From Macrostomum hystrix (lineage: Eukaryota; Animalia; Platyhelminthes): DNA of 64,000 nt. The notes below the pieces were generated by a model. It searched no databases, was not told where the DNA came from, and was given only the letters and a program-made list of their open reading frames with translations. The stretch covers positions 4,092,001 through 4,156,000 of the forward strand of contig CATNEN010000005.1 in NCBI GenBank assembly GCA_950097015.1, written 5' to 3'. Shown here piece after piece: positions 1-64,000 of the stretch. Position 1 is the stretch's first letter, and every line of letters starts with the position of its first letter. The position numbers and the translations under genes were made by a program.

Positions 1-514
1 AATGATGTTCAATTTCCTTTTACTTGTGATCAAAAGGGCTGCCAATCTACACAGATCAAATGACAAATAATTAATAAAAAGCTAATGCATTCTTCTAGTT
101 CCTTTGGAAGTTCCTTTGGTAGGCTTTTCATGCACGTGGGGCCGTCACGGAAATGAAATTTTTTGTTAAAAAAACGAATTTTTGAAGAATTTTCGAGTCA
201 TCTGGCCGCTCTAGATAGTTATTCGTTTCATGATTTTTTCTTTTTTTCTGCAAACGAGCCCTTAAAGTACATTCGGAAAACCAGAAAACTGAGCTAATGC
301 TGAAGGTATTATAGGTTCGTGCAAGTTTTTCTTAGAAAGTTGAAATAAAAATTGATGCACGAATTAAGGATCAAAGCTATATTTAACGAGTTCTTGCATT
401 TCACAGTTTAATAAGTTTTAAATAAATAGATAAATTTGCTACTATATTTACGATTTGCAGGATTTCATATCGCGTGCATATCAAATCCATATAGCTACGT
501 AAAAGTGCGGTAAT

Positions 515-2823
515 TCATGATTCAGCTGGACTACAATCCTGCTGTGAAACCTCCGTGTTACATTCTTTAGCGGCGTTGTTGCTGAAAAAGCCGAAGTTTG
601 CTTTGATTGCGTCCACTTCAGATTCTTGCAGTCCGATTTGAGTCAGATACTGTTCGACAGTTCCATACCTGAAATCAATGGTTATTTGCTGGATTTAACT
701 ATTTTCAACCTTAAAAACAACTTAAGAGGGCTTTAATGCAGAAAAATATTTATTAACTGCGCCAGGTTAATTTAGCGCAATATAATGTTGCTTAAAATTT
801 AATCTAGAAATTATAAATTACCAATCGAACTTCTAACTTTTCAAAAAAGCTTGAAATATGAATATTTTCGGCATTATAACATTTTCGATTCTTCTATAAA
901 AGAGGAAAAAAATAGTCATCCTAAAAATTTAGTTTAGCTCACCTCACTGGCTAAAACAGGTGTCTAAAACCACACAAAATTCAGCTTGGCTGTAGAGTAT
1001 AGAGAATCTAGTCAGCTTTTTACTAAAATAAACATTTTTAAAATGCGTTGCACGATATGCAAGTTATCAGTGCAGTTTTTCTCCTGCCCATATTAGTCTA
1101 TAGAATGTGGCATGGGTTAGGCGGGGAGAATTGTCTATCCAGTTTCTATATTCAGAGCCCCATGGTTGTATAAAAATAACGACATGAAAACTTGTCAAAA
1201 AGCTCACCGGTTTCTAATCCAGGCAATAACTTCCTTGATGAGCTCCTTTGGGCACCTGGCGCATTCAGGTGGCATCCTTGCCGTTAGAATTTTAGCTTCA
1301 ATCTCGGGCAAAAAACGCGCGATGTGAACCTACAAGCAGAAAGGAATTGTTAGACACTCGAGGCGAATAACGAGAAATTCGTGCAGATTTTTACATTGAG
1401 ACAGATTTTCTATAGAGTTTCTCGGCTGGCCGGAATTTCTTTCAGATCAAATGCCAACCCCTGTTTAGCTTTTGGACTCTAGTATTGTGACAGCCAGATA
1501 TGTTACAATAAATGTTATGGGAGACGTTGCGTACTGTGGGTTAGATTAAAATAATTATTTTGACATTACTTTTGACTACACTTGACTGTTCAGTCCATGG
1601 ACTGGGGGGACGCCACACCCACCCTCGATTATCTTAATTAGCTAACAGCTGGGTGAACTGACGCCATGTAGAGTTCAAGTGTCTTGCTAAAGGACATAAA
1701 TTCTTCCAGTGGAGTCGGGAATCGAACCCCCGACCTTTCAGTCGTGAGTCCGACGCTAACCACTAGGCTAACCACGGCTCCCGGTAATGGCGCCCATGCT
1801 CATGCGCCATCAAGTGAATAATTTAATTTAATGAAAACTGTCGAAAGTGGATTAAACTATATAAACCTTGACAAGAATTTTCCATTTCGTTTTACATCTC
1901 TAAGCACCGCAGCTTTTAATTAAGATTACCATAGTGGAGCGCCCATTCAACCGAAAATTGTGATCTTTTGGTAAATGATCCGTTTTGATAGCCAATTAAA
2001 CTAAGTAATTAATTGGTGCACCTGGTAATGGCGCCTAAAGAAAATTCCTGGCTACACCGCTGCGATCGTTTCCCATCCCGAGTATTTAGTAGTCCCTGAC
2101 TCCCTGGCTGCATGCATCAGTCCTCACCTCAGTAGCATGGTACTCGTCAACCACCTGATCCTCAGTCATGCTGGGATCCATCATCTGAAGGAGGGCACAG
2201 ACTGCGCCTGTTCGGTCTTTGCCATACTGACAGTGCAGCAAGGCCGGATATATGCTTGAGTCGCTTAGCAATCGAAACAGCGCCACCAATCCTGAGCAGT
2301 CCATGGCCGGGTCTAGCCAGTCCAGATAGAGACCGGCTGGCCCCTTGCTATGCGCCACATCGCTAGCCAGCTTCTTGAGAATGCCCATCTTGAAACCGTC
2401 GGATGTGTCAAACCGTTCGCTTGTCCAGCCTGAGACGGCTTGTCTCCAATTGTTCCAGAATAAACCGCTGAAGATCTTGAGCTTCTTAGTTATTGTATAG
2501 AAGTCGATGCGGTAGAACGTTATCACGTAGTCACTACCGCATGTAGTCTCCACGAAACGTAACTCTGTAAACGTTCCCGACCTTGTTAACTGCATGATCC
2601 TGTAGCCGACTCCTTCTGGCACAGGATAGGACAGTGAGTCGCCAATCTCCTCTTTGGTTCGAATGTCGATGACAGATTTGAGTCGCAACTCTCCATCTCC
2701 GACGACTTCAGCAATCTCCGCCTCGTCCAACTTGTTTAATGCGGTGCCGCGCATCAGGCGAAGCTTCTGATTTTCCGGGTTCGCCGCAACAATGCGAAAA
2801 CATTTTGGTACAATGCCTGCCAT
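515..2823 (-). CDS. Tyrosine/dual-specificity phosphatase of the Y_phosphatase3 (MptpB/IphP-like) family, 3 exons, about 323 aa
   Basis: Exons 2823-2128, 1329-1208 and 668-515 have GT-AG boundaries and consistent phases (972 nt). The protein has the P-loop HCQYGKDRTG (CX5R), VIDIRTKEE, DEYHAT and the C-terminal YGTVEQYLTQIGL typical of this family. Confidence 0.8.
1572..1778 (-). mobile_element. tRNA-derived SINE family A copy in phosphatase intron 1
   Basis: The reverse complement shows A box (tagcctagtggttag) and B box (ggttcgattccc), a core gtcctttagcaagacact...cagttcacccag and the tail cagtccatggactg...gtgtagtcaa. It is colinear with the copy at 29308-29610 but has an internal deletion. 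Confidence 0.85.
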
Positions 2824-5800
2824 ATTTTTATATTAAAATTCTTAATTTGTTGTTGCTAAATATATTTTTGCGTTTTTCTTAATTCAAAACTAGAGCCAGT
2901 TTTTAAAGCCTTGTTTTGTATAGCAGACACTAATAGTCACCTCGAGTTGTTGACTGGATCTAGAACATTTCTTATCTAATATTGCGTCTTATAAAATTTT
3001 ATCTTCAATGAGCAATGCGTGAGTCGATATCGAAATGGACGATTAAGAATTTTGGAAACTTTTAATCTCGTGCGAACTGATTTCTTCGGGTTTCAGTATA
3101 GTTGAGAGCGTTAGTTGTTGCTTTTGTCAAGTCATTTAAGTGCAATGTAAACATGGCGCACGTCACTGGGTGCATTCCGTTGCTAAGCAACTTCGGTTTT
3201 AAGTAGCAGAAGCATGCTATATGTGTTTTAATTATAAACACAAAAGTAAAAATTTGCTTTTAAAACTCATTTCGCCATGCAGTATAATGTGCGCGTGAAC
3301 TAATTCGATTTCGCTTCACAATCAAGCTAGTGCTTATATGTAGCAGACCTCTCAGCTCTCTCTCTATTTGTTGGATTTGGGATTGGTGAGCTGAGTATTT
3401 GGGGGGATGGTAGCGTAAGTTATGAGGGTGAGAATAGGTATTTTCCACGCTGTTCGGGTTTTACCTAAGGTAGTGCTAATGCCCGAGCGGCAAGACACTA
3501 GCTACTAACAATGGGAGAGGAATCTACTGCTGCTGCATGGCACGAGGGCTAAAAGTTCACTGATCTGGGGCACACAGTCCGTGGGGCGTATCAGGATGGA
3601 TCGAAGTTGCGTGAACGTCCTGGTAAACGTCCTTCGCACTCTCACTTACTTTCCTCTATGGGGTCCGGAATTAGTACATGCAGTTTCATTAGGGGGATAA
3701 AGGCGGAATTTAGGGACTTCAAGGGGGTGCATTTAGGGAACTTTAGGTGGACTTTTAGATGGGACTTTAGGGTGGTATATTGGGATTTCAAAGGGTCATA
3801 TAAAGGGTAGATTTGGGTGACGATCGGCCGATGAGAGATCAATGGGAGAGGATTGGGGAAGTAAAGGGATCTATCTGTTTTACTCCTATTAGGAAAATAA
3901 CTAAGGAACTAGGTTTATTTAATAGCGAAACAGGGAATGAGGTAGGAAGTGGAATCGCTTATATTTCGTATAGGTTGTATCGAGCGTAGAGCTAAACGTT
4001 GAGAACATATAGAACGTAAAGCAGGTCAAACAGGTAAAGATCGCATTATATTCTTCTCTTAATATACCAAACTTGAGGTGGGTGCATGTCCCGCTTGAGT
4101 GCGCATACATCGAACAAAGAGGGCTGCGTGAGGTTACGAGAAATAGCTAGCGCGTGAGACAAAGTGGCGGGAATTCAAAATGAAAAAGTGTCCTAATTAT
4201 TCACTGCCTCACTTACAATTGTAATGCTCATAAAAATGCGAGCTTTTTTTAAAAAAACAATAATTGTATCGGACTTGCAGTAGATTGACAGTGCACACAT
4301 GCTTCAGTGCCGTATAAGCCATTTCTTTAGGGGGTCAGGCGCATATTATATGTAGCCCGCAGTACAGTTCAAAAAATGTCTCGCGCGGCATCCAACTTAA
4401 AGTTTTCCTATTTTCTGACAGCTAAAGCTGACTGACTGCAGTACCTCAAAGTAAGACATCTGCCACAACTATTTATACGCCTTTATTAAAAATTTTCATA
4501 CTTTAAAGCTTCGTTTTTAAGCAGTGGAACAACCTACAAATCTGTGTTTTCACAGTTTTCAGGTGGAGCACCGGAAATAAGATGAATTGCTCCACAAGAC
4601 TGGACCAGAATTCTCTGTGCTTTTTGCAATGCATGTGAAATTTAATTGATGTTTAGTCGATTCGACTTAAAAAATGGCCTACACACATTGTATTGATTTC
4701 CAATTGTTTGACAACCATCGGAGAGGTCCACGTGGACCAGGTCGGGAACCGCTTTAATGGACATGCTTTCAGACGACTAAGTTGCTAATTTTGGCTCTAG
4801 CAGATAGTGTAGTTTGATGCTAGGAATATATATTTGTCCCTTTAATGTCAGCTTGTTTGTGTAACAAACAAGAAAATTTCGTTGGCAAATTTTCGTTTGT
4901 TTTACTATATAGTAACTTAACTTGGCGCGAAATTGTTAGGAACCTGGAACTTACGGGGCACCCGCTCAAAGAAATTAATTGAAATTGAATTGAGTTGTAG
5001 TGAAAGGGTATGATTATGAATCTACAATATTTCTATTTTTATAGCATCCGTGGTACCTGATGCAGTTAGATTTATTTTTGACTGAAATCGAGGTAAAGTA
5101 GATTTACATATATGATGTTCTAAATCTTTTGTAAACGAGAAAAATGCCAAGGTTATTTTGGCCCAAAATATGGGGTTCGGTAAATTTGTCTATTTTGCTT
5201 ATTTGTCTATTTATGAACTCTTTGATGTATTCAAAATAAACATTTTTAAGAATGTGACGTCACATGTTTAGTTTTATGTTTTTATGTATGTATCAGCATG
5301 GTTTTTTCGCTTATAATATTTAGGCCTTGGCAGCTTTGCCATTATTAGACACGCTGCCTAGATGGTAGCTAAGCTTTAAGTTTAGTTTAGTGTTTAATAA
5401 CTTAAACATCATGCCTGAAGTATAGCATTGGCTAGATTTATTATTACTCGTGTATCTATCAAAAATTCGAATTGTAATTTCACTCTACACCTATCCCTTT
5501 TGGAGGATTAAATTTTGTCAGGTTGGCTGGTGCACACCATTTTTATTTCATTGGAGGCCCCTTCTCTATTTGAGTAATCGGTTAATGTTTTTATGTTACT
5601 ACATTACTTTTAAGAATGCATCATTCCATCACAATTTTTTAATCACACTCATTAGACTTAACATTGTGTCTTTGTGCAAGATGCTTCATTGACATCAGCC
5701 TAATCTATACTGCATATTTAGTTAGGCTATATTTAAGGTGTATGACCAAGACTGCCACACACCAAGAGTAAAGACCACCACTGCTTTGACTGGCTAAAAC

Positions 5801-6300
5801 AGAGTTAGGGGCCTATGTTCAAATAATAGGCCTAGCTATGAAAGTGTTTTTTGCCATGAGTAGGCCTATACCAGAGTTGTTATAGGCAAATGGCAATGTT
5901 TAGTTAAGCTAACTATAAAATAGCAGGAACTTTCCATTAAAATGGTGAAATAAAATTGGATTTGGGATATAGTACAGATTTAATTGAACAAATATGTTAT
6001 AGGCCTATTAAGGTTAACTTTTGCCAATCACTTACATTGTTTCTCTCTATTTATAGTTTATGTATTCTTTTAGTCTGTTTCTTAGTCAGTATTCTATTTT
6101 GCTTTGTGATTGTTATCTGCACCTACATATCATCTGCCTTTCTATTAATTGTTTTGTATTTTAACTCTTGTAAATCTATTTAAATTGTAAATAAATACAA
6201 GTTATTTAGGCCTACTACCACTATTTTTTCCTTTCTGCCTCCACCACTGTCTCCATGTGGTTTCCTATTCTTTCTGTCTCTCTTTCCTGCTGTCTCCCTG

Positions 6301-6580
6301 CATACATGCGCAACACCCGGCTGACCCGGCCGAACCAGCCGGGTGAAACGAGGGCCAAGCAAGGTAAGTCGCAAAAACCAATCAACCAAGCGCAAAAAAA
6401 TCAAAGGGGGACCAAGGGACAAAAAAGGAAAGCGTGAAGAAAAGGAAAAAAGGGAGAGAAAAAGAGAGCAAATGAGAGCAAACTAAGTTGTAAATAGAGC
6501 AATGAAACGAACTAAGTCGCAAATGAGAGCAAAAACTAAGTCGCAAGGCCGGCTAAGATTTGGGAGGTTGCACATGTATG
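6301..6580. mobile_element. hAT-like MITE, about 280 bp, with 14-bp TIRs and an 8-bp TSD
   Basis: TIRs are CATACATGCGCAAC / GTTGCACATGTATG. An identical 8-bp flank TCTCCCTG lies at 6293-6300 and 6581-6588. Confidence 0.8.
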
Positions 6581-6618
6581 TCTCCCTGTCTGTCACCCTC
6601 CGCTGGCTCCCTCTACTC

Positions 6619-6903
6619 CATACATGCGCAACCTCCCAAATCTTAGCCGGCTATGCTCTATTTACGACTTAGTTTGCTTTCATTTGCGACTTAGTTCATT
6701 TCATTGCTCTATTTACGACTTAGTTTGCTCTCATTTGCTCTCTTTTTCTCTCCCCTTTTTCCTTTCCTTCACACCTTCCTTTTTTGTCCCTTGGTCCCCC
6801 CTTTGATTTTTGCACTTGGTCGATTGGTTTTTGCGACTTACCTTGCTTGGCCCTCATTTCACCCAACTGGTTCAGCCGGGTTGGCCAGGTGTGGTGCATG
6901 TAT
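6619..6903. mobile_element. Second copy of the same MITE in inverted orientation
   Basis: It is a near reverse complement of 6301-6580 along its length and starts CATACATGCGCAAC. The right TIR and TSD are degenerate. Confidence 0.75.
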
Positions 6904-7510
6904 CTCTTTCTTTCTCTCCTCTCATTGCTCTCTCCCTCCCTTCCCTTTGCATGATACTCTCTCCTTTCCTCTCTCTTTCCTCACTCTTTATCTCTCTCTG
7001 TAACCTATATCACCCAGAAATCTCCCTAATTCATTGTTGACATTAATTTGTATGTCATGCTTTCTCATGCACATTCTGTATATAGTATCTTGGGTATCTA
7101 CAATATTTTATAAAGCATTTAGTCTTTTATATGTAATTACAATATACTTTAATATTAATATTGTGTCAGATTTGATTATTTTGAGAGCTAAATTACTTGA
7201 GCTATTTATACATTAGCCCTAAGCAAATTCAATTATATCAAAGACAGCTATAGATGCATTTCTATAGAGATTTAGAAAATTGATATTAAAATTAAGCATT
7301 AGGATGAGCCATATTGCTACTATTATGAGGACATAATTACCAAACAAAATTATTCTTCGTGTTATGTTGGCTTTTTGTGCAATACCAAATACTGTTTCAG
7401 GTATTTATTTATTGTGTATTTTTAATCAAACACAGCATTCTTAAGTCCAAATAGAACTAATTTTTCATTTAAAATTTTTAGCATAGCAAAATTCATTAGA
7501 AAAGAGTAAC

Positions 7511-10500
7511 ATGAAAAGAAAAGAAGACAACGAACTGTCATTGTCAAGATCATCGGAGTCAGATGAGGATGCCGACGACCATGATACTAAGGCTGCTCAC
7601 GCTCCTTTGTCTGCCAAACGTCCTCGCCAGTCGGTTGACAATTCAATCGCGTCAACTAGTCGCGCTGTCCAATCCATGATGGTTAAAATGGGTCACAAAG
7701 AAGGCGAAGGTCTCGGCAGGTATAAACAGGGCATTGTTGAGCCGGTGCAAGCTCAAACTATAAAAGGTCGTTCTGGTCTGGGCTTCACATCTTTGTCGGC
7801 TACGAAAAGGCCGGAATTTGTATGGCACGAAGGTGACGATCCAATAGTTGTGCAGCGTCAAGTTAACTGGCTAGCTAACAGTGACGAACCTATTCCATTT
7901 AATGGTGACGCCGACGTGTTGCTTAGCAACTGGATGTCCATCGACTTGGCCAAGATGGTATTGAATGACGAGACTGAGTTTGTTGCACCAGATGTACTAT
8001 CGGGTGTGTTAGAGTGCAAACAGTTTTTAGACGACATGTCCAATAAGGAATTGATGGATTCTAGATCAAGAAGTAATCCCTACGAGACAGTAAGTATTCT
8101 ATTGAAATTATCCACCTTTAAATTGAGCTCTGAATGTTAAATACAGACCCCTTCATCTAAAATTATTAGATCCCTAAGTATACTATCCTCAGATCGCTGA
8201 TTTTAAAATATTCAGGTCCCTTCATCTGTCTACAGCCATCAGATCCCTTCATCTACAATTTTCAGGTCCCTAAATCTAAAATCTTCAGATCCCTGAATCT
8301 CCAATCTTCAGGTCCCTAAATCTAAAATCTTCAGATCATTTAATCTAAAATCTTAAGATCCCTGAATCTACAATCTTCAGATCCCTGAATCTACAATCTT
8401 CAGGTCCCTAAATCTAAAATCTTCAGATCATTTAATCTATAATCTTCAGATCCCTGAATCTACAATCTTCAGATCCATGAATCTACAATCTTCAGATCCC
8501 TGAATCTACAATTTTTAGATCCCTGAATCTACAGCCCTCTGATCCTTTCATCATCAAACGTGTAAGTGCTCTTCATTTCCATTTTTTACCTACGTTCAGG
8601 TGAAGAACGCCATCTTCATGAATCGAGCCGCATTGAAAGTGGCCGAAGTAGACGCCGTATTGCAATTCACAATGTCTCGCCCGTTCGATTCGGACGAAAT
8701 TCTCACCTTCGCCGACATCTGCGCTGGTCCCGGAGGTTTCACAGAATATCTTCTATGGCGCAATCGGCCAGACGATCAACGCGGCCCCAGAGCCAAGGGA
8801 TTCGGTTTGACGCTGAAAGGAAAATGTGATTTTCGTCTTAGCGACATGCTAGCCGGGGCGCCGGAATATTTTTATCCCTACTACGGGCCAAACGATGAGA
8901 GCGACGGCGACATCTTTCTGGAAGAGAATATGCTCGGCTTTAGAGATCTCATTATGGCCAACACTGCCAATCTGGGAGTGCATCTAGTTACAGCTGACGG
9001 AGGTTTCTCAGTGAGTTAAACATTGTTGAACCTTTCAACATAAGCTAGTTCTTTCCGTGTTTTAAAGATTTCTGCTTCAGTGTTCTCAAGATTTCTACTT
9101 CAGTGTTCTCAAGATTTCTGCTTCAGTGTTCTCAGGATTTCTGCTTCAGTGTTCTCGAGATTTCTGCTTCAGTGTTCTCAAGATTTCTGCTTCAGTGTTC
9201 TCAGGATTTCTGCTTCAGTGTTCTCAAGATTTCTGCTTCAGTGTTCTCAAGATTTCTACTTTAGTGTTCTCAGGATTTCTGCTTCGGTATTCCAAATACT
9301 TCAGCTTCAGTGTTCTGTAGTTCAGGTGTTCAGTGTTCTGTAGTTCAGGTCTTCAGTGTTCTGTAGTTTAGGTGGTCAGTGTTCTGTAGTTCAGGTCTTC
9401 AGTGTTCTGTAGTTCATGTCTTCAGTGTTCTGTAGTTCAGGGCTTCAGTGTTCTGTAGTTCAGGGCTTCAGTGTTCTGTAGTTCAGGTCTTCAGTGTTCT
9501 GTAGTTCAGGTCTTCAGTGTTCTGGAGCTCAGGTGTTCAGTGTTCTGTAGTTCATGTGTTCAGTGTTCTGGAGCTCAGGTCTTCAGTGTTCTGGAGCTCA
9601 GGGCTTCAGTGTTCAGAACTGGCAGTATTGTAATAGTTCCAACATAATCAAATATCAGGTTGAAGGCCAAGAAAACATTCAAGAGATTCTCAGCAAGCAG
9701 TTGTACCTGTGCCAGGCTCTCACAGCCATGCTAATATTGCGCCAAGGTGGCAGCTTCCTGTGCAAATTGTTCGACGTTTTCACTGAATTCAGCGCGGGCC
9801 TAATGTACATTCTCTACTTGGCGTTCGATCAGTTCGCCCTGTTCAAACCCGCCACTAGCAGGCCGGCTAATTCAGAGCGTTACGTCGTCTGTCGAGGCTA
9901 TCGAAGGAAACAGTCGGAAGGACTTGTAAAATATCTGCTATTAGTAAATGCCAAGATTAATCTATTAAAGACTAAGGCGGCACATTTGCCCCAATCGGAA
10001 AGACGCGATGTACAGGTGAGAGAACTGATTTGCTAGCTATATTCCCCCATTTAGCTAAAAATCTGTCCCCATTATTAAGATTGCGGGTCGAATCAAACCA
10101 AGAATCGTAGCTAGAATTGCAGCTGGTGTCGTAGCTAGAATCGTAATAGGAATCGCAACAGGAGTCATAGCTAGAATCGAAGGAGGAGTCATAGCTAGAA
10201 TCGCAGCAGGTGTCATAGCTAGAATCGCAGCAGGTGTCATAGCTAGAATCGCAGCAGGAGTCATAGCTAGAATCGCAGCAGGAGTCATAGCTAGAATCGC
10301 AGCAGGTGTCGTAGCTAGAATTGCAGCAGGTGTCATAGCTAGACTCGCAGCAGGAGTCATAGCTAGAATCGCAGCAGGAGTCATAGCTAGAATCGCAGCA
10401 GGTGTCATAGCTAGAATCGCAGCAGGAGTCATAGCTAGAATCGCAGCAGGTGTCATAGCTAGAATCGCAGCAGGAGTCATAGCTAGAATCGCAGCAGGAG

Positions 10501-13500
10501 TCATAGCTAGAATCGCAGCAGGTGTCATAGCTAGAATCGCAGCAGGAGTCATAGCTAGAATCGCAGCAGGAGTCATAGCTAGAATCGCAGCAGGAGTCAG
10601 CTAGAATCGCAGCAGGAGTCATAGCTAGAATCGCAGCAGGTGTCGTAGCTAGAATTGCAGCAGGAGTCATAGCTAGAATCGCAGCAGGTGTCATAGCTAG
10701 AATCGCAGCAGGAGTCATAGCTAGAATCGCAGCAGGAGTCATAGCTAGAATCGCAGCATGAGTCATAGCTAGAATCGCAGCAGGAGTCATAGCTAGAATC
10801 GCAGCATGAGTCATAGCTAGAATCGCAGCAGGAGTCATAGCTAGAATCGCAGCAGGAGTCATAGCTAGAATCGCAGCAGGAGTCATAGCAGGAATCGCAG
10901 CTACGCGGCCGAGCGATATCTCGTCTGACTCTCGCGCTTAAATCTCTTTCTAACAGGTCCTAGTTCCACTAGACGTGCTTAAAGCCAACGAGGAATTCTC
11001 TAATTATTTAACGGAGTCTAACAATGTACTTGGCCGTATGCAAATCGTTGGCCTATCAAAGATCCACCATTTCTACGACAACGGTAGCTTAAGGGTATGG
11101 TTGATTTCATTTCGATTGAAATTATTTTATTTTCATTTATTTTGTAGCATTTTTATATCTTTCTAAATCTAATTTTCAGGACAATCGACAAGAAGAGACA
11201 AGGAAAGAGTGCTTACAGTTCTGGAACGTTCCCGATGTACAGAGAGGAAGAACTTTTGTTGAAAAGCAGGAACCGACTGTGAGATAAATTTTATTCTGCT
11301 GTCCTATAATTAGGGCAATGCAGTGGTCGGCAAACTTATTAGCTAGCGGGGCAAAGAGAGAACCTAAAAGACGACAGCGTGCCGCTTTGACTGTAGAAAT
11401 ATGAGATGGTAGAGAGATCAGACACGGGAGAGATAAGACACAGGAGAGATGAGATACGGAAGAGATAAGACACGGGAGAGATGATATACGGGAGAGATGA
11501 TATACGGGGGAGATGAGATACGGGAGAGATGAGACACGGGAGAGATGAGACACGGGAGAGATAAGATACGCGAGAGATGAGATACGGGAGAGATAAGACA
11601 CGGGAGAGATGAGATACGGGAGAGATAAGACACGGGAGAGATGAGATACGGCAGAGATGAGACACGGGAGAGATGAGATACGGGAGAGATGAGATACGGA
11701 AGAGATGAGACACGGGAGAGATGAGATACGGGAGAGATGAGACACGGGAGAGATGAGATACGGGAGAGATGAGATACGGGAGAGATGAGATACGGGAGAG
11801 ATGAGATACGGGAGAGATGAGACACGGGAGAGATGAGACACGGGAGAGATGAGTCACCAGAGAGATGGGACACGGAATAAATGACTAGGTGTCAAAAGGG
11901 ACAACGGGTCGAGATTTAGAAGCTTCGAGGGCCGCATCGGGCCCGCAGGCCGGAGTTTGCCGACCCCTGCAATATGGGATAGCAAATTTTACATTCAGCT
12001 AAGAGTCTGTTTTGATATTTTATAAGTCCATTTGTTAAGAGCTTCAGAATTTAGAACGAAAGGTCAGGAGTTCGAATCTCATTCTAAGAAGAAGAAAATC
12101 ACAAATAACTTACAGGTGCGCATCAGTGAGCTGTTACGTGAGAGTAGCATGACCAAACTCATGCCCAATTTAGCGTCTGCGGGCGGTTTAACAACGCCAG
12201 AGAGTTTAGAAAAGAATGCCGACTTTTTGCCCCATGAGCACAAAGTTTTGGCCTGCGGAGCCGCTGAAGAGGAGACTGTACTGCTGTTCTCAAGAGGCAA
12301 CGGCACCGTGATGATGTTTCAAAGGGGCGGCAGATCTTCGTGAGTGTTTTGATTACTGAAATTTCACAATTTTGCCGTGATTTCTGTCGGATTTAGCCTA
12401 TTTTCCTTTATTTCGATACTTCTAGCTTTATTTCGAATGTTCTGTTGGTTTTAGCCTAATTTCGATTGGTCCCGTGATTCTAGCTCACTTTCAATTGGTT
12501 GGTTGATTGCAGCCCGATTTCTATTGGTCGGTTAATTCTATTCCACTTTCGATTGTCCGTTGATTCTAGCCCACTTTTGATTGGTCTATTCATTTTAGCC
12601 CACTTTCCGCTAAAAATAGGGATGTTTCTTTGGGTGATATCAGTTGGAATCTGCGGTGTTTACAGAAAAAGAAACAGCCGAAAGCTGGAAACATACCAAT
12701 CGGACGATTCCATGCTTAGAATCTACCCAACTGGGCGTTTTCTCGGTGCTTCTTGGTGGCGAAATAGAATCACCCAAAGAATCCTCCAGTTCGGAAGATT
12801 CTATGCTCAGAAGCCGCCGAGGAATCGCCCGTAAATAATTCTCTGGTTGTCCCATGGGCCACTGGTTCGGGTGATTCTTCGGCGGTTTCCGCACAATTTA
12901 AGGTTACATCGGCTGCTTCCTGGATGGTTTCTTTAACTCTTGCGAGATAGGCGGGATTTTGGTAGATTCCACTCCTATTTTGCACAAAAAACCCGCCTAA
13001 GAAGCAGCCGAATTTTTTTCAGGGTTTTGGTCGGTCCATTAGTTCCAGTCCACCTTTGATTGGTCCGTTAGTTCTAGCCCGCTTTTAATTGGTCCGTCAG
13101 TTCTAGCCCGCTTTTAATTGGTCCGTCAGTTCTAGCCCACTTTTGATTGGTCCGTCAGTTCTAGCCCGCTTTTAATTGGTCCGTCAGTTCTAGCCCGCTT
13201 TTAATTGGTCCGTCAGTTCTAGCCCGCTTTTAATTGGTCCGTCAGTTCTAGCCCGCTTTTGATTCATTCGTTGGTTCTAGCGTTCGTTGGATTGGTGTAA
13301 CAATTTTTCACAGCAATGTAAATCCACCAAAAATATTTTAGTTGGTTGCAAGTGGATTGCAAATCGCCTTGCTACGGTCCATTGCCGCGTGACACCCTAA
13401 TTCTAGCTCAACCTGTTCTAGAGTTTAAACCGCCAACCTACAAGCTGAAGGTGACCTGTCTGCACATTCTTGACTGTCCAATGCTAGAGGGCATCAGCCT

Positions 13501-14914
13501 GCTTGAGTTGCCCCTGTCGGAGCGACAATCGATCATTCGCCTGCTATGCCGCTGCGTCAATTTCAACGGTGTTAAACAGAGAAATCCACTTAGACCTGTT
13601 AGAATATTTCGAGCATACGAATTATTAACAGATACTCCGGCCAGTTTAAAGAGTCAATTGACTGTACAGAAGACCAAAACTTCGCCTAAGCCTGTTGCTA
13701 TGCTGCGCCAAGAGGATGGTTTCTTGTTTCAACTCAAAGGATTGTACATGTTTCGTATTACCAGGTAATTATGGGGCCGCTTTTTCAGTTTATTGTTTTA
13801 ATTAGACTTACGATTAAAGACAATATAACATTGAATACATGTTAATAATAGAGATGGGTTGAAGGCGTGAGATAGGATGATAAGATTAGACATTGATGGG
13901 AGAAAGTTGGAGATATATGGAATACGATAGAAGATACATGGCATGAGATTAGATATCGATAGCATAAAACTAGAGATCGATGGGATGATATTAGAGATCG
14001 ATGGCATGAGACTATATATCGATGGCGTGAGACTAGAGATATATGGCATGAGACTAGATATTGATGGCATGAGATTGAGCATGAGATTGAGGTCTTTGGG
14101 ATGATATTAAAGATCTATGGCATGATATTAGAGATCGATGGCATGAGACTAGATATCGATGGCATGAGACTAGAAATCGATTGCATGAGATTGAGGTCTT
14201 TGTGATGAGATTAGAGATCGATGGGGTGAGATTGAGGTCTTTGTGATGAGATTAGAGATCGATGGGGTGAGATTGAGGTCTTTGTGATGAGATTAGAGAT
14301 CGATGGGGTGAGATTGAGGTCTTTGGGATGAGATTAGAGATCGATGGGATGATATATGACTAGAGATATATGGCTGAGACTAGAGATGAGATGAAATTAG
14401 CAAAATAATGCGACTAGAGGCGAGCTGAGATTTAAAACTATGTTAGATAAAGACCTCTTGATATTCGAGACACAATAAGATACGACTTGTGTAGTTAAAT
14501 AGTAATAAAATTGTGCTAAAGACATCAATTGAAGATTTGAATTAATCATAAATCAGAATGCGGGTAAGAAACAAATATATTTTATTATAATTGGCATAGA
14601 AATTTAATTTCACAGGTTCCTAAAACTGAATCGGATAAGCTGCTAAGAAATTAGTTGTTTTAATTACAATTTTTCCTCCATTAAGAGAGCCATGGCGGAT
14701 AACGATGTCCCAGAAGACTGGGCGGCTATATTATTATCATCGCGACGGCAAGGCCAGTCCTAGCTTCGATTTGAAGCCAGAGTTCTTAGCCAGTTATCGT
14801 CAACACGTTGATAGCATGATCTGGCTGGAATATGAGACCGCGAAAGACAGCGTGTTAGACGTCAAGCGATTGCAACAGATTGTAAACAAGAAGTTGAATA
14901 AGCGAGTCGATTGA
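7511..14914 (+). CDS. CMTR1: Cap-specific mRNA (nucleoside-2'-O-)-methyltransferase 1, 8 exons
   Basis: Exons are 7511-8089, 8600-9010, 9659-10015, 10957-11094, 11180-11278, 12116-12339, 13342-13764 and 14686-14914, all phase-compatible. Domains: G-patch (MMVKMGHKEGEGLGR), RrmJ/FtsJ MTase (FMNRAALK, FADICAGPGGF, LVTADGGFSVEGQEN, KPATSRPANSERY), a GTase-like region (LPRDTLI) and a C-terminal WW (EPWRITMSQKTGRLYYYH). Confidence 0.95.
8150..8545. repeat. Minisatellite, about 23-bp unit (aatctacaatcttcagatccctg), CMTR1 intron 1
   Basis: Degenerate tandem units are visible directly. Confidence 0.85.
9060..9615. repeat. Two abutting related 23-bp minisatellites, CMTR1 intron 2
   Basis: ttctgcttcagtgttctcaagat (about 9060-9290) is followed by ttcagtgttctgtagttcaggtc (about 9300-9615). 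They share the core ttcagtgttct. Confidence 0.9.
10105..10900. repeat. 24-bp minisatellite (gcagcaggagtcatagctagaatc), CMTR1 intron 3
   Basis: About 33 tandem units. This array produces the MTPAAILA and SYDSCCDS pseudo-ORFs. Confidence 0.95.
11321..11969 (+). mobile_element. hAT/Charlie-type non-autonomous element containing an 18-bp minisatellite
   Basis: TIRs are CAGTGGTCGGCAAACT and AGTTTGCCGACCCCTG, with the subterminal gggccgcatcgggcccgcaggcc typical of Charlie-like MITEs. An internal array of gagatgagacacgggaga spans about 11400-11870. No clean TSD was seen. Confidence 0.8.
13050..13265. repeat. 29-bp minisatellite (ttctagcccgcttttaattggtccgtcag), CMTR1 intron 6
   Basis: About 7 units, with degenerate relatives at 12430-12610. 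Confidence 0.85.
13900..14390. repeat. Degenerate minisatellite (gagatcgatggcatgagatta-like), CMTR1 intron 7
   Basis: Recurrent gagatcgatgg / gagattgaggtc units. Confidence 0.75.
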
Positions 14915-15469
14915 ATCCCTTAAGTTTTTTTAAGTTTACATGTTCTTTTAGTCTAATGATAATCAATTGCAGTGGTAATTGATTTTTAGCTTATAACATT
15001 TATAACATTTTTATGCTATTCTCAATGTTATGTGTTGTCTGAATCCGGTGAATATTAGGCTTATTAATTTTATTTCAAATTAAACGAGCATTATCGTGGT
15101 GTGGTGCTTTCAGATTTAGAATTAATCCATTAAAAAAATTTTCAACATGTGTAATTGTAAATGCTTACAAAAATTAGCTATTTAGTATCCAGTATTTTGT
15201 TAGATTAAAAAACTCTTAGATACTTCTGCCATTACAATTTCATTTTATGTGCAGTTTTTTTATTATTCCGCTTTCTATTGTATTTTATAGCTTTTTGTGT
15301 AGTTTTTAGTTAAAATGCCATTTTGTAAAATTTAACAAATAATTAGCCAACAATTTTTTGCCAGTCAAATTTATATATAGATAGAATTTTGTTCAATGAT
15401 GAAAAAAGTCAAAATTATTCTTGATTCCTCTTAATGTACACTCAATTATCGATAAAGCTCTACCACTCT

Positions 15470-16050
15470 AAGTGTGCGCTTAATTATCGATCGAAACCAG
15501 CCGTCTAGATTTAAATTATCGATCGCTCCTGAACCGCTCTAAAAGCACACTTCATTATCGATCGAACCCAGTCGTCTAGATTTAATTTATCGATCGCTCC
15601 TTAACCGCTCTAAAAGTACACTTCATTATCGATCGAACCCAGTCGTCTAGATTTAAATTATCGATCGCTCCTGAACCGCTCTAAAAGCACACTTCATTAT
15701 CGATCGAACCCAGTCGTCTAGATTTAATTTATCGATCGCTCCTAACCGCTCTAAAAGTACACCTCATTATCGATCGAATCCAGTCGTCTAGATTTAAATT
15801 ATCGATCGCTCCTTAACCACTCTAAAAGTACACTTCATTATCGATCGAACCCAGTCGTCTAGATTTAAATTATCGATCGCTCCTGAACCGCTCTAAAAGC
15901 ACACTTCATTATCGATCTAACCCAGTCGTCTAGATTTAAATTATCGAACGCTCCTTAACCACTCTAAAAGTACATTACATTATCGATCGAACCCAGTCGT
16001 CTAGATTTAAATTATCGATCGCTCCTTAACAACTCTAAAAGTACACTCCA
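15470..16050. repeat. About 71-bp tandem repeat with a dimeric substructure
   Basis: About 8 units of ttatcgatcgaacccagtcgtctagatttaaattatcgatcgctcctgaaccgctctaaaagcacacttca. Both halves start ttatcgatcg. Confidence 0.9.
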
Positions 16051-16529
16051 TTATTGCAACCACATAGCCATAAGTCGTAATTAATCCATCTAAATTATAT
16101 TTTTATCTGTGCACACTCCATTATCGATTTAACTAGAAGTTACATCGTGCACAACACCATCCGTTTTTATTCAACTGTCTTTAGAAAATCTTTTCTTCAA
16201 CTAATGTCGCACTATTAAGTATTTTTAAATATAATTTTTATTATTAATGTGCCTAAATGCCATATAAGAGTTAAGATTGTACAATGCTGTTTTATCGTTT
16301 GTGTTTTATTTTACAAGTTCATTTTTCACATTGTTAAACTGTAAAAAATAACATGTTCACATCCTGTATTATAAATATCTAGGGCTCTATTTAAATAAAA
16401 AACAAAGACTAAGTTACTTAATTGCGTGTTATTCTAGCTACTGTGAACAACACTTCTAAGCTTTTTCTTTTTCACGCATGAAACCCCGACTCTTGCCTGA
16501 GTATATGGCTCCCACCTAAAACCTCGACT

Positions 16530-18830
16530 CACCTGATATCCCAGCTCTCACTTGAAACCCCAGCTCTCACTTAAAACCCCAGCTCTCTCCTGAAACCCCA
16601 GCTCTCACCTGAAACCCCAGCTCCACTTAAAACCCCAGCTCTCACCTGAAACCCCAGCTCCACTTATAAAAACCCCAGCTCTCACCTGAAACCCCAGCTC
16701 CACTTAAAACCCCAGCTCTCACATGAAACCCCAGCTCTCACCTGAAACCCCAGCTCTCACTTGAAACCCCAGCTCTCACCTGAAACCCCAGCTCCACTTA
16801 TAAAAACCCCAGCTCTCACCTGAAACCCCAGCTCCACTTAAAACCCCAGCTCTCACATGAAACCCCAGCTCTCACCTGAAACCCCAGCTCTCACCTGAAA
16901 CCCCAGCTCCACTTATAAAAACCCCAGCTCTCACCTGAAACCCCAGCTCCACTTAAAACCCCAGCTCTCACATGAAACCCCAGCTCTCACCTGAAACCCC
17001 AGCTCTCACCTGAAACCCCAGCTCCACTTATAAAAACCCCAGCTCTCACCTGAAACCCCAGCTCCACTTAAAACCCCAGCTCTCACCTGAAACCCCAGCT
17101 CCACTTATAAAAACCCCAGCTCTCACCTGAAACCCCAGCTCCACTTAAAACCCTAGCTCTCACATGAAACCCCAGCTCTCACCTGAAACCCCAGCTCTCA
17201 CCTGAAACCCCAGCTCCACTTATAAAAACCCCAGCTCTCACCTGAAACCCCAGCTCCACTTAAAACCCCAGCTCTCACATGAAACCCCAGCTCTCACCTG
17301 AAACCCCAGCTCTCACCTGAAACCCCAGCTCCACTTATAAAAACCCCAGCTCTCACCTGAAACCCCAGCTCCACTTAAAACCCCAGCTCTCACCTGAAAC
17401 CCCAGCTCCACTTATAAAAACCCCAGCTCTCACCTGAAACCCCAGCTCTCACTTGAAACCCCAGCTCTCACCTGAAACCCCAGCTCCACTTAAAACCCCA
17501 GCTCTCACATGAAACCCCAGCTCTCACTTGAAACCCCAGCTCTCACCTGAAACCCCAGCTCCACTTATAAAAACCCCAGCTCTCACCTGAAACCCCAGCT
17601 CGACTTAAAACCCCAGCTCTCACATGAAACCCCAGCTCTCACCTGAAACCCCAGCTCTCACCTGAAACCTCAGCTCTCACCTGAAACCCCAGCTCCACTT
17701 ATAAAAACCCCAGGTCTCACCTGAAACCCCAGCTCCACTTAAAACCCCAGCTCTCACATGAAACCCCAGCTCTCACCTGAAACCCCAGCTCTCACCTGAA
17801 ACCCCAGCTCCACTTATAAAAACCCCAGCTCTCACCTGAAACCCCAGCTCCACTTAAAACCCCAGCTCTCACCTGAAACCCCAGCTCCACTTATAAAAAC
17901 CCCAGCTCTCACCTGAAACCCCAGCTCCACTTAAAACCCCAGCTCTCACATGAAACCCCAGCTCTCACCTGAAACCCCAGCTCTCACTTGAAACCCCAGC
18001 TCTCACCTGAAACCCCAGCTCCACTTATAAAAACCCCAGCTCTCACCTGAAACCCCAGCTCCACTTAAAACCCCAGCTCTCACATGAAACCCCAGCTCTC
18101 ACCTGAAACCCCAGCTCTCACCTGAAACCCCAGCTCCACTTATAAAAACCCCAGCTCTCACCTGAAACCCCAGCTCCACTTAAAACCCCAGCTCTCACAT
18201 GAAACCCCAGCTCTCACCTGAAACCCCAGCTCTCACCTGAAACCCCAGCTCCACTTATAAAAACCCCAGCTCTCACCTGAAACCCCAGCTCCACTTAAAA
18301 CCCCAGCTCTCACCTGAAACCCCAGCTCCACTTATAAAAACCCCAGCTCTCACCTGAAACCCCAGCTCCACTTAAAACCCCAGCTCTCACATGAAACCCC
18401 AGCTCTCACCTGAAACCCCAGCTCTCACTTGAAACCCCAGCTCTCACCTGAAACCCCAGCTCCACTTAAAACCCCAGCTCTCACCTGAAACCCCAGCTCC
18501 ACTTATAAAAACCCCAGCTCTCACCTGAAACCCCAGCTCCACTTAAAACCCCAGCTCTCACATGAAACCCCAGCTCTCACCTGAAACCCCAGCTCTCACT
18601 TGAAACCCCAGCTCTCACCTGAAACCCCAGCTCCACTTATAAAAACCCCAGCTCTCACCTGAAACCCCAGCTCTCACTTGAAACCCCAGCTCTCACCTGA
18701 AACCACAGCTCTCACTTGAAACCCAAGCTCTCACCTGAAACCCAAGCTCTCACTTGAAACCCAATGTCTGACCTGAAACTCCATGTCTGACCTAACACCT
18801 GAAACCTCCCACTCACACCTGAAACCAGGA
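16530..18830. repeat. 2.3-kb satellite with an approximately 19-bp monomer (gaaaccccagctctcacct) and higher-order variants
   Basis: Monomer variants (ctctcacct, ctccactta, ctccacttataa, ctctcacat, ctctcactt) recur in ordered blocks of about 115 bp. Confidence 0.95.
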
Positions 18831-19008
18831 CTTTAACTTGAAACTTAAGCTCTTTGTGTCTTTTGTGTCCTTAAGTTAGAAAAAACTTTCTATTTATTCC
18901 AGCGTTTTCTTCGGCTTTCATTGGACAATTTTTTTATCAATTTACTTTTTCCACCCAAATTTCAGCCCTAAACTAGATTTTTATAAATAATAATTAAATA
19001 AAATCAAA

Positions 19009-22000
19009 ATGCCCAACGAGCCATTCAATCTGCCGGAGAATCTGCAAGATCTGCCAGCTCAGGCCGACGACGGCACTGAGCCCGTACTGCGCCAGCACTA
19101 TCGACGCCCGCCAGAGAACGCTGAGCCTGACAGATTCCGTGCCAGATTGCAAACCGCAGCCGAAGAGTTTGGTTTGAGACTGAATCAACTGCCTGGCAGG
19201 CTGCTTGTACCACAATACGATATTGTCATCATTGGCGATAGAATTAGCGACGTAACCGATATGGAATCTGTTAGGCAGATTATTGAGGAAAATATTCGAT
19301 TGGATGATAATACAGCGCCCAGGGTGCTTATTAACGAGCCACTGGCTGGCCAGTCCGTGAGTATTTATTTTATTGACTTTTTCTTTAGGTAATTAGAACA
19401 GGCTGTCGATATTAAACTAATATTATTTAGTCTAAGACTATCGTCCTTGCCCTACAACGCTAGTTTATTGTTACCATTTGCGCCATAGACAACACTGTAC
19501 TGGTTTTTTCCCCTCAGTCTTAAAACTTCTGCTCTTAAGTCTTAATTGATAAATACGTAAGGACCCAATTAATAGGTAGCATCAGCTACACGTGCCCTAT
19601 TGTAGAATAGGATTTCTCTATTTTCGTATGTAATTTTCCCTATTTCGGAATGGGATTTCCCTATTTTGGAATTGGATTTCTCTATTTTGGAATAGGATTT
19701 CCCCATTCTGGAATAGGATTTCCCCATTCTGGAATAGGATTTCCATATTTTTTATGGGATTTCCCCATTTTGGAATGGGATTTACCTTTTTAGCAATGGG
19801 GTTTTCCTACTTCGGAATGGGATTTCCCTATTTTGGAATGGGATTTTCCTACTTTTTCGTGGTATATCCTTATTTTTAGAATGGATTTCCCCATTTTGGA
19901 ATTGGATTTCCCCATTCTGGAATAGGATTTCCCCATTCTGGAATAGGATTTCCCCATTCTGGAATAGGATTTCCATATTTTTTATGGGATTTCCCCATTT
20001 TGGAATGGGATTTACCTTTTTAGCAATGGGGTTTTCCTACTTCGGAATGGGATTTCCCTATTTTGGAATGGGATTTTCCTACTTTTTCGTGGTATATCCT
20101 TATTTTTAGAATGGATTTCCCCATTTTGGAATAGAATTTCCCCATTTTGAATTGCGATTTCCCTAATTTATTTTTACAAATTTTATTTTTTAATGTGATT
20201 AGAATTGGATTTAATATTTTCTAATGCGATGTTTTTGTTTATAATCAATAATATTATGCAGTTTAAATACTCTGAAAGCTTTATTCTACCACTTATTTAT
20301 TATCTTAGGCCACTTTTCTATCCTGGCTAAACGAAGCCAACCAGCGGAGCACTTTTGTTCTCATCTATGTGACCAACAGCTTCCTGAATAATGAGCAACG
20401 TATGCAATACATGGAAGAACTGTACAATGAGAGCGTGTCTGGCCCAACAGAGCGACGATTTCGCATTGTGCCAGTGTTCGCACCGGATGTGGACATTAAC
20501 AACGCCGAAAACATGTCCATTCCGGAGGCGGCGCTGTTTAGAAATCTAGGCGGATTGCCGCTCGATAGGGATGGCCAAACTGGTCAGCTAAGGATGCGTC
20601 CCATGCAGGTGAAGATTTTTGGACAACTGACTTAAATCTAGTCATTTTAATAGTGACTCATTTAGCCAATCTAAATCTGAAACTCAGTTTCAAATGATCG
20701 TCCTAGAACGCTACGACCCATTTATAATGATTTTTTTTCCGAAAAAAGCTATGACCCTCCTGAAAAAGCATGACCCAGCTCATAATGACCCAATTCTGAA
20801 ACACGATGACCCAGTTCATAATGACCCAATTCTGAAACACGATGACCCAGTTCATAATGACCCAATTCTGAAACACGATGACCCAGTTCATAATGACCCA
20901 ATTCTGAAACACCATGACCCAGTTCATAATGACCCAATTCTGAAACACCATGACCCAGTTCATAATGACCCAATTCTGAAACACGATGACCCAGTTCATA
21001 ACGACCCAATTCTGAAACACGATGACCCAGTTCATAATGACCCAATTCTGAAACACGATGACCCAGTTCATAATGACCCAATTCTGAAACACCATGACCC
21101 AGTTCATAATGACCCAATTCTGAAACACCATGACCCAGTTCATAACGACCCAATTCTGAAACACCATGACCCAGTTCATAATGACCCAATTCTGAAACAT
21201 GATGACCCAGTTCATAATGACACAATTCTCGAACACGATGACCCAGTTCATAATGACCCAATTCTCAAACACGATGACCCAGTTCATAATGACCCAATTC
21301 TGAAACAGCATGACCCAATTCTCAAACACGATGACCCAGTTCATAATGACCCAATTCTGAAGCACCATGACCCACCAATCCCAATCGCCCAGATCGGCAA
21401 TCTGCGCCAACTGCTGCGCACTCGCCTAAATCAGCGCCGCAGTCGTGAGGATGCCCAAGTTGAATCTGTGCGCGACTACGCTACCAGGACTACAAATAAC
21501 GAAGGCCGCCGCCTACTGCAACAGATGAATAGCTTTTTTACTGAGCGCATGCGCCTCAGACCTGAGGATGTTAAAGCTAAGCTGCATCCATTTTACCAGC
21601 TGCTTGAACAATTCGGCGAGCCGCCAGCTCAGGGCCAGACAAACACCGACAGATTGCTAGCTCAAGAAGTTGGCAGCCTGCAGACGCCTATTGATTCTGG
21701 CCACGCCACAATGGCCACGGTTAGTAGGGGCAATTCGCAGATTGAAGATTTGCGCGGTGAAGTTTCTTTGCCGAGTGCGCAGCAACAGCAGCAGCAGACT
21801 ATGCAGCAACAGCAGCAGCAGACTATGCAGCAACAGCAGCAGCAGGGAGCAGCAGCAGCAGCAGCAGCTCCGGCCTCAATAAATCTGGATCAAGTGATTA
21901 ATAATTTGGACCAGCTCTCATTGGGCAGCGCCAATCAAGTTAGCGTTCGCGGTAATACTGTACACGTACACGTCACCTACGTTACACAATTTGTTTCCGG

Positions 22001-22091
22001 AGCTACCGAAGCTCATCAGCACGTCGACGGTGGCGATGGCAATCAAGGAGACGGCGCTGGTGCCACCGGCGGAGGAGCTGCTCGGCCTTAA
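19009..22091 (+). CDS. TIR-domain adaptor with a C-terminal RHIM-like motif (TRIF/TICAM-like), 3 exons, about 448 aa
   Basis: Exons are 19009-19356, 20309-20608 and 21393-22091, all phase 0. TIR-like segments QYDIVII, LSWLNEANQRSTFVLIYVTNSF, RFRIVPVF and AALFRNLGGLPLD resemble the TICAM1 TIR as I recall it (LSCLQDAIDHSAFIILLLTSNF; TASLLSGLVRLD). The RHIM-like motif is VINNLDQLSLGSANQVSV. Donor 2 (GTGAAG) is weak. Confidence 0.65.
19600..20165. repeat. 21-bp minisatellite (atttccccattctggaatagg) with an approximately 230-bp internal block duplication, TIR gene intron 1
   Basis: The block ttccatattttttatgggat... occurs at 19741 and again at 19971. Confidence 0.85.
20765..21375. repeat. 36-bp minisatellite (gacccagttcataatgacccaattctgaaacacgat), TIR gene intron 2
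   Basis: About 17 units ending just before the acceptor at 21391-21392. Confidence 0.95.
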
Positions 22092-22978
22092 AGAAAAAAT
22101 GTTTATAAATTACTTCATGGGGTTTTTAAGACTATTAAATTTTTTTACTTTTATTGTCTATGGTAAAAAGTATCACTGATGCGATTCATCAGTGGTCTAT
22201 GGCCGACACTGGTTTTCACTAAAATTAAGATATTCTACACTGGTTTTGTTTTTTCAATGTCTATGGTTAAAATTCCTTGTTTTGACATTGTGATCCACAC
22301 GTCGTCTATGGTCTAAGCTGGTTTTGTTTATATACTTCGTTTTGTTCATAGTCTATGGTTAAAAAATTCTTGATCTTTACTGGAGATCCGTTCGTAGTCT
22401 ATGGTTGAAACTGATATTTTCTGTGACTTAAGTGAATTTCGAGACAAAATTACTTCCTAGACTATGGTTAACAATCTGCTAATAATATTTACAAGCAGAA
22501 TGAATCTGTTTCATATTTTAACTCTATGGCCTAAATTATGAGTGTACAGATTTGTTACTAAGGCCCAAAAAGGCTTGCTTTTCTCTTTGGCTAAATTCAA
22601 ATGACAAATTGAATATGCGAAAATGAGTTTTATGTTTTACTGTTTTTGTGACAGTTTTCTATGATTTTTAGCAAAGCTAAAAAAATGAACCCCGTCTTTT
22701 TTATATTTTTATGTAATTTGAAACATGCTATTTTGTCTATTATAAGCAAACTAAAATGTTTGTTATATCTTGTTATCTTGTTATATTTGTTATAGGGTAT
22801 TTTGATGCTTCGTTTTGTGCACCGATTTATTATTTATACAATCGTCAGTTATGCTCGTACTAACCGTTTTTTTCTTAGATCGTAAATAATAACCTTAAGA
22901 AAGCCTAAATCATGCTTAAAATATGTTAGTAGATAATTTACGTTTTTTATGCCACAATAAATTGATGTGAAATCAACT

Positions 22979-23057
22979 AGCCAATCAGAAACTGACTAGG
23001 CTGTTTTAAGAATCAATAAAAAATTTGCATGCGTTTTTGAAGAGCCAATCAGAAACT
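22979..23057 (+). promoter_or_regulatory. Paired CCAAT boxes, candidate promoter of the DUF4807-like gene
   Basis: agccaatcagaaact occurs twice (about 22979 and 23042) between the TIR gene 3' end and the next coding exon. Its function is inferred. Confidence 0.35.
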
Positions 23058-23073
23058 AGTTAGTGGTTTTAAT

Positions 23074-23150
23074 GGGGTGAGTGGCAGAGCGGTTAACGCG
23101 TTTGCCTCTCGCACCAAGGTCCCTGAGCTCGATTCCGCCGCGCAGCCCCC
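23074..23150 (+). mobile_element. SINE family B, tRNA-like head only
   Basis: gagtggcagagcggttaacgcg...gagctcgattcc matches the head of the copy at 28082-28355. Confidence 0.75.
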
Positions 23151-23499
23151 CAGCAATCATTGCTATTATTAAGGTTTAGAATTGTTATTATCTAGCCTAT
23201 ATTTGACGCGCCTGCTTAGTTTTTACTTTTTTTTAAACAACTTTTGCTATGTTTTCCTTGCATTGTTGCCATACAAAATCTACCGTTTTCTGATTGAAAT
23301 TATGTGCCACGAATATAAAATATTTTAATTAGTTATTCTTACTATTTAATTCTCATTCTAGGCTGTCAATATAAAAAATCATTGTTTTTTTCTGAAATAT
23401 TCCAAAGATGTGTAATTGCAGCATTAATTTATATTTTTTTCATACATTAACATACTACTTTTGTGTGACCACACTGTGCTAGCTGTCATATTTGCTCTT

Positions 23500-23925
23500 T
23501 GTATGACCAGATTGTTTAATGAGTAGTCTGTATGACCAGATTGTTTAATGAGTAGTCTGTATGACCAGATTGTAATTAGCAGTCTGTATGACCAGATTGT
23601 GTAATTAGCAGTCTGTATGACCAGATTGTAATTAGCAGTCTGTATGACCAGATTGTGTAATTAGCCGTCTGTATGACCAGATTGTATAATTAGCCGTCTG
23701 AATGACCAGATTGTATAATTAGCCGTCTGAATGACCAGATTGTATAATTAGCAGTCTGTATGACCAGATTGTGTAATTAGCCGTCTGAATGACCAGATTG
23801 TATAATTAGCCGTCTGAATGACCAGATTGTATAATTAGCAGTCTGTATGACCAGATTGTGTAATTAGCCGTCTGAATGACCAGATTGTATAATTAGCAGT
23901 CTGTATGACCAGATTGTGTAATTTA
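23500..23925. repeat. 29-bp minisatellite (gtctgtatgaccagattgtgtaattagca)
   Basis: About 14 tandem units. Confidence 0.9.
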
Positions 23926-23996
23926 TAGTTGTTTAATACTGGCAGGTAATTTGGTGGTAAAATCTTTAATTAAATTCAGTTTTCTACCAATTGCAG

Positions 23997-26701
23997 GCGG
24001 TTCTGCTGATTCAACGCAGCTCGCAGTCTTCGCCGCTAGAGCACATCGCTGCTGACCTACCCGATGCCGAATTTAGCATAGGCAAAGACAGCGCAGAAAA
24101 TTATTACTTTAATGCTAGACTATTTGGCTGCAATGGTAGGCCGGATTGATTTAGAGTAATAAAAAATTTAATAGTACAGTCAAATTTTTTAGGCAGAGAA
24201 GAAGAATTAAGTTGTGGCGTTTACAGAAAAGTCTGTAAATTAGACAGTAAAATGTGTTGTAGACAGCAGTAGATTGAATTGATTAGAGTAGAAAATTGTA
24301 AATTAGAGTTTACTGACTTGTAGATTTTGTACGGTAGAGTAACCAGAATAGTAAATTGTGTAGATTAAACAGAATAGTAAATTGTGTTAAGTAAAAATAA
24401 TTGTAGATTATGTGGAGTAGACAGAATAGCATATTGTATAGGGTAGACAGAATAGAAGATTGTATAGGGTAGACAGAATAGCATATTGTATAGGGTAGAC
24501 AGAATAGAAGATTGTATAGGGTAGACAGAATAGCAGATTGTGTAGAGTAGACTGAATAGCAGATTGTGTAGGGTAGACAGAATAGCAGATTGTATAGAGT
24601 AGACTGAATAGCAGATTGTGTAGAGTAGACAGAATAGCAGATTGTATAGAGTAGACTGAATAACAGATTGTGTAGAGTAGACAGAATAGCAGATTGTATA
24701 GAGTAGACTGAATAGCAGATTGTATAGAGTAGACTGAATAGCAGATTGTATAGAGTAGACTGAATAGCAGATTGTATAGAGTAGACTGAATAGCAGATTG
24801 TGTAGAGTAGACAGAATAGCAGATTGTATAGAGTAGACTGAATAGCAGATTGTGTAGAGTAGACAGAATAGCAGATTGTATAGAGTAGACTGAATAACAG
24901 ATTGTGTAGAGTAGACAGAATAGCAGATTGTATAGAGTAGACTGAATAGCAGATGTATAGAGTAGACAGAATAGAAGATTGTATAGGGTAGACAGAATAG
25001 CAGATTGTATAGGGTAGACAGAATAGCAGATTGTGTAGAGTAGACTGAATAGCAGATTGTGTAGGGTAGACAGAATAGCAGATTGTATAGAGTAGACTGA
25101 ATAGCAGATTGTGTAGAGTAGACAGAATAGCAGATTGTATAGAGTAGACTGAATAACAGATTGTGTAGAGTAGACAGAATAGCAGATTGTATAGAGTAGA
25201 CTGAATAGCAGATTGTATAGAGTAGACTGAATAGCAGATTGTATAGAGTAGACTGAATAGCAGATTGTGTAGAGTAGACAGAATAGCAGATTGTATAGAG
25301 TAGACTGAATAGCAGATTGTGTAGAGTAGACAGAATAGCAGATTGTATAGAGTAGACTGAATAACAGATTGTGTAGAGTAGACAGAATAGCAGATTGTAT
25401 AGAGTAGACTGAATAGCAGATGTATAGAGTAGACTGAATAGCAGATTGTATAGAGTAGACTGAATAGCAGATTGTGTAGGGTAGACAGAATAGCAGATTG
25501 TGTAGGGTAGACTGAATAGCAGATTGTGTAGGGTAGACTGAATAGCAGATTGTGTAGAATAGACAGAATTGTAGATTGTGTAGAGTAGACTGAATAGCAG
25601 ATTGTGTAGAGTAGACTGAATAGCAGATTGTGTAGAGTAGACTGAATAGCAGATTGTGTAGAGTAGACTGAATAGCTGATTTTGTAGAGTAGAATGAAAA
25701 GTAGATTATGTAGAGTAGACAAAAAAGTTGATTGTGTAGAGCTGATGGAATAAAAAATTGTTTTTATTAAATGGGCAGAGCAGTATATAAATTTGTTTAG
25801 AGTAACTAGAGAAGCAGGTTGTCTTGAACAGGCTACAAAATTATTGCTTGCTAATTTGATTGATTGATTGACAAGTATAGCACACCAACCCGCAGCTCTG
25901 TGCCGTCATTTAGCCAGCCTAGCCGATCAGGCTGCCGCCTTCATTCAACAAGCTGCCATCCGCAGTGCTAAGCGTGGCTGTTTACAATGCTCTCGTCTAC
26001 TGCTGCAACATCAACAGAAAAGTCTTCTAGTCCTACCTAATCGTCTTTTAGTAGCATTAGCATCTGCAGCTTCATCCTCTCCTAGTAGCTTATTTATTAG
26101 TCAAATATTCGACAATCTACTGCCAAAAACATCGTCAGCTACAATCCTATTGGCTAGTCGGCCCTGGCTATGGCCCATAGAATCGCTAGACTTTGCCTGG
26201 TTTCATCGCCTACTAAGCATACTATGTCGAGCAATTTCTCTTGACGCCCTGTTAGCTTGGCTATCCACCCTAGGTGGGGGCTTCTCTAATCTAGGCGACG
26301 CATTCTCCGACGCAGCCGCTATAGCCGGCGAAATCGCTTGCCGACAATTTCGCGTCGCCATGGAATTAGACGACGCCGAATTGCAGTGCCGCTGTTGCAT
26401 CTGGTACGCGCAGAGTCTGCTACAGCGCGGCCAGATTAGGCGAAGCGCCCGATTGTTACGCTCGGCTTATGTGGCCGCTACAAAGCGTCCGGATGTGTCA
26501 CGTGATCAGCGCATCAGGCTCATGTGCCTAGGCGTATGGCGTAAACTGCAGGCGGCACAAATTAAGCGCAGATTAAATCGTATTAATCACAAGCTAAATG
26601 GCGACTATAGGCAACTGAAAAAACAGCAATATGACGATGAAAAACGCATGTATCGATCATATGATACGTCAGCCATTGTTGGTGCAATAATGGCCGTTTG
26701 A
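23997..26701 (+). CDS. DUF4807 / C. elegans F58A4.6-like conserved protein, at least 2 exons, no genomic ATG found
   Basis: Exon 23997-24135 (AVLLIQRSS...FGCN) joins in phase 1 to 25881-26701. It contains LAWLSTLGGGFSNLGD and CRCCIWYAQSLLQRG, which match the family signature as I recall it (WLSTLGGAFSALG ... RC..YAA.SL.QRG). Confidence 0.7.
24400..25740. repeat. 26-bp minisatellite (tagcagattgtatagagtagactgaa), DUF4807 intron
   Basis: About 50 units. This array produces the 470-aa pseudo-ORF. Confidence 0.95.
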
Positions 26702-27583
26702 AACCTAATTTAAACATGCCTCTATATGGACATAAATTGACACCAGAAATGTTTCATTTTGCAGCCAGTAAATTATCATTTAAAGTTATTTTTCATTTAC
26801 TTTTTTCTGTGTGGATGTTTCGTGATAACTGAAACTGTAATACCACCTATAGTAAACAATGGATTGCGCTATTGTTTTTTTGTTGTTTAATTGCTCTCTT
26901 TATAGACAAAAAATAGATTGATAGATTGAATCCTCACTTGTTATTTAATTATTATTAAGTCCTAACGTGACGGAGAGATAAGATGCGAAAGAGATAAAGC
27001 TCGAGTGATAAGAATAGTAGAGATTTGACTAGAGGAAGATTAGACTGGAAAGATTTTAGACGGGGGGAGAGATAAGACATAGGAGATTTGAGACAGGGGA
27101 GAAATGCGACACGAGATGGATAAGGCGTGAGAAATGATACATGCGAGAGATCGGACAGGTGAGAAAAAAAGATGAGGTATAAAACAGGTGCGAGGTATGG
27201 CAAAAGACGGGACATATCGGACAGGAGATGATGAGACAGGAGAGCTTATGCAGGATAGAAAAATGGAAATATTCGTCAAGGTAGATTATATTTAGTGTGG
27301 TGTTGTCAGAGCATTACAGCGGCTTTCAATAAAACCAACCGAGGCTCATTTTCGAAAAAGCGTCAGTTATTACAAATAAATAAATACAAATAAAACACAT
27401 ATCCTAAAAATGTTGCATTGCAGTATTCAGCTGACTTTAAATGTTTCTCATTTTTTTCTACTTAGTGGCCTATTCATGCACACTACTTGTAGTAGTAAGG
27501 AACAAGTCTTGTAATCGGTTAACAGGATTCTTAATTATGATTAAAAATAGATGTCTTTTTAATATAATTATTACTGCTTTCAG

Positions 27584-30500
27584 GACTTGCCGCAATCGTC
27601 TGAGGAGAGCAGTTCAAGTCTGCTGTTCTCAGTGCCTCAAACCCTGGGACCCACACCGCCTGTGAGTGCTGATTTATTTGCTATTGAGAATTATTTGAGA
27701 GTGGAATTGGAAGATTGGAGTGGAATGGGAAGATTCGAGTGGAATTGGAGATTAGAGTGGAATGGGGAGATTCGAGTGAAATGGGAAGATTCGAGTGGAA
27801 TGGGAAGATTAGAGTGGAATGGGAAGATTCGAGTGGAATGGGAAGATTAGAGTGGAATGGGAAGATTCGAGTGGAATGGGAAGATTCGAGTGGAATGGGA
27901 AGATTCGAGTGGAATGGGAAGATTCGAGTGAAATGGGAAGATTCGAGTGGAATGGGAAGATTAGAGTGGAATGGGAAGATTCGAGTGGAATGGGAAGATT
28001 CGAGTGGAATGGGAATGGGAGGATTGGAGTGGAATGGGAAGTTTAGAGTGGAATGGGAAGATTCGAGTGGAATGGGAAGATTAGAGTGGGAGCGAGAAGG
28101 CGATTCTGCCCATTCCACTGACTCTTGAGTACACGCTCACACAGGTGTGTACATCTGTCCTGACTTTCTCATCGTCAGGCAGTGTACACTGTCACAGTGC
28201 CTTGGAGGTTAGCCTTCAAGGGCGTAAATTGCACGACAAGCTCCCAAGCCTTCTCTCCGCGGCTGCGCCCCAAATGAATGTGGCCTCGCTGCAAAATCGA
28301 GCTCCGGGACCTTGGTGCGAGAGGCAAACGCGTTAACCGCTCTGCCACTCACATCCCGTGGAATGGGTAAGGTTAGAGTTTCAAAGGGAATATTTAGGGA
28401 GGGTATAAGATAAATGTGTCAGTTAATAGATGGCACTGACGATGAAAGTAGTTAAAAACGTGTGAGCTAAGTTGACCAGATATTGAGCGCAGAAAAACTT
28501 TTGCACTACGTGAATGAATAGCACGCATTATTCTATTTATAAAAATGTAAAGTGCTAGCCAATAATAGTACAAAAGGATGATAAAATGCAAACTCAATTT
28601 CTGGTCAGCTTGGTGGTCGCTGTTCAACGACTAGTAACGACGTGACCGATTTTGAAGTGTCTTACGACACCGCCGCCTATTCCCAGTTGGCTAACATTGG
28701 CAATTCGGCTGCTAACAATGAGCCGGCGCATAGTGATCCCTATCCCGGTGAAAGATTCGGCCTACCTAGCGGACAAGAAATTCCCGGCATTGGCTTGTCA
28801 TCTAGTCACAGCGGCGCCAGTACCAGCGCCAATAAGGATCAAGTAGGCCCCGCTTCCAACAATTCGTCTGCTCGAGTTGGTTCAAGCGGTGAGCGCTTCA
28901 GATGGCCTGGGATTTACCATACCGGTATACAACCCTTATCAAACCGTTATCCAAGCAGTATCGTACTGTTATCCAACCCCAACAGTACCGTTATCCAACC
29001 ATTATCAAATCGTTATTCAGCCCTCACCAAACCGTTATCCAACCCATTACCATACAGTTATCCAATCATTACCGTACCGTTATCTAACCCTCATCGTACC
29101 GATATCCAAATCATAATCGTACCGTTATCCAATCCTTATCATACCGTTATCCAATCCTTAGCCTACAGTTATCCAATCCTTATCGGATATCAAACCATAT
29201 AATAAACGATATCCTTCCGGTATCCAACCGTTATCGTATTATATTAACCGTTGTTTAACCAATATTCCACAGTTACCATACCGTTATCATCCTACCTTTA
29301 TTCAAACGTTGTAGCCTAGTGGTTAGAGCGTCGGACTCACGACTTGAAGGTCGGGGGTTCGATTCCCGACTCCACTGGAACAATTTGTGTCCTTTAGCAA
29401 GACACTTAACTCTGCATTGCTTCAGTTCACCCAGGTGTTAAATGGGTACCAGCATCAGCTGGGGTAATTGAAGGTGGGTGTGGCGTCCCCCCAGTCCATG
29501 GACTGAACAGCCGTACGCAGCCTTCAGATGCGCCGCGCAATAGCTGCGGCTGTGCTGTCGGCTGCATAACTGACCCGATTGGGACAGGTGTAGTCAATTA
29601 TTATTAATTTATTTATTCAACTATTATCCTACCGTTATCCAACCATTATTTAAACATTTTTCGGCTCTTAGCTTACCTTTTATCCGCATTCGCTAGTCAT
29701 ACTCTCCATTAAATTACTTTCCAATCTTAACCGCTAGTTTTATATAGTAATAATACTATTGTAACTTAACCAGCCAGTTATTATTATTACTGAATCTCAA
29801 TTCACACCCTCTCCTCTCTCCCAAACTACTAACCAATGCGCTTATTAATCATAGCTCACAAATTAGACGATAGAGGCCCTGTTCGACCCTGCCAAATCAT
29901 GATGTCATCCGCCTCTGCAGTCGCTGAAATATCGACAGCCGGAGGCCTAGCGGAGGCTGCAGAAAACGATGAAGATGAGATTGACACACCAGATCAGTAC
30001 GATTTAAGATTGTCACAATCGATTCTTACTACTGCTGCTGCTGCTGCCGCCACTGCTCCAACTGACACCGCCACGCGTACTGTGGATTCCGGCTCGAATA
30101 AAAGCAGAGAGTCGGTCATTCTAATTTGCGACTCAAGCAATGACGGGTATCCATAATCCTATAACCCATTATTCCAACATTCTTGCATAATTCCACCATT
30201 CTCCAAGAATTCCATTATTCCCCAAGAATTCTACCATTTCTTTCATAATTACATCGTTCTCCTATAATTAAATCATTCTCCCACAATTCTACCGTTGTGC
30301 CGAAATTCCATTGTCCCATGATTCCACCATTATCCCACAATTCCACCATTGTCCCATGATTCCATCATTATCCCACAATTCCACCATTGTCCCATGATTC
30401 CATCATTATCCCACAATTCCACCATTGTCCCATGATTCTTCCATTATTCCATAATTCCACCATTCTACCATTATTCCATCATTCTCCCATAATTCCATCA

Positions 30501-33500
30501 TTCTCCCATAATTCCATCATTTTCCTCTAATTCCATCATTATCCCATAATTCCATCATTTTCTGTCAACTGTCACCCACCGAAATTTTCAATTTTCTCCT
30601 TAACTAACACTTCAGAAAGTACGCTCAGCCAGCTGTCATCGTTGGTTCGAATCCGCCAACTGTAAGCGATTCCTGCGGCGAATCTCCGCAGAGGCATCAG
30701 CAGCAGCTAGTTTCCCAGATGCCACCGCCGCCTCCTTCATCGTCTGGCGCCAGTCGGAAGCGCAATGCTGCTACGTCGTCCTGCGACACAGCCGCATCCG
30801 GCTACAGCAGCGGAGCTTCAGTCGGGGCCAACAGTCGCGGCCCTAGAAAGCGTCAGAAGCAGCAGACGCAGTCAAACGCTATGAATCCGCCGCCTCCGCC
30901 TCAGCCTGCCCCTAATCGGCCGTCGACATCTTCAACTGGATCGTCATTATTTGTGCCCGCATCGCGCCCCGGCTTGCCAACGGAATCGGTTGTTTGGCGT
31001 GCAAATTTTCCCGGCAGCAATCTGGCTATCGGGCAGTACAACTGTATGATGCTGTGCTACCCGATGCCTATAGCCAGTGAAGTTGTACAGCGAGTTACCA
31101 CGGCCTTAAATGATTTACTAGGCCAAGGTATTCGCTTTGCCGACTTGCCGCAGCATCAGCGACACCCGGATGCCGCCTACGATGGCGATAATAGTAGTTC
31201 TACTAGTATGGCTTCTGCTCCTACTGCTGCTGCTGCTGCTGCTGCTGCGGCGGCGGCTACGAAGGCCGATGCGTCCGACCCTCGACGATCCGATGTTGCC
31301 AATTTAGGCCGCGTTGTCGGCGTTGGCCCCTCCAACAACAGTTCGACTGTCACTCAACCGGTGCAGTCGGCTAGTTTTGTACCAAAGATGGCTATTGCTC
31401 ACGGTATTGCAACACAGATTGATGACGATGAATCGGGCAGGTTAGTTTTATTTCCATTATTGTTTTCCAATTGATTATACAAAGTTTTTAGTGGGTTTTG
31501 TTTGTCAAATATAGAGATTTACAGCCAGCGTCACAGTGGCAGCTATTACACGGCTTCAAAAGCCTCCCTACTTCAAGATAGGTCCCAGACCAACTGGCCG
31601 ATTTTCCTACAAGTCCACTATTTGGATCTAACTTTTCTCTGCCCTTCGCGATGAACCAACTTTCGAAGCCGTCCGACTTTAGCATGGTCGAGATATTCAA
31701 CGATTCTTGTCAAAGACCCTGGTGACAAGGACAACTAACATTTGTTAGTATTCTATGGCGAATCCATATTGGTTCAGGATATTCAGTATTGGTATTATAT
31801 GCTATTAGACCAATTTTAGCCCATTTTCTGCATTTTCACGGCAATTGGTTGAATATTTTGGGAGATAATGTGAGTATTTAAAATATACCTCGTAGTCTTT
31901 CTGCTGTTCTGCTGCTGTCCGTGGACTGGGCAGGCCTTGATGATATATTCTTGATGCTCAGTTCACAATTTCTGCCCATTCCGCTGGCTCCTGAGTATGC
32001 ACACGTACACAGGTGTGTACATCTGCCCTGACTTTCTCATCGTCAATCAGTGTACAATCTCGCTGTGGAGGTTGGCCCTCAATGGGCTAAATTGCACGAC
32101 AAACCCCAAAGCCTTCTCTCCGCGGCTGCGCCCCAAATAAATGGAGCGATCATGGACCTTGGTTCGAGAGGCAGACACTTAAGACCGCTCCGCCACTCAA
32201 CTCATCTCCTTCTCCCCAGTCCATGGACTGAACAGCCGTATGATGCAGCTTTCAGATGCGCCGCGCAATAGCTGCGGCTGTACATTTTCGCTGAACATTT
32301 AGTATTAACTATAAAAATTATTTTAAAATATATTGTTTCTCAGCCTAGTCTACGCGCTATGGCGAGCCGACAGATTTTTCTACGCCGGTCGCATTGTTGG
32401 CGGCGAGAATGGCTCCGGTCCCGTCGAACCGTTTCGAGTTCATTTCGAAGACGGCAGCATCGCTCCGTCGGTGCTGTTCAATCAGATTATCTGGCTGAAA
32501 CTACTACCAGTAGGCACGGCGGTTCGCGCCGATTCAAATCGCAGCGGAACCTTCGCTGCCGGCTACAGAATCGACGCCCACCTGGACAATGGCCAAGGCT
32601 ATTTAGTTCGTCGAGAATCTACCGGCGACAGATTTGAGCTAGGTCGGGCCGGTGTCGCTCTGACTAAAGATCAGGCTAGAAATTTCCTGGCCGGAAGCAA
32701 GCCTTCTCCTAGTGTGGCTGAAACTTCTGAAACTTCTTCTTTAGCCTGCGCAGTTGATTTTGGCGCTATGTCGGAGGCCAGTAACAAATCTCAAACTAAT
32801 AGGTCTCGTAGACTGCGTCGAGAAAAGATCCTCAGGGACAGCTGGTTACCGGAGCCCCCTGCTGATGTTTGCCCACCTGAGAGGTGAGCATTTTATCTGC
32901 CATTTTGTATTATGTGCATTACATTGGTTTGGGGGAATGTGCATTACATTGGTTTTGGGAAATGTACAATCCATTGGTTTTGGGAAATGTACAATCCATT
33001 GGTTTTGGGAAATGTACAATCCATTGGTTTTGGGAAATGTACAATCCATTGGTTTTGGGAAATGTACAATCCATTGGTTTTGGGAAATGTACAATCCATT
33101 GGTTTTGGGAAATGTACAATCCATTGGTTTGGAGGAATGTACAGTCCATTGCTTTGGGAGGAATGTACAATCCATTGGTTTGGGGGAATGTGCAATCCAT
33201 TTTTTCGGGGAATGTGTACTCATTTTTTCTCATTCGCTACCCTGAAGGTCGGGTTCGCGACGTCGCGGCGGTGGCAACACTCCGTGCACGCCAAAGTCGG
33301 CTCCTCGAGCGTCGCCGAGTTCGGTAACTCCGCGATTGCCCCAACGAGCGCGGCCGCCTCCGCCTCCGCTGCCACTGTTGAATAAGTCGACTAACGATGA
33401 AATACTCACCGACGATGACAATCAGCCGTCTCCGTCGTCGCCGCCTCGTCGTAGTCCCAGACGCGGATTGTTATCAGAACAGCAGGATAAGCCGAATCAC

Positions 33501-34271
33501 CTTGGCCCGTTGCCAACCAGCAGGACATTGTTCTATGGCTTCACTGTCTTACTGTCGCAATCGCCATGTCCAATTGCGGACGAATTATTGCCAATGTCGT
33601 TAGTTGCTAAGCAGCGCAGAGCCAAAGAGTCATTCAACTTGGCTTGGCTACGGCGTCAGTTAAGCGAGGGTGGCGCCGCTATAGTTGACAAATTAACTCC
33701 AGAACTGTTGGAGCAGCATGACAATGGTCTGACTCGCATTGTTCTAGTGTCGCCTTCATTTAGCAGGTCGGAGAAATTCCTACAGTGCCTTGCGGCTAGA
33801 TCCGTACACTGCGTATCAAACATGTGGGTGGCTGACAGCTGTTCGCTTGGTGTCCTGCAATCCATCGACACCTATGCCCATCCCCGTGGCTGGGATCCGG
33901 TAAATCACCAAATTGTGCCTTGGTCGTCGGTCTCCGCCCAGCAACAAGCTTGCATCTTTCAGTCTAATCTGCTAATAGTAGCCGTGTCTGACAATGCCAA
34001 CCTGTTACAGTTGTGGGCCAATATTTTCAACAGAACTGGCGCCAACGTTCTACAATTACAAGCGCGTCAAGTGTTGTCATTTAGTGACTCATCGTTGATT
34101 TCTGAAGGCGATATTCAAAGTCGACTAGCTTGGCTCGATGAAGACACCTGCTCCCTAGCTGTTAAACGTCGCCTAATTGAGTTAAACTGTCAGACAGTGT
34201 GTAGGGATTATTTTGTCGCCTGCTTGGTATGCGGCCAACAGCTGCCATTGTTGGACCAATTCAAGGTTTAA
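27584..34271 (+). CDS. TP53BP1: p53-binding protein 1 orthologue, 6 exons found (about 1012 aa), first codon uncertain
   Basis: Exons are 27584-27661, 28609-28888, 29855-30146, 30616-31440, 32344-32883 and 33248-34271 (3039 nt, phases consistent). It has a tandem Tudor (VYALWRADRFFYAGRI...FEDG...VALTKDQ), a candidate LC8-binding GIATQI and tandem BRCT (LGPLPTSRTLFYGFTVLL, SRSEKFLQCLA, CVSNMWVADSC). Confidence 0.9.
27700..28090. repeat. 19-bp minisatellite (gagtggaatgggaagattc), TP53BP1 intron 1
   Basis: About 20 tandem units. Confidence 0.9.
28082..28355 (-). mobile_element. tRNA-derived SINE family B copy
   Basis: It has a tRNA-like head, the body ggggcgcagccgcggagagaaggc, the hairpin ctgacgatgagaaagtcag and a 3' gcagaatcgccttctcgct truncated at the minisatellite. 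Confidence 0.85.
28910..29300. repeat. Degenerate minisatellite (ccgttatccaa-like), TP53BP1 intron 2
   Basis: Recurrent cgttatcc / ttatccaa units. Confidence 0.7.
29308..29610 (+). mobile_element. Near full-length tRNA-derived SINE family A
   Basis: It has A and B boxes, the central gtgtcctttagcaagacacttaac...cacccaggtgttaaatgggtacc (resembling conserved central domains of metazoan SINE superfamilies) and a tail ending gtgtagtcaattattatt. Fragments occur at about 32213-32282, 34545-34606 and 44090-44128. Confidence 0.9.
30170..30565. repeat. Degenerate about 19-bp minisatellite (ttccaccattatcccacaa), TP53BP1 intron 3
   Basis: Tandem ttccatcatt / ttccaccatt units. Confidence 0.75.
31960..32200 (-). 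mobile_element. Diverged SINE family B copy, TP53BP1 intron 4
   Basis: Colinear with 28082-28355 (gtgtacatctgccctgactttctcatcgtca...cgcggctgcgcccc). Confidence 0.8.
32930..33210. repeat. 25-bp minisatellite (aatgtacaatccattggttttggga), TP53BP1 intron 5
   Basis: About 11 units. Confidence 0.9.
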
Positions 34272-35877
34272 CAGTAGAAAGCGCTATTTTTCGCTCCTGG
34301 GAAAACAAATCAATGCAATATGGTTAACAATGGTAGCCTACATTGTTGCATGATACAATTTTGTGAGCAGATAATTGTTTGCCTATTTTCGTGCTTTTTG
34401 TGACCACAAAACTCCGACGAGAAACGTTGAATATATCTCGACCTCGAGGTTGAATGTTTTGGCAGATACAGAAAAAAACAGAAAAAAACGCCACACTACA
34501 CCCTCTATTACCCCAGCTAACTGTCTTGGTAAAGAACACAGATTGTTCGAATCGAACCACCGACCTCTAAGTCGTGAGTCCGATGCTCAAACCACTAGGC
34601 ATAACATGGCTTACTATCATTCTTTTTAACTTACTTTTCAATTCTCGCCATTCTTACTAAACAGTCTTTATTTTTCTATTTATAATTACAAAGCATTTGC
34701 ACTTTTATACGATTCTACTTACTCTTGCATCCACTGGTAATTGACCTAATAAGGTAATATTGAATTTATACTCACATAATTAGATTCAGCGTCTCACACC
34801 TGTTTCAGGTGCTTCAGTATATACTTTATTATCTTTTTTGTTATAACTGTGTATCATTCTTGTTATTTTAAAGTTGCAGCAAAGTTACTTTTATTTTACT
34901 ACCAGAAATGTTTGTTTTAATAGCCAAAACTTTATAGTAAAGCATTTCTTTCTGGTAGAATTATTTTTTAAATACTTATAATTCTTTTATCCAGCTGTAT
35001 TGATTTTATTCGGTTGAAGACAGAATAATTTGATACGAAATTGTCAATATAAATGGCATTAAAAATTAATTCGTTTTTATAAATAAATGTATGTATTTGT
35101 ATATATATATATATATATATATTAGTTGAAATACAAAAACACATCATTGACGGCTAATATTGTCTTTTTTTATTAAAAATAAAACATTTTTAAATTTTCT
35201 GCTTTAAATTTTTTGCCTTAATATAAGGTTTTGTTGTTTTATGCTGATAAGCTTTAGACATTGATAGACAGAAAGGGATAGAGAAATCGACAAAATGCCT
35301 GACATTTACAACAATAAATGTATTTAAATGTGTGGTTCTATACTAGAATTATATATTGCCTGTCTCATCGGAGTGTCAGATAGAAGCAGTGCGATTCTAA
35401 GAATACAACGCATTTGAATCACTTTACCAAAAAATTAACCTTGAATCGCTACTTAAAGTAGCAAACTAAACAGTGGCAGTAATTAAAATGGGACTTTTAT
35501 TTATAAATATCGCGACTGGGCACGGGTGGACCACTAAATCATATGGAAGCAGGACTCGATTTCGTGAACAAAAAAAGTTTTAAGGGCCGATTTTTAATCA
35601 GAATGCATTTGCTTATGTAACTTGTTTCTATATGGCAGGTTGGACACTTGATTTGCACTGTTTTTTATTTCGAGGCTTTTAGCTGAAAAAATCATGGAAA
35701 AATCCCAGTAGAAAATGCGAAAATAGCCAGTTTTTTCTGGTCAGAAAGCCTCTGAACAAATAGTTCTAAATTATAAACAAACAAACCAATTGTAACATAA
35801 TAATCGGCCTTCAACAACTCCAGTTCACGAACCGAAAGTGCTGCGTTCCAATAGTCCTAGTAGGCCATTGTGGCAGT

Positions 35878-37590
35878 TCACGTGTGGGGCAGACCCAGGC
35901 AGGCCTGCAGCTCGGCTAGGGTCACAAATCCGTCTCCGTTGGCGTTGCAGAAGCGCAGAAAGTTTGCCGCGCATTTTCTTGTTCGCCTTCGCTCCGGCAA
36001 TGGAGGCAGCGCCCCAGCTGAGGAGCTAACACCGGCACTCGAGCCAGCGCCATCACCTTTCCAATAGCCTTTGATCTCCCGTCGCCACCAGCGCTGCTCC
36101 TTGCGGTCCAGATGGCCGTCTCGATTTACGTCAGCGCGTTGGAAGCGCAATATCAGACTTCTGGCCTCGACGCTCAGATGTGCGTCCTGCGGCCTCCAGG
36201 CGTCGCGAGTCTCGTGCACCATCAGCGACGTCAGCTGGGCTGCAAACTGGCGCAGCAGAGTCTGCGAGCAGCCGCGGAAACCGGCGGAGACCGCAGCTCG
36301 AGCTCGCGTCAGTGCCGATTCGCAATCCAAACTGGCGCCACTGCCGCTGCCAACGCCGCGGCTTTTCAGCACCCGACCAGACTCGGGGTCCATGCAGAAG
36401 CAGAGACTACTTGCTGACTTCGCCGAGCTAGCCGCGTCATCCTCCGCGCTGCCACTTGTGTGACACTGGCGTTTGGCATACTTTCCGTCCGGCGAACATT
36501 CCGGAACGAACACCCGCCCGCCAGCGATGCTCCGCGACGGCGTCTGGTCCGTCGACAATGGCGGCGTCCTCAGGTGTCGCAACTGCCTATTCTTTTCTTG
36601 CGCCTCCTCGCGCGCCAGAGGACAAGATTTGTGCGCGAATGGGCGCGCTTTTCCGGCGCGTTTCCGTTTCCTCCGCCGCGAGACTAACTCCATGAGGCTT
36701 CCCTTGCTGCCACCGCCGGGCTGTCTTAGCCTGCCTGTGTGGCTTTCCGTTGATGTCTCCGAGACAGCAGCCGGTTCCGTCGGAGCCGCTATGAGTGGCG
36801 CTGCGATTCCACCGGATAATCGAGGCTCAGAGGCCGCGACCGTCTCTGAATGAGCTGGCATCTGAATTTTTATAAGTGAATTGCTTCTTGTACACAACCC
36901 AACGAAAAAATGAGTGATTCGGCAACTAAGGATGCAGTTAGAGAAAAGTGATTTCCTACCGCCGAAACAGGCGTCGAATTCTCCAAGCCAAAGCAGAGAA
37001 TCCATTCCGCTCGCTCCAGTTGTTTGTTTGCGTTGAGATCGCAGGTGCTGAAGAAACGTCTGGCGCAGCCCTTCGGCTTGATGTTCGCTCTGGTAACTTT
37101 TCTCAGCGCTTTGGTCTCTCGGTGGCTCAATTTTCCGTCATTGTTAGCGTCCAGCTCTGCAAACTTCCACTCAGCCGATCGTCTCTCTGGCTGCTGTTGA
37201 TTTCTGTCAGTTGAGTAGCCGTGAGCAGGCTGACTACTGACTTCTGCTCTGGGCTTGAGAACTCCGCCCACGCGAAATGTCAACGACGCGTTGTACTCAA
37301 TCTCAAACTGTTTTAAGATGTTTCTATTAAATTGTGCTCGCTGACGAGAAGAGCATCGGTCTGCAACGGGGCAAGTTGATTACATATATTTTCTTATGTT
37401 TCGTTTCAAAGATTTTTTTTAAGCGCAATAAAAGACGCATCCAAAAAAGGCAAACGATCGTACAATTGGAACTCACTTTTACGTCCGTTGCCACCACCGC
37501 CGCGGCCATGTCCGCCACCTTTCCTATGTCTTCCTTTCCGTCTGTTAATATTCTGCCCATTGTTTCTATCTGGCTGGCGTTCCGCTTGCG

Positions 37591-37646
<56 letters not shown>

Positions 37647-38951
37647 TGCTTTCTGTGGCGCCTGCCCCCTCTACAAGTGGGCCTTCTTGGCAGTTGTACA
37701 CCGGAACCAGGCAGCGGTTTTCCACTCCGTCGTCTGACGCAGAAGCAGTAGCGCAGCTGGTAATTGCACTGCACTCGACGAAAACGACCATTGCTGGCGC
37801 ATTGGGGCACGTAAATGACTTGACGACCGTTTTTAGACTGATCTAATGCAGCCAGGCGCATGTCTTGACACCTGCCTCGCCCGCTGGATCTTGCGTTTCC
37901 ACTGCCGCCAGCCATCGAAGCTGACGCCTCGATTGGTAGCGGAGCTCCGCAGGCGCCCAGATGCCTCACGCGGACCTTCTGGCCGTGACAACGGCGAAGG
38001 AACTGCAACGTGCAGCGAGATTCATAGGTCTTGCCATCGGTACCGCAGACTTTAGTACTGGTACTGCTGATGCTACCGGCGGCTGTTGCGCCAGAAGCCT
38101 CGGATGCAAGTTGCAGTTGATAACAAAAATCTGGCCGACACTCGAGATTTTGACGAGCCTTTCTCGATTCCAGCACTTCTCGCAGCGACGCCGATGAAGA
38201 TCCGCCAGCTGCGGAGTCGGTCGTCCGCGATCGGGAGCTATCGGCGATGCCCGGACCTGACCGGCCGAATGCTGACTCATCGTCGCGCGAAGATTCTCCG
38301 CTGTCGGTTGAGCTAGAAGATCGTCTCTGTTCATTGTTGGCGTTAATCTGCGTTTAGTGGTTCGAGTGGGCGGATGATATGTAATTTTTTAACTTCGTAT
38401 TACAAACTTAACAGTAGAAATACCAATAGGAGATTTTTCCACCGTGGCAAGTTTCGTGCTGCATCTGAACGCATGCACACGAAACTCAAAAGCACGGGCC
38501 AATTTTTTCTTTCGCATCTTCTGAAACAAGAAGCAAGTCGGCAGCCCTTCAGATCGTGATCGAGATATTAATCAGTTCTGGCCAAAGGTCAGATTTTCCC
38601 GTAAGAGCTATAGTGTATTTCATACACCTATACACGAATTTTCACTGAGCCTCATTGCGGCCTTGCCAGGTCTTCAAACTTTATCAGCATGTCAACCCGA
38701 ATGTGCCTGCATCTTCTTCTCTGACTTCGGTGGTCACGCACTTTTATCTAGACGGAGCTGCTGGACCTTCAACCGCCCGTAGGTATTAAAACGGGCGGCA
38801 AAATTGCTTGGTAAGGCGCAAAACTCCTCACCTGATCCCAGAAACTCTTGGACTGTGAGCTGGGCACAACACTGCTAGTTGCTGAGCAGTCAACAAGCAA
38901 CACTATCAGAAGCAGTTGCAGTCTAAGCAAAAGCAGGGTTCGCCAAGCCAT
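35878..38951 (-). CDS. SMOC: SPARC-related modular calcium-binding protein (SMOC/Pentagone-like), 4 exons, about 784 aa
   Basis: Exons are 38951-38832, 38326-37477, 37360-36960 and 36861-35878 (2355 nt). The order is signal peptide (MAWRTLLLL...), Kazal (VCGTDGKTYESRC...GAC), thyroglobulin-1 (YVPQC...VQC...CFCV), EF-hand EC (ELDANNDGKL, CDLNANKQL), second TY (FVPEC...RQC...CFCMD) and second EC (ADVNRDGHL, CNANGDGFVT). Confidence 0.9.
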
Positions 38952-40090
38952 TGCGTATAATGCCTGCTTTTTTTGCTTGTTTTACAACGCTTCGTGATGT
39001 CTTTCTGTTAAAAAGGGTTCGTGAAAAAAAAACATTCACTGACTTATATTGCAGCAGTAGCAGCAGCAGCAGCAACGCAGTTATTCACAATAGCCTTGCG
39101 GGGTGGAAGGGAGGTCCGGCCAGACATGCCCGAGCCTGCTTCCAGCACTAATCGAATCACCGAGAGCGTATGTTTCTCCGAGCCCTGCCCCAACCATCCC
39201 ACGCCTCTCACCGCGCGGAGGCGCTATATAGCGGTTTGGTGTTCGCAGAAAACTATATACAAAAGCTAGCCAGCCCTCAGCAGAGTGCATTTGTACGCTG
39301 CTTCCGTTGAAAGCCCATGCAGTCAGCTCTTTCTCTCTTTTCGTTAGTTTCTTTGGCTTTAGGTCTCCCCTGACCCAGCTTCACATCCCAGCTTGACCAT
39401 ACATCTATACGGTCCGTCAGGTGCTAAGTGCCTATTCGTTCTCTCCCTCTCTCTCATTCTATTTCCGTTTCTGTCTCTACGCCGCCTCTCGTCAAACCCG
39501 TTCGTCCCGTTTGACAAAAAACCGCTTTCTATTCCTTTCTTGCAACTTGAAGGAGGGTTTGTGGCGCGGCTTATGACATTTTCTGCTGCTGTCAACGCTA
39601 ATTAAAAGCTTTCTGTGTTTTAGTTCTATTACTCTTGGACATTGGAGAGTGAATAGGTTAAATGGACGAATTTTTTCCTCTGAGGAAGGAAATTCCTTCG
39701 ATTATTGTTCCTTGCCTTCATAATATACGCATAGTCCTTAATAAATTAAAATTCTAAAAGCATGCGTGTCAGCAGTTGTACATAAAAGGTAACTTCTTTT
39801 GTTCGAAAAACGGTCCGGTTTTTATTCATTAAATGTTTAACCAACGAATACCAGAAACTTCTTTTTTAAAAGTATCTTATCAATTATTTAGCAGAGTTAC
39901 GAGTATATAGAATATTATGAACAATAAAAAAGGCAATTTGCGTGTATCAAAATAATATACTAGTGCATCTAATAGCCGCTATTCTGAATCGAACTGAATT
40001 AACGGTTGGTAAGCAAATTTTTTAAAACGATTTACTCTGACTCTTAGCAGTGCGTCTCATCAACCTCAGGTGTTTGATACTGTCTTATTA

Positions 40091-40667
40091 CATCATCAAC
40101 CTCAGATGCTTCCTAGCTGTCTGATGACATCATCAACCTCAGATGCTTCCTAGCTGTCTGATGACATCATCAACCTCAGATGCTTCCTAGCTGTCTGATG
40201 ACATCATCAACCTCAGATGCTTCCTAGCTGTCTGATGACATCATCAACCTCAGATGCTTCCTAGCTGTCTGATGACATCATCAACCTCAGATGCTTCCTA
40301 GCTGTCTGATGACATCATCAACCTCAGATGCTTCCTAGCTGTCTGATGACATCATCAACCTCAGATGCTTCCTAGCTGTCTGATGACATCATCAATCTCA
40401 GATGCTTCCTAGCTGTCTGATGACATCATCAATCTCAGATGCTTCCTAGCTGTCTGATGACATCATCAACCTCAGATGCTTCCTAGCTGTCTGATGACAT
40501 CATCAACCTCAGATGCTTCCTAGCTGTCTGATGACATCATCAATCTCAGATGCTTCCTAGCTGTCTAATGACATCATCAACCTCAGATGCTACCTAGCTG
40601 TCTGATGACATCATCAACCTCAGATGCTTCCTAGCTGTCTGATGACATCATCAACCTCAGATGCTTC
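40091..40667. repeat. 37-bp minisatellite (catcatcaacctcagatgcttcctagctgtctgatga)
   Basis: About 15.5 nearly identical head-to-tail units with no spacers. Confidence 0.95.
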
Positions 40668-40807
40668 AGTTGTCTAGTTTTTCTTACCCTACAGCTGGTC
40701 CTGTCACTAAAGGCCTCTTAAGATAAGATCAGCAATTTTCGTTTCTTAACAGTGCAAAAGCAGATTCAAATGTGACAAATAAAACAAAATTAAAAGTTCA
40801 GTGCTAG

Positions 40808-43800
40808 TTAAGTGCATGCCATTCGGCTGCTCTGCCGAGGAAAGCGTTCATCCGGCGCCGCTGGGTCCGAGGCCACAATGCCGCTGGTGCGCAGTCGAGC
40901 TACCCTCTCTTGGGCCGACTCCAGCTGAGCCCAGCGAGCCGCTTCGCGGGCCTTCTTCTCGCGCGACACCGTCTGGGCTGTTTTCAGAGCCAACGGCGAC
41001 GCGCGACGCTCCTGACGTTGCATCTCCTGGCGCGCCTCTTTGCGCGCCTGCACCTGCTGGGCAAGGTCGCTGAGTCGCGGATCGCGCGAGCGAACCTCAG
41101 CCGACTGGCCCGGTCGCGTCAAATCGATGCGCTTCTTTTTCTCCTCCTGACGCGCCGCGGCGGCTCGCGACCGCTCGGCCCGATGCCGACCAATGAGCTC
41201 CATTGTGTGCAGCAGTTTCTCATCTTTGGCTTGTTTGTCTTCTAGAATCTGGTCGCGTTTCTCTTCAGTCTCCTGAGTTTGTCGCTGCTTTGCCAGGCAG
41301 AGCCGCTCGCGCAGTTCAGCAATGCTCATCTCGGACAAGAAGCCGTAGCCAGCGATCTCTGTGAGATCGACTTGCTTCTCGCGAGGAGCCTGAGGAGTGA
41401 AAATTCAAGAATTTTGGTGCCAATAGCGTTGACGATGATATCAGTAGCTTCAAGTGGTCTGGAGATGACAATGACATCAGAAGCCATTGAGGATCTGGGA
41501 TTGACAAAGACATCAGAAGCCCTGAAGGATCTGGGATTGACAATGACATCAGAAGTTCTGGAAGATCTGGGATTGACAAAGACATCAGAAGCCCTGAAGG
41601 ATCTGGGATTGACAATGACAGATGCCGTGAAGAGCCTAGTGTTGATGATGACTTCCGAGAAGCTCTCAGGAAACTCCGAGTTACTTATCAAACAAGTTTT
41701 AAAACATGAATGGACATTGGGAACTTACCTGCGTTGCCTCGATAGCTCGAATCTCGGCGATGAGTTGCATTTTCCTACGGAGCTCTGCGGCCGCCTCCTC
41801 GTAGGCCTGCTTCAGCAGCTCCTCCGTCTCCTGCTGCAGCTCGGCTTTGCTCAACGCTTTAGCCTTCTGAGCGTCGCGAACAGCCTGCCTGGCCTTGGCG
41901 TGCCCGGCCATGATCTCTGCCATGCGCTGCTTCAGCTGCTCCTCCTCCAGAGCTCGCATTGCAGCCAGCTCTTCCTGACGCTCAGCTGCCGCCTCGCGTT
42001 CACGTTCAACCGCAGCTCGATTGGCTTCGGCCAGGCGACGCCTGGCGATGACCGCCTCCTCGTAGGATAGCTGGCCTTCTAGGCGGCGACGCTCGAGTTC
42101 GGCTAGTTCAGCCTGAAGATCGGCGTCCTTTTGAGCTTGCTGCCAGGCCTGCAGATGTTGAGTATGAAAGTGTGGTACCTCGCAGTCGCGTAGCCAGGAT
42201 TTTTGTCTAGGGGAAGCCGATTATTGTCAGGAGACCGCGGACTCCCTTGGCCCCCCCCATGGTACCTAGTCCTGTGGCCTTGAATTTCTGTTGATGCTAG
42301 TACCAACCAGGGCTGTGCCGGTTCCCGGTACCCGGTTACACGAAGCATTTTCATCGGTTAATGAACTATGTGGTTGATAAAATCAGACAGATTTTTCATT
42401 CGTGTCAGATAATTCTTGTTTTTTCATTGTTTTTTATAACAATTCTTTTTACGAAATTGAGCAAAATAAGGAATAAAGAGGAGAGGAGAGCAGATAAGAG
42501 AGGAGAGGAGAGGAGAGTAGAGAGGAGAGTAGATAAGAGAGGAGAGTAGATAAGAGAGGAGAGGAGATAAGAGAGGAGAGGAGAGTAGAGAGGAGAGTAG
42601 ATAAGAGAGGAGAGTAGATAAGAGAGGAGAGTAGATAAGAGAGGAGAGTAGATAAGAGAGGAGAGTAGATAAGAGAGGAGAGTAGATAAGAGAGGAGAGG
42701 AGAGTAGATAAGAGAGGAGAGGAGATAAGAGAGGAGAGTAGATAAGAGAGGAGAGGAGATAAGAGAGGAGAGGAAATTAGAGAGGAGAGTGAGACGTCAC
42801 GATTTACTTTAAATTTTTGCGCAATTTATTCGAATAATAATACGGTCGCATACAATATATGCTCGTGAATTGTTACTTTTGTGTCACACAAAGTTAAAAA
42901 CCGACTAGTAAGTTTCTGAACTTTCTAGTCGGTTTTTACTTGATTTGACTTGACACAAAAACAAGCTGACGTTGGTCTGTGATGGAGAATGGGAACGGGC
43001 ATTGCGATTGGGTGGGGATTAGGGATGGTAAAAAATCACAAACTGACCTCGAAAGCGGACTTGTCAAACGCTCCAGCTTCCAAAGCACTCAGTCGTTCAG
43101 CTTCGCGTCGTTCCGCCTCACGATAGCGAGCCCATTCGCGCATGATGGCGGCGGCGTTCAGCTTCACAGCTGTCTGGCTGCCGGCTCCCGGTCGCTCCTT
43201 CGGCAGCGGGTGCGCCTTCGGAGCGTCGAACGCCAGAGCGCGTTCCTGCTCGTCGCGAATCTCTTTTGTGCGACGTTCGAATTTGCCGGACTTGCCCGGA
43301 TTGGCGCAGCGCGGCTGCAGCCGTTTGGCCTCGGCGAGTCTTTGTTCGGCCTCTTCACGGTTCTTCCGGCGTCGTTCGTTCAGGTCTGCGCTCTCCTGCG
43401 GCCTGGCGTAGGTGCTCTGCGGCACTGGCCGGCTAGGAGCCAGCGTCGGCAACTCCTCCGGCATCGGCACCTCGCGTGGCTTCGGCTCGGTCAGGGAGAA
43501 CGGCTGGGGTTCTAGGTGTAAATGGGATTTGGAGTTTGGAGAAGCATAAAGATTCGTTTCATCACCTAGGATTAAGATAATGTCAGCAACCACCTGGAAC
43601 TGCAGTACCGCGAAGGTACTGGTACTGTTGAAGCGTTTCACTCGTTTCAAAGCCACAATCTTTTACCAAAGAATCCAAAATCTGGGTGCACCTGTTCAGT
43701 TCACGGACCGGTGACTTAACTAATGACACTTCTTAACAGTAGTAAAAACCACTCGTTATACCACTGGGGCATTTCAAATACCCACTGCCTACTGAACAAT

Positions 43801-46625
43801 AGCTCCCAAACCGAACCGAGCTCCCATACTGATTTTCGTGAAAGTCCACCATATGGATTAAATTTTTGCCCTTAATGATGAAAGTCGAACTTTCAAAGTC
43901 GTCCGACGTCAGCATCGTCGTGATATTTGTCGAGTGATTCTGGAAGAAGTCGTTTCATCGGATAGAGCGGAAAATTGTAGCTTTTGTGTTTTGCATTTTC
44001 ATGGCGATTGGTTGAATATCTTGGGAGATACAGAAAAAAGATAAATGTGGGTATTTTAATTGACTAACTAAATTACGCATATTGCTCGAGTTGAGTCGCG
44101 ATCGAACCCCTGACCTTCAAGTCGTGAGAACTTTCATATTTTTATATGAAGTCATAAAATGCATGACTTCATTTAAATTAGAATTTAAATTTGAATTTAA
44201 ATTTGAAATTTAAATTAATTTAAATTTAATAAAAAAAATTTTAATACATTTTTATTTAAAGTTGAATTTAAATTTGCTTTCAAATTTCTTTAGGCTTTTT
44301 AATCAAACATTGACGAATACTTTGTAATACTGCCCAGCAGTGATTAATTTGAAGCAGTTTATCCATTTCAGTTGACAACAATTATCGAATCAGCGTTGAT
44401 ATTTTCAAAGTTGTAAATTTCTTCTCTGATTTTGGAGTTTTGTTTTAATTAATTAAAGCGGTGAGTAATTTTGAATAAAAACGGACAGAGAAATTAGAGT
44501 GACGTAAAGTATAGTTTTGTGCAATAAGTTTTTTGTCGCAAATCAAAATGGTTTTCTGTGAATTGTGTGCAAATGAAATGATAAAAGAAAGTTGAATAAA
44601 TTTGGCAAGATAATTTTTCGCAACCACAGCGATAGTACTATTAGTACAGTGCTAAGAAAAATACCTTCAGTTCGTTCTTTTTTAGACTTTCGTGCTGAAA
44701 AAAGTAGTTTGCAGTTTAGGTGTAAAACATGCTGTTAATACTCTACTCAAAATTAAGTGTTAGTAGCATCATTTTTTTCATATCAAACCTTCCCAGATAG
44801 CTGGTTTTGCATACCTGTCGGCTTGATTAACTCCTTCTTGCTTTTGAGACCCTCTTCGATTTGTACTTTTAGTCGTTCGACAATTTCTTCTAGCTGAGGC
44901 AAAAACCTGTGGAATAAATTTAGTTTTTTAAATTTAATTTAAATAACATTTTCTGATCACCAAAAGGCAAGCAAGGACTTACTCTTCCAAAGGTGAAATT
45001 ATTTCATTCTCCACGTAGACCCTGTCGTACAGTTTGGCCCATTCGTCAAGCATCCATGTGTAAAGATGCTTTCTATTTATAAGAAAGCTTAGGAACTGAA
45101 AATTTGTTAGAAATATATGTATAGCTACTGCCCTCTTGCTAACAAATTAATTTCCATAGCTATTTCTTACCCTGTAGATTCTTTTACGTTCCAAGGTGGC
45201 AATGAGTTTCTTGAGATTTGGAATACCGAGCTCTTCCATTCGGAATACGATTAGATAGGCAAACACTGAAGATGGAGAAAGTAAATTCGTTTTTAAGACA
45301 TCTTAGGTGATCATGACTGTGCATGAATTTTTCTGCTTCTGGCCTTGCTCACTCTTGTCGAGTTTCTCTGTCTTCATTTATCTCATCTACCTCCTGTATC
45401 CTATCCTCTCTCCTCACTCTCGTCTCCTTCTTTTCTCAACCTTCTCCTCTCTACTTTCTCTTCTCTCCTGTCTCCCCGCTTCATTTCCTCTGTCTCATCT
45501 CCATTCTCTCCCCTACTCTCTCTACTCTCTTCTCTCCTCTCTCCCTAGTCCTTTATACTTTCTTTTTCTAGTCTCTACTCTCTCTTTTCACTCCATTTGC
45601 ATATTTAAATTCCCTCTTTTCTGTCCACTCAACTTCTCCCCCTCTCTTTTTCTAACTAATTTCTCTCTTCAACTGCTAAAAACTCACCTCTGTACAAGTT
45701 CTGCTCCGACCGTTTCACAACTCGTCCTTCGACATTGTAGAATGCTGTAATGACAGTGTCTAAAGCTTTTTCGTAACGAATGCAGCCAGCAAATATCTCA
45801 ACGATTGTGACACGCACTGGATCGTCGCGAGGAAGGACCTGAAAATATACAAATTTCCAATGATCCAATGGTAACTATTGAAATAGGAAGTAAAAATGGG
45901 AATCTGTAAGAAAGCTCACCCCATCAAAGTATTCGTCCGCGTGTGCGTCCACCGCCATATCTGCAGATCTGAACGAGTCCAAAATCTCCTGACTATGCTG
46001 CAGCAACTGCTGAGCAGTCTCCTTTGTTCTGGTGAACAGGATTAGAAAAACTATTTTAGGTAACAATTTAAAAAAACATAGTAAAAGAGAAGTAAATTGG
46101 CCTCTGGATGCACAAATTATTTTAGCATTATTAAATTGCAAATAAGTCCATTTTTATGGCTTATATAAAACTAAGGTATAATTTATTCAAATACCCTTCT
46201 AACCAAAAAGAAAAAATGTTTTTTTTCTGATTAAAAAACTAAATCTGCTACATAACTAATGCATTTTAGATGGACATAATATAAGAGTTTTTGTACTTAT
46301 TTATACATTTTCTTCAACTATATGAAACATGAAAGTGAATTTTGAATCACTTTCTAATTTAATAGTTTCTTGCTAAAAGCTGGTCAAAAATTGAAAAAAA
46401 CATCAAGCAAAACGATATAAATAAACTTGTTTTTTACGAATTATATAGTTAGTGGAGCAGTCGCAATAATTCAAAATATGGGTGCAACCGCTGAAAACAA
46501 ACTGACAAGTGTACACTTTTTGATGTGATATTATCATTATACAATAGCCATAGCATGTTTAAATCACCATACAATTCAAGCATCTTTTATCATTTTTATA
46601 ATTCTACTTACAAGGTCAGACCCAT
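40808..46625 (-). CDS. CFAP99: Cilia- and flagella-associated protein 99, 9 exons, about 679 aa
   Basis: Exons are 46625-46612, 46028-45920, 45838-45688, 45265-45171, 45095-44983, 44906-44815, 43511-43048, 42148-41729 and 41389-40808 (2040 nt, phases consistent). Motifs include WMLDEWAKLYD, EPQPFSLTEPKPR, KLNAAAIMRE, RRLEGQLSYEEAVIAR and VDLTEIAGYGFLSEMSIAELRERL. Confidence 0.88.
41470..41625. repeat. 36-bp minisatellite, CFAP99 intron 8
   Basis: About 4 units of gacaaagacatcagaagccctgaaggatctgggatt. Confidence 0.8.
42480..42790. repeat. Purine-rich 17-bp repeat (gagaggagagtagataa), CFAP99 intron 7
   Basis: Tandem units are visible directly. Confidence 0.9.
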
Positions 46626-47558
46626 AAGAATATCTCTGCGTGTCTTCTGTTATTATCCAAGTGTTCTATATAGCCACCAGCGAAACGATTGAACGAAAAA
46701 ATGACGAAAATGTGGAAGACTTGAATTTGTGCGCTTGCTTGAGATGTAGGTAACCAACGAAGCTAACAAAAATGAAAACATTATTTTTAAGTGAGAGCCT
46801 AAGGTTTTCTAAAAATATGTATATGAGTGACAGTATAGTTATTTATATTTATTATTATGATAAAATGAGCTGGTCTATTGATAACAAGTGTGTACTCTTA
46901 TTTTCAAGTTTATTTTTATACAATTAATATATATGATGAACACCTTGTTCATGCTAGACTGCTAGATCTTTTGTCTCAGCGCACGCAAAACTAGCTGCGA
47001 TTCTCTAGAAATTCAGTTTGCATATCTGAACTGAAATTTAGCAAAACATCTAGAACTGATAATGTATTATCAACTTATAAACAACACAGTAGCGTGTATA
47101 TAATGTATACATTAGTATATTATTTGCATTTGTGGATTAAAGAATTATCTTGTTCTTAAAGTACATAAAGTACTATAATTTTTCGGTAGGATTATCGCGT
47201 TTAGAAAGTGCATACTTTGCCTGTTAGTATTTATGCACTTTAAAAATGATTATTATTTTTTGATTGTAGCTATATATTTCCATACTTAATAGAATATCAA
47301 GAAGTACTATTTTTTCTTTAGTAACAAATTTTCTACTTTGTCTACAAAATAATTTTTTTATGTTACCGCAAGCCACCGGAGTTTTCATGTTTTAATTATT
47401 AATTTTTAACTTTTGCTTTTAGAGTTATTATTAATTATGCCTTTGTTACTTTTTATGAGCCAATTTAATGTATAAGTGATTTGGTTTAAGCTCCCGATTA
47501 ATATTTGCTTTTTCTTATTCATCTCAAAGCGAACAAATCTTTTAACTTGCAGACAATC

Positions 47559-49553
47559 ATGCAGGCCCTAATCTCAACAAATGTTTGGCCAATCCGTTTG
47601 ATCCCAGCCGATAGTCGAAAGGCTGCAGCCGCTGCTGCGGCCATCGCTGGTGCCTCATTGGCCGCGCTGTGGCTTGTTAGACGCCTGAAGCGCAGAGCTC
47701 GTCTGCCGCCGGGTCCTCGCGGTTGGCCTCTGATTGGCAATGTTGAACTGTTCAATTCCAAGGGCAGGGATGCAGTACTGGGCAATATTGACAGACTAGC
47801 CGACAAGTACGGCGACATGGCCACTGTTCGCTTTGGACCGCTAAAGTTCGTTCTGGTCTTCAATCCGAAGCTTGTACAAGACGGCCTTCTGAGCAAGCAA
47901 TTGACCAATAGGTTCTCCAGCTTCTTCTCGTTGAATTACTTCACGGAGGGCATGAACAACATCTTCGCTGGTCCGAACTCTGAGCGATGGCGTTATCATC
48001 GAAAGTGTTCGTATTCAGCATTCAGGGTGTTCGCCCAGGGAGACCGTCTGGAGCAGTTCGTTGTCGACTCTTTCGACAGCGTGTCCAAGTATTTTCTTGA
48101 CCACGGCGATGAGTACAAAGACCTGTACGAGACTATGTACTTGCTGATCTACAATCTGCAGTGTCGGATGACATTCAGCTCGGAGTACACTCCGCAGGAT
48201 CCGGAATTTCTCTGGCTTCGTGGCACCATCGAATATTTGAATACGGGCTTCCAGAAGGGCGTACTAATTGACTCTCTTCCGATACTGCGCTTTCTACCGT
48301 TCAAGAGCTGCCGCGGCGTTATCGACGCCACCGACGGCCTGCTGAGTTGGGCTAAGAATTTGTGCGAAAAACGGCGAAGCGTCTTCAATCCTAGCGAGCT
48401 TAACGACATCTTGGACTATCTGATTCACGAACAGAGACAAGCCATTGCGGCTGGCGAAGGGTGAGTCAGCCTGAGTTTCGAAAACTCCATACTACACTAT
48501 TATCACTGCTGTACTCTTGAAGACAAGGAGGTGAGTGGCAGAGTGGCCTCTCGCACCAAGGTCCTGAGCTCGATTTCGCAGCGAGGCGGAGAGAAGGCTT
48601 TGAGGGCTTGTCTTACAATTTACGCCCTTGAGGGCCAACCTTAAAGGCACAGGGAGAGTGTACACGTCTGACGATGAGAAAGTCAGGGCAGATGTACACG
48701 CCTGTGACGGCGACGAGCGTGTGCCTGCGTACGGTATCTGTGTGCGCGTGTGCTCAGGAGTCAGCGAAATTGGCAGAATTGCCTCCTCGCTGGCTGCAGG
48801 TCTAGTGTCACCAATTGATGCGAAATGGCTTTCAGTCTTGCAGTTATAATTATTATTAGACAAGACAATTTCATGGTGGAAAAAAATATTTCTAATTATT
48901 TTAGACACCTGTTTCAAGATGTTCACCTTCGGCAGACACTTCTCGACATTTTTACGGCCGGAACAGACACCACAAGCATGACCCTGTACTGGACCATGTG
49001 GGCCCTGTGCAGCTATCCAGAAATGCAGGAGCGCTGCTACGTCGAAGTCAATTCAGTTTTTGGCGATTCAACTCCGACAATTTCGGAGCGAAACCGGCTG
49101 CCCTACACCGACGCTTTCCTGCACGAGGTGATGCGTTACTGGCCGCTTGGTCCTCTGGTGCCTAGAGAGTCTACCGAGGACTATCAAATAGGCGACTACC
49201 TGCTGCCGCAGGGCACCCAGGTGATGTTGTCAACTTATCGATCGGCGTTCGATCCGTCTGTGTTCCCAGATCCCAAAAGCTTCAAGCCGGAGCATTTCCT
49301 CACAGATGACGGCAAGCTAGCCGCTCACAAGCAGGGCTTCCTGCCATTCGGCGCCGGAACTAGAGTCTGTCTGGGCGAGTCCATCGCCAAGAAGACCACT
49401 TTCCTTCTCACCATGCTGCTTGTGCAGTCGTTCAAGTTTATCCAGTGCCCCGAGTGCAAGGGCTTCGACGGTTACAGCGACGACGCTTCGCTATTGTTCG
49501 GCATGCCGAAACGGTTCAAGGTGCGAGTTGTGTCGCGCAAGAATAAAAAATAA
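47559..49553 (+). CDS. Cytochrome P450 (clan 2, CYP1/CYP2/CYP17-like), paralogue A, 2 exons
   Basis: Exons are 47559-48460 and 48905-49553 (phase 2). Motifs: TM anchor, PPGPRGWP, WRYHRK, AGTDTT (I-helix), EVMR (ExxR), FKPEHF and FGAGTRVCLGE (heme Cys). Confidence 0.93.
48528..48830 (+). mobile_element. SINE family B copy in the CYP-A intron
   Basis: It has a tRNA-like head with internal deletions, the hairpin gtctgacgatgagaaagtcagggcag and a 3' gcagaattgcctcctcgctggc. Confidence 0.85.
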
Positions 49554-50179
49554 CTTCGATTTTTGAAGAGTTGAGCTTTAATTGTTTATACATTTTTATT
49601 TATATCTGTTTTTATAATAGTTTTGCTAAAAGTAGTGGCAGACAACAAGAATTTAGTAAATTTTGACATTTTCGTTACACTACTGATAGTAAAAATATAA
49701 GAAGTTGATCGCAAAAAATATTTTCTATATTTTATCGCTAGGTAATTAAAACACTGCAGATGCCAATACTTTTGTTCCGCTACATTTTTATTCGCTCTTT
49801 TTAACGATATTATAATATTGTTAAAAAACTGTTTAATAGCTACTCACAAAATGTATTGCTTTTTATTTATCCCGGATTCTAGATTAGTTAGTTCAACCTT
49901 TTTATTTATTTACTCACAACTTATTCTGAAACATTTTTTGTTGATCTTAAAACCTTCAATGATTTAAATATCTTTTTATTTAAATAAAGTTCAGAACTTT
50001 TTGCCAATTGCAATTGTGTAGTCAAAGTTTTTCAAGATAATTATCTTGTTATTACCAGTTGCACTTTGAGAACTACTAAAATACAACCATATATATATAT
50101 ATATATTTCTTATGTCCTTCATCTTATTATTTTTTGTAGAGACAAAAAGCTTTAGATTAAACATATATAGGCATCATGT

Positions 50180-51125
50180 CATCTGTTAGACAATGCTCTC
50201 ACCTGTTAGACAATGCTCCTACCTGTTAGACAATGCTCCTACCTGTTAGACAATGCTCCTACCTGTTAGACAATGCTCCTACCTGTTAGACAATGCTGCT
50301 ACCTGTTAGACAACGCTCTCAACTGTTAGACTTTGCTCTCACCTGTTAGACAATACTCTTACATGTTAGACAATGCTTTTAAATGTTAGACAATGCTCCT
50401 ACCTGTTAAGACAATGCTCTCACCTATTAGACAATGCTCCTACCTGTTAGACAATCATCTCACCTGTTAGACAATGCACCTACCTGTTAGACAATCATCT
50501 CACCTGTTAGACAATGCTCACACCTGTTAGACAATGCTCCTACCTGTTAGACAATGCTCTCACCTGTTAGACAATGCTCCTACCTGTTTGACAATGCTCC
50601 TACCTGTTAGACAATGCTCTCACCTGTTAGACAATGCTACCACCTGTTAGACAATGTTCTCACCTGTTAGACAATCATCTCACCTGTTAGACAATGCTCC
50701 TACCTGTTAGACAATGCTCCTACCTGTTTGACAATGCTCCTACCTGTTAGACAATGCTACCACCTGTTAGACAATGCTCTCACCTGTTAGACAATGTTCT
50801 CACCTGTTAGACAATGCTCTCACCTGTTAGACAATGCTATCACCTGTTAGACAATGCTCCTACCTGTTAGACAATCATCTCACCTGTTAGACAATGCTCC
50901 TACCTGTTTGACAATGCTCCTACCTGTTAGACAATGCTACCACCTGTTAGACAATGCTACCACCTGTTAGACAATGCTCTCACCTATTAGACAATGCTCT
51001 CACCTGTTAGACAATGCTCTCACCTGTTAGACAATGCTCCTACCTGTTAGACAATCATCTCACCTGTTAGACAATGCTCCTACCTGTTAGACAATGCTCC
51101 TACCTGTTATACGATGCTCCTACCT
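50180..51125. repeat. 20-bp minisatellite (acctgttagacaatgctcct) immediately upstream of CYP-B
   Basis: About 47 units ending just before the ttttcag acceptor-like site at 51133-51139. Confidence 0.95.
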
Positions 51126-51147
51126 GTTACAATTTTCAGCTTCAAAC

Positions 51148-52827
51148 ATGCAACGCATTCCTGGCAATGCCTGGCTATCGGATTTGGTCTCAGCTAAGGA
51201 TCGACGAACTTTAGTCGCCGCAACAGCCGCTGTAGCCGTAGTATCAGTCGGTTCGCTCTATCTTGTGAAGTACATTAGGAATAGGATTCGATACCAACTA
51301 CCACCGGGTCCATTCGCCTGGCCGTTGCTAGGCACAATTGAAGCGCTCGGTATCAAAGGTCGCCAGGGGGCACAGGATCTGCCGGACAAGCTAGCTGATC
51401 AGTACGGCGATTTGGTCACAGTTTACATGGGAAACGTCGCCATGGTGCTGGTACTGAAACCCGATTTGGTGATCGAAGGCCTGCTAAGCAAGCAGCTGGC
51501 AAATAGATTTAGCGGGTTTTATTCGTTTAACTACATCACGGAGGGAAAAAACGACATCTTTCTGGCGCCAAACTCGGAGCGCTGGCGTTATCACCGCAAG
51601 CTGGCATTCTCAGCTTTCCGAGTGTTTGCTCAAGCTGATCGGTTGGAGCAGTTTGTTGTGGACTCATTCGACGGCGTGTCAAAGTACTTCCTTGAAATGG
51701 GCTCCGAGCCAAAGGACGTCTACGAGACCATCTACCTGCTGATCTACAATCTGCAGTGTCGCATGACCTTCAGCACGGAGTACACGCCTAAGGATCCGGA
51801 ATTTCTCTGGCTGCGAAACACCATGGAAGACTTCAACCAGCGCGCTCAGAAGGGAATCCTCATGGACCTGCTGCCGTTGCTAAGGTTTCTGCCTCTGCCT
51901 AGCAACCGGCAAGTCTTCAAACTGATGGACGGCCTACTTGACTGGGCCAGAAACTTGTGCGAAAGACGAAAGAGCAGTTTTAATCCTAACGAGCTCAACG
52001 ACATTCTCGACTTTCTAATCAAGGAGCAGAGAGACGCTGTTCAGTCTGGTCAGGGGTGAGTTTTCGTGGATTTTTAAAAAATTTTTTGTAAGTGAGCACC
52101 TTAGAAGATATTTCTTAGTAGGTGTGGATTTTCGAGTATTTTAACAGAATATACCCACAACAACTCACTCCATTCTAGACACTTGTTCCAGGATGTCCAC
52201 CTACGCCAGACCCTGTTGAACATCTTCACCGCTGGTACGGACACCACTAGCTTGACCCTGTACTGGACAGTTTGGGCACTTTGTGCTTATCCGGACATAC
52301 AGGAACGCTGCTACGCCGAAATCAATTCGGTGTTCGGCGATCGCACGCCGTTGATGTCCGAGAGACACCGTCTGCCGTACACTGACGCCTTCCTGCACGA
52401 GGTGATGCGCTTCTGGCCGCTAGTGCCACTGGTGCCGAGGGAGTGCTATGAAGAATGTCGCCTAGGCGACCACCTGCTGCCGGAGGGCACCCAGGTGATG
52501 CTGTCGACCTATCGCTGCCACTTCGACCCGGTAGCATTTCCAGATCCGCACAGTTTTAAGCCGGAGCATTTTCTAACCCAGGATGGCCAGTTGGCGCCGC
52601 ACAAGCGAGGCTTCTTAGCTTTCGGAGCTGGCACTCGAGTGTGCCTCGGCGAGACCATTGCTAAGAGGACCACATTTCTCATCACTACTCTGTTGATTCA
52701 GTCGTTCAAGTTTGTCCAATGTCCGGAGTACAAAGACTCCGATGGCTATAGTGACGACGCTATGTTGTTCTTTTCGCTGCCGAAGCGATTCAAAGTGCGC
52801 GTTTACTCGCGAAAGCCAACTAATTGA
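51148..52827 (+). CDS. Cytochrome P450 (clan 2-like), paralogue B, 2 exons
   Basis: Exons are 51148-52055 and 52179-52827, with the same intron position and phase as paralogue A. Motifs: PPGPFAWP, AGTDTT, EVMR, FKPEHF and FGAGTRVCLGE. Confidence 0.93.
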
Positions 52828-52899
52828 GTCTTCGAATCGGTTGAAGCTTGGATTTCGATTGCTGATTTAAAAAACTAACTTTGATTTATTTAATATTTC

Positions 52900-53190
52900 G
52901 CTCCAAGGTCTCATGAGCTCGATTCCGCGGCGAGGCCACAATGATTTGGGGCGCAGCCGCGGAGAGAAGGCTTGGGGGCTTGTCGTGCAATTTACGCCCT
53001 TGAGGGCCAACCTTAAAGGCACAGTGAGAGTGTACACTGTCTGACGATGAGAAAGTCAGGGCAGATGTACACAACTGTGTGAGTGTGTGCCTGAGTACAG
53101 TATCTGTGTGCATGCATGCTCAAGAGTCAGCGAAATTGGCAGAATTGCCTCCTCGCCGGCTGTGTGTTAAATTTCACCAATTTATGTGTC
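52900..53190 (+). mobile_element. SINE family B copy (5' truncated)
   Basis: It reads gagctcgattcc, ggggcgcagccgcggagagaaggc, a hairpin at 53030-53072 and a 3' gcagaattgcctcctcgccggc. Confidence 0.85.
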
Positions 53191-53384
53191 ATTACTTACA
53201 GCCCTCCTGCAAAAAAGATTTATTAAAAGAAAGATAAAGCTTATAATATTCCCATACTTTTTATCACATTTTTACAACGAAGCATTTTTTCGGACTTACT
53301 AATTTTGCTTTATTCAATATGAGCTTCTTTCACTTACACGACGGATAAAACTTAAAGTTGGCTAATCAGAGAGCTTATTTCGGA

Positions 53385-53565
53385 TGGACGGATAGAACTT
53401 TGGCCTCAGCCAATCAGATAGCTTGGTTGGGGTAGACGGATAGAACTTTGGCCTCAGCCAATCAGATAGCTTGGTTGGGGTAGACGGATAGAACTTTGGC
53501 CTCAGCCATTCAGATAGCTTGGTTGGGGTAGACGGATAGAACTTTGGCCTCAGCCAATCAGAGAG
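53385..53565. repeat. 48-bp tandem repeat containing CCAAT (gccaatcag)
   Basis: About 4 units of gacggatagaactttggcctcagccaatcagatagcttggttggggta. Confidence 0.85.
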
Positions 53566-54133
53566 CTTTGATAGGTAAACGGTAAGAAATTTCGCTTTAG
53601 CCAATAGTAGAGCTTAGCCACGGTGACGAAATTTTAGGGCAATAAGAATCAAGCAATAGAGTTAAAAATAAACAGTTAGTTATCTAAATTAATAAAACCT
53701 GTAATGCCAAAAAACCAGAATTCTTTAAAGTTTTTACTTTTACTTTACACCGTTCCAATGAGGACGTGACATTTGTATTAAGTTTAATATGATATGTACT
53801 TTTTTATTTCATTCTTCCTCTGCATAAGTCTCCTCCGAATTGAACTTTACAGAATGATTTTAGTTTTTCAAATTTTTCCTAAAGTGTTTCCTGATTGTCT
53901 TATTCCGAATGGCTTCTAGATAAAAAACGATGATTCTACGCAAAAATAAATTGCGAAAAATGGACCAAGGAAACGTTATGATTCAATTTATCAGACTATT
54001 ATTACGAGCTATAAACCCAGAAATTAGTATATTTGTAGTGTCAAACTGATTGATTAATAAATTAATTCGCTAATTCAAAGCGTTAAGTCCAACAAAGCGA
54101 GTTTCTTAAGTCCAAAAATTTCTAGCCGTCGAA

Positions 54134-56909
<2,776 letters not shown>

Positions 56910-57449
56910 GTTTGAGATTTGATCACCAGTTCAGGCTTTTCAGTGGTCTGAGCAGAACTAGTTCTCAAGTTTCAAATCAACCCGTATGGCTTAGCTCGTT
57001 GATTTGCAACCCCCTATTTATTGCCTCTCTCTCCTCTCTATTCTATCAATTCGCACATGGCAACGTTATCTTGAACTCTTTGCCTTCTCTCTCTCCCTCT
57101 CTGCAGGTCTCTCTGAGATTGGAGTTCTGCAGTCAAGGCCCTATCAAATCAAAGATTTGTGCACGAGTTACTCATAAAAACAGTGCAGAGATTACTAATT
57201 CGATGCAGATACCACCTGCCTGTTACGTCAAGAGCCTTTTAACTTAATTACTTCTGGTGACATTTGCGCTAATAAATGCTCAGGTGAAGCACGTTAATTG
57301 ATTGTACAATTATAAACTTTCATGTCAGTGCCTTACAATAAGTAGCTCAATTGTAATCAATTCGTGCGCCCGTGTACTTATTTGCATGTTATTGCATCGT
57401 GTGCGATATTATCAAATCTGGCTTGGTTTGTTGGATATTGCCGAGGGGG

Positions 57450-58780
57450 GATTTGGGATGGATTGAGGGAGATTATCTTGAGGATTTGGGATGAAAAGGG
57501 AGATTATCTTGAGGATTTGGGATGAAAAGGGGAGTTTATCTGAAAGGATTTAGGATGAATAGGGAGTTTATCCGAGAGGATTTGGGATGAAAGGGGAGTT
57601 TATCCGAGAGGATTTGGGATGAAAGGGGAGTTTATCTGAGAGGATTTGGGATGAAAGGGGAGTTTATCCGAGAGGATTTGGGATGAAAGGGGAGTTTATC
57701 TGAAAGGATTTAGGATGAATAGGGAGTTTATCCGAGAGGATTTGGGATGAAAGGGGAGTTTATCCGAGAGGATTTGGGATGAAAGGGGAGTTTATCTGAA
57801 AGGATTTAGGATGAATAGGGAGTTTATCCGAGAGGATTTGGGATGAAAAGGGAGTTTATCTGAGAGAATTTGGAATAAAAGGGGAGATTATCTTAAAGGA
57901 TTTGGGATGAAAAGGGAGATTATCTTAGAGGATTTGGGATGAAAGGGGAGATTATCTGAGAGGATTTGGGATGAAAAGGGAGATTATCTGAGAGGATTTG
58001 GGATGAAAGAGGGAGATTATCTTGAGGATTTGGGATGAAAAGGGAGATTATCTTAGAGGATTTGGGATGAAAGGGGAGTTTATCTGAAAGGATTTAGGAT
58101 GAATAGGGAGTTTATCCGAGAGGATTTGGGATGAAAGGGGAGTTTATCCGAGAGGATTTGGGATGAAAGGGGAGTTTATCTGAAAGGATTTAGGATGAAT
58201 AGGGAGTTTATCCGAGAGGATTTGGGATGAAAAGGGAGTTTATCTGAGAGGATTTGGAATAAAAGGGGAGATTATCTTAAAGGATTTGGGATGAAAAGGG
58301 AGATTATCTGAAAGGATTTAGGATGAATAGGGAGTTTATCCGAGAGGATTTGGGATGAAAAGGGAGTTTATCTGAGAGGATTTGGAATAAAAGGGGAGAT
58401 TATCTTAAAGGATTTGGGATGAAAAGGGAGATTATCTTAGAGGATTTGGGATGAAAGGGGAGATTATCTGAGAGGATTTGGGATGAAAAGGGAGATTATC
58501 TGAGAGGATTTGGGATGAAAGAGGGAGATTATCTTAGAGGATTTGGGATGAAAGGGGAGATTATCTTAGAGGATTTAGGATGAAAGGGGAGATTATCTTA
58601 GAGGATTTGGGATGAAAGGGGAGATTATCTTAGAGGATTTGGGATGAAAGGGGAGATTATCTGAGAGGGTTTAGGATGAAAAGGGAGATTATCTTAGAGG
58701 ATTTAGGATGAAAGGGGAGATTATCTTAGAGGATTTGGGATGAAAAGAGAGATTATCTGAGAGGATTTGGGATGATGTGA
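57450..58780. repeat. About 32-bp G-rich minisatellite (gaggatttgggatgaaaggggagtttatccga)
   Basis: About 41 variant units. Confidence 0.93.
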
Positions 58781-59743
58781 GGGAGATTACGCTCGTACCT
58801 TAGAGACATCATTTACATTAATAAACGCAGCAAAACAACAATTGTGTTTCATAGAAAATCTCTCCTGCAGTCTGAAACAAAAAACTAAAATATATTTGCA
58901 CCAGCATAACCTTTTCTATTTTAAATAACAATATAACGGAGGTCGCGGTAGTCAGTATATGCGTAAAAAGAATGCCCTATATGTAGCGAAATAAAAAGCA
59001 GTATTTGGGATTTTACGAGCGAATCAAAATTAACAAAAATTGCACTAAAATATACTGGCATACCACTATGACATGTTGGAGGAAAGTGTTATTTATTCAG
59101 AATTAAACTACGAGTATAAACAAGAAATTGTGATACACAAATTCCATAAAAGAAGATGGACTAAATTAGGCAATAAAATCACCAATGACCGTTTGCTTCA
59201 AACACTACTGACTAGTAATGTTGGGTGAACCGAAATCGATCTTGTCGATATGCGTAGCAAAAAATTATCGAGCTAATATAGACAAAAATAGCATTTGCAG
59301 AATGGCGATAAAGGCTTGATTTTCTCGAATTATAACTGGAAATCAGTAAATCAATAATAAATTATCGAGCTTCTGATTATTAAAAAACATCTAATTGAGA
59401 TCAGGAGTCTATTTTTTTAAACTATTTCCGATTTGCTAACGCCAGTATTAGCAGTCTATGATGCTGTTCTATTTTTAGAAACAGCCTTTGATTGGCTGAT
59501 GTTGTACCTTCTATGACGATGTTCTATTTTTAGAAACAACCTTTGATTGGCTGGTATAGAACCTTCTATGACATTAAAAGAGTATATTGATTGGTCAAAC
59601 CTTAAATCCAACTCTGATTTGAACTTGTTCAAATGAAATTTATCAGAATGAAAAGCTTTTTTACGTAATCGACAGTCGAAGCTGCCTTTGTTATTCTGAG
59701 CAAATTCGAAAAATCTGCATGTTTATACTCCTAGTAGGTACTT

Positions 59744-62500
59744 TTAGTTAAACATATGTTGCGTGCCTCTATTTTGTCGTCCGGGTTTGCTACTTGCATT
59801 CTGCTGCTGCGATTTTGGTTGTTGCTGCTGCTGCTGCGTACGCCTCTGTCTCTGCCTTGCCGCCGCTGATGATACAGGAATTCCGCTGTTGCCAAGAGGC
59901 GACAGTGGAGGCGGCGGATAAGGTGCGTTTGATTTGGCCGCAGCTGAGGATGAAAATTTTGGCGACGTTATTTGAGACTGCGGTGACTGCGGTGGCGGCT
60001 GACGTGCCGGCAGCAGCGGCGGCGCCGGCTGAGGCGGAGGCGGGGGAGAACTTGTCGACGCCGACGAGGAGTCTGCGCCGCCCGGTCCTTCGCCATCGTC
60101 GCCGCTGCAGAATCGACGTCGTTCAATGCGCACCGGTGGTGGCGCTGTCGCTGACTTCGCTGTCGCCGCCGACGCCACCGCGGCTGCGGCTGCGGCAGAC
60201 TCATTGCTGACGTCTTCCTCCTCGGCTATTTCTCCTCCGTTGTCCTGATCGTCTGTTGTTTCGCTAGACGAATCGTCGGATAAAATCAGGAAACGATCGC
60301 CCAGGAGCTCCGTGTCGCTGCAAACCGATGGTCGGTTTAGTCGCACTCGATGTCTCTGCAGGCGGTCTCTGGCCGTTAAAAAAGTTTCCAAATCCAACGC
60401 GTGCGGCGGCATCGTCAACGGCAACGGTAGAAGATCGTCGATTGACGACACTCCTGCCGCCGCAGCGGACGTTGTAGCCGCATTTGAGGCGACAGTGCCG
60501 ACTGCGGCAGCGCTTGAAAACTTGTCCGTGTTGCCACCGGCAATCGACGTCTTTCCGGTGCTGTTCGACGTCGCAGCCGCAGCGGCAGCCGTCGCGCCAC
60601 CGTCTGGCGGTCCTCTTGAGAAGTCCAGTGTGTAATAGAGCTTGCTGTCGCCAGTCGCATTCGCTCCCGAAGCTGCCGGCTGGGTTGTCTGTCCAGACGA
60701 CCGTCCAGGTGGAAATAGTGCCGGCGGACATTGCGAGTAGGTGTACGCGTCACCCGACAGTCTAGACACGGCCGCCTGCAGGGCTGCTAGACGATCGGAG
60801 TCGCGAGCCGCAATGCCAGATCGTTGCTGCTGCTGTTGTTGTTGATGCTGATGCTGATGCTGCTGCTGCTGCTGCAATCGCAGGCATCCTCTGTCCTGCA
60901 GGAACTGTGGCTCGATCGTATGAGTGAGCAGGCTCACGAGTCCAGTGGTTAGCTGCTGATTTACTCGTTCAACCTCCGACAGGCGCTCGCGAAGGTAGCG
61001 ACACTCGTCTGTCAGGTTCTGCATGCGAAGAATTCATTTAAGGTTGCTTAAGATACTACTTAACAGTAGAATTACCACGGGGGTAAATACCCACATTTTT
61101 TTTCTGTATCTCTGAAAATATTCAACGAAAATTCCAGAACACGGATTGTATCATAATGATCACTCTCTCACAATGATCACTCTCTCACAATGATCACTCT
61201 CTCACAATGATCACTCTCTCACAATGATCACTCTCTCACAATGATCACTCTCTCACAATGATCACTCTCTCACAATGATCACTCTCTCACAATGGTCACT
61301 CTCTCACAATGATCACTCTCTCACAATGGTCACTCTCTCACAATGATCACTCTCTCACAATGATCACTCTCTCACAATGGTCACTCTCTCACAATGGTCA
61401 CTCTCTCACAATGATCACTCTCTCACAATGGTCACTCTCTCACAATGATCACTCTCTCACAATGATCACTCTCTCACAATGGTCACGCTCTCACAATGAT
61501 CACTCTCTCACAATGGTCACTCTCTCACAATGGTCACTCTCTCACAATGATCACTCTCTCACAATGATCACTCTCTCACAATGATCACTCTCTCACAATG
61601 GTCACGCTCTCACAATGATCACTCTCTCACAATGATCACTCTCTCACAATGGTCACTCTCTCACAATGATCACTCTCTCACAATGATCACTCTCTCACAA
61701 TGGTCACTCTCTCACAATGATCACTCTCTCACAATGATCACTCTCTCACAATGATCACTCTCTCACAATGATCACTCTCTCACAATGGTCACTCTCTCAC
61801 AATGATCACTCTCTCACAATGATCACTCTCTCACAATGGTCACTCTCTCACAATGATCACTCTCTCACAATGATCACTCTCTCACAATGATCACTCTCTC
61901 ACAATGATCACTCTCTCACAATGATCACTCTCTCACAATGATCACGCTCTCACAATGGTCACTCTCTCACAATGGTCACTCTCTCACAATGGTCACTCTC
62001 TCACAATGGTCACTCTCTCACAATGATCACTCTCTCACAATGATCACTCTCTCACAATGGTCACGCTCTCACAATGATCACTCTCTCACAATGGTCACTC
62101 TCTCACAATGGTCACTCTCTCACAATGATCACTCTCTCACAATGGTCACTCTCTCACAATGATCACTCTCTCACAATGATCACTCTTTCACAATGGTCAC
62201 TCTCTCACAATGGTCACGCTCTCACAATGATCACTCTCTCACAATGATCACTCTCTCACAATGGTCACTCCCAGACAAAAGCACGCTAGGCCCCAATGGG
62301 ACTTCGTAACCCCCAACCTTCTGGATGAGGGTGTTCTGAATCAGCTGGTTCGCCAGCTCGTCAGTGAATCGGCCAGCCTGAAGCAGCTCCTGGCGAAGGA
62401 GGGCATTCTCCCGCTCGGCGGATTGCAGACGTTGCTCACAGCCGATGCGTTCGAGACGGTCAAGACGCGTGCGAGCTGTTGAACTGCCCGACGATGCCAC
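59744..62500 (-). CDS. NCKAP5: NCKAP5-like coiled-coil protein, last two exons (5' end not identified)
   Basis: Exon 62500-62318 joins in phase 0 to 61018-59744. The junction reads DELANQLIQNTLIQK|NLTDECRYLRERLSEVERVNQQL, in register with the NCKAP5 domain as I recall it (DEVANQVVQALLTQKDLREECVKLKTRVFDLEQQN). The rest is low complexity and the donor GTTGGG is weak. Confidence 0.55.
61157..62268. repeat. 17-bp minisatellite (tgatcactctctcacaa), NCKAP5-like intron
   Basis: About 65 units with tgatc/tggtc variants. Confidence 0.95.
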
Positions 62501-62524
62501 CTTGAATGATGTAAAATAGTGATC

Positions 62525-62960
62525 TCATTTAAATCCCATCCAAAGATCCCATTTGAATCGCATCCAAAGATCCCATTTGAATCCCATCCAAAGATCCCAT
62601 TTGAATCCCATCCAAAGATCCCATTTGAATCCCATCCAAAGATACCATTTGAATCCCATCCAAAGATCCCATTTGAATCCCATCCAAAGATCCCATTTGA
62701 GTCCCATACAAAGATCCCCTTTGAATCCCATCCAAAGAACCCATTTGAATCCCATCCAAAGATCCCATTTGAATCCCATCCAAAGATCCCATTTGAATCC
62801 CATCCAAAGATCCCATTTGAATCCCATCCAAAGATCCCATTTGAATCTCATCCAAAGATCCCCACACTGAATCCCATCCAAAGATCCCATTTGAATCCCA
62901 TCCAAAGATCCCATTTGAATCCTATCCGAAGATCCCGTTTGAATCCTATCCAACGAGCCA
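62525..62960. repeat. 24-bp minisatellite (atcccatccaaagatcccatttga)
   Basis: About 18 units abutting the acceptor at 62501-62502. Confidence 0.93.
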
Positions 62961-63319
62961 AAGTTCCTTAGACGGAATTCGTTTCATTTTCTACCCTGCC
63001 TGAAGTAACAACTCTGGTGTTGAAAATTGTACGCCGGAAAATTAGTTCGAATTTCTTAGCCAAAATTTTTATTACGCAGCAAAGTTTGCTAATAAAATTT
63101 CCTGTCAAGGGTGTACGGCGCTCCGTGTTTGTAAAATGTTAATTAGCATTCTGGTTAGGATTCTACGATAGTTTTTTTAGCACCCTCCGCGGGGTCACAT
63201 TTTAATTGGCTTATAAATGAAAAAGTGCAAAGTTTTGAACAACTTACCAAGCAAAATACAGTGTTCAACACTGAAAATAAACTAGAAATATACTATCGGA
63301 TTATTAGATTTCATCTCAA

Positions 63320-64000
63320 AATATCCCACAGTTATTCTTAGGTTTTATCCCTAAAATCCCGGAAATGCCACAGTTATTCTTAGGTTTATCCCAAAAATCC
63401 CGGAAATGCCACAGTTATTCTTAGGTTTATCCCTAAAATCCCGGAAATGCCACAGTTATTCTTAGGTTTATCCCTAATATCCCGGAAATACTACAGTTAT
63501 TCTGTGTTTTATCCCTAATATCCCGAAAATACCACAGTTATTCTTAGCTTTTATCCCTAAAATCCCGGAAATACCACAGTTATTCTTAGGTTTTAACCCT
63601 AAAATCCCGGAAATACCACAGTTATTCTTAGGTTTTAACCCTAAAATCCCGGAAATACTACAGTTATTCTGTGTTTTATCCCTAATATCCCGAAAATACC
63701 ACAGTTATTCTTAGCTTTTATCCCTAAAATCCCGGAAATACCACAGTTATTCTTAGGTTTTAACCCTAAAATCCCGGAAATACCACAGTTATTCTTAGGT
63801 TTTAACCCTAAAATCCCGGAAATACCACAGTTATTCTTAGGTTTTATCCCTAAAATCCCGGAAATACCACCGTTATTCTTAGGTTTATCCCTAAAATCCC
63901 GGAAATGCCACAGTTATTCTTAGGTTTATCCCTAATATCCCGGAAATACCACAGTTATTCTTAGCTTTTATCCCTAAAATCCCGGAAATACCATAGTTAT
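63320..64000. repeat. 41-42-bp minisatellite (cacagttattcttaggttttatccctaaaatcccggaaatac), runs off the window end
   Basis: About 16 units. Confidence 0.92.

What the first reader, a model, noticed from the sequence alone, without database searches (positions are those of the whole stretch)
19009..22091. TRIF/TICAM-like adaptor (TIR plus C-terminal RHIM-like amyloid motif) in a probable flatworm
Seen: the spliced product has a TIR-like fold pattern, a Q/A-rich linker and VINNLDQLSLGSANQVSV (21894-21947). That motif aligns without gaps to the RIPK1 RHIM as I recall it (TIYNSTGIQIGAYNYMEI): I2, N4, LSLG versus IQIG, N14 and alternating hydrophobics. It is followed by another beta-prone strand, VHVHVTYVTQFV. 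There is also an N-terminal PPENAE fitting the TRAF6-binding PxExx(acidic) pattern. Established: TIR+RHIM is the architecture of vertebrate TRIF and amphioxus TICAM, and RHIM/cRHIM motifs nucleate signalling amyloids (necrosome, Drosophila Imd). Inference: this is a TRIF-like amyloid-signalling immune or cell-death adaptor in a lineage generally regarded as lacking a canonical TLR pathway, which implies unidentified RHIM partners in this genome.
Basis: partly seen in the sequence, partly recalled or inferred. Interest (0 to 1): 0.8.

Follow-up and report, generated by a model that had tools for sequence, protein, structure and literature searches.

The report
Flatworm TIR protein with RHIM-like tail
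A Macrostomum flatworm, from a phylum without Toll-like receptors, expresses a genus-restricted protein that joins a very divergent TIR signalling domain to a conserved C-terminal strand motif resembling the RHIM amyloid motif of vertebrate cell-death adaptors; the resemblance is canonical in the sister species M. lignano but degenerate in this genome, and amyloid formation is untested.

Summary
A three-exon gene (19009-19356, 20309-20608, 21393-22091, all phase 0) encodes 448 aa. RNA contigs span both GT..AG joints and carry the Macrostomum spliced leader at 18965. M. lignano has a syntenic ortholog (P0001) with the same intron positions.

No sequence library sees a TIR domain. Four fold or language-model searches on low-confidence models (pLDDT 49-56) nevertheless converge on TIR (TRAM Z 9.0, TRIF 8.9, RPS4 8.6). 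I put the TIR fold at about 0.85.

The C-terminal motif is at the stated coordinates. The M. lignano ortholog reads VNNPENVQVGSANQL and matches the published RHIM pattern [IV]Q[ILV]GxxNx[MLI] exactly (87 of 200,000 shuffles). The window protein has LSLG and fails three of the six defined positions. The tetrad stretch is the least conserved part of the tail (33% identity). The 32 residues after it are 88% identical, against a 61-65% background.

Pfam RHIM gives no hit and no partner was found. TRIF homology is not supported: no TRIF-NTD, no pLxIS, and the TRAF6 motif is at chance level and absent from the ortholog.

Verdict: a TIR adaptor with a TRIF-like layout and a plausible but unproven RHIM-like assembly motif. 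The scan had not noted it elsewhere.

The parts
18964..19008 (+). Spliced-leader trans-splice acceptor (AG at 18964-18965) and 43-nt 5' UTR (18966-19008)
   Evidence: RNA contigs of X3/X4 start matching at 18965 and carry TGCGAAGACTCAATTTATTGCAT before it. This is the 3' part of the M. lignano SL CGGTCTCTTACTGCGAAGACTCAATTTATTGCATG (PMC8629364). Acceptor context.
19009..19356 (+). Exon 1 coding part (aa 1-116): disordered N-terminus, one helix and the first half of the TIR-like domain (YDIVIIGD strand, NEPLAGQS loop)
   Evidence: joint 19356>20309 in RNA contigs; same intron position in M. lignano.
19108..19125 (+). PPENAE, the proposed TRAF6-binding motif; judged to be chance
   Evidence: The regex is expected 0.3 times per protein and has no match anywhere in ortholog P0001, which has PPRGDQ at this place.
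19357..20308 (+). Intron 1 (GT..AG) with 21-bp/230-bp tandem repeats at 19595-20169
20309..20608 (+). Exon 2 (aa 117-216): second half of the TIR-like domain (STFVLIYVTN strand, YMEELYNES helix, RIVPVF strand)
   Evidence: fold evidence, obtained on ortholog P0001, which is 68% identical over this domain.
20609..21392 (+). Intron 2 (GT..AG) holding a 36-bp x 15 minisatellite (20770-21321) that is stop-free and in frame with exon 3
   Evidence: removed in RNA contigs.
21393..21629 (+). Start of exon 3 (aa 217-295): long helical segment after the TIR-like domain
   Evidence: The AF2 model of P0001 has helices 210-263 and 267-283 at pLDDT about 55-68. Identity to M. lignano is 57%.
21681..21743 (+). 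Conserved block QTPIDSGHATMATVSRGNSQI containing DSGHAT (DSGxx[ST]); candidate phospho-regulated or degron-type motif (inference)
   Evidence: 19/21 identical to M. lignano against a 61-65% background; regex hit in both species.
21744..21881 (+). Q/A-rich low-complexity linker (24-nt CAG-rich repeat at 21779-21867)
   Evidence: 35% identity, 19 gap columns; 24-nt length difference in RNA contigs.
21897..21941 (+). RHIM-like motif INNLDQLSLGSANQV, with the tetrad position LSLG at 21915-21926
   Evidence: The ortholog has VNNPENVQVGSANQL, which matches [IV]Q[ILV]GxxNx[MLI] from PMC9440496. The window fails that pattern at 3 of 6 defined positions. No Pfam RHIM hit.
21927..22022 (+). Most conserved part of the tail: SANQVSVRGNTVHVHVTYVTQFVSGATEAHQH, a beta-prone segment after the tetrad
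   Evidence: 28/32 identical to M. lignano. AF2 draws a low-confidence hairpin at P0001 370-374/377-381.
22023..22091 (+). Gly-rich disordered tail and stop codon
   Evidence: 41% identity.

Best explanation
This is an expressed, SL-trans-spliced, three-exon gene of a Macrostomum flatworm. It encodes a 448-aa soluble protein known only from this genus.

Shown: the gene model, its expression, positional orthology with M. lignano BOX15_Mlig032176g1, and the conservation profile along the protein.

Supported by fold evidence only: residues about 64-216 form a highly divergent TIR domain.

Inferred: the protein is an innate-immune or cell-death type adaptor that assembles in two ways. Its TIR domain joins TIR-TIR higher-order assemblies with some of the many other TIR proteins of this genome. 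Its disordered tail carries a roughly 45-residue beta-prone element. That element is QV-NN, a loop, aliphatic-polar-aliphatic-Gly, SANQxSV, RG, TVHVHVTYVxQFV. I propose it stacks as a RHIM-like cross-beta (amyloid) core and recruits or concentrates downstream partners, as the TRIF RHIM does.

The element is a textbook RHIM in M. lignano (VQVG..N.L, with aliphatic at -9) and a relaxed version (LSLG..N.V) in the window species. The layout is TRIF-like. Common descent from TRIF is not shown, and independent assembly of the architecture is at least as likely.

Sub-probabilities: real expressed gene about 0.98; TIR fold about 0.85; tail acting as a RHIM-like amyloid or homotypic motif about 0.45.
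For: Gene and expression: (both joints; SL at 18965, matched to PMC8629364).

Orthology: M. lignano P0001 is 60% identical overall. Flanking genes are the same, G-patch upstream and DUF4807 downstream. Intron positions are the same.

TIR fold:
- ESM feature search top clusters are 'TIR domain-containing' at 0.93.
- Foldseek against PDB on two AF2 models returns RPS4, PdTIR, TIRAP, BtpA, RUN1, TRIF and MyD88 TIRs, probability about 1.0, target TM 0.45-0.57.
- VIA-align against 48,161 chains gives TRAM Z 9.0, TRIF 8.9/8.6, RPS4 8.6, AtTIR 8.2, IL-18Rbeta 8.1 and TIR-1 8.0.
- Seven of ten nearest ESM Atlas family sets carry TIR_2/TIR.
- The secondary-structure order is beta-alpha x5.

RHIM-like tail:
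- P0001 VQVGSANQL matches the published pattern exactly, 87/200,000 composition-preserving shuffles.
- With aliphatic at -9 and Asn at -7 the expectation is 2.7e-6 per protein.
- The aliphatic residue at -9 is a recognised RHIM feature: hRIPK3 I452 relative to G461, TRIF PLIIHHAQM-VQLG, and a 'conserved V/I upstream'.
- The motif lies in a disordered low-complexity region C-terminal to the TIR, as in TRIF.
- The adjacent 32 aa are 88% conserved against a 61-65% background.
- The protected amyloid core of TRIF also extends far beyond the tetrad.
- RHIM-bearing RIPK1 homologs exist in other Spiralia (PMC12119088), and divergent RHIMs are known in invertebrates (PMC4262963).
Against: No sequence-profile library recognises TIR or RHIM, at E up to 10 in Pfam, NCBIfam, PADLOC and PDB sequences.

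The AF2 models are low confidence (pLDDT 49 and 56, only two species in the alignment). CheY- and flavodoxin-like chains are interleaved with TIRs at similar Z.

In the window species the tetrad is LSLG, with only Gly retained. The tetrad plus preceding stretch is 33% identical between the two species. In vertebrates the tetrad is the best-conserved RHIM element, and single changes weaken signalling.

The ESM feature search of the tail gave nothing. No other protein of 233-740 aa shares words with the motif, so no partner has been identified.

The extended pattern was defined after seeing the sequences. Its Asn at -7 rests partly on recalled RIPK sequences.
Confidence: 0.45

Rival explanations
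1. The protein is a TIR-domain protein, but the RHIM resemblance is coincidental. The selected element is the strand pair after the tetrad (SANQxSVRGxTVHVHVTYVxQFV...). It acts as an ordinary docking peptide or small beta-hairpin, or folds back on the protein, rather than forming an amyloid.
For: Conservation peaks after the tetrad (88%) and is lowest at the tetrad (33%). The window tetrad LSLG fails the RHIM definition. There is no Pfam RHIM hit, no ESM lead and no partner carrying the motif. The core pattern alone is expected about 5e-4 times per protein, so tens of chance hits are expected per proteome. AF2 draws a hairpin there, at low confidence.
Against: The ortholog matches both the core and the extended RHIM pattern, including aliphatic at -9, Gly and Asn at +3, which are conserved in both species. 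The position in a disordered tail after a TIR copies TRIF. The alternating aliphatic/polar pattern is kept where the residues differ (V-Q-V versus L-S-L).
Confidence: 0.33
2. The protein is an amyloid-templated executioner rather than an adaptor. As in fungal and bacterial NLR / amyloid-motif / effector systems, an upstream receptor carrying a matching motif templates the tail. Templating brings the TIR domains together and switches on NAD+ cleavage and cell death.
For: The TIR fold is supported, with bacterial and plant enzymatic TIRs among the nearest hits. A conserved Glu-Glu-Leu sits in the helix after the third strand in both species (win E152-E153, Mlig E146-E147), about where catalytic TIRs keep their glutamate; this placement is my inference, not an alignment. 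[quoted passage not shown] Earlier notes of this scan report NWD-type STAND genes in this genome (s1-286101, untested here).
Against: No receptor with a matching motif is known. The word search was blank, though it covered only proteins of 233-740 aa. The catalytic glutamate could not be placed by a structural alignment. The top VIA hits among TIRs are the non-enzymatic adaptors TRAM and TRIF.
Confidence: 0.1
3. The N-terminal domain is not a TIR. It is another flavodoxin/CheY-like alpha/beta domain, and the protein has no link to immune signalling.
For: There are no TIR profile hits. Model confidence is low. Flavodoxin, CheY-like and GDSL chains appear at Z 7-9 and TM about 0.4-0.5 alongside TIRs.
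Against: TIRs are a tiny share of the libraries, yet they take most top ranks in four searches by three methods. The sequence shows YD-IVI at the first strand and a Pro/Gly loop after the second strand, conserved in both species.
Confidence: 0.1

Closest known systems
Vertebrate TRIF / TICAM-1
   Same: Both are soluble adaptors with a TIR domain followed, after a disordered linker, by a C-terminal RHIM-type motif. TRIF and TRAM TIR structures are among the best structural matches (Z 8.6-9.0). The amyloid core of TRIF also extends well beyond the tetrad (PMC9182532).
   Different: No detectable sequence similarity. No TRIF-NTD, no pLxIS and no conserved TRAF6 motif. The protein is much shorter (448 aa). 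There are no TLRs upstream in this phylum (PMC8609888). The window tetrad is LSLG rather than VQLG. Amphioxus TICAM is reported without a detectable RHIM (PMC9440496), which argues against simple inheritance of TIR+RHIM from a bilaterian ancestor.
RHIM of RIPK1/RIPK3/ZBP1 (Pfam PF12721)
   Same: The M. lignano ortholog has the RIPK3-type tetrad VQVG, Asn at +3, Leu at +5 and an aliphatic residue at -9. The motif is embedded in disorder.
   Different: There is no HMM hit. The window species has LSLG. There is no kinase or death domain. The strongly conserved part lies after the tetrad.
Divergent invertebrate RHIMs (Drosophila IMD and PGRP-LC/LE cRHIMs; Branchiostoma RHIM proteins)
   Same: These are RHIM-like motifs with a shifted consensus in innate-immune proteins of invertebrates, occupying positions where other interaction domains usually sit (PMC4262963).
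   Different: Those proteins carry PGRP, death or NACHT domains. No flatworm example and no protostome TIR+RHIM example turned up in the papers searched.
Fungal and bacterial amyloid signalling motifs (HET-s PFD, PP, BASS) attached to effector domains
   Same: A short amyloid-type motif in a disordered tail is attached to a globular signalling or effector domain. RHIM is related to the HET-s PFD.
   Different: Those motifs come in receptor/effector pairs encoded side by side. Here the neighbours are unrelated genes, G-patch and DUF4807, and no paired motif is known.

Membership tests
TIR domain superfamily (Pfam PF01582 / PF13676) | Significant match to a TIR sequence profile | tested here: not met
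   No TIR hit at E up to 10 for the exons, for P0001 or for P0001:40-215 in Pfam, NCBIfam or PADLOC. A profile of alignment A2 against PDB sequences gave nothing.
TIR domain superfamily (Pfam PF01582 / PF13676) | TIR fold: five-stranded parallel sheet with beta-alpha x5 order, closest to solved TIR structures | tested here: met
   Foldseek, VIA-align wide (TRAM 9.0, TRIF 8.9, RPS4 8.6), ESM Atlas by shape (7 of 10 family sets are TIR) and ESM features. The models are low confidence (pLDDT 49-56), and CheY- and flavodoxin-like chains are interleaved.
TIR domain superfamily (Pfam PF01582 / PF13676) | Box 1 ([FY]D-aliphatic strand) and BB-loop Pro/Gly motif | tested here: inconclusive
   YDIVI occurs in both species and NEPLAG(Q/E)S follows strand 2. 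These were assigned by eye, without a structural alignment.
RHIM (Pfam PF12721) | Core tetrad (V/I)-Q-(V/I/L/C)-G | tested here: not met
   The window has LSLG at 21915-21926. The M. lignano ortholog P0001 has VQVG at 363-366, which does meet it. Definition taken.
RHIM (Pfam PF12721) | Extended pattern [IV]Q[ILV]GxxNx[MLI] (PMC9440496) | tested here: not met
   Window LSLGSANQV fails 3 of 6 defined positions. P0001 VQVGSANQL matches exactly, 87/200,000 shuffles.
RHIM (Pfam PF12721) | Conserved aliphatic residue upstream of the tetrad (position -9) and location in a disordered region | tested here: met
   Ile in the window and Val in P0001 at -9. References: hRIPK3 I452/G461, TRIF, general statement. 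pLDDT is about 30 across the tail.
RHIM (Pfam PF12721) | Match to the Pfam RHIM HMM | tested here: not met
   No hit at E up to 10 for exon 3, P0001 or P0001:330-423.
RHIM (Pfam PF12721) | Forms amyloid and binds other RHIM proteins homotypically | not testable with these tools
   Needs ThT/EM, nucleation reporters and co-assembly assays. The word search for a second motif carrier was blank but covered only proteins of 233-740 aa.
TRIF / TICAM-1 | Sequence orthology of the TIR domain to TICAM, plus the TRIF N-terminal domain | tested here: not met
   phmmer of P0001 against 1.84 billion representatives finds only the Macrostomum cluster. There is no TRIF-NTD or TIR_2 hit. Only about 60 residues precede the TIR.
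TRIF / TICAM-1 | TRAF6-binding PxExx(Ar/Ac) and pLxIS signalling motifs | tested here: not met
   PPENAE exists in the window, but the regex is expected 0.3 times per protein and has no match in P0001. Neither species has LxIS.
TRIF / TICAM-1 | Acts downstream of TLR3/TLR4 | not testable with these tools
   TLRs are reported absent from M. lignano and other flatworms (PMC8609888), so any upstream partner must be different.

The most novel reading that the evidence does not exclude
Macrostomum flatworms, which lack Toll-like receptors, run a TIR-to-amyloid signalling step of their own. A genus-restricted TIR adaptor nucleates a RHIM-type cross-beta assembly that recruits still unidentified RHIM carriers, for example a spiralian RIPK1-like kinase or a STAND receptor. 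This would show either that the TIR+RHIM adaptor design arose twice, or that it is much older than chordates. It would also show that a RHIM can work with an aliphatic-Ser-aliphatic-Gly core plus a long conserved C-terminal strand.
Probability: 0.3. Interest if true: 0.75.

Novelty: new variant of a known kind. Interest (0 to 1): 0.55.

Why it matters
RHIM amyloid signalling is well studied in vertebrate necroptosis and the Drosophila IMD pathway. A TIR+RHIM adaptor has so far been a vertebrate feature (TRIF); amphioxus TICAM is reported without a detectable RHIM.

A TIR protein with a canonical RHIM pattern in M. lignano, and a naturally relaxed version in a congener, would extend TIR-to-amyloid coupling to a protostome phylum that has lost TLRs. 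It would also provide a natural pair, VQVG versus LSLG, for asking what a RHIM core really needs.

M. lignano has RNAi and transgenesis, so the idea is directly testable. If the motif is not amyloid-forming, the gene remains one more orphan TIR protein in a genome that earlier notes of this scan describe as rich in unusual TIR architectures.

Tried and rejected
- Sequence libraries: Pfam on single exons and on the ortholog, NCBIfam and PADLOC gave no relevant hits.
- PDB sequence searches: the whole ortholog, the tail, 27-aa motif pieces from both species and the domain profile gave nothing related to TIR or RIPK.
- Exhaustive phmmer against 1.84 billion representatives, plus three word-index searches, found only three M. 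lignano models of the same gene. P0002 and P0003 are defective gene models. The alignment for folding therefore stayed two species deep and the models stayed at low confidence.
- The ESM feature search of the tail gave no usable hit.
- TRAF6 motif: rejected as chance. pLxIS: absent.
- Six-frame scan of the 64-kb window for further RHIM-like patterns found only this one.
- Neighbouring genes are unrelated (tyrosine phosphatase, G-patch, DUF4807, BRCT, thyroglobulin/EF-hand), so there is no immune cluster or receptor/effector pairing.
- I looked for Macrostomum or other flatworms among the spiralian RIPK1 homologs in the supplements of PMC12119088 and found no occurrence.
- The amphioxus bbtTICAM paper is not held.
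- I could not build a RHIM profile, because no tool returned reference RHIM sequences and I did not type them from memory.
Full report
**Gene model and expression**

The region holds one three-exon gene on the + strand. Exon 1 is 19009-19356, exon 2 is 20309-20608 and exon 3 is 21393-22091. All junctions are phase 0 with GT..AG introns, and the product is 448 aa.

Assembled contigs of public runs X3 and X4 match the window without mismatches. They skip exactly 19356>20309 and 20605/8>21390/3. The same contigs carry 22-23 extra letters (TGCGAAGACTCAATTTATTGCAT) before 18965. These letters are the 3' part of the 35-nt Macrostomum lignano spliced leader quoted in PMC8629364.

The runs are therefore RNA-derived. 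The transcript is SL trans-spliced at the AG at 18964-18965 and has a 43-nt 5' UTR. Contigs from a second study (X1, X2) show the same joints with about 1% differences.

**Organism and orthology**

A word-index search with exon 3 found M. lignano BOX15_Mlig032176g1 (P0001, 423 aa) and two defective models of the same gene. Global identity to the window protein is 273/452 columns.

The M. lignano locus (NIVC01000843.1) has the same neighbours in the same orientation: a G-patch gene upstream and a DUF4807 gene downstream. It also has the same two intron positions. The neighbour proteins are 61-65% identical.

The window therefore comes from another, deeply diverged Macrostomum species. This gene evolves at the local background rate.

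An exhaustive phmmer of P0001 against 1.84 billion representative proteins found nothing outside that cluster. At the sequence level the family is restricted to Macrostomum.

**TIR domain**

No profile library recognises it. Pfam, NCBIfam, PADLOC and PDB sequences were all blank at E up to 10. The evidence comes from fold and language-model searches.

- ESM feature search of P0001 40-215: the top clusters are named TIR, score 0.93.
- AF2 models, built from an alignment only two species deep, have low confidence (pLDDT 49 for the whole protein and 56 for the domain). They show a beta-alpha x5 order.
- Foldseek on both models returns mostly TIR structures: RPS4, PdTIR, TIRAP, BtpA/TcpB, RUN1, TRIF and MyD88. 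Probability is about 1 and target TM is 0.45-0.57.
- VIA-align against 48,161 chains ranks TRAM (Z 9.0), TRIF (8.9 and 8.6), RPS4 (8.6), AtTIR (8.2), IL-18Rbeta (8.1), TIR-1 (8.0), TIRAP and TIR-STING (7.7) among the top 15. A few CheY-like chains lie between them.
- Seven of the ten nearest ESM Atlas family sets by shape are TIR_2/TIR.

TIRs are rare in these libraries, so this enrichment is meaningful. By eye, both species keep YDIVI at the first strand and a Pro/Gly loop (NEPLAG) after the second strand.

I put the TIR fold at about 0.85. Subfamily assignment (TRIF versus others) is not possible, because the Z values are tied within 1.

**The C-terminal motif**

The key new fact comes from the ortholog.

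- M. lignano reads QQVVNNPENVQVGSANQLSVRGQTVHVHVTYVQQFVAGATEAHQH.
- The window reads DQVINNLDQLSLGSANQVSVRGNTVHVHVTYVTQFVSGATEAHQH.

The published RHIM pattern is [IV]Q[ILV]GxxNx[MLI] (PMC9440496). It matches M. lignano exactly (VQVGSANQL). That happened in 87 of 200,000 composition-preserving shuffles.

Established RHIMs also have an aliphatic residue nine positions before the Gly. Examples are hRIPK3 I452 versus G461 in the deep-mutational preprint, TRIF PLIIHHAQM-VQLG, and a general 'conserved V/I upstream'. Both Macrostomum proteins have it. With this residue and Asn at -7 included, the expectation falls to 2.7e-6 per protein for M. lignano. That extended pattern was set post hoc and rests partly on recalled RIPK sequences.

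The motif sits in a disordered, low-complexity tail after the TIR, as in TRIF.

**Evidence against a canonical RHIM**

- The window's own tetrad is LSLG. It fails three of the six defined positions of the pattern.
- Conservation is inverted relative to vertebrate RHIMs. The 15 residues ending in the tetrad are 33% identical between the two species. The next 32 residues are 88% identical. A separate block, QTPxDSGHATMATVSRGNSQ, is 90% identical. The background is 61-65%.
- In vertebrates the tetrad is the conserved core, and single changes weaken signalling (PMC12119088).
- Pfam RHIM gives no hit. The ESM search of the tail is blank. PDB RIPK fragments are not retrieved.
- No other protein of 233-740 aa shares words with the motif.

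What is kept at the variable positions is the aliphatic-polar-aliphatic-Gly pattern (V-Q-V-G versus L-S-L-G). The deep-mutational study stresses aliphatic residues and the flanking glycines as the determinants of nucleation. The protease-protected core of TRIF spans about 44+ residues around the tetrad. A RHIM-like cross-beta core of about 45 residues therefore remains a reasonable reading. I give it about 0.45.

**Other claims**

- The TRAF6 motif PPENAE exists (19108-19125). The regex is expected 0.3 times per protein and has no match in the ortholog, which has PPRGDQ there. I treat it as chance.
- Neither species has a pLxIS motif.
- There is no TRIF-NTD. The protein is 'TRIF-like' in layout only.
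- The literature held here says TLRs are absent from M. lignano and other flatworms (PMC8609888).
- RIPK1 homologs with a RHIM tetrad exist in several Spiralia (PMC12119088).
- Divergent RHIMs occur in invertebrates such as Branchiostoma and Drosophila (PMC4262963).
- Amphioxus TICAM lacks a detectable RHIM (PMC9440496).
- I found no report of a TIR+RHIM protein in a protostome.

**Mechanism proposed (inferred)**

The TIR domain joins TIR-TIR assemblies with other TIR proteins. Earlier notes of this scan list many in this genome, including a MyD88-like gene; I did not test these.

The long helix after the TIR may add oligomerisation. The DSGHAT block may be a phospho-regulated or degron-type switch. 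The tail would form a RHIM-like homotypic assembly that concentrates downstream factors.

Rival readings:
- a non-amyloid conserved docking strand, with the RHIM likeness coincidental (0.33);
- an amyloid-templated TIR NADase executioner in the fungal/bacterial style (0.10);
- a non-TIR flavodoxin-like domain (0.10).

**Verdict**

I class it as a new variant of a known kind (TIR adaptor plus RHIM-type motif) in a TLR-less phylum, with interest 0.55.

Decisive tests are genus-wide alignment of the tail, a RHIM-profile scan of the proteome without length limits, fibril and nucleation assays with tetrad and strand mutants, an NADase assay, and RNAi in M. lignano.

Noticed in passing
window 17000-18783: A 19-bp minisatellite (CAGCTCTCACCTGAAACCC, about 93 copies, with higher-order periods of 115 and 134) ends about 180 nt upstream of the spliced-leader acceptor of the TIR gene.
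   Followed up: no
window 20694-22091 (repeat at 20770-21321): Intron 2 holds a 36-bp x 15 minisatellite that is stop-free and in frame with exon 3. This gives a purely mechanical 465-aa ORF with the 12-aa repeat HNDPILKHDDPV. RNA contigs splice it out.
   Followed up: partly
window 19595-20169: Intron 1 is filled with 21-bp units arranged in a 230-bp higher-order tandem repeat.
   Followed up: no
window 21779-21867: RNA contigs of X3/X4 covering 21792-22400 carry a 24-nt gap inside the 24-nt CAG-rich repeat that encodes QQQQQQTM. This is either a length allele or an assembly collapse. All contigs break in this repeat.
   Followed up: no
window 21681-21743: The block QTPIDSGHATMATVSRGNSQI is 19/21 identical to M. 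lignano and contains DSGHAT, which fits the DSGxx[S/T] phosphodegron shape known from IkappaB-type proteins. That comparison is from my own knowledge and is untested.
   Followed up: partly
window 7511-8137 and 25868-26698; L001 931-7992 and 17164-18867: Gene order is conserved with M. lignano NIVC01000843.1: G-patch(+FtsJ) gene, TIR gene, DUF4807 gene, all on the same strand, with 61-65% protein identity.
   Followed up: yes
window 23500-23923: A 29-bp tandem repeat (about 15 copies) lies downstream of the gene's 3' UTR.
   Followed up: no
window 18965-19008: The spliced leader ends in ATG. After trans-splicing it opens only a two-codon upstream reading frame (ATG CCC TAA) ahead of the real start at 19009.
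   Followed up: yes
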